A DNA stretch of 64,000 nucleotides from Salisapilia sapeloensis CBS 127946 (GCA_023334545.1 JAADVB010000083.1:1-64000), one strand, 5' to 3'; shown: positions 1-64,000, counted from the stretch's first letter. The notes: generated by a model from the letters alone, not told the origin. Made by a program: numbers and translations.

Positions 1-239
1 ACAAGGGATTGCAACTCGGCATCCGAGATCTCTCGCTCGTCAATGAACAAACGCATGACTTTAGCTGCTAACTCTTGATACGACAGCTTGGCCCACTCTT
101 CGAGTGCATTGGCCGGGAGCTTTGGAAACTCATTTTCTTCCGGAACAAATAGACCTCTGTCGGAAGCCAAGCCGGAGAGCACAGCTTCTTCAAAGGTGAG
201 GCCACGGTCGGCGCCACGAGTGCTTCGGTACAGGACCAT
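1..239 (-). CDS. thrC: Threonine synthase, N-terminal part (gene continues off the left edge)
   Basis: Manual translation from ATG at 239: MVLYRSTRGADRGLTFEEAVLSGLASDRGLFVPEENEFPKLP..., matching the 'Y.STRG...F.EAV..GLA.DGGL.VP' N-terminus of fungal/proteobacterial-type threonine synthases. Not in the ORF track because it is truncated by the window. Confidence 0.92.
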   Translation of the reverse strand, partial: MVLYRSTRGADRGLTFEEAVLSGLASDRGLFVPEENEFPKLPANALEEWAKLSYQELAAKVMRLFIDEREISDAELQSL

Positions 240-309
240 CAGTTATCGAAATGCTGGATGAGGTTTTATTTGTGGTCGATGCCGGGATCGCGCAAACATG
301 GATAGTGGA

Positions 310-330
310 AAGGTCGCACGAAGGTCGCAC
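310..330. promoter_or_regulatory. Direct repeat AAGGTCGCAC x2 (11-nt period) in the thrC/ARP1 divergent intergenic region
   Basis: Exact 10-mer at 310-319 and 321-330, within the 123-bp gap between divergent start codons. A regulatory role is inference only. Confidence 0.3.
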
Positions 331-362
331 AGGACACAATCATATCCAGATCGAGCAGCCGG

Positions 363-1696
363 ATGAGCGGGCGTGATGTGCTTGGGAACCAGCCTCTGGT
401 GATAGATAATGGTAGTGGTGTGATTAAGGCTGGATTTGCAGGAGGGGATGTCCCTCAAGTCGAGTTCCCGTCCTTTGTCGGATCGATAAAACACACACGG
501 ATCATGCCCGGTGGTGCGTACGAAGGTGCAGACGAGTTCGTCGGGAACCGCGTACAGCACCATCGTGGTCTCTTTCGCATCCGATATGCGATGGAGCATG
601 GCGTCGTCACGGATTGGAATGCCATGCACCGTATTTGGAGCCACATTTACTCGAAAGATCAGCTACACATTAACTCGGAAGAGCATCCAGTACGTCCATT
701 TCGATTGTATCATTGCAGCAGTACAGGTAGATGACATAGTATACGTAGGTTCTATTGACAGAAGCACCGTTGAACCCAGTGCAGAACCGGCAGCGAGCTG
801 GTGAAATATTTTTTGAAGCGTTTAACGTACCTTCGCTCTTCGTCTCGCCACAGGCTGTGCTTAGTCTATATGCATCCGGTCGAACGACTGGTGTCGTACT
901 AGATGTCGGTGATGGCGTCACCCACGTCGTGCCTGTCTACGAAAGTTTCACTCTCCCTCATGCCATCACTCGAATGGACATTGCCGGACGAGACGTGACG
1001 ACACAATTGCAACTCCTTCTTCGACGGTCAGGTCACACATTGTCTTCGTCGGCGGAGAAGGAGATCGTACGAGAGATTAAAGAGAAACTTTGTTACGTTG
1101 CGTTAAATCCACAGAAAGAAGAACAGATTGAAGCAGAGAGAGCTGTCATCAGCTCTACCTCGACAAATCATGACATTCTCAACGCACCTCTGTCGACACC
1201 ACAAGAGCCATCCAATACGGACGGCACTTCTACCTACTACTTACCTGACGGAACACTTCTTCGCGTACATATGACTACATCCTGTGGTATTATATCGTCT
1301 AATATGTTCTTATAGATGGGACCAGAGAAATTCCGTGCCCCGGAAGTCCTCTTCCGACCGGATCTCATCGGATCCGATGAAGGTGGTGTGCAAGATGCTC
1401 TCGTTCAGAGCGTCATGAAGTCGGATATGGATCTACGACGTACACTATTTAGTCAAATCGTTTTATCTGGAGGCTCGACGCTCTTCCCAGGCTTTGGCGA
1501 TCGACTGCTGAGTGAAGTTCGAAAGAAAGCACCCAAGGACATTAAGATTCGTATTTCTGCACCTCCCAACCGACGTCATTCGACGTGGGTCGGTGGGTCC
1601 ATCCTCGCTTCCCTCGCTACATTCAAGAACATGTGGATTACGAAAGCCGAGTACGAAGAACATGGACCGTCGATCTTACATCGACGAGGTCTTTAG
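363..1696 (+). CDS. ACTR1: Actin-related protein 1 (centractin, dynactin filament subunit); 3 exons
   Basis: N-terminus [19 protein letters not shown] is typical of ARP1. Exons 363-689, 749-1264 and 1316-1696 are joined by GT-AG introns 690-748 (59 nt) and 1265-1315 (51 nt), restoring EEHP|[10 protein letters not shown] and LPDGTLLR|[10 protein letters not shown]. Actin motifs [20 protein letters not shown] and [10 protein letters not shown] are present. Confidence 0.95.
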
Positions 1697-1721
1697 GCAT
1701 AAGACAACAATGTTGGTGAAA

Positions 1722-3179
1722 TTAAACAAACGTATTCGAGCGGTTACGACGTTGGAAAGAGTAGGATAGACCCCACGTAGCTACTGCCCACAGTAACCAT
1801 ACGACAGCAAAGAGTAGCAAGTCTCGGAGACCGTCATGGTCTTTGGAGCACGATGGATCGAGCACTGGTTGGCCATGGATGATGATCGTGCCGCAATGTG
1901 GAGCCCAGTGGTCTTTCAGCCATCCGAGGACAAGTGGCGATGGGACGTCCCCGAAGACATGGATGAGGAGCGTGTTGGCAGCAATAGCCATCGGACGTAG
2001 ACGAGGAGGAAAGAGTTCCATGACAGCGATGCTTTCGGCTGGAGCAGTTGCACATAGACAGAAGAAGCAACCGGCTAAGACTGTCATGAAAGCAGTGCGA
2101 TGGTAGGAGAGCGTAACCATGAAAAGTCCAAGGATCTCTGCAGCTGTGATGAGAGTGATCAACGTCGTGACAGCTAGGTAACAGCGTCGTCTAGAGAATA
2201 GAGGCGAGGTAGTATCTGTCGTTCCTTCTCGTTGCACCATCTTATCGACTACGATACCTCCTATAGGCGTTCCAATCGTACCTGTGATGACGATTAACAA
2301 GCCAAAGACTGTAGCTACTTGAGTTTCACTGTCAAAGAAACCGAGACCGATGAAAATGACAGGACTAAAGGTACTGAGAGATGCAAGGGAGAATGTATAA
2401 GCAGCGTACCCTGCAACGATCAGGACAAAATGGAAATTGCCAAAGATGGACAGCCACGGGTTTTCTGTCTCCGCTTCATCGACGGATGCTTTGAACTCAA
2501 TGTCACTACCATCCACTTTGTCGATGGACATTGGGATCGTTGCAATGCATAAAGATACGAGACATAGCATGAGGATCGCTTCGAGATAGAATGCAAACTG
2601 CCATCCAAGTGTTGAGGATGCGAAGAGAGCTCCATAGATGTATCCTGTCGCAGTTCCCACGGTGATAGAAGCGAGGAAAACTCCAAGATACATAGCACGA
2701 CGGCCTTTTGGGGCATGCAGATCAATAAATGGCGTGGCGACACATTGGAACGAGGCTTCCCCGACACCACTGAGAATGCGGCCGAATAGTAAGACCCAGT
2801 AGCTATCTGCTTGACGAGCAATGCCGCAGATAATGACCGCGAGCATCCATATCGACATGCCACCAGCGATCAGACGGAACGGTCTAACAGACAACGCAAG
2901 GAATCCAAAGAGCAGACTGCACACACAGTAACTAGCAATAAATGCAGAGGCGAGGAGGCCGAGGTAAAAGGACTGTTCTGTCGGTGGTACATGCAGCGTC
3001 GAGCTAATAAAGCTCTGGAACTGCTGCGGAGCCCCTGGGATGATCCCCCGATCGACATAATTCAACAAATTGATGGTACATAATAGTACAATAGCTCCTT
3101 GACTCGATAATGTACATGCAGCAGACTTGCGTTTAACTGTCGGCAGTAAAGGAGATGCGAGTTCCCGTTCATCTTCCAT
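1722..3179 (-). CDS. SPNS: Spinster-like MFS transporter (485 aa, intronless)
   Basis: About 12 hydrophobic segments; INLLNYVDRGII, GRILSGVGEASF..VATPFID and IHVFGDVPSP are Spinster-family motifs. Confidence 0.85.
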   Translation of the reverse strand: MEDERELASPLLPTVKRKSAACTLSSQGAIVLLCTINLLNYVDRGIIPGAPQQFQSFISSTLHVPPTEQSFYLGLLASAFIASYCVCSLLFGFLALSVRPFRLIAGGMSIWMLAVIICGIARQADSYWVLLFGRILSGVGEASFQCVATPFIDLHAPKGRRAMYLGVFLASITVGTATGYIYGALFASSTLGWQFAFYLEAILMLCLVSLCIATIPMSIDKVDGSDIEFKASVDEAETENPWLSIFGNFHFVLIVAGYAAYTFSLASLSTFSPVIFIGLGFFDSETQVATVFGLLIVITGTIGTPIGGIVVDKMVQREGTTDTTSPLFSRRRCYLAVTTLITLITAAEILGLFMVTLSYHRTAFMTVLAGCFFCLCATAPAESIAVMELFPPRLRPMAIAANTLLIHVFGDVPSPLVLGWLKDHWAPHCGTIIIHGQPVLDPSCSKDHDGLRDLLLFAVVWLLWAVATWGLSYSFQRRNRSNTFV

Positions 3180-3405
3180 CTTCTCGTCCGATCAAATTCG
3201 CTTCGATCGACTAGCTTCAAAAACCGATATGATGTATACACACTTCAAGTCAGAAGATTGACATGACAAGGAATGGATTAGGAAGTCGATTTCTATCATG
3301 CAACCATGACAAAGATGATATTAGACGGCAAAAATCACTTTGGTATTGACGTTATGCCTTATACGAGACGACTATTCCACTTTCGTCTGGAAGATTTTGT
3401 CGCAT

Positions 3406-3665
3406 TTAGTAGTACGGGCCGAAAGGTGGGCGGTCCCAGTAGGGAGAGTAGTAGGGGCGGTAGTATGGATATCCACCATAGAAGAACTCTTGATTGTCTT
3501 TTGTACAAAGTGTGTCAGGGCAAGCGATAGCATGAGTAGTGTAGAGAGTACGATACCTTCGTTTTGTGCGTTCTCTTGCAGCATGTTGTTCGCGTCTTCG
3601 TCTGCAATGACAGGCGATGCAATGTACAAGAGCGCGATAAGAGCGAAGATGGATGAAGTCTTCAT
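3406..3665 (-). CDS. Small secreted Tyr/Pro/Gly-rich peptide precursor (66 aa, 2 exons)
   Basis: Exon 3557-3665, GT-AG intron 3498-3556 (59 nt) and exon 3406-3497 join in frame: MKTSSIFALIALLYIASPVIA-DEDANNMLQENAQNEDNQE-FFYGGYPYYRPYYSPYWDRPPFGPYY*. Clear signal-peptide-like N-terminus. Caveat: the first-exon frame is open upstream to about 3995. Confidence 0.72.
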
Positions 3666-4365
3666 GCTGTTCAGGCAGTTTTTTGGAGTTTGGAGGTTGT
3701 TCTTGGACTGTAGAAGGCGAAAAGCCAAGTGAGCTATCGTTGGACTCTGGCAACTGAAAGCAGCGGTCATCTTCATCCCAATCTTTCGGCAACCGTCAGC
3801 GGATGCATCTAGACATAAAAGTTTCTTTGCGACTCCATCAATCCACTTCTTGAGCTTTTGTGGTAAGTTCGGTCGGCAGGTACATGTCAATCGCTTAGCA
3901 GACTTTTCGTACACGAATGCATCACGCAGGAAGCTTGTCAAGTATTGGATCACTGCAAATTTCTGCATTATATGATAGATAATGATCCCATTCACAGATA
4001 GATCATGATTGAAGCCTCTCGTGCGAGTATGTAAATTCAGTTGTCAAAAATAAGTTCATGGTAACCTAGGAATACAATGTATCTTCCGATATCAATGCCT
4101 CTTCCAAATACTATAGACCATTTATTTAGTGTCCTACAACCAAACTGTCGCCTCGAAATGCATTCCAGTACTCGCATTGATGTTTTGATGCGCATATACA
4201 TTTCGCGCGGTACATATGCATTGCCATATTCATTCATATGTTCGGCATGGTATAGATTGATATTTGCTTTTTGATGAGATGTTTGTAGATTAAACTGGGG
4301 ACTAGGCTTTCTGTTGTTGCGTGAAATCCACGACAAGTATGCTAATGTACAAAATAGATTAAGGT

Positions 4366-5302
4366 TTACGGTGAAGTTGAATGAGACTGTAATATATCCG
4401 TCTGTGATACATTGTCAGCGAAGTGTAGACCCAAGCGACGTCTCAATAGCTCTAATATGTTTGTACTTGCGAGGACGTATTCCATAGCTGTTTTCCCTTG
4501 GAAGTTTTTTCGTTTCCACATTGACGCTAACAGTGCTTGTCTCGAGTCTAGAAGCTCCAATGCCATACACAGCAATGTGGTTCCGTGCTGTCGCCTAGCA
4601 GCCCAGTGAAAAGCTGTATCTCCCTAGTTTCCGGATAAGCAAAATAAAATGTCAGATACTTTGGCTGAGTACAGTGTTCATACATGGCTGTCGGTATGTA
4701 TAACTGATGCCCCACATCGAAGGAGTAGGGCACAAACTGTCCCATGGCCAGCGCGTGCTGCTTCGATCAACGGTGTCGTTCGGCTTGCGCTGGTATCGAC
4801 GACATCCACACTGGATCCAAGTGTAATAAGGAATGCCACAGTATGCTGCTGTCCACACCTATGAGAGAAGGGTCGAAGACATCCGATAGTATGATTAAGT
4901 AGATGTACGTGCATGAGCATACAGCTTTATGGATACCACGAAGCTGTATGAAGTAGAGTTCGTCTGCCATCCAAAGGACGAGGGCTCCTCCTATTTATGA
5001 GCTCTTCAACACCTTCGATGAGTAGAAACTTGTACAGCATATCTAAATTGTTCTGCTCAATAGCTGTCCAAGCTGTGCCTTCGTACTGCATCACATCTCT
5101 TCTCATATCTCCACGCGTTCCTTTCCCGTCGTCACTTGTACTTAGAGAGGCTTCTTTCAGTTGATTCCATTTATCCAATTCGTTTCCGTCAACTACTTGA
5201 AGCGCTTCCTATTTCCCATGTCAAGAAATTTCCAAGATTCGAGTAGGAATAACTGCCGTACATTGAGTACAACATTGATATCAGGCTTACTTGGTGCAGC
5301 AT
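4366..5302 (-). CDS. Ankyrin-repeat protein, multi-exon (boundaries approximate)
   Basis: Ankyrin-like segments on successive exons: GRRTLLHTASWY, HTVAFLITLG..VD, RTTPLIEAARAGHGTVCALLLRCGA, KNFQGKTAMEY. A probable first mini-exon MLHQ at 5302 is followed by a GTAAGC donor. The 3' end is uncertain. Confidence 0.75.
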
Positions 5303-5557
5303 TGTGACTTCTTCTTCTTTCCTCTCGCTTTGCTCTTAGTACAGACATCTCCAATACACTTAAGCTAACTATCCTATTGAGACTAGAACCAATGCGTTCG
5401 TTTCTTGACCCCTGCGTGAGGGTTACATTCGCTACAATCTAATTCGGGATCGCAGACGTGTAGTTCAATTCTAAATATCCTCTAGTCTGATCATGGTGGC
5501 TAGAAGTAAAGTGAGATCTTCGCAGTATAATTGAGGGCAAACGTAGTTGGAATTAAA

Positions 5558-7320
5558 ATGGCAGTCAATGACAAGCATCGAGTTCGAGCTCTATTAGACG
5601 AAAGCAATGCGAGAGTTAAACTAGTTCGAATGGGGAAAGCACTGTCGACAGTCCTATCCGCAATTGATACAAGTGATGACGCTTCTAAGCAACACGATCA
5701 ATACTCTTCTGGCCCTCACTACAGCTCCTATCAAGATTATGTCGATAGCAAGGTTTCACGAGTAAACGGTCTCCATCAAGGTTCCCGACGCAGGGCACTC
5801 TCCCATGCAGAGCTTCCTGCATTGAAGAATTTACTTCCACCCGATCCAGAGCCAAACGATGAGAGCACAAGAACAAAATTAATAAGAGCTGTAAATAAGG
5901 CCATTCAGCTTCGTAGACTAAAGATGGAGCTGCCTCATGTCAAGCCTGCCATGTTGTGGCCAAAGAATGGACACCTAGCCTATGAGGAGCTGATGAAGTC
6001 AGAACGATGTGCACGCCAGGGTCGAACATGTACAAATACGACAACACCAATGATTGATGAAGCAATGGCGAACAAACACACTAAAGTACCACTACGCTAT
6101 GGCGACATGGTCTGCTTCATTTCAATGAGCAGTCAATTACCGCTTGCAATGAAGTCGATTGATCGAGCTTACTTTTCTAAAGACAACGTTACAAGTCCTT
6201 CCATGGCCTTTTCTATTGTAAGCGCTTCGTGTATGAATAGATCTTTTCAACAGACTACTAAGGTTTTATTTGTCTACAGGTAGACTTTCGAAACCCAAGC
6301 CGAATAGGTCCAGTCCGATTTTCAGAGTCATTTTGGATCCGACTTCATCCAGATTGTGCCATTGGGAATAGGAAGAGCAAATCTCGTGGTCAATTGACAG
6401 AGACACAATACTACCTTGGCGCACCGGGCTCACTCAACATTGAAGAAGGTGTAAAAGTCACTATTCCGTCAGGAAGGCATCGAGGCAGTCATGTAAAACG
6501 AATGAAGTCAAAAAGTCGCGGGAGCAAACGAAGGCCGATCTCTCGAGCAATTTCTATGGCGTTTAAACTTGTTGCGATGAAAGCAAATGTTCCTCGATCA
6601 GATATGTACGGCGATGACGCAGCTACTCGGGCGTTTACAATCGAGTCCAATGAATCAGTATCTCGTCTGGCAAAGTGGAACTTTATCCCGGTTCAAGTGC
6701 CTGCTTCTCTCTCATCGAAAATGGTATCTGCAATAGACCCGGAGGATATCGTATACGACGAGGGTGAAGACTTATTACTTAATTGTGAAATTATTCGACT
6801 CCGGATGCACAACTACTTTTTAGAAGTTGATGATACTTGTAAACGAGTTGTTGTCCGTGAATGTAAAAGCACACGAGGTGGCTCCGAACCAGATAAACAC
6901 AATGTTCCTGTTGAATCGCTTTGGCAAGTACGGCTACTTCGACATGAGCCGTCTACTTTCGGTAGCAACTTGGTTATGGAAGAAGAGGTCATTCAAGAAG
7001 CAAAGTGGTTTCGACACCAACGAGACAAGCTACGACAGATTCAAGCCAGCATAGAAGAAAAAGGTTCAACGCTCCAGGACGTCAAGCATTCGAATGAGAA
7101 AGTATGGAAGCAAAGTAATGGTACATTCGCCCAGCTCGAGCGTGCTAAGCTCGAAAAGTTGCAAACCTACGTCGGTGTCCATCCCACGCAACAAAGACCG
7201 ATTCACCCAAGCTGCGACAAACTTCATCTTCCCAGAATACCTAAAGATGGTCAAGGCACGACTTGCAAGTATAGACGCAACACGAGTAACAAAGACAAAG
7301 GTAGACTTGGTAGGAGATAA
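5558..7320 (+). CDS. Hypothetical protein with an intron near 6220-6279
   Basis: Two long ORFs (5531-6283 and 6280-7320) can be joined across a GTAAGC...ACAG intron to give AFSI|VDFRNPSRIGPVRF. No family recognised with confidence. Confidence 0.65.
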
Positions 7321-7436
7321 GCGGAATATATCAAGCACTTGAAGAAAAGTATAGAACGACATCTGGAGAGTGTCCAGATGTCCACGTGCGGTATGCAAAA
7401 TGGATCAAAGTCTCACTTTGGCATTTACTAGTAAAG

Positions 7437-8768
7437 ATGAATCTACCAGGACAACGCTGCGTTGGATGTGCCATCCTTCTTCTCACATGCATCTATCTCT
7501 CTACCGTCGAACTTGCTTCGCTACCGTCGGACGAATATGTGTATCAAGTACGAGCGCTTGATGCCAAAAACTGTTCTTGCGATGACGATAAGCTCTGCCT
7601 TCCTATCGCAATGACCCATCGGAACGAAAGTCAGCGGCAGGAAGTATTTGCTTTCTCCGTGACTGACAACGATCAGTGGAAGCAATACGACTGGGACCAG
7701 GTACCACGTACAAATTCTTTGACTGTAGCATGCACTCACATCCATGCAGTTGACGACAGTAGCGTGGAATGAGGACCCTGAACTGCTTTGCCATGCCCAC
7801 AGTCGTGGTGTCAAAGTCGTGATATTGCACAACTTTAATAACGCGAGCCAAGTATGTGACCCCGCGAGTCGACGCGAATGGATCCTAGACACCAAGCAGC
7901 GGATCCTTGACACCCATACGGATGGTGTCAACATCGATACGGAGACTGCAATGAAAGGACAAGATGCCGAGTGTCTCGCGACTCTCGTTCGAGAACTACG
8001 TGCTGAACTTGAAAACCATGAACTCACAGCGAAAGCGCAGATCACGTTTGACGTGCCGTGGGCTCCTCGTGGTGTCGATGACCGATACTATCGATGGCAG
8101 GAGCTAGCCAACGCATCCGACTTCCTCTTTGTCATGAGTGTACGTTATGAAGTATAAGGGAGAATGCAGTGTCCTCATCGTCAGAATAGTACGACATGCG
8201 GAGTCAGATCTACTACCAATGCATCGCAGCTGCTAACTCGCCACTCGCACTTGTGAAACAAGGGCTGGAAGAGTACATCTACGGAAACTTTGTCGACCCA
8301 TCCAAGCTAGTGGTCGGACTCCCATGGTACGGATACAAGTACAACTGTACCTCGTACAGCAGCGTGAATGAGATTTGCACCATCCAACAAGTACGTCCTG
8401 TAGTTTTTATCATTCTACATTATGCCGAATGAATATGAGAATAGGAAGAGTTCCATGGAGCACCATGTAGTGATGCTGCTGGCGATCAAATTGTCTACAG
8501 CACGATCCAAGAGATCATCCGTGATCAAGACATCGACGTCAAGTGGGATAACTTGACCAAGTCTCCGTATTTTGCTTACGAAGATGACGATGAACAAACA
8601 TACCAGCTCTTCTTTGACAACCCCGAGAGTTTATCGATCAAGTATGCACTCGCGAAAGACTTGGGTCTACGTGGTGTCGGTATGTGGAACGCAGATTTAG
8701 TGGATTACACGGGAGCATACGTCAACGAAACCAAAGCCATGTGGGACTCAATGAAGCAAGGAGCCTAG
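7437..8768 (+). CDS. CTBS: Di-N-acetylchitobiase (GH18), secreted/lysosomal, multi-exon
   Basis: Signal-peptide-like MNLPGQRCVGCAILLLTCIYLS; QWKQYDWDQ|LTTVAW, LLCHAHSRGVKVV; catalytic DGVNIDTE (7921-7944); DFLFVMS, KLVVGLPWYGYKYNC and C-terminal LRGVGMWNAD, all matching CTBS-type GH18. Confidence 0.9.
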
Positions 8769-8795
8769 CCTAATCATCTCAAACATGTATTCTTG

Positions 8796-11700
8796 CTAAA
8801 GCGGAGACGCATTCACTTCTTCCGTCCGTTCGGTACTGTCACGTAGCATCAGTTGATACTTGGTCACCACGCGTTGTAGCGATCGGTTCTTTGCCATGAT
8901 CGGTAGCACTTGATTCGTTAGTAGCTCTCGCTTCGACATACCCTGTACATCGCATCAGCACATACTTCGTATACATCTACAACACGTCTCGTTACCAATA
9001 TCGATGGATCCCACACTTCACTATCGGATGTGGTGTGGAATGGACCCATGAGCTCTGCGCAAAGTTCTTCCAATCGACTCACGTCTTCATCTTGCGCTAA
9101 GAAGCGAGCATACGCTTGTATCCTACCTCCAGTTATCAGTACAAAGCCTACAGCATCATCTATTTGTACCTACCAGTACCGATACTCCTTGGCACTACGA
9201 AGCACTCTAGCAGACGCCACCTGGTGCTCCAAGTGACTACGAGTAATGTTCCGCTGCAGTAAAGAGTCATGGATGCCAGACAACATCGCCGACGATACGC
9301 CTCGATGTGTACGACTGTACCCTGCAGCATTCTGTAGTCGACGCAACGGACCGATAGGAATGCTATTCACACTCACAGCATCCGTCGGTAGACTCGAGGC
9401 AAAGTCGGAAAAGACAAAGCTGTCGTCAGCTGCACGCATCCATACCTGCATGTCTTTATCAAAGAGGAAGGACTGCATGCTAGACGACCCTTTGCCGTCC
9501 TTACTCGACACGACGAACGTGATGAGAGGCATCCCGTCCGACGTCAAGTTGCATCGAAGGAGTGTCAGTCGCTTCATTGCACTATCCTCGAGACTCGTGA
9601 CGGACTCTATCGACTCGGACAACGTCTGCTTTCCAGCACAAACGTTCCATATCCGTAGCTTACCATCCGACAAGAGGACGAGTAAGTATGGAGACAGCTT
9701 TGGATTGCATTCGAGTACAGAAGGTGCACTTCCGAGAGAGATACAAGGAAAGAGTCGACGACCGGACGCAGACAAGAGGTACAAGTCTCCGCTACTCGTA
9801 GCAAAAGCACAGAAGCGAGCGTTGCCGACAGCACAGCTAATGCGTCCAGGCACTCTATCCATCCACTTGATTTGCGTCGTGGAGCGACATGTAATGGTTG
9901 AAAAGACAGGACCATGCTCTTCCACCATCTCGTCATTCACTTCAATGTTATGCACATTCACTTCCACTTGACACTTGCTACTTTCCTCTGACGGATGGAG
10001 ACGAGGCTCATCAGTCGCCACATCCATATCAATCGTAAAGCTAAGACGAATAGGAAACTCTGGGAGAATGCGAGTCTGCGTACTGGAACTAGTGCCAGTC
10101 GAAAGCTTCTTTGGCGGACGAGACGCCACTTCTCTCGACTTGGATGCTGGTGTCGTCTGCTTCTCTTCTCTCTTTCGCTTCAAGGAAGAATCAGTCTTCG
10201 CTTTTGTCTTGGCTTTTGTAACTATCGTCTTCGTGCTAGTGGATGGTTCAGAGGTACCTGCCATGCGATTCTCCATGACAGTCGTATCAGACGGCACGTC
10301 TCCATTCGGAGTGGTAGAAGAGGTTACTGTCACTGGTGCAATCTTCTTCTTATCGCTCTTTTTCACCGTTAGAACATTCACATCTTTCGTCTCCTTCTTT
10401 TTTCTCGGCACAAGCGTATTCATCGTCGATGAAGGCGTTTCGACTGCTGGTGCTGATGTCGTCACTTTCGTCTCTGGCTTAGACGCTTGTTCCATCTCCA
10501 ACTGGATCGGATTCTCTGCTAATTCCGAAGCTAGTGTCACACCTGCTCTCGATCCGTACTTGGCCTGAAGTAGTTTACTCTGCTCTGTAGATGACAACGG
10601 ACTTCCGATCTCATTCGAGGTGAATTGGAAGCAGCAGATGGAGCCGTCGAGAGATGATGCTAGGAGGATCGAATCGTCTCCTGCCCACGTGAGGTCCGTG
10701 ACACAGGCATCAAAGCAGTCTTTCACGACAGCTAAAGGCCTAGCGAGGTGAGCTAACCAGATACTCACGGCTGCATCTTCTCCTCCAACTGCACAACAAG
10801 CGAATTCTTTTTCCGGTGCTGCTTTCGACGATAGCAATTTAGGATTAAATCGAGTGCATGTCACGACACTCTGATGTCCGACAAACTTGACGTCGTTCGT
10901 CCATGTACCTCGATCCAGCAACGCTGCAATGTTCTTCTTTGACTTGAACGCATGGGTAGCACATAGGACAGAGCCGTCTGGAGACCAGGATAGACGACGG
11001 AAGTGAGACGTCGCAGCACACGACTCGAATGGTTCTGATATCGATGTGCTTTCCTACAGCCGTGTTAGACGTGAATATAGAGGAAGAAGGATGCATATTA
11101 CCTTCCAGTTGTCCACCTGCCACATCCGAACGGTCTTGTCTTCACCTGCACTAGAGAGATACTATAACTTTTATTAGATTAGACCGTATGCAGACGGATA
11201 AAAGGGGATACTTTGCCAACGGGATCCCACGCAACTCCCTTCACCCATCCACTGTGGCCGGTGAGAACTTGTAGAGGCTGTGTCATGCTTGGCTTTATAC
11301 TGGCACTATCGACTGCCCAGATGACGATAGAATTGTCAATACTGCAGCTAGCAAGCATTCGATCGTCGGGAGACCAAGCAACGTCTTGAACGTCTATTGC
11401 ATCGTTAGTAGGCTGCCTATAAGGGATAAAGGTCGGTCGTACCCATGGTATGGCGCTTGAGACTTGCACATCTAGTCCAGTTTTCTTTATTCGGCTTCGC
11501 TGTTGATCCGAATGGAACGGGTGGAGGTGCACCGCTCTGGAGTTCGTATAGGAAGACGAATTGATCGTCCGATCCGGACGCAAGGTACCTATTTTATTGA
11601 TAGAGTACATTTATACATTGTCAAGCTTTGTAGATGTGTGTAAAAGATACCTTCCATGCCCAGCCCATCGAACGCAGTTGACTGCTTGCTGGTGGAAAGA

Positions 11701-12032
11701 TAAAGTCGCGATTAATTCAAACGACATGGAGCTGTCGTCCTCCTTTACGTCTACTTCCAGCGACCAAATTTTAACACAATTATCTACATCCATCCCATTC
11801 GTATAAGCCACTTGGTATGATCCTCTATGTGTTGTGTGAAAGACTTTATTGCACCTCCGCCTGCCGTCGCGAAGACCCGTTTGGTCGGATGGGCATCAAT
11901 CCCGTAGATAGCACAGGCTACAGAGCATGAAAATAGACATGAGCATCATCAATTACACTGCGCATTCATGTGTAGCTTACCAGTGCCGGATGAGTTGGCA
12001 TGCTGCACTTCCTCCGGTTTCTCGAGCAACAT
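8796..12032 (-). CDS. HIRA: HIRA histone H3.3 chaperone (WD40 + Hira C-terminal domain), multi-exon
   Basis: MLLEKPEEVQH..|CAIYGIDAHPTKRVFATAGG, HQQAVNCVRWAGHGRYL, DVQDVAWSPDDRMLASCSIDN, GHSGWVKGVAWDPVGK, HFRRLSWSPDGSVL, TRSHLEHQVASARVLRSAKEYRYW; final exon LLTNQVLPIMAKNRSLQRVV..*, stop at 8796-8798. Confidence 0.93.
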
Positions 12033-12126
12033 GACGGCCGATGCGTTTAAATGTATAGGAATTGGCGCGTTCCGGTGGAATGGATGCATTTGACCTATAT
12101 TTATACATTTATTTCAAATATGGCCC

Positions 12127-12142
12127 ATTTAATTAATTAAAT
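12127..12142. promoter_or_regulatory. 16-bp perfect AT-only palindrome in the HIRA / PH-protein bidirectional promoter
   Basis: ATTTAATTAATTAAAT is its own reverse complement and lies in an AT-rich patch of the 165-bp divergent gap. Confidence 0.45.
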
Positions 12143-12197
12143 TTAATAATATACACTATTTGGAAAGTACATTATCATTTTGTACATTTTGGAGAGC

Positions 12198-13058
12198 ATG
12201 GGGAACTTGAACTGCGTGCAGCAATGCCAGGAGCACGTAGAGACTCAAAAGAGAATTGCAGAGCTCCAGGAAGGTTGGTAGCAGTGGCTTGTGTATGGAA
12301 AAATAAGAGAGGATGAGATAAATATTGAAATAGGAAGTGAATTTGCAAGAAAGAAGCATGTCATGGGATTTGCATCTGGCACGGAACAAGTTCTTCTCTG
12401 GCTAAACGACGATACCTCCACGTACATATTGGATAGAATACCAGTAATTGCGCGGATTGGATTGTAGTAGTAAATGGACGAGTGTAGACTCAAGTGGAAA
12501 TGTAAAGATGGAGATACAAGCGAGGTGACTGATATTCGGTTGGAAGAGATCGACAAAATCAAATCACAAGGTAGGAAAAACTTCTGACAATTCCTCTGCT
12601 ATATCTATCTTTCCTATACATGATCTAATCGACGTAACTCGATGGTCGATTGGGCAGGTGATACCGAATGGAGTATGGTGACAGCAAAGGGAGAGCTACT
12701 AATCGATCTACAAGCATCATCAACGGAAGAAAGAGACGCATGGGTAGCTATTCCTTTCAAAGTTTCCATATCGGCAATTATTTTCTTATATGTGCACTAG
12801 GTGCGTGATGTACGACTACTCAGTGATGGCCAGCAGCCTGTTGGCGAATCCGAAGCCGCAGAAGAGAAGGCTGTGTCTGGATGGTCACTTCGAGGCAAAG
12901 TGGAGGAAAGAAATCGGCATCAAACATACTGGTCACAACGTGCACAGGAGCTGGAAGATCGTCAGAAGGAAGCAGAGGAACGAAAGAAGCAGCTTTCTGG
13001 TGTCGGTATGAAGTACACTGCCATCGCGATGAGCAAACGTGATTCGGAATCAACATGA
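12198..13058 (+). CDS. Small PH-fold-like protein with a predicted N-myristoylation/palmitoylation N-terminus, multi-exon
   Basis: Reconstructed from short exons: MGNLNCVQQCQEHVETQKRIAELQEG|SEFARKKHVMGFASGTEQVLLWLNDDTST...GDTEWSMVTAKGELLIDLQASSTEERDAW|VRDV...GMKYTAIAMSKRDSEST*. LQA.S.EERDAW resembles the PH C-terminal helix. First intron is 12274-12333. Confidence 0.7.
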
Positions 13059-13176
13059 AAAAACTTATTCTACCCTTTATATATCTAGAACCGTTATTCA
13101 TAAGCATGTTGTTGCCACATAGTCTCTGCGACTCTTGGAGCAGTCCTTGGTAGCATTTTCATACCCCTTACTAGAC

Positions 13177-14439
13177 ATGGCAAGCGAAACACCAGAAACA
13201 AAAGGGAAGGTTGCGATTCATGTATTTGACGAGTACAGGAAGCAAGCGAAAGACTTTAGCTGTTCTCGAGACCTTTTATTAAGCAAGATGAAATACTTCC
13301 AGGCATATCTAAACGAAGCGAATATTCATGACGAGATCGACATCTCGGTTGATTGTGATGTCGAAGTCTTTGCGTGGTTAGTCGAGTATATGCATCAAAG
13401 CAACGATGAATGGCAATCGAAAATATCACTTGATAATGTTGCACCGATACTAGTATCCTCCGAGTTCTTACAAATGGAAGAACTCGTGAATGGCTGCATA
13501 GCATTCATCGTGTCGAATTTACAACAATTTGTCCAGCTTCGTGTCGACTTGAGCTGCTTGTCGGACATAGCAGTATCCAAACTTGCAGACCAGTGCTCAC
13601 CAGTGGCCGTGCGGAAGATGTACGACCGAAAGGATAAGATAAAGACCAAACTCCAGAGAAAGCAAGTGGATGCAATGCTAAAGGTGTTGGACGGAAATCT
13701 ACAATTTTGCACCAAGTGCGAACAATTATTTCTGATGACGACTGTCGAGGACACTCATTGTTATCAAGGTGTCCGTCGGATCAATGTGCGTGGAGACCTT
13801 GTAGCTCGACATGAAGCGAAACCACATTGGAGTAGTAGTGCTTTTGTGAAAGAAGTGATGGAAAGCAAAAGTCTTTCATGGGGTGTTGTCTACTGGTACA
13901 TTTGGGCTGCTACGCGTTGCAGTCAATGCAAGGAATGCGGTAAGACGTATAGTTTACTAGAGCTGCATGGGTGTGCCTACCACTACGGTAGTATTGAAGG
14001 CCGTGGTCGTGAAGCCAAATATACTTGTTGTGGTGCACGAGGGTTTAGTAGTGACGAAAGCGAGGTACGAGGATGCACGCTGCAGGACCACGTACCGGAT
14101 CGATTGGAACAAGGTGACGTCAAGGAAATTTGGACGTATATTCACGAGAGCGGACTCATGGACGAGGTCAAAGAGCAATCGGGAGCAAGTGTACAGATCG
14201 ATTTTTTCAGTGACAAGAGAAAACATGATGGGCCACGAAGTCGGCTGCACAAGGAATCTTTAGGTGTCGACTCCGAGCAAGGAAAGAGTAAATCGGCAAA
14301 TAGGAGAGCTTCTTCCGCTGCACTTCCAGGATCACCTCGTCGAGAAAAGCAATTCAAGGCGTTGAAGCTTCAGGAAAGAGACGCCGTGCGTACGAAAGAG
14401 CTCATGCAACGACTGATCCAACTGCGTGTGGACACCTAA
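13177..14439 (+). CDS. SANBR: SANBR/KIAA1841-like protein (DUF3342 BTB-like domain + Cys/His-rich C-terminus)
   Basis: IHVFDE...KDFSCSRDLLLSKMKYF...IDISVDCDVEVFAWLVEY and NVAPILVSSEFLQMEELV are the DUF3342 signature; followed by CxxC..H and C..C..YH..CCG clusters. Confidence 0.8.
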   Translation: MASETPETKGKVAIHVFDEYRKQAKDFSCSRDLLLSKMKYFQAYLNEANIHDEIDISVDCDVEVFAWLVEYMHQSNDEWQSKISLDNVAPILVSSEFLQMEELVNGCIAFIVSNLQQFVQLRVDLSCLSDIAVSKLADQCSPVAVRKMYDRKDKIKTKLQRKQVDAMLKVLDGNLQFCTKCEQLFLMTTVEDTHCYQGVRRINVRGDLVARHEAKPHWSSSAFVKEVMESKSLSWGVVYWYIWAATRCSQCKECGKTYSLLELHGCAYHYGSIEGRGREAKYTCCGARGFSSDESEVRGCTLQDHVPDRLEQGDVKEIWTYIHESGLMDEVKEQSGASVQIDFFSDKRKHDGPRSRLHKESLGVDSEQGKSKSANRRASSAALPGSPRREKQFKALKLQERDAVRTKELMQRLIQLRVDT

Positions 14440-14556
14440 TGTAGCCATTAAACTTCCGTTTAACTTCAAATGAGACGGTCCATTTAAAGCATCTTACTTT
14501 TACTATCGGTCCAACCTTTGTCCATCAACCACGAAAGCAGACAACGAATTATCATA

Positions 14557-15444
14557 ATGTGGACGACGCGAGCTCGAGATGCCTTGGTGCGATGCCAAGT
14601 CGGTAACTTGCGTATATCTGCTGTGATGGCTAAGTCCACTACGTATGAAATGGCAAACCGGTGGAAATTGCCAACTGTGAGTGAAACTAGCCGAGTATGG
14701 GGCGAATATATGGCTGGCACGACGATGCTCAGCTCTTTTTTTAAAAGCGAAGAACGGATGAAAGTTTCTGTTCGTACACCTGAGATCGAGGACATGTTCA
14801 TCGAAGCCATGGCTTTAGGTGAAGTGCGCGGCAAAGGCCAGCTTGTAGATAGCAGCACGCCAGCTACATCGATTGTCGACCAAGGTCGAATGCACGTATC
14901 TAAAGTCTTGTATGGAGCGGCTACCCCGTACGAGACAACCATACCAGCAACAGGCAACGCTCAAAAGGATTGGCAGACATTCTACGACATGTCAGAACAG
15001 GTTCCAACGATCATTCATCTCGATAGTGCTCTCCAGGAAGATAAAGACGACGTCTTCTTACACTGTTGTGGCGTCACGATCCAGCAGATGCCTCATGCAG
15101 ATGTACCAGACGAACACACATACGCTTTGGACGACCTACTAGTGCACAAATACCCTCTAGCAGCTGCGGACGTGCAACAGAATGGACATTTAGTCGACTA
15201 CCTAAATGAAGTCATTCCGAAAGCAGACTTGACAGCCGACAAGTGTCGTCGCATACCCGTCGACTACTTCTGTCGGTGCTCGAAACAAGGTTTTGGAGCT
15301 CGGCTACAAGGACTCGGCACCGCAGCCTTGTCAGATGTGATCGACCAAGCCATGAGCGAAGGCATTAACCTCACATGCCAGTTCTGCAACGCAAACTACG
15401 CCTTTTCACTATCCGAACTGAATGACCTCCGTGCATCGGATTAA
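14557..15444 (+). CDS. hslO: Hsp33-family redox-regulated chaperone
   Basis: C-terminal zinc centre FCRCS (15271-15279) ... CQFC (15376-15387); N-terminal RDALVR..., VSKVLYG...PY and G..IQ.MP elements fit Hsp33. First in-frame ATG is 14557 (the ORF track start is a TTG). Confidence 0.85.
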   Translation: MWTTRARDALVRCQVGNLRISAVMAKSTTYEMANRWKLPTVSETSRVWGEYMAGTTMLSSFFKSEERMKVSVRTPEIEDMFIEAMALGEVRGKGQLVDSSTPATSIVDQGRMHVSKVLYGAATPYETTIPATGNAQKDWQTFYDMSEQVPTIIHLDSALQEDKDDVFLHCCGVTIQQMPHADVPDEHTYALDDLLVHKYPLAAADVQQNGHLVDYLNEVIPKADLTADKCRRIPVDYFCRCSKQGFGARLQGLGTAALSDVIDQAMSEGINLTCQFCNANYAFSLSELNDLRASD

Positions 15445-15486
15445 ACAAACGAAAGAGAATGTATTCATAAGTCAAGCAGTATCCTC

Positions 15487-17281
<1,795 letters not shown>

Positions 17282-17289
17282 CTACTCTG

Positions 17290-17560
17290 ACTGTCGCTTT
17301 GATTCTTTCGTGCTTTTCACCTTGAAGTGGATATTTTCATTTATACAAGTTACATCTTACGTTACCACATTTTTACTTCTGATATGTATACTTTTATGTT
17401 CTTTTCATTGGTGTATAAACATAATCCAGCATTTGATTCGACAATAGGTGAAATTAAAACTACACTTCTACCTCTTTGTAAGATGTATAAGACAAAGTAT
17501 TGCTTGACAGAATAAATTGCCTTCAAACGTAAATTACAAACACGTAGCTCGAAACCAACA
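17290..17560. promoter_or_regulatory. AT-rich divergent promoter region between VPS4 and GMP synthase
   Basis: Visibly much more AT-rich than the flanking CDSs; non-coding gap between head-to-head genes. Confidence 0.5.
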
Positions 17561-17601
17561 ATTTGGTGAAGCCATTTAGCAATCTACTTGATCCAGCCAA
17601 C

Positions 17602-19182
17602 ATGTCGGACCCTTCGCCTGTAACCGATCGTCGCCAGATTGCCATCCTCGACTTTGGCTCTCAATACAGTCACTTGATTGCTCGTCGAGTCCGAGAGCTC
17701 CATGTTTTCTGTGAACTCTACTCGTGCCTGGTCGAAGCCGAGGAGCTCCAGCAGCATAAGCTGAATGGCATCATCCTGTCTGGCAGTCCACACTCGGTCT
17801 TTGAAGAGAACTCGCCGCACGTGAAAGACTCTGTTTGGAAGCTCATCAAGGACGAGAACCTTCCAGTCCTTGGTATTTGCTACGGACTGCAGGAACTCGC
17901 GTACACTTTCAATGGCCAAGTCGCTGCTTGCGAACGTCGTGAGTATGGAAAAGCGACGGTTATTAAGAACGGTGCTGACTGCCACGGTCTTCTGAACGGT
18001 CTGCCTGATGAGTTCCAAGTCTGGATGAGCCATGGCGACAAGCTGACCGCTAAGCCCGATGGATTTGAGACGATTGCGCATACCGAAAGCTCTCCTTTCG
18101 TTGCGATCGTAAACGGATCTCGTCGCTTCTACGGCATCCAGTTCCACCCGGAAGTCACCCACACGCCACTAGGCAAGGACTTGCTCAAGAACTTTGTCGT
18201 AGACATCTGCAAGTCTGCCACGAACTGGGATATGCATGACATTGCCGGCGCCTTCATCGAAGAAGTGAGGCAGACGGTTGGTCCCAACGGACACGTTATT
18301 GGTGCCGTGTCCGGCGGTGTCGACTCGTCTGTTGCTGCCGTGCTGTTGCAAAAGGCACTTGGCGACCGCTTCCACGCCGTCCTGATCGACAACGGACTCC
18401 TCCGTCAGGATGAAGCCAAGACGGTTGTCCAGCGTCTCGGAGACAAGATGCAGATCAACCTCCACTGCATCGACGCGTCTGACCGTTTCCTCAAGGCTTT
18501 GGAAGGTGTGACTGAGCCAGAACAGAAGCGTAAGACGATTGGTAACCTCTTCATCGATCTTTTCCAGGAAGAAGCGAAGCGCATTGGATCCGTCGACTAC
18601 TTGCTCCAGGGCACTCTCTACCCGGATGTGATTGAAAGTATCTCGTACAAGGGTCCGTCCGCGACGATCAAGACGCATCATAACGTCGGCGGACTTCCGG
18701 AGAAGATGGACTTGAAGCTCATTGAGCCCCTGCGCGAGTTGTTCAAGGACGAAGTCCGACAGTTAGGCCAGGCACTCGGCATTGATGAAGAGAGTGTGTG
18801 GCGTCACCCGTTCCCTGGTCCAGGTCTCGCGATCCGTGTGCTTGGCGAGATTACCAAGGAGAGCTTGGACACGCTTCGTCAGGCCGATGCGATCTTCTTG
18901 GAGGAATTGAGCAAGAGTGGACACTACAAGACGACCGGCCAGGCGTTCTGTGTGCTCTTGCCAGTCAAGTCGGTCGGCGTCATGGGCGACGGACGGACGT
19001 ATGAAAAGGTCGTTGCGATCCGAGCGGTGAGCACGTCGGATTACATGACGGCGGACTGGTACCACATGCCGTACGAGGTGCTCGGCCGCATGTCGAACCG
19101 TATTATCAACGAGGTGCGTGGTGTGAACCGGGTGGTGTATGACATTTCGTCCAAGCCGCCTGCGACGATTGAATGGGAGTAG
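17602..19182 (+). CDS. guaA: GMP synthase (glutamine-hydrolysing), intronless
   Basis: IAILDFGSQYSHLIARRVRE, PVLGICYGLQ (GATase Cys), GIQFHPEV (His-Glu), SGGVDSSVAA (P-loop), IKTHHNVGGLP, RHPFPGPGLAIR and C-terminal YDISSKPPATIEWE. Confidence 0.98.
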   Translation: MSDPSPVTDRRQIAILDFGSQYSHLIARRVRELHVFCELYSCLVEAEELQQHKLNGIILSGSPHSVFEENSPHVKDSVWKLIKDENLPVLGICYGLQELAYTFNGQVAACERREYGKATVIKNGADCHGLLNGLPDEFQVWMSHGDKLTAKPDGFETIAHTESSPFVAIVNGSRRFYGIQFHPEVTHTPLGKDLLKNFVVDICKSATNWDMHDIAGAFIEEVRQTVGPNGHVIGAVSGGVDSSVAAVLLQKALGDRFHAVLIDNGLLRQDEAKTVVQRLGDKMQINLHCIDASDRFLKALEGVTEPEQKRKTIGNLFIDLFQEEAKRIGSVDYLLQGTLYPDVIESISYKGPSATIKTHHNVGGLPEKMDLKLIEPLRELFKDEVRQLGQALGIDEESVWRHPFPGPGLAIRVLGEITKESLDTLRQADAIFLEELSKSGHYKTTGQAFCVLLPVKSVGVMGDGRTYEKVVAIRAVSTSDYMTADWYHMPYEVLGRMSNRIINEVRGVNRVVYDISSKPPATIEWE

Positions 19183-19280
19183 ACTGCATGTTGTCAGAGC
19201 GCGATAGAGCTTGGAATGGACAAATGCATTTTCTTTTTTAATTTGGGAATTCGCTCCTCTTGCGTCATGCACCTCGCTCG

Positions 19281-19873
19281 TCACTGCATTCCCTTGTAGA
19301 GTAGTGAATCAATCCAACTCGAATGATTAGTCAGAGCATCCTGTAGCGATGCATCGTCCTCGGTATCTTTGCCGAATACCAGCTGGAGCCTGACAACTCT
19401 TTCTTCCCACGTTCCGGTAGAGACGGTCTCTGCACCTAGTAGCAATCTCAGGGAAGACACTCCAATGATATCCAAGGAAGCAGGAACAGGGTAGTTGAGA
19501 TACGACGCTACTAGCGAATAGAAATAGACAAGCAATCGACTGGCCCACTAGAACTGACTCTCTACATGCCCAAGAGTTCCGTTTCATGATCTCAAGGTTG
19601 ACAAGTACATCATGCTTCCAAAGATCTCATACAGACGAGACATTTGCAATTGACTGGCGCTTGAAGTCAAGTGCGAACATATCCACTTCTCCTGTCATCC
19701 ACGCATTTCCACTACGACTTCACCTGCATTTCAAATCCAAAAAGATAACTAGATGCAAGTACGTGCACGGACGCTTCTCTCCAGTACCACGAAAGTATGT
19801 TGAAAAGATATTCTGTCTGGCTGGAGAAGAAAATTGATGGCTTTTATTTCGCTTACAAGCCGTCTCCGGACAT
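19281..19873 (-). CDS. Hypothetical small protein, probably 4 short introns
   Basis: ATG at 19873, GTAAGC donor; a consistent GT-AG splice path gives MSGDGLQNIFSTYFRGTGEKRPCTGNAWMTGEVDMFALDFKRQSIANVSS..IMKRNSW..SYLNYPVPASLDIIG...SWIDSLLYKGMQ*. The splice model is not unique. Confidence 0.45.
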
Positions 19874-19930
19874 CAAAGGGTAATAGAAAAAGAATTGAAT
19901 CGGTTCCGTTGCTTCGTTCCAACTAGGCGC

Positions 19931-20959
19931 TTAGACAGATCCTTCCACCACACCGGCGCGAGTCGAGTTCTTCTTGGTTTCCGTCGACTCGATAACCTCT
20001 TCCTCTTCCTCCTCGTTACCAGATGACGAGTCACCATCCTCTTCCTCGCTCTCTTCGCCAGCCTGCGTGGTCTTGATCTCGAGCTCATCGTCGCTGCTCT
20101 CGAGCTCGTCGTTCGAAGGAGCGTCTTCGTCACGTCCCTCTTCCACGTCCTTTGCGGTCTCCTCCTCCTGCTGCTTGCTGCGGTTGGTGAAGGCGACGGC
20201 GATGGCAGCCATCACGGCAGCAGCACCAGCAATTCCACCAGCGATCGTAGCAGGGTTCTCAATCACAGAGTTGGCCTTCTCTTCATCCTTATCCTCGGTC
20301 GAAGCCTTCGTGGCCGTCTCGTGCGTAGTAGCCTCTGCCGCCTCCGTGGTCTCAGCCTTAGCTTCCTTGGGCTCCTCGACCTTTTGCTCGACCGGGTCCT
20401 TGACATTGACGTTCACATCGACGTTTCCGTCGCTACCGTAGTGAACACGAATGATGGACGGACCATCGACCTCGAGTTCCTCATCGATGCTTTCGTTCGG
20501 GCCGATGTCAAAGTCCTGGTAAATGTCTCCGGAGCCAGAGTAGTCCATGCTCATGGAGCCTTCAAAGTCCTCAATCTCGACGTCTTCCATTTCAGATCCT
20601 TCGAGGGAAGAATCAATCCTGTAGGACGCGTCTTCCGTAGACGACCAGTCCGCGTACACGGCGTCACCGACGGCCGTAGCTTCCATCTGAGACCCAAAGT
20701 CACCATCAGCTTCCACATCCCCCGAAGACGAGACGTCGACATCCCCGTCCGTGACGTCGTAGCTTTCTTCCTCAGGAGTCTCCTCGGCTGTAGCCGGGAC
20801 CGCATCCACCGAGTCGTGAGACTTGTGGTGATGGTGACGGTGATGGTGCTTGTGGTGCTTGTGGGGGTGGCTTTCATAGTCAAACTGCTGCTTAGCGTCC
20901 ACTGCCACGACGAGGGCTGCTGCCAAGACGATCGCCTTCAGTCCTGTACGTAAAACCAT
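19931..20959 (-). CDS. Predicted type I membrane protein: signal peptide, His-rich tract, acidic ectodomain, one TM helix, acidic tail (342 aa)
   Basis: MVLRTGLKAIVLAAALVVAVDA signal; HPHKHHKHHHRHHHHKSH; D/E/S-rich body; TM IAGGIAGAAAVMAAIAVAF; E-rich C-terminal tail. GC-rich third codon positions support coding. Confidence 0.8.
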   Translation of the reverse strand: MVLRTGLKAIVLAAALVVAVDAKQQFDYESHPHKHHKHHHRHHHHKSHDSVDAVPATAEETPEEESYDVTDGDVDVSSSGDVEADGDFGSQMEATAVGDAVYADWSSTEDASYRIDSSLEGSEMEDVEIEDFEGSMSMDYSGSGDIYQDFDIGPNESIDEELEVDGPSIIRVHYGSDGNVDVNVNVKDPVEQKVEEPKEAKAETTEAAEATTHETATKASTEDKDEEKANSVIENPATIAGGIAGAAAVMAAIAVAFTNRSKQQEEETAKDVEEGRDEDAPSNDELESSDDELEIKTTQAGEESEEEDGDSSSGNEEEEEEVIESTETKKNSTRAGVVEGSV

Positions 20960-21237
20960 CTTCTTCGAGCACAATAAGATCTGGAAGGAGCTGGGCGAGT
21001 TCGGAAATGAGTTGGGTAATGAACCTAGAATCCACCGCTGGCGTCTCTTATAAAAAAACAGTGGATATGGAAAATGACAAAGCGGGAGTCCTTCACTTTC
21101 AAAATCATCTTGCTCTTCTTTGTACACAGCCCGGATTTGGCATTAACCCAAAAAAGTGAACCCATGGACATGCTTAAGTAGAAATAGATACAAAGTGGAC
21201 GCGTTTTTATTGCACGGGGTAGGGCACAGCACCATAA

Positions 21238-21246
21238 TGATTGGCT
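21238..21246. promoter_or_regulatory. CCAAT box (TGATTGGCT) in the divergent region upstream of acpS
   Basis: Matches the reverse complement of AGCCAATCA; a further ACCAAT lies about 15 bp downstream. The CCAAT box is an established eukaryotic/oomycete core promoter element. Confidence 0.45.
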
Positions 21247-21355
21247 ATTCGTTGCACTCGACCAATTTTGTCAATCAGACTTGATCGGTAGCTTTATTCT
21301 TCCCGGTGTGGAGCTATCTTTTCGCTTCGAGGAAAATAGTGAGCTAGTATCTCCG

Positions 21356-21897
21356 ATGAAGACGTTGATGGGGATTGGAGTCGATGTAGCATTTGTACCA
21401 AGATTTGAGCGGTTACTAGATCGTTATGGGCAGAGATTTCTAGAGAGAGCATATCACGTGGAAGAAATTTCGCACTTGAAAGCCATGTCCGAGTCGCAAC
21501 GTCCACTCTTTCTTGCGTCCAGGTTCGATCCATACGAGGTCGCGAATAACATGAGTTGAAACGTAGAGAGCGTAGGTGGGCAATGAAAGAAGCTACGTAT
21601 AAAGCATTCCAGCACTATCGGATCCCATTTCCTGATATACACGTCCGGAAGGTTAAAAATCCACCTCCAACGCACGTCCAGGCACTGCTACCTCCATCCA
21701 ATACGACAGCTCTAGAGCTCATGTTCACTGGAGACACAGCTTCCATCGCCAAGGAGCTCCAGATACGGGTAGTTCCTCTACTTCCGACCCTGCCAACCGA
21801 CATCTAACGTATAAAGTAGGAAAAGTATGTATCCATCTCGCACGACAAAGACTATGCCGTCGCGTACGTCGTGCTGATGCAAGAATCTCCACTATAA
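21356..21897 (+). CDS. acpS: AcpS-type 4'-phosphopantetheinyl transferase (holo-ACP synthase), 3 exons
   Basis: MGIGVDVAFVPRFERLL, FLASR|WAMKEATYKAF and VSISHDKDYAVAYV are AcpS family motifs; two short introns restore them; stop TAA at 21895-21897. Confidence 0.92.
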
Positions 21898-21940
21898 ATT
21901 GGATACAAAGCTTCTCTTATTACGAATTATTCACACGTGT

Positions 21941-24763
21941 TCACTCTCGAGGCGTCGTGTACGTCTGTCGGACTTGGGCCACCCAGTCTTCCACAGCTTC
22001 AAGCGAGAACAAGTCTAGTTCCTCGTCTTTCTCCTTCTCCTGCACGATCGCGTCCCACTTGGCACGCATCGTGACGTTCGCGAGTTGTTTAAATTCTTCA
22101 ATTAAAGCATCAAAGTCTTGACGTCCTTCCGACATGGCTCCCTGTCGTTCCATCCACAAGACAAACACATTCGATTGCTTCCCCACCAACGCTCGTTCGT
22201 AGCGAGAACAGTCATGTGCAATCGTACCTTCCCACTCTAAGTACTCTCCGATCTGGTGGAGATAGTGAAGTCTCGACGGCGTTAACACGTCCGTCGGTAG
22301 TGACAACGAGTCAATAAGAAGCAGCATCGTAGCTTGCCATCGCTTCGCAAGCAGCTGCAAGCTCGCGACCATCTCGTCTTCTGCGCCTGCAACCTTTTGC
22401 GCCAAAGCTTGAGATTCCAAGATCGTACGCAGGAGCTTGCGTTGCTCCGACACAAGCGCCTCTCGGAGTTTCGTGTGTGGGACGTCCTGCTCAATATGGT
22501 AGTGGAGCACTTGCCACAAAGCCAAGACAAGCGGCAGACCAGTCGCGAGAAGCTCATCTGACGGAGGTAGCTCCATCAAGAGCGCTCGACTACGCGTCGG
22601 GTCTTCATGCGCCACGACACTCGATAGGAATTTGCGCGCTTCTTCCGGACGCACCTCCAACAACCGGTACGACAAGATGTTAATGAGTACCGACAGCAAT
22701 TGGAGTTTGTTCTGGAGCGCTAGATTCGCGCGAGACGTGACGTCTTGCTCGTCCGATGCAATGATCCGACGCATAGGCGCCAATACCGAGAAGATGTTGC
22801 CGAGACGAGCGTACCCTTTGTCTCCAAGCAATTGCTGTCGAATCAAATCGTTCACCTTGCCTTCCGTCTGCGGCGTAATGGCGATAAACTGCGGGTGGCT
22901 GTGCATGGCTTCGAATGCCAGGTTTAGACTCACCACGTCATCTAGGTGCGGCACAGGCAGCTCGACGTAGAACATGGATGGACGATGGACGTTCACGGGC
23001 GATCGAGGTGGAGATGTGCTTCGAATCTCCGAGAACACTGCGTGGGCAGACAAGTACTCTTTCGCAGTCTCCATGTTCACTCGACTGCGGCCGTTCATGT
23101 ACGTACAGACTTCGGCCACGAGTTCACTTGAGGCACCAGCCGCGACGGCAATGTTACGTGCGTGGAGAGCCATGTGACCCTTTTGGATGCCCGTGACGGC
23201 AATCGCGCGCATGGCAGCAAAGTTTTGTGCCAGACCGACCGAAACGAGAATGCCACTGAGCTGTCGCGCGGTCGGGTACTTGAGAATGGCACGTGTGGAG
23301 GCGTAGCCAGGGTGTGTGAGAAGAGCACCACCCTTGGATCCGACAGAGAGAGGTAACTCCAGACTACCGCGGAAGACCTTGCCATTATCCGTGTCGACGA
23401 CTTCGTAGTGCGACAGACTCGCGTACTGTCCCGAGCGACTGGCGTAGCAGTGCGCAGCGGCTTCAATGGCTCGCCAGTCCTGTCCAGATGCCAAGGCCGC
23501 AGCGTCGACGCCATTCATGATACCCTTGTTGTTCGTGACGGCACGGAATGGGTCGATGGCGGCAAAATTGTAGGCTTCGAGCATCTTGCTGGCCACTTCT
23601 TCGCCGCTTACGCCCTTCCATCCGAGCTTCGAGAGCGGGATCTCGAACGATGCACGGGCTCGACGCTGCATACACAAGTTGGTGAGGATACGAAGACCTG
23701 CGCGGCCATTGGTGAGACGGCAGATCTCATCCGACAGACCTTCCGCCACAGTGTTCACGATGTTAGCACCCATGGCTTCACACACATCGACGTCGATGTG
23801 CACGACGAGGTAATTCGTCTCCTTGGACGTTGGTGTGATACTGATTTCATCGTCACACGGAGTATACCAAGCGTTCTTCCTGGACGGAAGGTCCGATGCC
23901 TTTACGAGACGGCAGTAGACGTCGACGACACCACCATGACGTTTGGCCATGTTCGGACATAGATTCACATTTGCATACTTCATGAGACTTTGTTTGTTGC
24001 TTTCAATCGCTTCCATCGCGAACGGGATGTCTGGTACGTCGACGAGTTGAATCTGAGACGTCATGACATTGCCAGTGGTAGCTGTGCTGAAGCCACCGCC
24101 ATGGGCAGCCACGAGTTTCGCGGCACTGGAGGCAGCAGCAACGACAGAAGGCTCTTCCACTGCCATGGGAACAGACAGAGCCTTGCCATCGATGACAAAG
24201 TTCAGGCCGAGACCGAGCGGTAGTCCGAGGACGCCGACACAATTCTCGACCATGAGATTGGCTTCACGCAACGGCAAGTCGCCGAGCTTGGATGTCGAGT
24301 CTGAGCTCTCTGGCTCCGATGGCTGGATGCGCTGGAGATTCGGGTACATGAGCGACAGCACGTCGAAGCGCTCTCGCAGCGTCTTGCTGTAGAATCCAGA
24401 CCAAATAGATGGCTGGGACGTTGTGGCTGGCTTGCTCTCTTCGCCAAAGTTGACGTCGTCGTCGGATTCATGTTGCGTTGGTGTGAGCGTTTCGAAGCGC
24501 TTGGTCGGAAGCGCGTCGGTTTGCTGTGGGACGGACGAGTCATTGAGTGTGTGCACGAGCTCCGTCAGTTCGTGGAGCTTGGTCTGTGTTGATGGCAGCA
24601 GCGTCTCTTGGCGCTCTCGAGCCACTTGCAGCAGCTTGTGTGCCGACTGCAATTGCTCCAGCGCCGAGTCGAGCGTAGCGGCGAGTTGATCGACCGAGTT
24701 GTACGTAACTGCAGACGCATCATGGGTCGTGTCGTTCTCGTTGAAATCAGACTTGGCAGTCAT
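21941..24763 (-). CDS. mvaA: Class II (bacterial-type) HMG-CoA reductase with N-terminal coiled coil and ~360-aa C-terminal helical extension (940 aa, intronless)
   Basis: MVENCVG, VPMAVEEPSVVAAAS (catalytic Glu), EAMGANIVNT, DPFRAVTNNKGIMNGVDA (Lys), GQDWRAIEA (Asp) and GIQKGHMALHARN (His) are class II signatures. No membrane/sterol-sensing domain. Confidence 0.93.
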   Translation of the reverse strand: MTAKSDFNENDTTHDASAVTYNSVDQLAATLDSALEQLQSAHKLLQVARERQETLLPSTQTKLHELTELVHTLNDSSVPQQTDALPTKRFETLTPTQHESDDDVNFGEESKPATTSQPSIWSGFYSKTLRERFDVLSLMYPNLQRIQPSEPESSDSTSKLGDLPLREANLMVENCVGVLGLPLGLGLNFVIDGKALSVPMAVEEPSVVAAASSAAKLVAAHGGGFSTATTGNVMTSQIQLVDVPDIPFAMEAIESNKQSLMKYANVNLCPNMAKRHGGVVDVYCRLVKASDLPSRKNAWYTPCDDEISITPTSKETNYLVVHIDVDVCEAMGANIVNTVAEGLSDEICRLTNGRAGLRILTNLCMQRRARASFEIPLSKLGWKGVSGEEVASKMLEAYNFAAIDPFRAVTNNKGIMNGVDAAALASGQDWRAIEAAAHCYASRSGQYASLSHYEVVDTDNGKVFRGSLELPLSVGSKGGALLTHPGYASTRAILKYPTARQLSGILVSVGLAQNFAAMRAIAVTGIQKGHMALHARNIAVAAGASSELVAEVCTYMNGRSRVNMETAKEYLSAHAVFSEIRSTSPPRSPVNVHRPSMFYVELPVPHLDDVVSLNLAFEAMHSHPQFIAITPQTEGKVNDLIRQQLLGDKGYARLGNIFSVLAPMRRIIASDEQDVTSRANLALQNKLQLLSVLINILSYRLLEVRPEEARKFLSSVVAHEDPTRSRALLMELPPSDELLATGLPLVLALWQVLHYHIEQDVPHTKLREALVSEQRKLLRTILESQALAQKVAGAEDEMVASLQLLAKRWQATMLLLIDSLSLPTDVLTPSRLHYLHQIGEYLEWEGTIAHDCSRYERALVGKQSNVFVLWMERQGAMSEGRQDFDALIEEFKQLANVTMRAKWDAIVQEKEKDEELDLFSLEAVEDWVAQVRQTYTTPRE

Positions 24764-25131
24764 GGCTTGTCCGATCTACTGACGATTGGAAAATGAAGCT
24801 GACGAGCGGTCACTAGCCGAGCGATGTACGAGGGATGAGACAGTCGTCTTATTGTGCCCAAGAGATACCGAGCCGGAATAAGAAACTCAAAGGGTAATGG
24901 GCGCGTATAAACGTCTTCCCTCGAGTCACGTCAATACGAATACAAGTAGAGGAGGAAGATAGGCAAGGATGCACACAACGTTGCGAATCGAGTATGTCTG
25001 CCGCCGTCCGATCCGTTCGATTCGAGTAGCCTATTTTACGTCTATGCGATGTTTCGACTGAGAGGAATACATTCATTTTGATAACATTCTAGCCCATATC
25101 GCTGCCCTGTCTATTTTACGCAACGAATACT

Positions 25132-28100
25132 TCAGTCCCAATCGCCATCCTCTTCATATATGTCTTCGACATTAATGGATTCCGGTCGAGGTGTCCGTGG
25201 AGGCTCATAGTCCTCGTAAAGAGCGGTCTCCGCCGTTGTCGATTGGATGGCGTCAGTGTCAGACATTGGCAATGGACGATCCAATGCATATCCATGGGGA
25301 AGGATATGTGATAGTGTCCCTTCGTGCTCTACTTCTGACTCGACACAGATGTGCTTCCAAGTGTCGACAGCTAGCACTACATTGTGTCGCAAGGTACTTT
25401 GGAGCTCCAGCTTCATGTCTTCGTCAACTTCTTGATGGATTGGACCTGCCGACTGAAGCATGGCGTGCCAGTAGTTTGGTACCGCGAGTGCGTTCGTAAT
25501 GGGCTAGTTGCAAGTTAACATGAGAACCTAAATAATTGAAGGCAAATGCAAAGGATATCGTACTTGAGCTCTGGGCAGCACGTCGAGCAAGCTGTCCGTA
25601 TCCTCTGGTGTCTTCAATAGGTCGACCCGAAGAAACTGTACCATGCCGAGTTAGTCTTTACGTCCAAAGTAGTCTAGAAAGCATCCTACCTCTGTACCCG
25701 GTATCGGTAACGTCAAAGTACCGGTAATAAATTGAACGAGCTGACGTTTACGCTTCGGCGTAAAACCTTTCACGACGTGCCAAAAAGCATCATGTAATGG
25801 AGACTGGACAAACGCAGGATCGAGTGACAGCTGGAAGATGTGGTCAAACGCAAAGTCCTCATCCATGGTATACTTGGTGGTTCCACAAAGTACGAATTGC
25901 AAGTCTTTCGCAGACATACTAGCTTGACGGAGTGCAGTCGTCGAAATGACCGAGTGGAAACCATTTCGTAGCTGCCGGAATTGCCAAGATAAGTTGTCTC
26001 GAGTACCGAATTTCATATCAATTTGGTATCGACAATAGTCCGATACAGACATGTCAGCATTGAGCCCGCTACCTAATAGCATTTGTTGGACATCCTTATC
26101 ATCCATATCATGCAGACTTTTCCAGGACTTGGCTAATTGGTAATCAAATTCCTCCGCTTCTCTCATGCCAATTTCCACATTCTCGTCCAAGAGCATATCA
26201 AAGAAGAGATTTGGAAGAGATATGTCTACAGTAGTATGATGGGTCACAGCCTGTGCTATCCACCACCCTATAAACCATAAAGCTCGTTCATTCGCGTCGT
26301 TGGTCGCTGTGTCAGGATTGAGCCAATACCAGTCAGACGTTTGAGTAGGGCGCAAGTATGCGTGCTGAGGTTTCATAAAGTGGACATGAGAGACTGGCAG
26401 TTCTTGTGTCGCAGAACTCGCATCTAGTAGCCACCTGTCTCCATCTTTTGCCTTGAGAACACACTCACATGCATTATCCTGACTATCCTTCCATTCTACT
26501 TTCCATCCAGACTGAAGAGTATTATCTTTAATAGTCAAGTGGCCGTCCTCGATCTTGATCGTATTCCTAGCGTCAAGCTCAAGTTTTGCCTCCGTCCACT
26601 CGGTTGAGACACAAGTTGCGATAATTTCAAACCACTCTTTTATCCTTCTTCTACTTTTTCCATCATTGTCGTCCGATTCCTTTACATTTTCTTCACAAAC
26701 AAAGGTAGGACTAAGCGTGACCAGCCCAGTTGTCAGTGTTGTAGAGCCAAACGCTTCAACAACACTTTCAATACTACTTGATAAAGCATTCGACCGATCA
26801 CACAGAATCTTCCGATTTAAAGAAACCTCTCCTTCACTATTTGTCTCGGTTACCACCTTCATATCAGCAACTAGCATCAAAGCCCTGCATGCTGGATCAA
26901 GAAGGAACTTCATGTCATCGAGATCGCCTACGAGCGGAGCAACAATGTGTTTGATGAGTTTCCAATCCTCTGCCAACTTGTTACGAGGTTCATTCGTAAG
27001 GTAGGGATAGTAGAGGTAGACGAGTCTTGTCAGTCCATGCGAGGTTAGTTGACTGGTATCCCTGGACTCATCTAACGTCTTATCAACAGCATACAGACTG
27101 GCCATTAATTTTGCTGTACGTAGCAACACTTCCAAGGTCGACTTATGCATTGATTCGTGAAGAGTAAATAGCGTCTTCGTCTCCAGATCCTCCATATGAA
27201 GCTCTGATACAAGGGAAGTCATATCTCGTAACCGCGAGACAATTTCCTTCGCTACATAGGAACACCCGATATCAAGTACTTCAGCGCACTCTCTCCATGC
27301 TGCTTGAGTAAAACTAATTCGGCGTGCCGCATCGTCGAACAGCATCTTACTCAATGACGAATTGTCATCCAGGTCAAGGGAAAACAGAGACCATATAAAA
27401 GACCCTTGCAGCGTATCGGATAGATCTCCATTACTTTGAAGACATTGTCCTATCTCGTGCCTAGATTTCCAATGTCTCATTGTATCGAGATCGGTAACAA
27501 AATCCTCAGCAATGTTAGATGAGGGCGATAATTTATTCATGAGGTCAATAAGTTGCTTCATAGGGTTCTCATCCGATTCCTGAACTTGTATCGCTGACTC
27601 CTTTTCCACATTGTAAGTCTCGTCGGAATTGCTGTCAACATCTTTTGGAGGTAAGTTACTAGATGGCTGGGTGTTTCCGTCTTCGGACCTTGTCGACAGT
27701 ACATCATTATTGTCCTCCTCGAAGCTTTCTGCATAGTCTGCATTCTCCTCCTCATGCGTATTAGCTGCAGAATGTGGGCGAGTATCAGCAGTACTAGGTT
27801 CTTGGACCTCCAAGTCTGATTGCAATCTTTCGCTTTTTGGAGACAGTGAATCACTCCGTTTACCACTATTCTGAATATCTAAACCCTCTTCTTGACCTAT
27901 CTGGCCGGCTCCAGCTTCGAACCTGGCAGCGGAATTTACATTAACTCTATTTTCCTCATCAAGGTTGACATTATTACTCTCGCTTCTGGTGGACATTAAA
28001 TTATTCTCGAATATCGATTGTTCAACGTGCTCATCTTGCTCACTTTCCATTATTTCGATGCCTTCTTCTTTGTCTTCGACTATCATGCTTGGCGCATCCA

Positions 28101-30977
28101 AAGTACTTGCATGTGCTGGGTGAGACATCTCACTCAATCTTGTATGGTCTCTTTCATCGCTATATGATGAATGCTCTGTAGGAACATGCTCAACGCTTTC
28201 AACGTCTTCTTTTGAATCACTTTCATAAGACGCGTTAGCGACATTAGCATCATCTTCAGCTTTTTGTTCATCTTCTATCCTGGACAAAGCAATTGCTTCA
28301 TGAGTGGCAGCTTCGGGAGGCACAATGCTAGTAACTTCGCTCTCAGCTTCTTCTTCACTTTCAAACCCGTCGTCATATACCTCACTTCGATTGGTTACGG
28401 GTAAAGATTTATCAGCTGTGTAAACAGGCTCCTGGGTGTTCACATCGTCACTTTGATCGCTATAGTACTTTTCATCATTTTCCTCGTCTGTCAATGGAGC
28501 ATCAGTAACTTTATCTTGGTTAGCAGTTACTGCAGACATAGGTGTAGATCTGCCTGAAAATGGCGTATCTAACCGATAGCTAGCATTCCCAGGTGCATCT
28601 TGAAATATTTCATTTGGCTCGATAGGCTGAGAAGGTGTCTTTGACTCTGGTTTAATATCATTCAAACTCGAGCCGGCTTCTGTATCGTTCTGATCTGGCT
28701 CACTCTGTTCCTCATCACTTCTTTCAAATTTATCATTGTACACTTCACTTCGATAAGTGGACTGCAGTGGTGTCTGTGTTTTCAGTTCATCTTCATTCAA
28801 ACCTAAACTAGCTTTTCCATCGTCACTATCATGTTCTCTCTTTTCCTCGTCACTCCTTTCGAATTGGTCATCGTACAGTTCGCTTCGATGCGTAGGCTGA
28901 AGAGGTGTCTGTACTACAGACTCGTTCCCTATAATTTCCAAGTCAGCTTCTCCATCGTCACAATCGTGATGATTGCCTCCGTCGTCACTCCTTTCATATT
29001 GAGCATCGTACGTTTCGCTTCGATGAGAAGCGTGAGGAGGTGTCTGGACTAGTGGTTCATTTTCATTCATGCTCGAATCAGGTTCTTCGTTGTCATGCCC
29101 ATGTTCGCTCTTTTCCTCCTCACTTCTCTCAAACTGGTCATCATAAAGTTCACTTCGATGAGTAGCGTGAAGAGGTATTTGTACTACCGATTCATCGCCT
29201 TTTAAATTTAACTCAACTTCTTTTTCATGGATATTGCGCTCGTCGCTTCCATTTCCATGTCGTTCCTCTTCTGGTAATCTTGGCCTTGCTGTTTGCTTAT
29301 TGCTAGTAGCAGTCACAGAGCTTCGGGCGGACAGCGAGTCCATCTTTTCGGAAGAATAGTCATCGCTTTCAAAACCATCATCATAGACTTCAGTATGTGA
29401 TGTAGACGGAATTGGTGTGGTAACTTTTAACTTGGCATCCTGGACTTTGCAAATCTCGTCCTCCTCATTTCCAGTCATTTCTGCTTGTAAAATTTTAATA
29501 TCCTCACGCCTTTTATTCAAGTTACCATTTCCACTTGACTTTAGAGTAGACTCAGTCTTCTTATCATGCAATGAAGACGTAGCAGCTGTAGTAAGGCTAT
29601 CGTTCGCTGCACTGAGATGGAAGTTACCACGACCTGTCAAATTTTCGTTGCTAGCACATCCGGGAATCCTACTCTGATACATCTGATCTTGATCTTCATT
29701 TTCATTTAGCACGTATTCCCCAGTTATAAGAATTTCTTCTTGCCTACTACTTGATGTTATTTTCTCCTTCGAATGATCATCAACCACCGTCATATCTGCA
29801 TTCGATAGCGTCTCAAAAGATTTCGGCTCCGCAGTGTAATCATTGTTATTCTCACGTTGCTTTGTCAGTTCCAGCATCTCGGCTATAATTGACTGAGCGG
29901 TTAGTACTCGCTCCAGTTTCTGTCCTGGTCGAAGGACCAACGGGTTCTCTAGTGAAAAGCAAGGGAGGTCCACTCCGCGAGCACGTAGCTCTGGTCCAGC
30001 AAAGTCCAGGTCATTGTACATTTTCACAAAGTAGTTTTGACCTCTCCATAGAAATGGAGGAGGTCTTGGTAATTCTCGTCCTGCCTCTAGCATCCATTCA
30101 ACAATGGCTTCCACTACCTGTATGCCTTTTACTTGAAGTTCCTCCGCCAAAGCCTGCGCCATCCTCGTTGCTTCTCGGGTATTGTTTAGCATTGCCCCAC
30201 TGCCAACTTTCCTCTTCGAAGCGGATTCTAATGGAGCTGGCGCTACTCGCCGTCGGTACTGTTCATCACGAGCCTTTGTCGGCGCAGCTTCTGCCGGACG
30301 AGAAGGAATGAGAAGAGGGTCCTGAACTGGAGTGCATAAGATCAACGCGTTCAGTTGGTAAATTAGCGTTTCACGGTCATCTATCGCCTTAAAAACCTTC
30401 AGTCGTAGCTTCTCTTCTCGCTTCACAAGAGTATTCGTATGCTACACGCAGCAGAGGATGTCAATCGATATATCATTGATAGCGCTGGTCTAGTTGATAC
30501 CTCAGATCGTTTCGTTGGAGACCCCAGTGGTGCAAGTCGACGCTCACTCCCAGGACGTCTTGGAGTTACCATTCTTCTAGTACCATGCTTTTTACCTTTT
30601 CATATTGTTAGATGTGGCGCTAATTGATGTGTATCGGAATGACAGATACCGTATTGCGTTCTTTCATTGCGAATTTTCAGCTCCTTCTGTCGTTGAAGAG
30701 CAGCACGGTTTGGACTTAATGAAGGCTCAGCCATCGTCCTAGGTGGATGCTTATTCGAGATGCGAGGAGGTTCGTACGTAAATCGATTATCCCAAGCTAA
30801 TTCTCGTTGTCGCATTTCCTCACTAGAAGGTTTGATCATTTGTGCTAATCGAGCATTTCGAATGAATTGTGCTTTCCGACTAAGCTTCTTGGGACTACGT
30901 CGGTTTGGAGATGTGGTTCCAGCTACGGGCTGGCGTGGTTTGTGCCGAGGTAGATAGTCTTGCTCATTTGAAGACAT
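25132..30977 (-). CDS. Large acidic protein with a C-terminal HECT-like domain (probably catalytically dead), multi-exon with a ~4.7-kb central exon
   Basis: ORF 25651-30426 (1591 aa) plus upstream exons to ATG 30977 and downstream exons via introns 25636-25689 and 25504-25563. HECT-like motifs WFIGWWIAQAV, FRQLRNGFHSVI, DLQFVLCG, FWHVVKGFTPKRKRQLVQFITGTLTLP, LPRAQ|PITNALAVPNYW. Upstream exon joins are approximate. Confidence 0.75.
28654..29193 (-). repeat. Coding tandem repeat: 4 x 135 bp (45 aa) inside the HECT-like gene
   Basis: Units start at 29193, 29058, 28923 and 28788: ESVVQIPLHATHRSELYDDQFERS.., EPLVQTPPHASHRSETYDAQYERS.., ESVVQTPLQPTHRSELYDDQFERS.., ELKTQTPLQSTYRSEVYNDKFERS.. Confidence 0.9.
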
Positions 30978-31194
30978 GACTCGAATGCTACTTGGAGCCT
31001 CTTAGCCTAAGCGTATACGAAAATGTTGAAACGCATATAGCCTAGAAGATGAAACGCACCGCTATGGTTCAACGTACTGTACAAACAAGTCGGGTAGAGA
31101 TTACCGTGTTATCAGATAACGCCTACTACATGTCTCGATGGCCAGCGCTAAGCCTCTCATCTACTATCACCAAGTTGTCCAGTAACTTGGGAAA

Positions 31195-32147
31195 TTACTT
31201 GTCGGACCGTTTGGAAACAGAGTCATCATCGGTCGAAGTGTTCATGTAGAACCCACTCGTTCCAAGTAAAACGAGCCACAGTCCGGTCGAATGGTACATC
31301 CGAAGTGATGACAAATGCAGCTTTAGTTTCGTTCGGCCTGATTTCACGACAGCACCTTGCTCATTCGAGCAGCCTTCACACTGCGGATAGAATCGAAATG
31401 TAAGCTTCCTGCCTGTCAGTCTCCTCCACATACTTTTATTCACACGCTCCGCCACGCTGATGGTAGAAAATGGGTTAGATGGTGTATAGTGTATCAAGAA
31501 GAGAATGATTACAGTTTAGGAGGCATGTGATCCGCATGGTAGCGAACGCCGCGTTTAACTCCACAAGTGTGGCAGCCGAATAACCTGCCAAACTCTTGGA
31601 CAATGCCTCGCTCAACACTAGTCGCATACTCTTCCGTAGCTGGCAGTGATGCCTTTTTGAGATGAAAAGCGCCGAGGTTGGCAAAGTTACTCGGTGCCAA
31701 GGATGAAAATCTACCACCTAAGATTCGAAAACAGAGTACACCAATCGCCATGTAGGCAGGATACGGTGCGTCTGGCAAGTCTTCCCACCGTGCTTTGAAC
31801 CTAGAGCGGCCATACTCCATCAAATCAGCTATTGACATGGACGAATTGGACCACTCGTGCGCGAGCTCCCTCGGCGTCGACGCAAAGTGGATTGCTGCGG
31901 TAGATGAAGCACACACTGCAGCTAGTCCTAATGCTTTGGGGATGATCAACGTGGAAGCACCGACATAAATCGCCTTTTGCACAAGCTGCATGGTTGCTGT
32001 GCCTGTCACAAAGATAACGCCACCCGATACGGCGTCGGCTGCATGCGCCCCGAGACTGGAGTAAAATGCTAGAGCACGGTCACCTTTGAGCTTGTCCTCT
32101 AGTCTCTCTAATGGCGACTTGGGCTTCTTCGGACTCCATCCCCACAT
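31195..32147 (-). CDS. Membrane-associated protein with an HNH/EndoVII-like (treble-clef) Zn-nuclease motif, 2 exons
   Basis: First ATG at 32147 (MWGWSPKKPK; the track start is a GTG). Hydrophobic N-terminal segments, then FGCHTCG...YHADHMPPKL|VAERVN...FRFYPQCEGCSNEQG, then hydrophobic GLWLVLLG. Intron 31457-31512 (GT..CTAAC..AG, 56 nt). Confidence 0.8.
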
Positions 32148-32182
32148 TTTGGACACGAAAAAGTACTAATAATAGCTTCGAG

Positions 32183-35100
32183 ATGGAGCGGGAGGGGTCC
32201 GTTCGAAGGCTATCTCTTGCGTCGCAGCATGAAAAGCTACGATTTGGAGCACTAGCACAGGCCATTGCAGCCCAAGATCCGATATTAGAGTCATGTCGAA
32301 AAATTTTGCTTAAGAAACCTGGACAACGGACGTTGGATGATGTTCATGTTTTAAAATCTCTACTATCTTCCTCGAAGCTACTCGACTTCTTTTTGAACTT
32401 GGACTCGTTCAAGCTCGATCAACTGTATCAATCATTGGAACTCGTCAAGTTCCAAGGCATTGGTACTTTTGTCTTTAAGCAGGTGAGAAGCAGAGTTTCC
32501 ATGTCATTATTAGGTTCATAGTAAGCTTTGATGGTACCACTAGGGAGACGAAGGTGATAGTGTGTACCTCGTTTATTCTGGACAAGGTATCATAGTACGT
32601 TTATATGCAAAGCGCACTTGTATGTTCATGCTGTTCTGTATGGTAGTGGAAGTACTTCGGTACGACGAGATGGACTTGAATAACACACTAGAGCATCGAT
32701 CGATGATACATATAACCTATCTGAACGAAGGTGACTGTTTCGGAGAGCGTGCTCTCTTGTCCGACAACGATCTACGAGCAGGTACATCATTCATGAATAT
32801 GACAAAGCTCTATTCCAGTCCTTACCGTGATACGCCGTCATCGCAGCTTCCATCCGACTCTCGAAAGATAATGTGGAGCTTGTCATGCTCAACCGACTTG
32901 TATTTAAAGATTTGTTAGCAGCATCTAAGGAAGGTAATGAGGAAGGGGCGGGGATATCAAAGCACTTTCGCTCGAACAAAGACATCATCCGCAACATATT
33001 TATCCGCAGTCCGAATCGTAGATCCGAAAAGGATTTAAAGTTTGCTGTGGAATATTTGCAAAGCGTCAAATTCTTTTCTCGCTTTTCGTTCGAAGTCCGA
33101 AAGCAGCTTTGTCGTGCGATGCACTTTATCTCCACAGTTTCCAATACGGTCGTGTTTTCAGAAGGAGACTTTGGTCGCCATTTCTATATCATCTTTTCTG
33201 GCAAAGTCGAGGTCTCTGTACGCACGGTGAACCGTTTTAACTCCACTTCCAATAGTGTAGTTTCGACACTTTCGGAAGGTGATTCGTTCGGGGAGCTGGC
33301 TCTCGTAGACGAAGAAGGCGTACGTCGAGCTACTGTCACGTGCACGAGTTACTGTGAGTTCCTTGTCATTAGTCGCGATGAGTATGGCCCGCTCATTCAA
33401 AAGTATCAAAACGAAAGCCATCTACAGTACGCGCAGCTTTTGCGAAAGAACCCATACTTCACCGGGCCCGAATGGGATGACGATACAATCGAAGGTATGT
33501 GCTCTGTCATGCAAGAAAAGATGATTTCATATGCCGGAGAAATCTGTAAGCAAGGATCTAGAGCGATGGAATTGTACATTATCGTTCGAGGCGAATGTGT
33601 GATCACTCATGAAGGCAAGCATCCGATGACTGGTGTGATAAGTCATTATACACTTGGGCACTACGGCCCAAATTCTGTCCTTGGATGCGCAGAAGCCTCC
33701 GCTGGTAGCTTCAACGATATCTACACCCGTCCATACACGATTCGAGCTGAGTCACCAGTAAAGCTACTCGTCCTATCACGCTTCGATATTTTTCACTTGA
33801 TGCCAGTAGAGGCTCGTGAAAGTCTGCAGAAGTCATCTCAAGTTGATCATCAGATAGAGTCGTTTGCAAGTCGTGCCTTGAAGACGGTAGTGTGGGAAAA
33901 ATATCGGCGTGAATATGTATTGAAGGCGATTGCTAGGAGTAAACATCCAACACTTACAAAAGCTATTTCAGCACCTACTCTTGGACGAGACACGTTGCTA
34001 AAGTCAATTGTGGATCCTGGGGTGCTCGACTTGGAACGACACGAATTAATAAAGTTCAGCCGACTACCACCATCAAGAAAAGCAAACAGGACTGGCAAAG
34101 CTCTTGGTTCCAAGCCATCGTCCATGCCTGAAGAACTAGAAATCAGCGTACCGGTGAATGAAACGATTGTTGATAGCAGCATATCGAATATATCACCAGC
34201 CTCAAAGCCACCTTCGCGACATTCCATCGTTCTCGGGGGGTTAAATCGAACTCGGTCCGTTGAAAAACTACCACAACTATCACTGACAGAACCACGTGAA
34301 AGTTCGTCAAAAGGTTCGAGGCGGCACTCAATTGAACGCATAAAGTTAGAGCGTATGGAAAGCAATATTCAAAAGTCATTGACGGATACAGGGTCGCACT
34401 TGAACATTTGGAATCCGGTACATGGTGTGTGTCAACCATTCTCTGTCATTGGGTTTTTGCTAGAAAAGAGCAAAACTTCGACGCCGGCTACTGCAGTATC
34501 AAAGCGATCGACCTTGAAAAGTAGCGATGGGAGGCCAACTAGTCAATTATCTAGCTCGAGATCTACAAGGTCTCTCGCAAGTGTATCTAGCATCACACAT
34601 TTCCGAGTATTTGGCAAGCATCGAGATCTAGACACTGCTTTGAACCTTTTCAAACATGTCTGCGAAGTTGAAAATACTGCTATTCCTGATAAGGACAGGA
34701 GTCGATTTGTCATCTACAAAGAGGATGAAATGACAATGGCGCTTGAAAATTACTTTGGGCCCTATGGAATGGAGAATAACCAAGGCAAAATCCCACGCCA
34801 GTACAAATCAAGCGATCTCAAGCAGAATACTGGTCAGCGCTTTGCTTGTGTAAATGTTTCTGTCCAGTGTGCTACACCGACCGTTGTAGAGCATGTCGTC
34901 GTCCATGTGTACCAATGTTTTCCGACGCCACAAAGCGCTATACGTTTTGCGAAGCAAATGGTGTCGAGCACACTTACGACAAATCCTCTCTCTATTATCC
35001 CTCTCTTCACTTGGGTTAGCCTGGTAGAAATCCATCGGTTTGACCCACACAATGCCAATTTGGAAGAAGTTCTAGAGAATGCAGTACATAGCGCTCGACT

Positions 35101-35197
35101 GACAAATGCCGTCGCATCCGGAAGTAGCTGGAGAGCTCGAAAAGATGCATTGCGCAAGTCTCGAATTCAACAATCTTTCTTACTAACGAAAAACTAA
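32183..35197 (+). CDS. Cyclic-nucleotide-binding domain protein (about 3 CNB domains, no catalytic domain seen), multi-exon
   Basis: Phosphate-binding cassettes LNEGDCFGERALLSDNDLRAG and LSEGDSFGELALVDEEGVRRATV; a third degenerate CNB (ICKQGSRAMELYIIVRGECVI); VVFSEGDFGRHFYIIFSGKVEV. Confidence 0.85.
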
Positions 35198-35288
35198 CAT
35201 AAACAGCAACGAGAATAGGCATTCAAATGAACGTACTGTATGTCTATTCCCTTTGGTTAAAAGCTTGTAGATGAGTTGCATGCTACTC

Positions 35289-37308
35289 CTAAAGCTTAAT
35301 GCGAATGCCAGCTTGCTCAAGTGCAGAAGCGAGTATGGATAGTAGTAGCATATAGGTTGCAAGAACAGATATGGCGACAGCAGGTGGCGTCTCAATCGTT
35401 CGCATGCCCAAGTTCACACCTCCAGTTGCAACATTTGCCTAGGATAATAATTTAAATTTAAAAAGGTGACGGTGCCAATAAAACGAGTAAAGTCTTACGA
35501 TGAGGAATACGAAGAGCTGGTTGTGACTTTCACCGGCAAAGAGAGTCGGCGTTCTTGGAGACAAACTGGCATCAACTACCATCAGTACTATTGAGCAATT
35601 TCATAAATAGTGATATCGTACCACACAATTTCGATGCCAGCATAAACTGCGAGTAAGGCTGTGAACTGTGCCATGACCCATAAAATGTACGTGACATTCA
35701 CCTAGCAAGTACCACATCATCAGCATACGTTCATACAAGATTAAAGATAATATCTCCTACCATCCGACGAGAAGGCTCATTAAGCAAGTCAGTGCATACA
35801 ACCATTGCAGCCCACAATAGACCGGACACCACTGCAAGCGACAGAGCTAGCCATGGAAGATTGTGCATTGCCTGGCGCCTGTTCTGGAGCTGAGCAAAGA
35901 TTCGACGACCAATTTCGACCGCAAAGATGTACATCGCGAGGTAGCCTGTCCACATGTAGAGCTCAGTTTAAGGCTATTCGAATAAAGTTTGGCATAAAAT
36001 ACCTGCAAGACTAAACACGCCTTCCCTATTTTGGTCAAGAAGAGACTCGCGAGGTGCGTCCATGATGTATCCTTCTCCTCCGTAGTTGATCAAGTAATTT
36101 TCATACACTACATGCATCCACATGATACTTTATCACATGCAAGATACATATTACAAGACAATTGTGAATGCCGTACCGAGAGAAATGGCGACTGCAGCTA
36201 GTGGAGAGCGAAGCCACTCACCAAATAAGCCTAAAGCTGAGAAAAGCAGGTAGACACCAGCTAGAGTAAAGTAAAAGTTCCAGTGCACGCCGTACTCGGT
36301 CACGTGCTCTTGATAGTTGACTCCTTTCACGGTTGCGAAGCGAGCAAAGCCGAGCAAAAGGACGAGGACGATGGGACGAAAGAAATTGTACATGCGCTTT
36401 AGCACCGAATCTTGTCTATGAGTACATATTAATATCGCATGACTGTAACAAAGGTATCGACAGTAGATCATACGACTGCTCTTGGTGTGTCGATTGGCTT
36501 TGTCTAGCGTATGGAGACACGATTGCAGAGGACACGATAAAGCCACCCACACCAATATCCATCTACTTACCATAAAGGTAAGCGTCTGGGTTAGTAACGA
36601 TGGTAATGATAAAGCGTACCACACTAAATCCAAAGGTCTCTGTCTTTGCAAAGCGGCGAGGGAAGACGGTAAAGTCCACTGCTAGGATCGCCAGACACCT
36701 GGAAGCAAAACATGAAATAAATATGTAGACTTTAAACTGTGATAATTTTTTGCTTACGTCAAGTGGAGCAGTTGGGCACGGAAACTTGTTACGAAAGAAA
36801 CTTCCTTCTCCAAGAGTCGATTCATTTTGCGCTTTCGGAACTCTTTCAGTACATTTCCTTGTGCATGTCTCCGACCAACTTGATTTAACACTCCTGCACT
36901 GACATACACAACAGCCAGTAGCGGAATGGAGTAGTCTGTGTAGGTAAATGCGATCAAGTTTGGCAACGTGAGGAAAGCAAATTCCACGAGTACAATGACC
37001 GGGAGATTCTACTCCTTTCGTGAGTTCAAATATACATGTATACCAATCCATAAGACATACCCAAGAGTCGTCATCTAGGAAACGACCACGAGTGATTTCA
37101 AGTGTCGTTAGAACCTCTGAATACAACCATTGAGCTCCCTACATCCGTATCACATGATCCGAATGAGCTACCACATAAAAATCTAAAGATTGTCGCAATA
37201 TAAACGCACAGGCATCAAGGCAAAAGCGAGAAACACTTCAGTGGCATTTGTACCCGTCAACCCAGTCACAAAAGCCTCCTTCGCACGCTTGTAATAGTTA
37301 TCCTGCAT
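35289..37308 (-). CDS. PIGW: PIG-W / GWT1 GPI inositol acyltransferase, multi-exon
   Basis: MQDNYYKRAKEAFVTGLTGT, AILAVDFTVFPRRFAKTETFGFS, VNYQEHVTEYGVHWNFYFTLA, and final exon ANVATGGVNLGMRT..GIRIKL* (stop 35289-35291). Confidence 0.93.
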
Positions 37309-37473
37309 CCTCGATAACGATCTCACGCTTTGTGTCCGACTTTTGTTGTTATCATCTCCTACCCCTCATATATCACAAAGTGCCCTCTGACACATCTCGC
37401 ACCACTCAAGCGAGCAATATGACAGGTGCGGTCTTCCTCCTGTCGTTATATCCAAGTCGATCTAACTTTCGAC

Positions 37474-38382
37474 ATGACAGACTATCATGAGGAGCAGGCA
37501 ATGGAGGTGGAAGCTCTGGAAGCCATCTATATGGATGAATTCACAAGTACTAGTGTGTTAGTGTTGATACATGGATCATCGATGCTAATCGTGTTGATAC
37601 AGAGCTAACGGAGGACCCATTGTCGTATGAAGTGCACATTAGTCCGCATCAGGATGGAGAAAACAATCATGGTAAATTAATTTTGTCATTTATACTGCTA
37701 TGAATAGATTCTCATGGGAATGGATAGTGGCGATCAAATTGGCATGTCGGATCCCAGAGACTTACCCAGACGTGAAGCCACATGTACGCTCATCTTTCCA
37801 TCCATTTATGTAGATACATTCTGATGTCCACAGGTGGAAGTCATAGTAGAGAAGGGATTATCCGAAGCACAGAAACAGGAGACGATGGAGATTTTAGCGA
37901 AACAAATGGACGAGAATGCAGGATTCGCCATGATCTATACCTTATGTGAAGCTGCTCGAGAATACTTGCTTGAAAACAACAACCCACCAGCAGTACGACC
38001 TAGTACCTATCCTCTTACATCCTATCACTCACAACGTCATCTAGGGTGGATCGGAATATGAACAAATGTTGCAACGGATGCAGGTGAAAGACACGGAAGA
38101 AACACAGGAGGAAGTCCAGGAGGTACCAAAAATCCATCTACACTATCTACACTCAACCTTAAAGAATGGCATTAGGAGGAAGAGGAACCTCAAGTCAAAG
38201 TACCTGGCACACCACTAACAGAAGAAACGTTCCGACAGTGGAAAGCAGAGAAGAAGGCAAGATTGGACGCTTTAAAACCTCCACCGGATCCAGCTATGAT
38301 CGGCAAACTCACTGGTCGACAGCTATGGGAACGAGGGCAGGCCAAGGAAGAAGAGGAAGTGGACGAACCTACGTCGGAATAA
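37474..38382 (+). CDS. RWDD1: RWD-domain protein (RWDD1/Gir2-like, DRG/Rbg GTPase partner), multi-exon
   Basis: MTDYHEEQAMEVEALEAIYMDEF, YPDV.P, ENAGFAMIYTLCEAAREYL, and C-terminal GTPLTEETFRQWK..KLTGRQLWE (DFRP-like). Confidence 0.88.
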
Positions 38383-38409
38383 ACTTGTCTTGAGACTTGA
38401 TACGTATAT

Positions 38410-39618
38410 TTAGGTCCTTGGTGCTCTTGTCCCGTGGTCTCCGAACGAGACGTGTTGAATAAAAGATACACGCTTCCGTTTGCGTAAGGCAGCTGCACCG
38501 GCGCGGGGGATTTTACGTCTATTCGGCTGATCCTCTGATATGTCCCACTTAAGGTGATGGAACAGTGCTTCGGTTAATAGACTTTCATGGATCGTCCCTT
38601 GTCGTACGAGAGGCTGTACTTTGCCATATAAATCACTGACAGTCATGGTCGGGAAACGAATGTGTTGCATAGCTTCTTGTAAGATGTCACCCAAGGATGA
38701 AGACGAGTTCTCCACACGAGCTTCACCCCACATGACGACCGACTGCATCAATGCTACTTCTCGAATTTGTAGATCATCATGCTCAATCACCTACAATCAG
38801 AAAGTTTATATGCATAGACGTTGGAGAAAAAATAGATGACGCACCTCGAGCAATAGTTTTTCAGGTAACATGACCAATTGCGGATTCCGAAAGACTTGAT
38901 TCGCATGATAACGAACAAATCGATGGCAAATGTCACGCAAAGCGCTGAGCTCGTACATTTCGGCAGCAATGAGTAGACCAAGGACATTGTCTAGGTCCAA
39001 AACCACTTCTATGGACAAGTGAGTACGTATTGGAGACGATGGAAGAAGTGAAATACCTCCAGTGTAGATGAATAGCAGCATTTGCTTCACAACGGTCGAC
39101 GATACGCCGTGCAATTCTACTTTTCGCTGACTCGATTCACGCATGCCGCCTGTCAGCATCGCGCGAAATGGCTCGGAACTAGCTGCTAGCATGAATCTAT
39201 GGGCGTAGAAACACACTGGATCGTTGTTTAAAGAAGTCTCGACATCGGATGACTCCATGGCACACCGATAGATGGCTCCTTCCGATCTCGAGACACACAG
39301 AATGACATCGGCACCAATCAGCGATGCATCAAAGTAGTCTTCTCCATCGTGAATGCCACTTCGTAGTCGAGCTGATAAGTCTGCATGGTCAAAGTGTTCC
39401 GTCGGTCCTGCTGTAATTCGATGCGATCGCTTCGTTCCTCGCTTGCGAACACTCGTCTCGGAGGATGTCTCGGATCGATACTCGTCATCTTCCGTGGACA
39501 TAGCTGCAGCATCCGTTGGTAAAAATCGAACGGAATGAGCCAAGGCAGAGGTCAATGGACGCCTCGAAGCAGACGATTCCGAGTCGTTGTCACTGACGTT
39601 ACCACTACTCGCCTCCAT
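38410..39618 (-). CDS. BTB/POZ (BTB-BACK) domain protein, 2 exons
   Basis: ADVILCV...FYAHRFMLAASSEPFRAMLTGGMRES...VELHGV...MLLFIYTG; BACK-like VREVALMQSVVMW..HIRFPTM; basic NLS-like RKRKR near the C-terminus. Confidence 0.88.
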
Positions 39619-39748
39619 CTCAACGCCGAGCTAAGTACCGAATAACGGTCGTACGCGAGGAAGAGCGTAGGATCTTTGGATTGGTGGAAAATGTTAGTAA
39701 TTATGGCCAATGGTCGGAATGAAGTGGAGGACATTAGAACACGGCAGG

Positions 39749-40409
39749 ATGATTAAGGGGATCTTGATTGTGAATAACCATGGAAAACCACGCATCGTCA
39801 AGTTCTACGAGCATGTTGTACGTTGGATATAATTGATACGAGACGTGTGCGTTGAATGATACTAATATTAACGATATTTATTAGCCCGATGCCGAGCAGC
39901 AGGCCGTGATTCGAGACATCTATACACAAGTGTCGAAGCGTCCAGATACGTTGTGCAACTTCCTCGAGGGAACGTACGGCCTTCCTTGTTAAGTACCATT
40001 CTATTCAAGACTGATATATTTGACTAGCGTTCGATATTGGGGAGATGGCGTGAAACTTATCTATCGCCATTATGCCACGCTGTATTTCGTCTTCGCCGTG
40101 GACCAACAAGAAAGTGATTTGGGTATCCTCGATCTCATCCAAGGTATCATGTCATCCACATCTACTACGTGTATACCACTAACAATCTGCGTAGTGTTCG
40201 TGGAAACATTGGATAAGATCTTTGAAAATGTATGTGAGCTGGACCTCATCTTCCATAGTGACAAAGTCCATTACGCACTGGACGAAATCGTCATGGGTGG
40301 CATGGTCTTGGAAACCAATATCAATGAAGTCCTCACGGCTGTGAACGACATGAATCGCCTCGACACGCTCTCCACTAGACGAACGCTACCCGGTGCAGCC
40401 AAGAAATGA
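39749..40409 (+). CDS. AP3S: AP-3 adaptor complex sigma subunit, multi-exon
   Basis: MIKGILIVNNHGKPRIVKFY, IYRHYATLYFVFAVDQQESDLGILDLIQ|VFVETLDKIFENVCELDLIFH..VMGGMVLETN, close to the sigma-3 consensus. Confidence 0.95.
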
Positions 40410-40444
40410 AACTGTGATGTCGGAATCGAATGTTTGCTTTGCAA

Positions 40445-40890
40445 TTACAACAGCATCTTTTTATTATTGGATTCTTTCGGTTCCTCCGAAGATTCCACAG
40501 GTGTCTGCACTTGATCTTGGACGATTGCAGACTCTTCCTCTGCATCTTCCTCTGGTGGCAATGCATGTCCAAGTGTCAAAATGGTGTTTTCAAGTGTCTC
40601 CACTCTTCGTTCCAACTTAGCCTTCTCTTCCTTTATCTCCTTGTTCGTTTGACGATGGGCAACGAGCTGCGTAGATAGCGAAAGTGCGAGAAAGGCCATA
40701 CTGATGTTGAACACATTGTTCCGCTGCTTCTTGGCATGACCGACAAAGGACGATGGGTACTCTACTTGGCAAATATTAGTATATTCATGTTGGAGCTCTA
40801 TGTAAAAGTGATTGCACCAGCAGGAGCATCTTTCGGAGGCTGAGCCTTCGACGAAAAGCGCCGGAGATGACGAGCTGTCCGTAGCATCAT
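40445..40890 (-). CDS. Small predicted mitochondrial protein (targeting peptide, one TM, coiled coil), 2 exons
   Basis: MMLRTARHLRRFSSKAQPPKDAPA (Arg-rich presequence-like, different frame from the track ORF) splices into VEYPSSFVGHAKKQRNNVFNISMAFLALSLSTQLV-HRQTNKEIKEEKAKLERRVETLE. Confidence 0.6.
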
Positions 40891-40944
40891 TTTGGATTCG
40901 TGGACTTAAGCGTGAAAATGTGTCCATACAAAGATACCGTCAAA

Positions 40945-43900
40945 TTATTTTGTTGTGAAAGAAAAGAATAATTCGTACTCGGATGAAAACGATGGCATCA
41001 GATACTTCAGCCTAGGCTTGAAGGGTGAATCGATGTGTTATCCAAGTAAGAGGTAGATGGTATTTATATATATTTGTAACGTGTTTGATTGATTTGGCTT
41101 CTTTGTGATACTTGTGGGAAGTTTCTGGCTTTTGTATGCGGTAGTAAGTAAAATGATCGACTGGAGGAAATGAGCTGTAGCAACTTGACCCTGTAAATCT
41201 TCTGAAACAAAAGTAGCGAGTAGATTCATACCTGTGCAACCGTGCAATTTTGTGATCTATAGTAGTCCTACCTGTCGCTACGATGTGCCTTTGTGACAAC
41301 TAACTGACTGTTAATTGCTTGGTGATGGATGTCAAGTATGCTCGGAAGCGAACACGGCGTTGGAGCTGAAGTAGTGTTGGAGGTAGCTCCTGCCATTCTT
41401 TCTCCGGTAGTTTACCATGCAACAAGCCATCATGTACAACCACATTATACAGAGCTCTATGGAAAGAGTCACGCACAGGCATGGAAATGCGATTCGAATG
41501 TAGTACATCGTACAGGAAATCCCAAACAGCTCTAGAGCGGTAAACTCCATCTTGCTCCATCACGTAGGAAAGCACACTTTGGACAATGGAATGTGTCATT
41601 TGCGAAACATCCATCGACGGACCTGTTGATGATATCCAAAGCTCATCACACGCGAAAACTTGTCGAAAGAAATTACAGACAGATTCCCATAGCTCTTGCA
41701 TCTACCATCATACTGTCAGATAAATCCTTCACATAATTTATCGTATTACCAAAACATACATGATGATCTTTGGATAGGAAAAAGGTACCGAGTCGACAGC
41801 AGAGCCAAAGGTGACTCGGTTCATTAGATCCATTGCTCTGGCGGAGAGCACCCGGGCAGTCGAGAGTAACTTTCTTTACAAACGTAAAGAACTTGATCAG
41901 CTCTGCTGTATGTTGCTCAAGATGCAAATGAACGCTACAATGCGCAGTCATGTTCTGCCATCCAGCGTCCAATTGTTCGAGAGGTACGTCACCCAGTCTT
42001 CGACGTAAAGAAGTGACGGTGGCATGCAGGATATTAGAAATAGACTCTTTAACATCAGCATCGTTGGCATGGTCATTCAAAAGACTAGGAACAGATTGGA
42101 TGTAGCAGTCCAGCGTTTCCACAGTCCCTTGCTCATCATACCATCGCATGCACAGTTCAAGTAACTGCCATCGGTCATGTGATCGTGTGGCACCCATCTT
42201 CGGGAGTAAATGGACAAGGAGTTGAACGGTGTGATTTCGAAAGGAAGCATCTTCTTCATGCGTCTGGATGGCATGCAGCAAGAGCGGATGGAGTTGATCG
42301 ATAAAGGCAGACGAGACCATCGAAGCTCCTTCTGTTCCTTCCAGCGCTCTTCCGAAGAGATACAGTGCTTTTCCACATTCCTGGGCACTACCTTGCTGCA
42401 CACAGGCAGACAGGTGGGATAGAATGGGATCACATAGCTGCCAAATCTCTTTCATTTGATACTCCATCGAGAGTTTCAAGACTGTTTGGACGAAATCACC
42501 AAGCGAAGATGTTGGTACATCGTCGGGAAGTGCTGTCCAACATGCAAGTAGCTGTTGCATCAAATCATGACGCTCCACTGCTGATGTATACTTCCTAATC
42601 GTCGCTACTTAGTAAGGGGTAGAAGTGGAGATGATACAAGAGACGTACAAGATGCTTGGACTGAGTTTGAACAATGCAAAGGATGCGACCGGAAATGATT
42701 CATAGAACGTCAGTCCTCTACCCAGCGAGTAGGCAGTGTTGAGGTAAGCAACTGGTGGCAATGGCAGCAGAGCTGTCACGGAAGTAGCTAGTCTGCAAGT
42801 GTTTAATCAGTTGCATGTATTGCTGTTAAGAGATTATAGAAGGATACCTTGCAATACCATTGACGATGAGCGGATGAGTAGGTAGTCTTACAGACTCGGA
42901 GAGTACATGCTGTAGTAGTTGGATGCCTTCAGGAGGCTGGCGATGGTATGTACCGTCTTCATCGTCCGAGCTAGAAGTCGAATCGGCTAGCGCAACATCA
43001 AAGAGTTCAACACATGCATCTAACAGATACAAAATGGCATCCACGTCCGCAACTTTAGAGGAGCTAAAGAGCAAGTCTACAAGTCCAGAGACGCATGAAG
43101 TGCATCCATTTCCACATCCATCTTGTGGCCAGTGACCGAATAGACTTAGTATCGTGTCTGCCACCTCTCTTCGTAGCGTCGTGACTGCTTCGACGTCCAT
43201 ATCGTCACTATGGAGTTGATTCGTGTGGATGAATGTATCAGGGTATTTGCACTGGAGGATGAGTGTGTGGACGAGTCGAGCGAGTATATCTAGTAGCTCC
43301 TGTTGTGTAAAGGTAGCTTGGATATGCTTCCATTGCAACCCGTCATGGACACCTGTATCTAGGAAGAAGAACCAAAACTCGAGTGTAGTCTGTGCAGCTT
43401 CTACGTCTTCCGATGACGTACAAGCTAGTAGTAAGTCTATGAAACGATGAGGAAGAAACGAGTCGTCTGTGCGTTGATGTGGCGTGATGATCGCAGGAGA
43501 ATGGTACAGTCCAAGCGTAGTGGCGACATGAGATAGTCCTCGCACGACGGCAGGACTCATAGGTGTCTCGACTACGTTTAAAGCTAGCTGACTAAGTCTT
43601 AACGTCGTCGTATCAACGGCTTCGACAGTCTCATTGTCGCCAATTCCGTGCTGGGTTACAGTCATTTCGAATGCGTCTGCCAAGATACTCGATGACAACT
43701 GCAGGTATATAAGTAGTAAGAGCGCTATTTAAACAGGTAGAAGAGGATGGAGACATACCTGAACAAGTTCATCGTCGTCCAACAGCATTGCATCAATGAC
43801 TTTGTCGATTAAATTTCCTCGTTTTAAATGACGAATGTCCAGTCCAAATTGATCATGTGATGGTATACAGCCTACGATCCAACTCTCTAGACAATAGAGT

Positions 43901-44723
43901 GCATTAAAAGAGTTGCATGGGCTACTTACATAGATTAATTAGTCGTTTTAAAGAAAAGATTGAATGTCGCTCATACCTAGTCGTAAGAAGCAAGTGAACT
44001 CCTTGCAGCACCGTGTCGCATTCGACGCAAAAATTCTCAAGTGCATGGTGCATTTCCTCTTGACTCCATGCTCGCTCTTTCGCGACGAGTTCACCTGGAA
44101 TAGACGCTAGTACATCCATAAACTATTCGCATCATGGATATAAGTACACGTAAGCAACGTTAGGAGAAGTATCCACCTACAATGGTCGGACCAGTATCTC
44201 GGTTCTCGCTATCTCGAGTTGTGATGAATTGCTGTAGCATGCTTTTCCAACTCGTCCATGTCGAGTAGGACTGTACGATCACGTCACCAAGTGCAACACA
44301 GGCAATCCGAATCACTGCAGGGGAGAAAGTCGACCCACTTGACGTACTTCGCACGTGATTCAGGATCGTGAGCAATGTCTATTATCACGAAATGGTAATA
44401 AGATAACGACAAATGCACTCTGTCGACTAGAAAAACCTGCCAAATACCTTTTGAACCACCTCCTGCTCCTCCAAGCTTATACCTGTCCACGCTTGTGCAA
44501 TTTTCAACCTTAAAATCTGCATTGCGACGAAGATAGCTGCCGGTGGTGATGAATTCGGAGAGCTTATCGCTGTCTCAAGTATCTGCAAAACGGGTCTCCA
44601 AGCTTTCTGTTCATGCTGGAACTGCATCAACCATTGGTTAGCTGCTTGTTGCTCTATACTGCCGGGTGTGCCATCGAATAGCTGCTGTGCATGCCGGATT
44701 AGCGCTGCCACTTCGATCTCCAT
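40945..44723 (-). CDS. Importin-beta family HEAT-repeat protein (importin-13/transportin-SR-like), many introns
   Basis: IBN_N-like start QQAANQWLMQFQHEQKAW..L..L...AAIFVAMQILRLKI; AQTTLEFWFFF; LILQCKYP; TTLRREVADTIL. The 3' end is inferred from a plausible last exon. Confidence 0.78.
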
Positions 44724-44828
44724 GAAGGTTCGTATGACTTGAAGTGAGTATGCATTTTACGCCACAGAATTCTATCTAAATGTACATAATGCCACTCGAA
44801 CTTCAACTTGAGACAAAGAAAAGATTAT

Positions 44829-46292
44829 TTACTTCTTTTGTTTGCGCTTCTCTCGTTTTCGCCGTTTGCGGTTCTCCTTCTGGCTTTCCGATAGATGTTT
44901 TCGCTTCTTACCACTAGTTGCCTCTTTCGACTGTCCTGTAGTAGAGGTAGAGGCACGTTCGAAGTACGCGACGAAAAATCCGTTCGTCAAATCTTCATGC
45001 CCATCCGCTCGCACGACCTTCGCAGCTTCTTCAGCTGACAGTCCTTCTACTTCCTTCCCACGTCTGGACCACGATTCTAAACAGGGCTGCAGCTTGAAAG
45101 GTCTAGTCATGTCCCGATTCGCTGCAGATGACAATGCAGCTGCCACCACTTCTTCGTCTTCTTTTGTGAAGATCGAACACGTCGAGTAGGCCACTCGTTC
45201 GACTTGAGGAAAGGAAAATGCTTTTAGTAACGCTTGTAGCTGAAATTGTGCCAATGCTTCCACTCGACTCTCGACTCCATCCGCTTCATACTCTTCCACC
45301 CCTTTCGACTTTGAACTGTCTGCACTTGCAATGTCAAGTAGATGGTCAAATCGGTTGGTCATGCCAGAGCCAGAGCAGGATGGGTCTAGTAGGATACTTC
45401 GAACGTTGGCATACTTTGCGTCATGTACATCGATCTCGAGGAAACTTTGCAGACAAGGCTCGACGCGACTCGTTGCACCCGCCTCCTCCATTCTCTGCTC
45501 TAGTAGATCTAGTCGCTTTGGGGAGCGATCGAATGCAAATACTTTTCTATCCTTATAACTTTCTCCTTTCTGAGCTAGTAGCATGGCTACGTGACTAGTT
45601 TTGTTGCCTGGAGCAGCACACGCATCGATCACATCGCCTGCATCATTCAAGTCCGACCTCTCTCCATGCAAAACGAATGCTGGGAAACAACTAGCCTTAT
45701 CTTGAAGTACTAGTTTACCTGTTTTCACAAGTGAATGGTCGTGCAAATCTGTACCAGGAGGTAGAACGATGAGGTCTTTGACATGCGCATCGTTTTCGAA
45801 CGGATAGTCCTGCTTGAATGCACTCAATTCGTCATCAGAAATCAACAAGGTGTTCACTCGGGCATATCGAGGAAGCTTAGCTCCACCTTGCAGCCCATGG
45901 CGATGAGTTTCCGGTAACAATTCTTCCGCTGTAGCGACTTTGGCCTTGATTTTCATCCGCACCAACGCTTCTCGGAGCGCATTAACATGCTTTGTCAGCT
46001 CCTTCTTCACGTATCCACCTCCTTGGATCTTTTTCTTCTGACCAAACAAGAGATCGTAGAGAGAGATGTACGTGATGGACTCCATAGGCTGTTTCTTCGT
46101 CAGTGATTGACAGGCTGGCACAGCTTCCAGCACTTGTGCTAGCAATGGCTTATAACGCAGCGTTTCGCATACAAGCTTTAAAGAGCTGCGTTTGTGAGCT
46201 ACGTCATCACTAAAGGCCAGGCTCTTGAGACCACCTTCCCGACGCTCTAGTTTCTGCAAAAGCCCTGCTGCTTCCCGATACAACTCACTCAT
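44829..46292 (-). CDS. NSUN5: NSUN5/Rcm1 large-subunit rRNA m5C methyltransferase (intronless)
   Basis: LYREAAGLL..KSL..LVCETLRY N-terminus; LPRYARVNTL; LQDKASC; DACAAPGNKT; LLDPSCSGSG (motif IV); YSTCS (motif VI); basic C-terminal tail. Confidence 0.95.
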   Translation of the reverse strand: MSELYREAAGLLQKLERREGGLKSLAFSDDVAHKRSSLKLVCETLRYKPLLAQVLEAVPACQSLTKKQPMESITYISLYDLLFGQKKKIQGGGYVKKELTKHVNALREALVRMKIKAKVATAEELLPETHRHGLQGGAKLPRYARVNTLLISDDELSAFKQDYPFENDAHVKDLIVLPPGTDLHDHSLVKTGKLVLQDKASCFPAFVLHGERSDLNDAGDVIDACAAPGNKTSHVAMLLAQKGESYKDRKVFAFDRSPKRLDLLEQRMEEAGATSRVEPCLQSFLEIDVHDAKYANVRSILLDPSCSGSGMTNRFDHLLDIASADSSKSKGVEEYEADGVESRVEALAQFQLQALLKAFSFPQVERVAYSTCSIFTKEDEEVVAAALSSAANRDMTRPFKLQPCLESWSRRGKEVEGLSAEEAAKVVRADGHEDLTNGFFVAYFERASTSTTGQSKEATSGKKRKHLSESQKENRKRRKREKRKQKK

Positions 46293-46330
46293 CTCTTGGT
46301 GTCGAGTTTAGTTGTCTGAAAGCTGTGTGT

Positions 46331-46370
46331 AAGCCAATCAAATAACTTGAACATGATTTCCAGCCAATCA
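46331..46370. promoter_or_regulatory. Twin AGCCAATCA (CCAAT) boxes 30 bp apart in a 110-bp bidirectional promoter
   Basis: AAGCCAATCA at 46331-46340 and CAGCCAATCA at 46361-46370, between the NSUN5 ATG (46292) and the ATG at 46403. Confidence 0.65.
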
Positions 46371-46402
46371 ACGCGTGCTAGGCAAAGGCGGACAGCTAAA
46401 AT

Positions 46403-47569
46403 ATGGAAGCGGTCGCGCTGAATGAGGAGCTCCGGACGGCATTCGCGCCGTTGCTACAACCGATGCGAAATGCATCCATGGATAAATTATCAGTAAAGAC
46501 ATCGTCTCTTCGATCTAGAGGGCCAGCGAAAATGTCAGAGCAATATCAAGAGCACTGTGGCCTGATGCTACGGCGCTTAAATTCATACGAGTACACGTCC
46601 AAGGAAGCATTTTGCAGCGATATAAAGACACTGCAAGATCTTGATTATGGAGATGTTCAAAAGAAAGAGCTGATTGCAGTTCTCGGTCAAGTTTTGTCGA
46701 GTACAGAAAGCAAAATGTCGACCGAGTCAACATACTTTCGAGGTATCCAGAAGCTAGGAGATGATAGATATGCGCTCACGCTCCATCTAAATGCTACACC
46801 TCTTCAGATTGGTGTATATGAATCCCATGAAGCTGCTGTAAAGGTCTATGAAGAGTATTTGAGCGAGGTACAATCGACGCCGAATGGTCTGTCCAAGTTC
46901 ATTCAGCACAGCGAAGAGGTTGCGAGGACTCGTCAGCAGCAAGATCAGGATATTCTTGACGACGCGGACAATGCATGCTACCCGCAGCTTTCATCCAGTC
47001 GCATCCTTTCGGATTTTGTCGCGATCTCTGGCAAAGAGCATCTATTTCCTCTTCCGTCGGAACCAGTGGAGACGTCACTGCCGATGACCTTCGATCGTTC
47101 CGCCGGTTCCTCTGTTTCCTACTCTGACGACGGACGGAAGAAAAAGCGTAGCTCTAGTCGAAAATCAAAAGACCGTAAAGGCTTCCTCCGTCTGCGTCGC
47201 ATCATCCAACAGCGTCTATGCCCTCACCTTGTAGACCAAGAGGTCTGCGTCTTCACTCGTCCGAATGCTCCTCCCGACGCAAATGATAAGGCTGCTTGGA
47301 AACCGACAGGACGACTGCAAGACGGCCGAGTCTTTCACTACAAGACGAAGGAAATGATCACGTTCGCAGAGTTCGTCACTCGCGAGATGGAACGCACGAC
47401 GTCTGCTTGTCCTCACATCTTCCTTCTTTCGACTAAATCAAGCATCGACACCCACTTACACGAATGCGACGCCTTTGGAGCGTACGATCGAGAGCAACTC
47501 GCGACTAACTACAAAGACTATCTACAAGAATACATGAAGGCACCTCCATCCAAACGTTCGAAGCGTTAA
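46403..47569 (+). CDS. Putative nuclear/chromatin protein with bromo-like, AP2-like and RAMA-like segments (388 aa)
   Basis: Intact 388-aa ORF; LMLRRLNSYEYTSKEAFCSDIKTL; YFRGIQKLGDDRYALTLHLNATPLQIGVYESHEAAVKVYE; NLS-like RKKKRSSSRKSK; WKPTGRLQDGRVF. Domain calls are by eye. Confidence 0.65.
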   Translation: MEAVALNEELRTAFAPLLQPMRNASMDKLSVKTSSLRSRGPAKMSEQYQEHCGLMLRRLNSYEYTSKEAFCSDIKTLQDLDYGDVQKKELIAVLGQVLSSTESKMSTESTYFRGIQKLGDDRYALTLHLNATPLQIGVYESHEAAVKVYEEYLSEVQSTPNGLSKFIQHSEEVARTRQQQDQDILDDADNACYPQLSSSRILSDFVAISGKEHLFPLPSEPVETSLPMTFDRSAGSSVSYSDDGRKKKRSSSRKSKDRKGFLRLRRIIQQRLCPHLVDQEVCVFTRPNAPPDANDKAAWKPTGRLQDGRVFHYKTKEMITFAEFVTREMERTTSACPHIFLLSTKSSIDTHLHECDAFGAYDREQLATNYKDYLQEYMKAPPSKRSKR

Positions 47570-47645
47570 TATTACGAAAAGATAAAACATGCACGTAAGA
47601 AAAAATGAAATTGATTCCCCTTTAACATGATCCGTCTCCAGCTTT

Positions 47646-50600
47646 TCACGCAAATTTCTCGCCCGTGACAGGGTCTACATCTAGCTTTCCATTCGTGCAG
47701 TTGTAGTGCACGACCTTGCCATCGGGGTAAGCAGCAAAGACAATGTCGCCAATACGCTTCTTGCAAAAGGTGCACACGGTGTTCGGGTCAATCTCAACGT
47801 TCCGACTCAGTCGATCAACGCGTTGGCATTGCACCTGAAGATTGTATACGTTCGATAGACTCTTCTTCAGATGTGCCTCACGCACATTATGCGCACTGAA
47901 CGGCAAGAGCATGGTAAAGTACTCACTCAATTTGCTCACAGGAGTCGACGGTGGCAAAGCCTGCAGCACCTTGCGTCCATCCATCTCCTTGCCATATTTC
48001 GCGAGCAATTGATAAGCAAAATCTAGGAAAGAAGCTTTCTTCGACTCGTCTGTCGCGTGGAAGAGAAGTTTGACCAGCGCTAGCAGGGCTTCATTGTCGC
48101 CAGACGTCGCCTTCTCTCCCGAAGAAGACGTTCGAGCGCCGTACTTGGCAGCATACCCCTCGGCACCGCGAAGGTCATTTAATTCGTGCACCATCGTTTG
48201 CACTGCGTCAGTATGGAAACCTCCTCGACCACAGAGGATGACAAACTCATTGTACAAGTGCGTACCTTTTACTTTCTCAAACAACGGACCGACATCGTAT
48301 CGAGAGTCATTGTCACGAAGGAAACGGATGAGTCGCTTACGAGCGTCTCCAAGTCCTCCCGTCTCTTTACCAGGATTAGACTTGGATGGCGTCTCGCCAC
48401 TTTCCACGAGCTTGAGCACTTCATCCAAGTACTCCATCGCGAGTGTCGTGTGATGCGGGTCGACGGACGACACAGGCTCCGGCACTAGTTCCTCGTCGTT
48501 ACCTTCACCCTGCAGGAACGTACTATAGCTGTCATTTACAGCTGCAGGAGGAGCCGCATTCTCCTCTTTGACATTATCCCGATCGCTCTTAACTAACGTC
48601 TCAAGGTATCGCTGGACTATCGTCGGGTCATCCGAGTGCTGTCGTAAAAACGCAGCAACTGCATTCGGCTGCAACGGCGGCTTCCGATCTGTAAAGATGC
48701 GCAGAGCCTGCTTCGGCTGTGTAGCTTTGAGGATCCATTCGGCCTGTTCAAACACAAACTCTTCCATGGTCGCAGGAGCAGCGATAAGGACATCAATTGC
48801 TGCCTCCACTGCCGTGCGTGGGACGTTTGCTTGGCGGTATTCACCCGAATGCATCGCAGCATACACATCCATGGCATCCTGCACCAAACCTTGCATAAGC
48901 AAGAGCTGTCCGAGCTCATAGTACAAGCGGTTCTTCTTCAAAAGCTCCTTGCACTCTTCATAGTCGAGCGTCGGGTTCTCCAGATCACTCAAACTGTCCT
49001 CCACCAGCGCAATCAACTCTTTCTGACGCTTAAAGTCGACGTAGAGACGGAAGAGCGCCGTGTCGACAGCTTCGTTCCGACGCGCCTCGCGAGCGCTTGC
49101 GCCGCCTTGACCTGGAGTCGAAGAGTCTCTCGTGCGAGACGAAGTGCGATTACGAGATCGTTGCTCCTTATCCTTCATGTGCCGCCGGTGTTGCGTTAAG
49201 AACCTCATCAAGGCCTTTTTACTCGAATTGTACAACGCGTCTTCATCCAAGCGTGCAACTTCCGTCGACAAAGCTGTCGTCCGCGTAGTCAGGATTTCAT
49301 GAATGACAGAGCGAATATCTGGAGCAACACTTCCGCCACGAGGGAGCACCTCGGGTTTCAAGACGTTCGGTTCAAATGCAAATGAGTCGCATTGATAGTC
49401 TGGGAAGAACGCAATGAACTCATTCGGATCCATAGCAGACTTGTACATGTGATCGCCGGCGGAATCGAATTCAAGTCTACGTAAGAGCGCAACGGTAGCT
49501 TGTCTCTGGAAGCGCTTCATCTTGCTCCGCTGCTTTTCCGTCGGCATGCTCGTAATCGACTTGCGTACGATTGTCTGAGCTTCATCGATCTGACCAGCGT
49601 CTAGTAGCTCTGCGATCTGTTCGTCCATAGGTGTCTGTTCGACCTTGACTACAGAAGAGTTCTTAGCCGAGTCGCGAATACCTACGATGATCACGTCCTC
49701 GGTATCGCCAAAAGGACGAGGCTCCATGTTGTACTTCATGCCGTTGCCAAACATGCAGCAGGCACGTGGTAGTGGGATGTTTTGGACGAGCGACTGGTCC
49801 TGCATGCTGTGGATCTCGACGCCGACACGAGGGACGAGACCGACAACGTATGGCTGCGTGTACTCGACATTAGACGGAGACTGGGACCACGTGATCGAGT
49901 TCTTGTTTCGAGGTTCTCCCTTCAAGTCGACAAAGACTCCGACGCGATCCATGACGGAAATAAGCACATCTTCATTCGGCAAGAGCTTGACGGTCGGAAA
50001 CACTTGAGGGTTTTCGATACCAGCAGCGTTAATCGGTTTGCTTTCGCCGCTTTTATCATCAACCAAGTGATAGTCTTTTCGAAGACCAACGACAATCTTG
50101 TTCCGGTACCATCCCATAGCCTCTGGAATGTCCTGTATATTGAATTCACGCAAGTACTTGTACGATTTATCAGTCGCGTGATACTGATAGATCACAATCG
50201 CCTTACGCTTAAGCTGTGCGACGCCAACACGAAAGTGTGGGGGCCCTCGCTGGTTCAGACACATGAGACGAACTTTATGCATATTGACACGAGAGAAATC
50301 AAAGTCTAGCGGCTGTAGATCCGTCGCACTGTGCGCTGTGAGCTCGCCATCGGAAATCACGAGAAGAATACGCACGTGAGGAACGGCGAGTAGCTGCTCA
50401 ATGGCACAACCATGAGGGAATTTGTACGTAGCACCAGGAGTGCTTCCACCATGGCTCTTACGTGTATCGTACATCACGAGCCGACCATCGTTCGAGCCGA
50501 TGATCACACGTGACGAGTAGTGTGTGAGGCACTCGATCCTGCCGTTGAATTCGCTTACGAGCGTCGTGGTGCGGAAGGAGGCACGAGACACAGTGGACGG

Positions 50601-50675
50601 TCCTTCATATCCGCTGCTAGCGAGACTGTCTTTGCCGATGGAGCTGTCGTCACTGATACGGGAGTCCGTCGACAT
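47646..50675 (-). CDS. VPS39: Vps39/Vam6/TGFBRAP1-family tethering subunit (CNH domain, helical repeats, C-terminal Zn-finger), intronless
   Basis: CNH motifs IECLTHYSSRVIIGSNDG and WSQSP..VEYTQPYVVG; C-terminal CTFCKKRIGDIVFAAYPDGKVVHYNC. Probable start MSTDSRIS at 50675. Vps39 versus Vps3/TGFBRAP1 orthology is not resolved. Confidence 0.85.
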   Translation of the reverse strand: MSTDSRISDDSSIGKDSLASSGYEGPSTVSRASFRTTTLVSEFNGRIECLTHYSSRVIIGSNDGRLVMYDTRKSHGGSTPGATYKFPHGCAIEQLLAVPHVRILLVISDGELTAHSATDLQPLDFDFSRVNMHKVRLMCLNQRGPPHFRVGVAQLKRKAIVIYQYHATDKSYKYLREFNIQDIPEAMGWYRNKIVVGLRKDYHLVDDKSGESKPINAAGIENPQVFPTVKLLPNEDVLISVMDRVGVFVDLKGEPRNKNSITWSQSPSNVEYTQPYVVGLVPRVGVEIHSMQDQSLVQNIPLPRACCMFGNGMKYNMEPRPFGDTEDVIIVGIRDSAKNSSVVKVEQTPMDEQIAELLDAGQIDEAQTIVRKSITSMPTEKQRSKMKRFQRQATVALLRRLEFDSAGDHMYKSAMDPNEFIAFFPDYQCDSFAFEPNVLKPEVLPRGGSVAPDIRSVIHEILTTRTTALSTEVARLDEDALYNSSKKALMRFLTQHRRHMKDKEQRSRNRTSSRTRDSSTPGQGGASAREARRNEAVDTALFRLYVDFKRQKELIALVEDSLSDLENPTLDYEECKELLKKNRLYYELGQLLLMQGLVQDAMDVYAAMHSGEYRQANVPRTAVEAAIDVLIAAPATMEEFVFEQAEWILKATQPKQALRIFTDRKPPLQPNAVAAFLRQHSDDPTIVQRYLETLVKSDRDNVKEENAAPPAAVNDSYSTFLQGEGNDEELVPEPVSSVDPHHTTLAMEYLDEVLKLVESGETPSKSNPGKETGGLGDARKRLIRFLRDNDSRYDVGPLFEKVKGTHLYNEFVILCGRGGFHTDAVQTMVHELNDLRGAEGYAAKYGARTSSSGEKATSGDNEALLALVKLLFHATDESKKASFLDFAYQLLAKYGKEMDGRKVLQALPPSTPVSKLSEYFTMLLPFSAHNVREAHLKKSLSNVYNLQVQCQRVDRLSRNVEIDPNTVCTFCKKRIGDIVFAAYPDGKVVHYNCTNGKLDVDPVTGEKFA

Positions 50676-50924
50676 GATCTCCCCTTTGTTCCGATTGCTA
50701 ATTAGGAATGACCCCCTGGGCGAGTATTGGTGGATAATGCAAATAGCGACACCAGATTGGATGAAAAGAAGATTGTTTTGTTGCAACAGACAAAAGACAC
50801 ATCCTAATCGAAGTGAAAATGACGAGTACTCGAGAGCAGGAAGAAGCGCTCGATGCGTTCCTGCAGAGTTATATAACTGCGTCAGATACTGGTCTACCTT
50901 TCGGTATGTTTCCAAAGGATATGC

Positions 50925-52296
50925 ATGGACGGAATGTCTCTAAATGATGGAGAAATTGTCCGTTTGGTAGATGAAAGCGTTGGACCGACCGCAGCACAGA
51001 CAGCGTCTTTGATGGATATGCTCGTAACGTCGTGCGAAGATGCAGCAGAAATGGTAGACAGTATGGATGTGAACGATGTGGCACAAGCGTTGAAAGTAGC
51101 TATCGGAGCGACACATGAAAGCGTCTCAGCGGTCAAACAGCAGATCACGGCAGTGGTGAATGAGCCGAACAAGATTAAAGCGCTGGCAGCAGAGCTACAG
51201 GCTTCCGATATTCCCTGGCAGAATTTGCTGGGTGAAGTATCGCATGGAGCAAATAGGTCAAATTTACTAGAAGACACGCAGTCAGAAAGTCGTCAAAACG
51301 ATGTCAGCGCTCAAATGACCCCTCACGATACTTCTGATCAGCTTGTCTTGTACACGCCAGAAGAAGAGAATGTACGTACTGCAATGGTAGTAGCAGGAAA
51401 GATGTGTTCTATCGTCGAAACTGCGCTATCCTCTGTGAGCGACAGTGAAGTAGAGTTGGCAGCTCACCTGTCGCTGGATTTAGCCCAGAGAGCACTCGAG
51501 GTATGTTTTCAGTCGTCAAGGATATGCTTCGTGTTTGTCTTAACCGTACATGCATGATTTTGGGTAGGCTGGGCAGTCTTTCTTCACGTCTTTAGGCGAT
51601 GAAAATCGACAACGCGCTCGGGACGAACGATCAGAGCGGATTACGGTTGAAGAAATGCCGGATGACAACGAACGAGCTCAAGATAAGGTTGCATGTGAAA
51701 GCAGGCAGAGGCGTAAGAAGAATACTCCGCAGCTGAAGGAGTGCCTAGATGCAGTCTACGAGTCGATACAGAAGAACGTTGCAGAGCACCCGTTCACTGC
51801 TGGCGCTCTTGCCATCCTCGGCTTTCCGTTCATCGGACTAGTGGTATAGAATGCCTGTAAAGCTCAGGTTATACACTTGTTCTAACTCAGATTCATCTCA
51901 GATTCCAATGGCAAGTGCTATCGGTGCTGCACTTCTTCTGGAGAAGCACTTCCCAGAACACTCAGCAATGACCATGGCCATGTGCGCCAATTTCCTCAAG
52001 GTACATCCTCTCTATCAGACAATGTGGTACACCTGAACCTTTCTATAACTCGGATGTTTTGCATGTAGATGATGAGACTGTGGCTGCTCGTAGTGAAAAT
52101 ATCCGCTCGACAAGCAGGTATCGTCGCGAAAGAGTCGTTCAAGTCATGGTACGAGTACGCATCCACGCACGGGTTCGTGTCCACAGGCGTGGAACTAGCA
52201 TCTACAGGCTACAGCATAGGTTGCATAGGTGTCTCAAAGCTATGCCAATCCACGCTAGATTATGCGACTGGTTCGTCGCATAGAGGAAGTGACTAG
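50925..52296 (+). CDS. Hypothetical protein with acidic helical N-terminus and hydrophobic C-terminal segments, 4 exons
   Basis: Exons join in frame over canonical GT-AG introns: ...RALE|AGQSFF...GALAILGFPFIGLV|IPMASAIGAALLL...ANFLK|MMRLWLLVV...HRGSD*. Confidence 0.7.
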
Positions 52297-52481
52297 ATAG
52301 GATTTTATATGGAAATGCTAATTCGTTGAACGCTACGTGTCTGACAAGTCTTTCCATGTGCTCATACATGGGAAGTGTCGAAAAGGATGATCCCTTCCAT
52401 GCTGGCGTTTCAACAGCGTGAAGAGCCTCCATGGTTAAACGTCAATCTTGTCTGACTGAAAGATAATAGAGGAGAAGGAAT

Positions 52482-52840
52482 ATGGGAGGCGAGATGTCAC
52501 GTATGAAAGAAGAATTGGAAGTGCTACGTTCAGAAACGACACTGAAGGAACTCAAGTACCAAAAGTCCATGGAACAGCTACAAAAGGAGAATCGGACACT
52601 TGAAAGCCAAGTTCGTCTTCTACAAGACATCGTACGTCTTGGTAGCGAGTGGGCGTAGCATTTGATTGCTCACGATATGAAACGTAGGCTGACAAAGCGC
52701 AAAAAGAAGCAGAAGAAGCTCGGAAGAGTGCAGCCGAGGAAGAAGCACGAGCGATGGCGCTCAAGTGGGAGCTCGTGCGTCGAGTGTCCAGTGGAGATTC
52801 CACTGTCCATCGATCAACAAGTGACGCAGAGAAAAAGTAA
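52482..52840 (+). CDS. Small coiled-coil protein (2 exons; 5' end uncertain)
   Basis: MGGEMSRMKEELEVLRSETTLKELKYQKSMEQLQKENRTLESQVRLLQDIVR..|..KAQKEAEEARKSAAEEEARAMALKWELVRR..AEKK*, with heptad periodicity. Confidence 0.5.
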
Positions 52841-53124
52841 GAAGACTATGTACCCCAAGCAACGTTTTGTTGATATTTCTCTAGATAGGAGCATTTGGAA
52901 TAAACTCTTGATACATGATTTGGCTTGTATTGTACAAACTGCATGACAAGTAAAGCATCGGAGCTTCTTGTGGAGGCACCATGTGATGAAACTTCGATTG
53001 AAGAGTCGCATGTGACGGTTAACATGGAATTATGTAAGTTTCGTTATCGAGCGCACATTTCGAGTGACCCTTTGGAAAGCACCGATTTAAAACCTTTGAG
53101 CTCTAGTTCGTGCGTGGGTCTATT

Positions 53125-56100
53125 ATGGACGAGGGTACTCGCGCTTGGCTACGCCAGCTAATCCCTCGTGGCCTTGGCCTTGACCCAAAGTACTTTGACT
53201 ACGTCTGGACGGCGGCATCTAATGCTCTCGACTCTGCTGAAACCGAGGTGACATCACGCTCAACATACTTCACTTGCAGTGAGATATAACTAGATACTGG
53301 CATAGAATAACGACGACGCGAAATTAGCTCCAGGAGATGTGGTCAAGTCATTCTTCAAGGCAGATACTGAAGCTGGAACGACGCTCTTCTTTGTCAAGGG
53401 TGAAAGGGTCGTAGAAATAGAAGGTAAACCTTCCATCAGTTGGCTTCTATTCTCGAGAACTTTAAAATGCTTACGTCTAACACGTATGCTTTGATTGCAG
53501 AGGAAGTAGAGGAAGAAGTGGAAGAACCGAGCGCTGCCCAAAGCAATCAAGCTGACGACGAAGCAAAGACTGAAGACATCGCTCCTGCTACTGCAGAAAC
53601 CGATACTTCTGCACCAGCTGAAAAGCCACCAACGCCTCAAAGTGATGCTGTTCAAGACGACAACATCGTTTTAGAAACTGTGGAGGAACAGTCTCCTGCC
53701 AACACGACGACTAAAACCGTCAAGCGCGTGAAACGTGAGCTCCAGCCATGCTGCGACGTACACTTGAACGCATTGACTGGATCGAGTACATCTCTTCCCT
53801 ATGTGTTTCTCGTCAAACGACAAGCCGGAGCTGTCTCTGTTGTTGCTAGTGGTGACAGCAACCAGCCAAAGCTTCGTCATGAGAATCTCGAAATCGGGTC
53901 CTCCAACGTGGATCTTTTACCTGATCTCGAGGCAGTCGTTTCCAACGTTTACCTCCCGCTTATGGCTGCTCTCTTTCCTTACGATCGTCCACATGCAACA
54001 TCGAAGCATGATGGAGAGAGCGCAGGAGTGGAAGGAGATCAAGTTGCTAGTCATAAAGTGACGGATGCAGTTCGGAATGAGTTCCGGAGTAACTTGTCAA
54101 AGTTTGCATCACAAATATCGAACACGATTCAACAGATTCAAGGCGACATTCGACTTAGTGTACCAGACATTCAACTTGGTGTCCCAGAGGAGCACGCTGA
54201 TGACCATGACATCGTCAGTTTGCTAGAGCAGACTGTAGAAGAATGGTCCAAGAGTGTGGCAAGTGTGGTGGAACATGAATCAAAGAAGACACCTAAACGT
54301 AAGGGCCCTCTAGCTGAGGTCGAGTTCTGGCGCGAAAGGAATGCTACGTTGAGTACGATCTATGAGCAAGTAAATATGCCGAACGTGCAAAAGATGCTTC
54401 GACTGCTCGAAGTTGTCGAAGCAAGCATCTTGCACACGTTCCGCTATCACTTTATAGAGCTAAGCAAGTTGTACATCGAAGCGAAGGACAATGTAAAGTT
54501 TCTTACGACGCTCGAGCGTCATTTTAAAACACTTGCGACAGGGACATTCGCGACCATCGGCGATACGCTACCATCTATGATGAATGCCATTCGAATGGTC
54601 TGGATCATCTCTCGGCATTACAATACAGACGAGCGGATGATACCTCTAATGGAGCGTATTGCGTCTGAGATTGCAGATAAAGTCGCTGCAGAAATCAATG
54701 TCCAGAGCGTGTTGCGACAGACACCAGAAGCCGCTCTGCATGCGATCGAAGAGGCTAAAACGGTGCTCGAGCTATGGTACTCGACGTATATGAAAGTTCG
54801 TGAGCGTATTGAAGCGAGTGGAACGGATCACCGCTGGGAATTTGATCGTAAACGCCTTTTCGAACAGACCAACTACATGGCACGCGTTTGTCAAAATCTG
54901 CATGAAGTTGCTACTGTACTCGACCAGTTCCAAAAGTTCCTCGGGCCAGAACTAAAGGCCGTGACGGGTGATGCCCAAGGCATTGACGACGTACTCGCAC
55001 GCGTGAATGCTCTCATCGCTCCGTTTGAAGCAGTGCCATTTCGTATTTTTGATCGGAGCTATAAAGCAAGTTGGGAGGCAGTTATGGCGCAATTCCGTGA
55101 GAAAGTGGAGGAGATTGAAGCGATGACACGTCGGTTTATAGATACTTCGTTCCAGAAACTTCGCTCTGCAGAAGGTGCCTTTGATCTTCTGCAGAACTTC
55201 CAAACGATCCAGTCTCGAGAATCGATTAATAAACAAATGATGGACAAATACGAGGACATTCTGACGCAGTACACAAGAGAGCTGGAGCGTCTGGAGGAAA
55301 TGTTTCATAGCAACAAGCATGATCCTCCTGTGTATCGGAATTATCCACCCGTGGCAGGTGCCATCAGCTGGGCAAAGGCACTCTATCTGCGTGCAAAGAA
55401 GCCTATCATTCGTTTCAAGTCCATGAGCGAGTTGCTGCAGAGTCCACACGGAGAAGAAGTAAAGGAAAAGTACTTGGTTTTTGCTCGAGCAGTGGATACG
55501 TACGTCAAGCAGCTGCATCAAGAGTGGATTGAAAAGATACCGAATCTCACGAGCGAGTGTCTTAAACAGTCGATCCTAGGACCTAGTCTTGTCGAATCTG
55601 GGAAATCCGAGACGGGTGCAACGATGTACAAACTACCACCTCCTCCCTTCTTTGCAAATTTCGCACCAGAGCTGTCGATGGTCATTAAAGAAGCCAAGTA
55701 TCTAGATCGCATGGGCTTTGAGATCCCGGAAGAAGCGTTGAACGTGACGTTACAAGAGGACAAGTATCATGAATACGTACAAGAGCTCACACGCATGTTA
55801 AGTCAGTACGATTCGTTATTATCAGCTCTATCTCCTGTCGAAACCCACTTGCTACAGTCACAGCTAAAGGATTTGGGTGACGTCTTGCGTGTTGGCTTCT
55901 CGCCACTTAACTGGAACTCTCAACGCGTGTTGAGCTTTATTGAAAATTGCAACAAAGCTTTAAATCAATTTTCGAACCTTGTGAGTCAAATTCACAAGAG
56001 CAGCAAGATGATTGACGAAGTCGTCAGCGGGATTGAAAATGCACTTTTGATTAAAATAGATGATTTTGAAGCGGGCGTCGTCACGGAAGTGAGTGAGTTC

Positions 56101-59100
56101 TATGAACTCGTGGAACGCAACCGGATGCAACGCATTGACGAACTCGTTGCTAGTTATCGATCCATTGGTCCTTTACTTATCAAAGTAGAAGAGCTTGTCG
56201 CTGGGGTGAACACAGGAACGAGTCCAAAGCTGGCGACGTATTACATGTATTGGGAGCGTCGGATCTTTAACGCGATAACGAGAATGATCATCGCATCAAT
56301 GATCACCTTCCAAGCTCTCTTAAATATCCATACGAAGGAACTAGCTGCGGTATCACCTGCAGCTGCTATTAAGAGACCACCCTTATGTAAGGTGCTCGCT
56401 ACGATGAATGGAAAAGATATTGTCGTCGCACCGACCTTGTCGGACATGTACAAGTATTTGAGCAAAGCAGTGAAGCATATCGTTGAGAGTGCCAAATCCT
56501 TCTTGCGTTGGATGCATGGTACGTGCCGTGAAGCCGAGCCGCTCCTTATTAGCGACGACGAAGAACCAGTGGTATACACCTTCTTCTCGGATATATCGCA
56601 GAATCCGTACATTATTAAGATCACCTTGTCACTTAATCAAGAGATCCACAAGGTGTTTAACATTGTGAATCGATACTTGGACAGTTGGCGACGATATGAC
56701 ACCGTCTACAACTTGTGGAATCCCAAGCGTCGAACAGCGCTGGAAAAGCTCGCCGATAAGAACCCACCTTGCGTCTACTTTGACACGCGTATGATGCAGT
56801 ACAGTCGTCTTGCAGAGTCTGTTCGCAATCAACCGACGGAGAAAGACACTGACTTTTTGCAGATCAACTGTCTCCCCGTCGCGCTTTCCATTGCAAAGCA
56901 AGCTGAGATCTGGAAAGACGATTACGGTATGATCTTGCACAATCTTTCGACGCAGCTCTTGAACAAAATTACTTCCAAAATGGATGAACTGACAGCCGAG
57001 CTGGAGGTCGTTCCGGATGATTTGGAGTCACTAAAAGGTGTTCTCAATACAGTCGCTCGTGTCAAGTCGATGAACATGAGCATCGAGCTCGAGTATACTG
57101 ATATCATCGAACGATATCGGACGCTCCGGATCTACAGCATTGAGGTGGAGGCAGAAGAAAGCGAGAGAGCTTTTGGTCTCGAGGCCCGATGGAAAGATCT
57201 GGTGATCATGGCCAAGACCAAAGACCTACGCCTTGTCAAGGTCAAAGATCAATTCCGTACAGTAACTCAAGACGATGCGTCTGCGTTTGCTGAAGAATGC
57301 AAAAGTATTAAAAAGGAGTTTCTTGATGCTGGACCTGGTACTTGTTCCCATGATTTAGATGCTGGTGTTGAAAAAGTAGCAGAGTACAAGAGCAAGATGG
57401 AAGAATATAAGAAACGAAAGCAAGAGCTTTCCAATGCAGAGAATCTATTTGCGCTACCAATCTCTTCCTATCCAGAGCTACAAGAGCTACATGATGCTCT
57501 CGATAAACAAGTGCTCATCTATACGCTATATTCAGAGCAAAAGGAGTTTATCGATCAACTTTCCAGCATGTTGTGGAGCGACTTGGATGTCGCGACAATG
57601 ACAAAAGGTATTGAGGACCTCGAGAAGAGATGCCGCAAATTCCCGAAAGACCTTCGGAGTATGTCTACTTTTACAGAAGTAGAAAAACAGATCATCGCTT
57701 TCAGGGAAAGCATTCCTCTCATCCAAAGTTTAAAGAATGATGCGATGAAACCAAGGCATTGGGATGAGCTCATGAGCGTCACGGGTGTCTCGTTCGAGAT
57801 GAATCTTAAGACTTTTACCCTCAACAACTTGTTTTCCATGAAGCTCCACCGTTTCGCTACTGAAATTGGAGAGATCGTAAATGCAGCGATGCAAGAGCAA
57901 AAGATAGACCAAGAGCTGCAAAAGATCGAAGATGCGTGGGCTAAAGCTTGTCTCGATGTCATCAAGTACCGCAAAAATGGTGTCGAGAGAGGGTTCGTAC
58001 TACGTGCTGCGGATGAGCTCAAACTAGCACTTGAAGACCACATGCTTAATCTGCAAACCATGTCCGGCTCTCGCTTCATCTCAAGTTTTGCAGACCGTGT
58101 ACGCAAGTGGGAGAAGACACTTGGTGTCGTGAACGAATGCATCGATATATGGTTCGTCGTCCAACGAAAATGGATGTACCTTGAGAGTATCTTTGTCGGC
58201 GCAGAAGATATTCGTCAACAGCTTCCGGAAGAAGCAAAGAAGTTTGACGCTATTGATAAAGCATGGAAGGCGATTATGACAACCACTTCCAAAAATGCCA
58301 ATGCGGTGGAGGCATGCACAGCCGAAAATCGCGTCGACACGCTGCATAACTTGTCCGAACGCTTGGACAAGTGTCAAAAGTCGCTCAGTGATTATCTAGA
58401 TACCAAACGTAACTCTTTCCCTCGCTTCTTCTTCATCTCGGATGATGAACTTCTAAGTGTACTTGGTTCGTCCGATCCGACGTCGATTCAAGTTCACATG
58501 CTGAAGCTGTTTGATAATGTTAAGGAGCTTGGTTTTGCTCGAAGCAATAAGCAAATATCGACGATGACAAGTGCTGAAGGAGAAGGCTTTCCATTCCGGA
58601 CACTTGCACCTGTCGAAGGTCCAGTGGAAACATGGATGACTGGTGTTGAAGACGAGATGCGGTTAACATTGCAACAAATTGCAAAGGAAGGAGTCTTTCA
58701 ATATGCTACCACTGCGCGTACACAATGGCTTGGAGAAGTTCTCGGTATGGTCGGGCTAGTTGGTAGTCAGATCTGGTGGACGTGGGAAGTGGAAGACGTG
58801 TTCCGTCGTGTTAAGAAAGGTGACAAGTATGCGATGAAAGCATTAGAGGTCAAGCTAACAACACAATTGAACGAGCTGGTGCGACGCGTACGAGAACCAC
58901 TCGATCGATTGACACGGAAGAAAGTGAATACGCTGCTTATCATTGACGTCCATGCGCGTGATATTGTCGACTCATTCGTTCGTGACAGTATTTTACACGA
59001 AAAAGAGTTCGCTTGGGAGTCTCAGCTACGTTTCTACTGGCAGAAAGATGTGGATGATGTTGTCATACGTCAATGCACTGGTACTTTCCGATATGGTTAC

Positions 59101-62100
59101 GAGTATATGGGTCTAAACGGTCGACTTGTGATCACACCTCTTACCGATAGATGCTACATGACACTCACACAAGCCTTGACCTTTAAGCTGGGAGGATCGC
59201 CTGCAGGTCCAGCTGGTACCGGAAAGACTGAGACTGTTAAGGATCTGGCGAAATCCCTCGCTCTGCCATGCTACGTCATCAACTGCGGCGAAGGTCTTGA
59301 CTACAAAGCAATGGGTAGCACGTTTTCTGGTCTCGTTCAAGTCGGCGCGTGGGGCTGCTTTGATGAGTTCAATCGCATTAACATTGAAGTGCTTTCCGTC
59401 GTGTCAGCTCAGCTGCGTGCGATTCAAAATGCGCTCAACTACGACAAACCTACGTGTGACATTGGCTTCGGTACAGAGATATCCATCCATCGGACAGCCG
59501 GATTCGCTACATGTGGCTTCTTTATTACAATGAACCCTGGATATGCTGGAAGAACTGAGCTACCAGATAATCTTAAGGCTCTCTTCCGACCTGTGACGAT
59601 GATCGTCCCGGACTTACTGCAAATCTGTCAGATCATGCTTTTTTCCGAAGGTTTCGAGCATGCGGTGGAGCTTGCAAAGAAGATGACTGTGTTGTACAAG
59701 CTATCAAAAGAACAGTTGTCAAAGCAATATCACTATGACTTCGGTCTTCGGGCACTCAAAAGTGTGCTCGTCATGGCTGGGTCACTTAAACGTGAGTATA
59801 GTGAGATGAGCGAAGGGCTGGTTCTGATGCGAGCTCTTCGAGATAGCAACATGCCGAAGTTTGTCTATGAGGATGTACCGTTGTTTAAGGGGCTGATCAA
59901 CGATCTCTTCCCAGGGTTGGACTGTCCTCGTGTGGGCTATGCAGAACTGAAGGATGCAATTGTTGGTGAACTTGAGGCAGGCGAATTCAACCCAGAGGAA
60001 GAGGCGGTGTACGCCAGTCAAGTCGACAAGGTGATCCAAATGTACGAGACCATGCTTGTGCGGCACACGACGATGATCGTCGGTCCGACGCAAGGAGGCA
60101 AGACCCTGGTACTGAATACGCTTGCCGCTGCATCGAAAGTAGCTTTAAACGAGATAGTCAAGATATTCGTCGTTAATCCTAAGGCACAACCAATTGCAGA
60201 GTTGTACGGTACGATGGATCCGGTCACGCGCGACTGGACGGACGGTGTTTTGTCTAAGCTTTTCCGGGAACTCAATCAACCTTTACCTACTGGACGTGAA
60301 AATGAAAAGCGGTGGCTCATTTATGACGGAGATGTGGATGCCGTTTGGGTAGAAAACATGAACAGTGTAATGGACGATAACAAGCTTCTTACTCTTCCAA
60401 ACGGTGAGCGTATCCGACTACAGCCCCATTGCTGCATGATTTGCGAGACCTTTGATTTGCAGTACGCGTCTCCTGCTACGATCAGTCGATGTGGCATGGT
60501 ATGGGTCGATCCGAAAGATCTGGGCTATCGTCCTTACTACGAAAGATGGCTTAAGAAAAAGTATCCTGTTCAACCTGCAGCTACCACAGCTGGGGATGTG
60601 GCTGAGGCTGCCATCGTTGGTGTCGCAGAGGACATTTCGCTTGAGCGAAAGCTACTGCTAGAGCTCTTTGACAAGTATGTTCCTCGATGCATTGATTTCA
60701 TCCTCGAGGGTATGCTTAGTCCAGACGTCGTGGTCACGAAATGCCAGCAAGTGATTCCAATCAGCAATATGGAAATGTGCAAGCAGCTCTGTAATTCCAT
60801 GGATGCTTTCTTGCCGACAGGAGAAGAGACAATGGACCCGACATCTGATCGTGTGGCGATAGAAGGTCTCTTTATCTTTGCAATGGTCTGGTCGCTCGGA
60901 GCTGCTCTCGTCGGCAATAGCAGACAGCGTTTCGATGAGTTTGTGAAAGATCTATCGGACTGCTCCTTGCCTACTGGCAGTCTTTATGACCACTTTTACG
61001 ACATTGAGAATAGAAAGTGGCAACCATGGCAATCGCGAGTAGCCGAGTACGTCGAACCTTCACCTTTCAACTTTTCCCACGTCTTCGTACCGACGACGGA
61101 CTCTGTCTTGTACAACTTTATCCTGTCTAGCTGCAGGAATACAGAGAAGCCTATTTTGTTTGTTGGTGAAAGCGGGACAGCTAAAACAGTGACTATCCAG
61201 AATTATCTACAAGAGCTAGATCCGCAGACGAATACGCAGCTGAATATGAACTTTTCTAGTCGAACGAGTAGTTGGGATGTTCAGGTAAACATCCAAGCGA
61301 ATGTTGACAAGAGATCAGGCAAGATCTACGGTCCACCTGCCGGAAAGAAGCTAATTATATTCATTGATGACTTGAACATGCCCAAGGTCGATTTGTATGG
61401 CACTCAGCAACCGATTGCACTATTACACTTTATCATGAGCCAAGGCGCAATGTATGATCGTGGTAAAGATTTGGACTTGCGTATCCTAAAGGATCTTGGC
61501 TTTATTGGCGCCATGGGTCCACCTGGGGGAGGAAGAAACAATGTCGATCCGCGGTTCGTGGCACAATTTAATGTGTACAACCTGACTCCACCAACGAGAC
61601 AAGTGTTGAGTCACATCTACGGATCGATTGTAACAACGTATCTACGTAACTTTCCAGAAGAGATCAGCAGCAAAGGTCAGAGCATGACCGAGTCGCTATT
61701 ACGTTTCTTCGAGTTTGTCTTGGAAAAGCTTCCACCCACACCATCCAAATTCCACTACATCTTCAATCTTCGTGACTTGGGACGCGTGTGTGAAGGTATC
61801 TGTATGGCAACACCTGATAAGTTCTCGTCTGGAGATGCGATGATTCGTCTTTGGCGAAATGAAATTAAGCGAGTCTTCACAGATCGACTCACAAGTGACG
61901 CTGATAATAGTTTCGTGGACTCAATGATCGGTCAAATTATAACGGAATCCTTCCCGACTGAAGCAGAACACGCACTCGAAGAACCAATTCTCTTTGGTGA
62001 CTTTGCCGAGTGCGTCGGTAGACTATCAGGTCAGAGCTCAGAAGACCCGAGACTTTATCAGGACATGGAGTCTTATACTCGCCTAAGAAGCATTTTCAAT

Positions 62101-64000
62101 GAAGTATTAGAAAACTACAACCTTGAGAACAAACCCATGACGCTCGTGCTATTTGAAATGGCGCTTGATCATGTAACGCGCATCCTACGAATCCTGCGCA
62201 ACCCACTCGGACATGCTCTTCTTATCGGTGTTGGAGGTAGTGGTAAACAAAGTCTATCTCGACTCGCAGCATTCACGGCTGGCTACGACTTGTTTGAAAT
62301 CTTCCTCTCGCGCGGATACAGTGAAAATGAGTTCCGAGAAGATTTAAAAGAACTGTACAAGAAACTTGGAAAAGGACCTGTTGTATTCCTCTTTACAGAT
62401 GCACATGCTGTCGAGGAAGGCTTCCTCGAGTTTATTAACAACATGCTTACCACGGGTATGGTGCCTGCTCTGTTTGAAGCAGACGAGCGAGATGCCATGT
62501 CTTCGACAGTAAGAAATGAAGTTCGAGCTGCCGGATTGTCCGAGACAAGTGAGAATTGTTGGAAGTTCTACCTCAATCGATGTCGACAGAATCTCCACGT
62601 CGTCTTGGCAATGTCACCTTCAGGCACGACATTACGCACTCGATGTCGAAACTTCCCAGGCCTCGTATCTGCAACTATCATCGACTGGTTCTTTGCCTGG
62701 CCGGAAGACGCGCTGAAAAGCGTCGCCGAGTACTTTTTAGCCGACGAAGCTATTCCAGAAATAAACCGGTCGCAAGTGATCCAGCACCTCGTGCACGTCC
62801 ACTTGCGTGTAGTGCATGTTGCCCATCAATTCGCTGAGGAACTCCGTCGCTTCTACTACGTTACACCGAAAAACTACTTGGACTTCATCTCTAACTACAG
62901 ACTGCAATTAAAAGAGCACAATCTGAAGGTTCGAGCGAGTATCACGAGACTGCAAGGAGGTTTACAAAAGCTGGTGGAAGCATCTGAAGCAGTCGATCGA
63001 ATGCAAGTAGAGCTATCAGAGAAGAAGATTGTGGTAGATGAAAAGACACTTGCATGTGAAGCACTTATTAAAACGATTGAAGAAAAATCGACGATCGCAA
63101 CGGAGCAACAAGCTTTTGCTGCGTCCAAACAAGTCGAATGCGAGAAAGCTTCTGTTGAAATTGCGAAAGAAAAAGAGGAAGCTGATGCGGCTCTACTAGA
63201 AGCTCTACCGGCCGTGGAAGCTGCTGCTGCTGCACTTCAGGATCTGTCGAAAGCAGATCTAACGGAACTCAAGTCCTTTGCATCACCTCCGCCGCTCGTC
63301 ATGTCTGTCTGCATGTGTGTACTCATCCTCAAGCCAACGGGTCAGGAACTAGACTTGGACTGGAAAGGTGCCAAGGTAATGCTTGGCAATGCAAGTCTTA
63401 TCACACTCTTGAAAGAGTATGAAAAAGATAAGATTACTGCCAAGATGATTACCAAGATCAAGACGTTCTTCAAGAACCCAGACTTGAACGTCGATAACAT
63501 GAAATCTATTTCGAAAGCTGGAGCTGGACTGCTCACATGGGTGCTTGCCATCACCAAGTACCATGAAGTCGCAAAGAATGTCGAGCCGTTGCGACAGAAA
63601 GTAAAGTCCATGGAGAAGGAGCAAGCAGTGAAAGAACGCGAGTTGGAAGAACTCCGAGACACGTTGCAACGTTTACAAAAGGATTTAGATGAATTGTCGG
63701 CTCAATTCCAGGAGGCGAATACAGAACTACAGAACCTCAAGTCGCAAGCAGATCAGATGCAGAAGCGTCTCCAAGCTGCAAGTAAGCTACTAGCAGGCCT
63801 TGGGTCGGAACAGACTCGTTGGACGAAAGATGTTGACGTTTTGCATTTGCAAAAGGAAAGACTGATTGGAGACTGTCTGCTCACTGCGAGTTTCTTGAGT
63901 TATGCCGGTGCCTTTAGCTTTGACTATCGATCAGAATTGATTTACACGGATTTCATTAATGACATCACGGCCAGAGAACTTCCTGTAACGACACCATTTA
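53125..64000 (+). CDS. DNAH10: Axonemal dynein heavy chain, inner-arm I1/f alpha type (DNAH10-like); continues beyond the window
   Basis: Exons 53125-53247 (MDEGTRAWLRQ), 53306-53423 and 53501->64000. P-loops all in one frame: AAA1 GPAGTGKTET (59206), AAA2 GPTQGGKT (60082), AAA3 GESGTAKT (61165), AAA4 GVGGSGKQS (62227), followed by the stalk coiled coil/MTBD. The AAA2 and AAA3 variants resemble DNAH10. Absent from the ORF track because it has no stop in the window. Confidence 0.93.

What the first reader, a model, noticed from the sequence alone, without database searches (positions are those of the whole stretch)
21941..24763. Soluble class II HMG-CoA reductase fused to a degenerate prenyl-diphosphate-synthase-like domain: possible novel feedback module for the mevalonate pathway
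The enzyme has all class II catalytic motifs (EEPSVVAA, TNNKG, GQDWRA, GHMALH); note TNNK in place of the usual THNK. It has no membrane or sterol-sensing domain, which eukaryotic class I enzymes use for regulation. Instead it carries an N-terminal coiled coil and a ~360-aa all-helical C-terminal extension (about 21941-23000). That extension contains K..ATMLLLID...LHQIGEYLEWEGTIAHDCSRYE...KQSNVF (about 22199-22252), which aligns by eye with the 'G.yFQi.DD..D....K' second Asp-rich region of trans-isoprenyl diphosphate synthases, with DDxxD decayed to HDCSR. Hypothesis: a catalytically dead IPPS fold that senses FPP/GGPP end products and allosterically controls HMGR, or scaffolds pathway enzymes. 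That would be a regulatory logic distinct from Insig/SSD control, and a possible selective drug target because class II enzymes are relatively statin-insensitive.
Basis: partly seen in the sequence, partly recalled or inferred. Interest (0 to 1): 0.72.

Follow-up and report, generated by a model that had tools for sequence, protein, structure and literature searches.

The report
Soluble HMG-CoA reductase with terpene-synthase-fold tail
This oomycete's only HMG-CoA reductase is a bacterial-type (class II) soluble enzyme fused to a previously unnamed domain with the terpene-synthase fold but without its catalytic aspartate motifs; the same fusion occurs in chytrid fungi, Capsaspora, a plasmodiophorid and an amoebozoan, so it may be an old, unstudied way for eukaryotes to control or extend the mevalonate pathway.

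Summary
Window 21941-24763 (-) is one unspliced, transcribed 940-aa ORF.

- **Catalytic domain (residues ~117-574).** This is a class II HMG-CoA reductase with all four catalytic motifs, and it is the only HMGR hit in this 22-Mb assembly.
- **Motifs.** No DDxxD or NSE/DTE motif is conserved. A small polar set is kept across the family: R808, D818, E843, D851 and N865.
- **Distribution.** The fusion is not peculiar to this genome. A profile search found 141 proteins. Every long one carries HMGR upstream, and the two 'stand-alone' hits I examined are fragments. Named members are oomycetes, chytrids, blastoclads, Capsaspora, Spongospora and Nolandella.
- **Origin.** The fused HMGR domains form one group (support 100) apart from the 80 nearest bacterial enzymes, none of which has this domain.

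The proposed prenyl-diphosphate sensing and allostery remain untested: the complex prediction gave no verdict, and the full-length model (pTM 0.53) shows no fixed docking. Interest: moderately high.

The parts
21941..24763 (-). Whole gene: a single unspliced 940-aa ORF (stop codon at 21941-21943). It encodes class II HMGR plus a terpene-synthase-fold domain.
   Evidence: ORF list. RNA-derived contigs of two samples (X2, X3) cover 21819-25039 or 25075 without any joint, while introns of the neighbouring gene are spliced out.
24416..24763 (-). N-terminal extension, residues 1-116. It is variable and acidic, with a weakly conserved helical stretch. No targeting peptide or membrane segment is evident.
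   Evidence: Alignment of 15 oomycete N-termini and hydropathy scan.
23042..24415 (-). Class II HMG-CoA reductase catalytic domain, residues ~117-574, including the C-terminal flap that carries the GHMALH histidine.
   Evidence: PF00368 E 2.6e-88. TIGR00532 scores 297 bits, above its cut-off of 259.95. PDB 6dio, 9v7y and 1qax match at E 1e-85 or better. Identity among oomycetes is 61-75%.
24134..24157 (-). EEPSVVAA motif (residues 203-210), which holds the catalytic Glu.
   Evidence: Aligned to the VEEPSVVAA / VEEPSIVAA motif of 6dio and 1qax; invariant in orthologues.
23939..23959 (-). Cofactor helix CPNMAKR (residues 269-275). C, M and R are invariant across the fused family. It lacks the Asp of NADH-type enzymes and keeps the terminal Arg of NADPH-type enzymes.
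   Evidence: Aligned to YPSIVKR of 3qae. The motif rule Dx(V/L)xxxL versus (H/Y)xSxxxR is quoted in PMC13488460. Invariants.
23522..23536 (-). TNNKG motif (residues 410-414), which holds the catalytic Lys. Asn replaces the His of bacterial THNKG.
23468..23485 (-). GQDWRA motif (residues 427-432), which holds the catalytic Asp.
23162..23179 (-). GHMALH motif (residues 529-534), which holds the catalytic His of the flap domain.
22874..23041 (-). Linker plus conserved three-strand beta element, residues 575-630 (motifs PSMFYVE and SLNLAFE). It sits at the start of the C-terminal domain.
   Evidence: AF2 secondary structure. Conserved across the broad family. The stretch at about residues 583-591 has pLDDT below 50.
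21944..22957 (-). Helical bundle with the class I terpenoid-synthase / IPPS alpha fold, residues ~603-940. It has no Pfam family.
22655..22681 (-). NILSYRLLE (residues 695-703) on the long helix that, by spacing, should correspond to helix D where DDxxD/FARM normally sits. No Asp-rich motif is present.
   Evidence: Helix positions, the spacing argument set out in the report, motif regex and alignment. The helix assignment is inferred, because no coordinates were available.
22310..22345 (-). KRWQATMLLLID (residues 807-818) on the kinked helix pair. R808 is kept in 24 of 28 family members and D818 in 26 of 28.
   Evidence: helices 221-235 and 237-247 of the domain model.
22190..22237 (-). EWEGTIAHDCSRYERA (residues 843-858) at the end of the helix that corresponds to helix H (the NSE/DTE or SARM position). 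D851 is invariant and E843 is kept in 26 of 28; N865 follows.
   Evidence: The best local hhalign hit places HD on the ND of the terpene-synthase NSE motif, at probability 0.8%.

Best explanation
**Shown.**
- The gene encodes the only detectable HMG-CoA reductase of this oomycete. It is a soluble class II enzyme with an intact active site.
- It is fused in one transcribed, unspliced ORF to a ~340-residue domain with the class I terpenoid-synthase / isoprenyl-diphosphate-synthase alpha fold.
- That domain has no DDxxD/FARM motif and no canonical NSE/DTE/SARM motif.
- This domain family is found only behind class II HMGR, in a group of eukaryotic enzymes that branches apart from the nearest bacterial ones.

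**Inferred.**
- The catalytic domain makes mevalonate for non-sterol isoprenoids. Its cofactor helix suggests it uses NADPH or both cofactors.
- The tail is a pseudo-enzyme that has lost the metal cluster needed to ionise a prenyl diphosphate. It keeps a ligand site built from R808, D818, E843, D851 and N865 on the helices that bind the diphosphate in true synthases.
- It begins directly after the mobile flap that carries the catalytic His. Ligand binding (a prenyl diphosphate or another phosphorylated pathway intermediate) is therefore proposed to change flap closure or oligomer state, and so tune HMGR activity or stability.
For: **Single gene, expressed, under constraint.**
- One ORF.
- RNA contigs cover it without joints.
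- Of 37 listed differences from a close relative, 27 are synonymous and 10 are not.

**HMGR identity and active site:**

**Only HMGR in the assembly:**. The same assembly has three IPPS genes, no DXR and no oxidosqualene/squalene-hopene cyclase.

**Fold:**, with a weak supporting lead.

**Loss of canonical motifs:**. **Retained polar set:**

**Always fused.**
- Of 141 profile hits, every long one has HMGR upstream.
- The two apparent stand-alone proteins I checked are fragments.
- A Trinity transcript of Nolandella carries both domains.

**Distinct group:** SH-aLRT 100. **Not in bacteria:** no such domain in or next to the 80 nearest bacterial HMGR genes.

**Precedents (established knowledge, not tested here).** Catalytically dead IPPS-like small subunits regulate heteromeric GPP synthases. 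GGPP controls yeast Hmg2 stability.
Against: - No ligand or interaction has been shown.
- The complex prediction gave no verdict.
- The full-length AF2 monomer has pTM 0.53 and a floppy linker, so no fixed contact between the domains is predicted.
- The tail evolves faster than the enzyme (36-50% against 61-75% identity). Fungal members carry 100-200-residue insertions.
- I had no model coordinates, so I could not show that the conserved residues line a pocket. Their helix assignment rests on spacing.
- HMG-CoA synthase was not found in the assembly, so pathway context is incomplete.
- Saprolegnia also has what appears to be a plant-like class I HMGR: its closest match outside stramenopiles is a rice-relative protein (PMC5289490). 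In some lineages the fused enzyme may therefore not be the main biosynthetic one.
Confidence: 0.42

Rival explanations
1. The tail is an active, non-canonical enzyme of the terpene-synthase fold, such as a prenyltransferase, a cyclase with unusual metal ligands, or a prenyl-diphosphate hydrolase. On this view the protein is bifunctional.
For: - Charged residues D818, E843, D851, R808 and N865 are kept over very wide eukaryotic distances. That pattern is typical of active sites.
- The feature search listed DUF2600 (tetraprenyl-beta-curcumene synthase) clusters, at a low score of 0.85.
Against: - There is no Asp-rich first motif anywhere on the candidate helix D.
- HMGR and any prenyl-diphosphate-using step lie five or more reactions apart. 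A fusion would therefore not channel a substrate, unlike the bacterial HMGR-mevalonate kinase fusions seen.
- There is no profile similarity to terpene synthases or IPPS.
Confidence: 0.2
2. The tail binds no small-molecule ligand. It is an assembly, scaffolding or localisation module: it could set the oligomer state of HMGR, tether other mevalonate-pathway enzymes, or hold the soluble enzyme at a membrane in place of the class I membrane anchor.
For: - It has lower sequence conservation than the catalytic domain and tolerates large insertions.
- IPPS-fold and terpene-synthase-fold proteins commonly dimerise, and class II HMGRs work as dimers or hexamers (established knowledge; oligomer states are discussed in PMC13488460).
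- The conserved beta element ahead of the bundle could be an interface.
Against: - The invariant Asp and near-invariant Glu, Asp, Arg and Asn lie on the two helices that form the diphosphate site in true synthases. Pure scaffolding does not explain that well.
- No hydrophobic or amphipathic membrane segment was seen.
- No interface was predicted, although that result is not evidence against one.
Confidence: 0.25
3. The fusion is an artefact: two adjacent genes read as one ORF, or an assembly chimera.
For: None found. The only caveat is that the RNA evidence consists of assembled contigs, not raw reads.
Against: - The frame is continuous with no stop.
- RNA contigs from two samples run through the domain junction.
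- The same architecture is found in 45 oomycete proteins and in many other eukaryotes, including a transcriptome-derived protein.
- Codon-level constraint runs across the junction.
Confidence: 0.01

Closest known systems
Bacterial class II HMG-CoA reductases (Pseudomonas mevalonii 1qax, Delftia acidovorans 6dio, Burkholderia 6p7k, Streptococcus pneumoniae 3qae/5wpj)
   Same: - Same catalytic domain, with E/K/D/H motifs, cofactor helix and C-terminal flap.
- E-values of 1e-78 to 1e-89.
- 43-47% identity to the nearest genomic relatives in Myxococcota, Chloroflexota and Binatia.
   Different: - The window's enzyme is eukaryotic and has a 116-residue N-terminal extension.
- It has a ~49-residue stretch in the small domain (about residues 266-314) that does not align to the solved enzymes.
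- TNNK replaces THNK.
- The cofactor helix reads CxNxxxR, which fits neither published motif exactly.
- It carries a 366-residue C-terminal domain that is absent from all 80 nearest bacterial genes.
Class I terpene synthases (drimenol synthase 7cjy, pimarane-type diterpene synthases 7e4o/7e4m, selinadiene synthase 4okm, 2-methylisoborneol synthase 3v1v)
- It includes a kinked helix pair and a long helix at the position of helix H.
   Different: - 9-13% identity and no profile similarity.
- No DDxxD and no (N/D)Dxx(S/T)xxxE motif.
- An extra N-terminal beta element.
- It is fused to HMGR.
trans-Isoprenyl diphosphate synthases (FPPS, GGPPS and long-chain synthases: 9jqs, 2azj, 3tc1, 2rah)
   Different: - Slightly weaker structural match than to the cyclases.
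- No FARM or SARM motif.
- hhalign against this genome's own GGPPS exon gives probability 0.1-0.2%.
Non-canonical terpene-synthase-fold enzymes (DabA N-prenyltransferase 6vkz; beta-prene 'large terpene' synthase 5yo8; YtpB/DUF2600)
   Same: - Same fold, with altered or missing textbook motifs.
   Different: Those proteins have demonstrated catalysis and their own metal-binding motifs. Nothing of the kind is shown here, and there is no sequence relationship.
Catalytically inactive IPPS-like regulatory subunits (small subunits of heteromeric GPP synthase; GGPPS-recruiting protein)
   Same: They give a functional precedent for a dead isoprenoid-synthase fold that regulates an isoprenoid enzyme. 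This comes from established knowledge and was not tested here.
   Different: - Those are recognisable IPPS homologues that pair with an active IPPS.
- This domain has no IPPS sequence signal, and its partner is HMGR in cis.
Feedback control of class I HMGR (Insig/sterol-sensing-domain-mediated degradation; GGPP-triggered degradation of yeast Hmg2)
   Same: If the sensor hypothesis holds, the logic is the same: an isoprenoid end product acts on HMGR itself. This comes from established knowledge.
   Different: The hardware is entirely different. Here there is a soluble enzyme with no membrane domain, and the candidate sensor is a terpene-synthase-fold domain.
Other HMGR fusions: thiolase-HMGR (MvaE type, PDB 7m1z) and bacterial HMGR-mevalonate kinase fusions
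   Same: A class II HMGR joined to a second pathway-related domain in one polypeptide.
   Different: Those fusions join enzymes of adjacent steps, and the partner domains are standard families (thiolase, GHMP kinase). Here the partner has no named family and lacks catalytic motifs.

Membership tests
Class II HMG-CoA reductase (PF00368; TIGR00532) | Profile match above the curated cut-offs | tested here: met
   PF00368 scores 296.9 bits (cut-off 27). TIGR00532 scores 297 bits (cut-off 259.95). The class I models TIGR00533 and TIGR00920 score only 20-23 bits, far below their cut-offs.
Class II HMG-CoA reductase (PF00368; TIGR00532) | Catalytic Glu, Lys, Asp and His in the conserved motifs | tested here: met
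   EEPSV, T(N)NKG, GQDWRA and GHMALH align column for column with 6dio and 1qax. They are invariant in the fused family.
Class II HMG-CoA reductase (PF00368; TIGR00532) | Soluble enzyme with no N-terminal membrane or sterol-sensing domain | tested here: met
   There is no other Pfam domain. The maximum 19-residue hydropathy is 1.62, inside the catalytic core.
Class II HMG-CoA reductase (PF00368; TIGR00532) | Cofactor helix with an NADH-type Dx(V/L)xxxL or NADPH-type (H/Y)xSxxxR motif | tested here: inconclusive
   The helix is present and reads CPNMAKR. The terminal Arg and the Met at position 4 fit the NADPH type, there is no Asp, and Cys and Asn replace His/Tyr and Ser. Cofactor preference needs an assay.
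Class II HMG-CoA reductase (PF00368; TIGR00532) | Reductase activity on HMG-CoA | not testable with these tools
   This needs an enzyme assay.
Class I terpenoid synthase / trans-IPPS superfamily (isoprenoid synthase alpha fold) | All-alpha isoprenoid-synthase fold | tested here: met
Class I terpenoid synthase / trans-IPPS superfamily (isoprenoid synthase alpha fold) | First Asp-rich motif (DDxxD or DDxxxxD) on helix D | tested here: not met
   No conserved occurrence in the 25 oomycete or the 28 diverse members. Sporadic matches lie only in variable loops. The candidate helix reads NILSYRLLE.
Class I terpenoid synthase / trans-IPPS superfamily (isoprenoid synthase alpha fold) | Second metal-binding motif on helix H: (N/D)Dxx(S/T)xxxE, or a second DDxxD | tested here: not met
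   The pattern occurs in 0 of 25 and 0 of 28 members. Only a remnant is kept, E843 and the invariant D851. Its register against the canonical motif is unresolved.
Class I terpenoid synthase / trans-IPPS superfamily (isoprenoid synthase alpha fold) | Sequence-profile membership (PF00348, PF03936, PF19086, PF00494) | tested here: not met
   No Pfam hit for any of the 25 members, even at E 10. hhalign against GGPPS and against terpene-synthase domains gives probability below 1%.
Class I terpenoid synthase / trans-IPPS superfamily (isoprenoid synthase alpha fold) | Binding or turnover of a prenyl diphosphate | not testable with these tools
   This needs binding and product assays.

The most novel reading that the evidence does not exclude
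The terpene-synthase-fold tail is a dedicated sensor of a prenyl diphosphate, or another phosphorylated mevalonate-pathway intermediate, that feedback-controls a soluble class II HMGR in cis. The fused enzyme would be an ancient eukaryotic invention, inherited largely vertically: in the tree, oomycetes group with a rhizarian, and chytrids and blastoclads group with Capsaspora. That would make it a second, sterol-independent mode of HMGR control in eukaryotes, and the only one left in sterol-auxotrophic oomycete plant pathogens.
Probability: 0.22. Interest if true: 0.82.

Novelty: new variant of a known kind. Interest (0 to 1): 0.62.

Why it matters
**Gap in current knowledge.**
- The P. sojae mevalonate-pathway study treats its single HMGR as yeast-like and mentions neither the class nor the extra domain (PMC9635365).

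**What this report adds.**
- The sole HMGR of this oomycete is a class II enzyme, and class II enzymes with the same tail occur across oomycete genera and in several other eukaryotic lineages.
- That tail is an unnamed family (no Pfam model) with a terpene-synthase fold and no canonical catalytic motifs.
- This gives a concrete, testable candidate for how soluble HMGR is regulated where the Insig/sterol-sensing system is absent.

**Possible practical use.**
- It could explain the weak lovastatin effect in Phytophthora.
- It points to a target, both the class II active site and the tail's conserved site, that plant and animal hosts appear to lack: no plant or genuine animal sequence was found, the one insect-labelled record grouping with an amoebozoan.

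**Evolutionary question.** Is the fusion an early eukaryotic acquisition that was later lost many times, or was it passed between eukaryotes?

Tried and rejected
1. **Complex prediction, HMGR domain against tail.** Score 0.01 and no verdict. This is evidence neither for nor against binding.
2. **Full-length AF2.** The domains are confident but pTM is 0.53, so no interdomain pose can be claimed.
3. **Sequence-level link to IPPS or terpene synthases.**
   - Pfam on 25 members found nothing.
   - A PDB profile search found only a chance CurA hit at E 0.66.
   - hhalign against this genome's GGPPS exon 2 found nothing.
   - hhalign against 13 myxobacterial terpene-synthase domains, both global and local, was not significant.
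4. **First genome-contig scan, with the GGPPS exon.** It found no relatives.
5. **Residue-level structural mapping of helix D and helix H motifs.** Not possible, because no model coordinates are exposed. I used helix order and spacing instead. Two registers remain open for the helix H remnant: either E843 or H850 corresponds to the first residue of NSE.
6. **Search for a bacterial source of the tail.**
   - There is none in or beside the 80 nearest bacterial HMGR genes.
   - The ~330-residue C-terminal extensions seen in six bacterial loci are GHMP (mevalonate) kinases, not this domain.
7. **Apparent stand-alone tail proteins P0062 and P0069.** Both are fragments on ~1.2-kb contigs. The conserved motif or the HMGR end continues upstream of the called start.
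8. **Literature searches.** They turned up no description of the fusion.
9. **Spliced models.** The GGPPS gene (L002) is split by an intron just before its first Asp-rich motif. I searched exon 2 alone by reference and did not join the exons.
Full report
**What is in the sequence.**
- Window 21941-24763 (minus strand) is a single 940-codon ORF with no internal stop.
- Pfam places HMG-CoA_red (PF00368) on residues 159-535 at E 2.6e-88 and finds nothing else.
- NCBIfam's class II model TIGR00532 scores 297 bits, above its cut-off of 259.95. The class I models score about 20 bits against cut-offs of 440-780.
- The best solved relatives are all class II enzymes: 6dio, 9v7y, 1qax, 6p7k, 3qae and 5wpj, at E 1e-78 to 1e-89. 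Human class I HMGR reaches only E 0.006.
They align column for column with the solved enzymes.
- TNNK in place of THNK is the norm in the fused family: T, the second N, K and G are invariant, and the first N is the consensus residue.
- The conserved core begins at about residue 117 (QPSIWSGFY...). The 116 residues before it are variable, with a weakly conserved helical stretch.
- No membrane segment is evident.

**The gene is real and expressed.**
- Contigs from two samples of another study (X2, X3) behave as RNA. They skip two GT..AG introns (21521-21573 and 21768-21818) of the convergent neighbouring gene and leave the intergenic stretches uncovered.
- The same contigs run without a joint from 21819 to 25039 or 25075, across the whole ORF and the domain junction. 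These are assembled contigs, so they show presence but not transcript ends.
- A close relative (organism B, 90-97% identical pieces) differs at 37 listed positions in the tail and the flap region. Of these, 27 are synonymous and 10 are not, and 27 of 37 fall at third codon positions. This is a sample, since the tool did not show a further 106 differences.

**Genome context.**
- A six-frame Pfam search of the 22.4-Mb assembly finds this gene as its only HMGR.
- The assembly has three isoprenyl-diphosphate-synthase genes and one SQS/PSY-family gene.
- It has no DXP reductoisomerase and no squalene/oxidosqualene cyclase domain. That fits a mevalonate-only, sterol-auxotrophic oomycete.
- HMG-CoA synthase was not detected with either Pfam half. 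With 1365 contigs, this may only reflect an incomplete assembly.

**The C-terminal domain.**
- Residues 575-940 have no Pfam family, even when 25 orthologues are each scanned at E 10.
- A word-based search seeded from this region found 45 proteins, all oomycete HMGRs of 750-1100 residues. They include Phytophthora, Pythium, Lagenidium, Peronospora, Plasmopara, Hyaloperonospora and Aphanomyces, at 36-50% identity over 95-100% of the domain.
- The catalytic domains of the same proteins are 61-75% identical.
- An AF2 model built from 25 sequences is confident: pLDDT 82, pTM 0.85. It shows three short strands (domain residues 22-55) followed by a bundle of long helices.

**Fold.**
- Foldseek independently lists only the same superfamily among its top 50, with best E 2.4e-3 and probability 1.00.
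- The language-model feature search gave scores of 0.85-0.89, below its 0.9 threshold for more than a lead. Its lower ranks included terpene-synthase, DUF2600 and 'class 1 isoprenoid biosynthesis' clusters.
- An unnamed Bathyarchaeota cluster came up in both the feature search and the shape search, with TM 0.66 in the latter.
- I therefore accept the fold assignment.

**Motifs.**
- No DDxxD, DDxxxxD or (N/D)Dxx(S/T)xxxE is conserved in the 25 oomycete domains or in 28 diverse ones. The few matches fall in variable loops.
- Across the diverse set, L816, G839 and D851 are invariant. S596, L645, D818, E843 and N865 are 90% or more conserved. R808 is kept in 24 of 28 members and K649 in 23 of 28.
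- I had no coordinates, so helix correspondence is inferred from order and spacing. In bacterial and plant class I synthases the first motif lies about 140 residues before the second, and the second about 100 residues before the end of the fold (established knowledge of pentalenene, selinadiene and 5-epi-aristolochene synthases).
- On that spacing the second site falls on the model's helix 255-279 (protein residues 829-853), which carries EWEGTIAHD. The first site falls on helix 107-130 (protein residues 681-704), which reads ...LINILSYRLLE and has no acidic cluster.
- The kinked helix pair 221-235/237-247, which carries R808 and D818, would then correspond to helices G1/G2.
That alignment has probability only 0.8%, and the global alignment fails.
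- An alternative register, E843-x3-T847-x3-D851 on N-x3-S-x3-E, fits the spacing about as well. I leave this open.
- Against this genome's own GGPPS (exon 2 only; the exons were not joined), hhalign gives probability 0.1-0.2%.

**Distribution.**
- A profile of the oomycete domains, searched against 1.84 billion representative proteins, found 141 proteins at E 0.001 or better.
- Every hit long enough to show it has a class II HMGR domain directly upstream. The rest are short pieces.
- Two apparently complete stand-alone proteins sit on ~1.2-kb metagenome contigs. They continue upstream of the called start into the conserved strand motif or into the end of HMGR.
- Named members are listed below:
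  - Capsaspora owczarzaki;
  - Allomyces macrogynus, Paraphysoderma and Sorochytrium (blastoclads);
  - Fimicolochytrium, Entophlyctis, Boothiomyces and Dinochytrium (chytrids);
  - Spongospora subterranea (a plasmodiophorid);
  - Nolandella (an amoebozoan, from a Trinity transcript);
  - one record labelled Schistocerca gregaria.
- The 80 nearest bacterial HMGR genes are 43-47% identical and come from Myxococcota, Chloroflexota, Binatia, Zixibacteria and Bacillota. They have nothing resembling the tail in the gene or within 3 kb.
- Six of those bacterial genes carry a different C-terminal fusion, a GHMP-type (mevalonate) kinase.

**Tree.**
- In a maximum-likelihood tree of 29 fused and 80 bacterial catalytic domains, the fused enzymes form one side of a branch with SH-aLRT 100.
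- Inside that group, the oomycetes are one clade (100) in a weakly supported group with Spongospora (88).
- Chytrids, blastoclads and Capsaspora group together (96).
- Nolandella pairs with the 'Schistocerca' record (97).
- This resembles the organismal tree and so hints at old, mostly vertical inheritance with many losses.
- The tree is unrooted, the bacterial sample holds only the closest 80 genes, and several rows have long branches or odd composition. I rate this as a lead, not a result.

**How it probably works.**
- *Shown:* an intact class II HMGR; a terpene-synthase-fold tail without the canonical metal-binding motifs; obligate fusion; purifying selection.
- *Inferred:* the enzyme supplies mevalonate for prenylation, dolichol and ubiquinone.
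- Its cofactor helix (CPNMAKR, residues 269-275) lacks the Asp of the NADH motif Dx(V/L)xxxL. It keeps the Met at position 4 and the terminal Arg of the NADPH motif (H/Y)xSxxxR.
- I therefore expect NADPH or dual cofactor use, despite the database label 'degradative'.
- Having lost the first Asp-rich site, the tail is unlikely to ionise a prenyl diphosphate. The retained Arg/Asp/Glu/Asp/Asn set on the two helices that hold the diphosphate-Mg site in true synthases suggests that it still binds a phosphorylated ligand.
- The tail starts within about 40 residues of the catalytic His of the mobile flap. Coupling of ligand binding to flap closure or to oligomer state is a reasonable mechanism, but nothing here tests it.
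- The complex predictor gave no verdict, and the full-length monomer model does not fix the two domains relative to each other (pTM 0.53).
- I put the regulatory-sensor reading at about 0.4, an assembly or localisation role at 0.25, an active non-canonical enzyme at 0.2, and an artefact at 0.01. The remaining 0.1 or so I leave unassigned.

**Relation to the literature.**
- The P. sojae mevalonate paper reports a single HMGR, compares it with yeast and discusses statins. In the passages I searched it mentions neither class II nor any extra domain. In that study, 80 ug/ml lovastatin reduced growth by only 31.9% (PMC9635365).
- Dahlin et al. list an HMGR for Saprolegnia whose nearest non-stramenopile match is a plant protein, which suggests a class I enzyme. 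The passages of their P. infestans table that I saw list no HMGR (PMC5289490).
- Five full-text searches found no description of the fusion. The library lacks most subscription journals, so earlier mention elsewhere cannot be excluded.

**Verdict.**
- The functional hypothesis is plausible but untested.
It is a eukaryote-wide, unnamed domain family locked to class II HMGR, not a quirk of one gene.
It is not independent evidence.

Noticed in passing
window 21281-21900 (+): A convergent neighbour gene encodes a 4'-phosphopantetheinyl transferase (ACPS superfamily; two exon pieces match at E 8e-5 and 4e-3). It has two short GT..AG introns, at 21521-21573 and 21768-21818, both confirmed by RNA contigs. 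The same RNA contig runs on into the HMGR gene, so the two 3' ends abut or overlap.
   Followed up: partly
L071:2764-5103, L061:2644-5103, L087:2818-5130, L025:2012-4318, L026:2412-4799, L086: Bacterial class II HMGR genes from Zixibacteria, Ignavibacteriaceae and unclassified MAGs are fused at the C-terminus to a GHMP-kinase (probably mevalonate kinase) domain of ~330 residues. They form one clade in the HMGR tree.
   Followed up: partly
G000 (whole assembly): Neither Pfam half of HMG-CoA synthase (PF01154, PF08540) was found in the 22.4-Mb, 1365-contig assembly, although HMGR, five GHMP-kinase hits and three IPPS genes are present. Either the assembly is incomplete or HMG-CoA comes from another route such as leucine breakdown.
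   Followed up: no
G000 (whole assembly): No DXP reductoisomerase and no squalene/oxidosqualene cyclase domain were found, and only one SQS/PSY-family hit (C945:26372-27145, with two stops inside the match, which may be introns). This is consistent with a mevalonate-only sterol auxotroph.
   Followed up: no
window 20900-20990 (gene 19931-21127, -): RNA contigs over the 5' part of the acidic, His-rich surface-protein gene have a word depth of 2400-3900, against 36-50 for the HMGR gene in the same runs. Depth of contigs is a poor measure of expression, but the gap is large.
   Followed up: no
L002:1234-2220 (G000:C1255): This genome's GGPPS-type gene has an intron that falls just before the first Asp-rich motif...NASLL | IDDIEDD.... 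The exons were not joined.
   Followed up: no
P0050 (record XP_049849846.1, labelled Schistocerca gregaria): A fused class II HMGR on a 426-kb contig of a locust assembly groups with the amoebozoan Nolandella in the HMGR tree (SH-aLRT 97). That suggests a contaminant or associated protist rather than an insect gene.
   Followed up: no
P0147 cluster (1255 aa, 58 members, ENA metagenomes) with P0169 and P0184: A long-branched subgroup of the fused family has atypical amino-acid composition. It has about 480 extra N-terminal residues and comes from unnamed metagenome contigs of up to 115 kb. Its organism is unknown.
   Followed up: no
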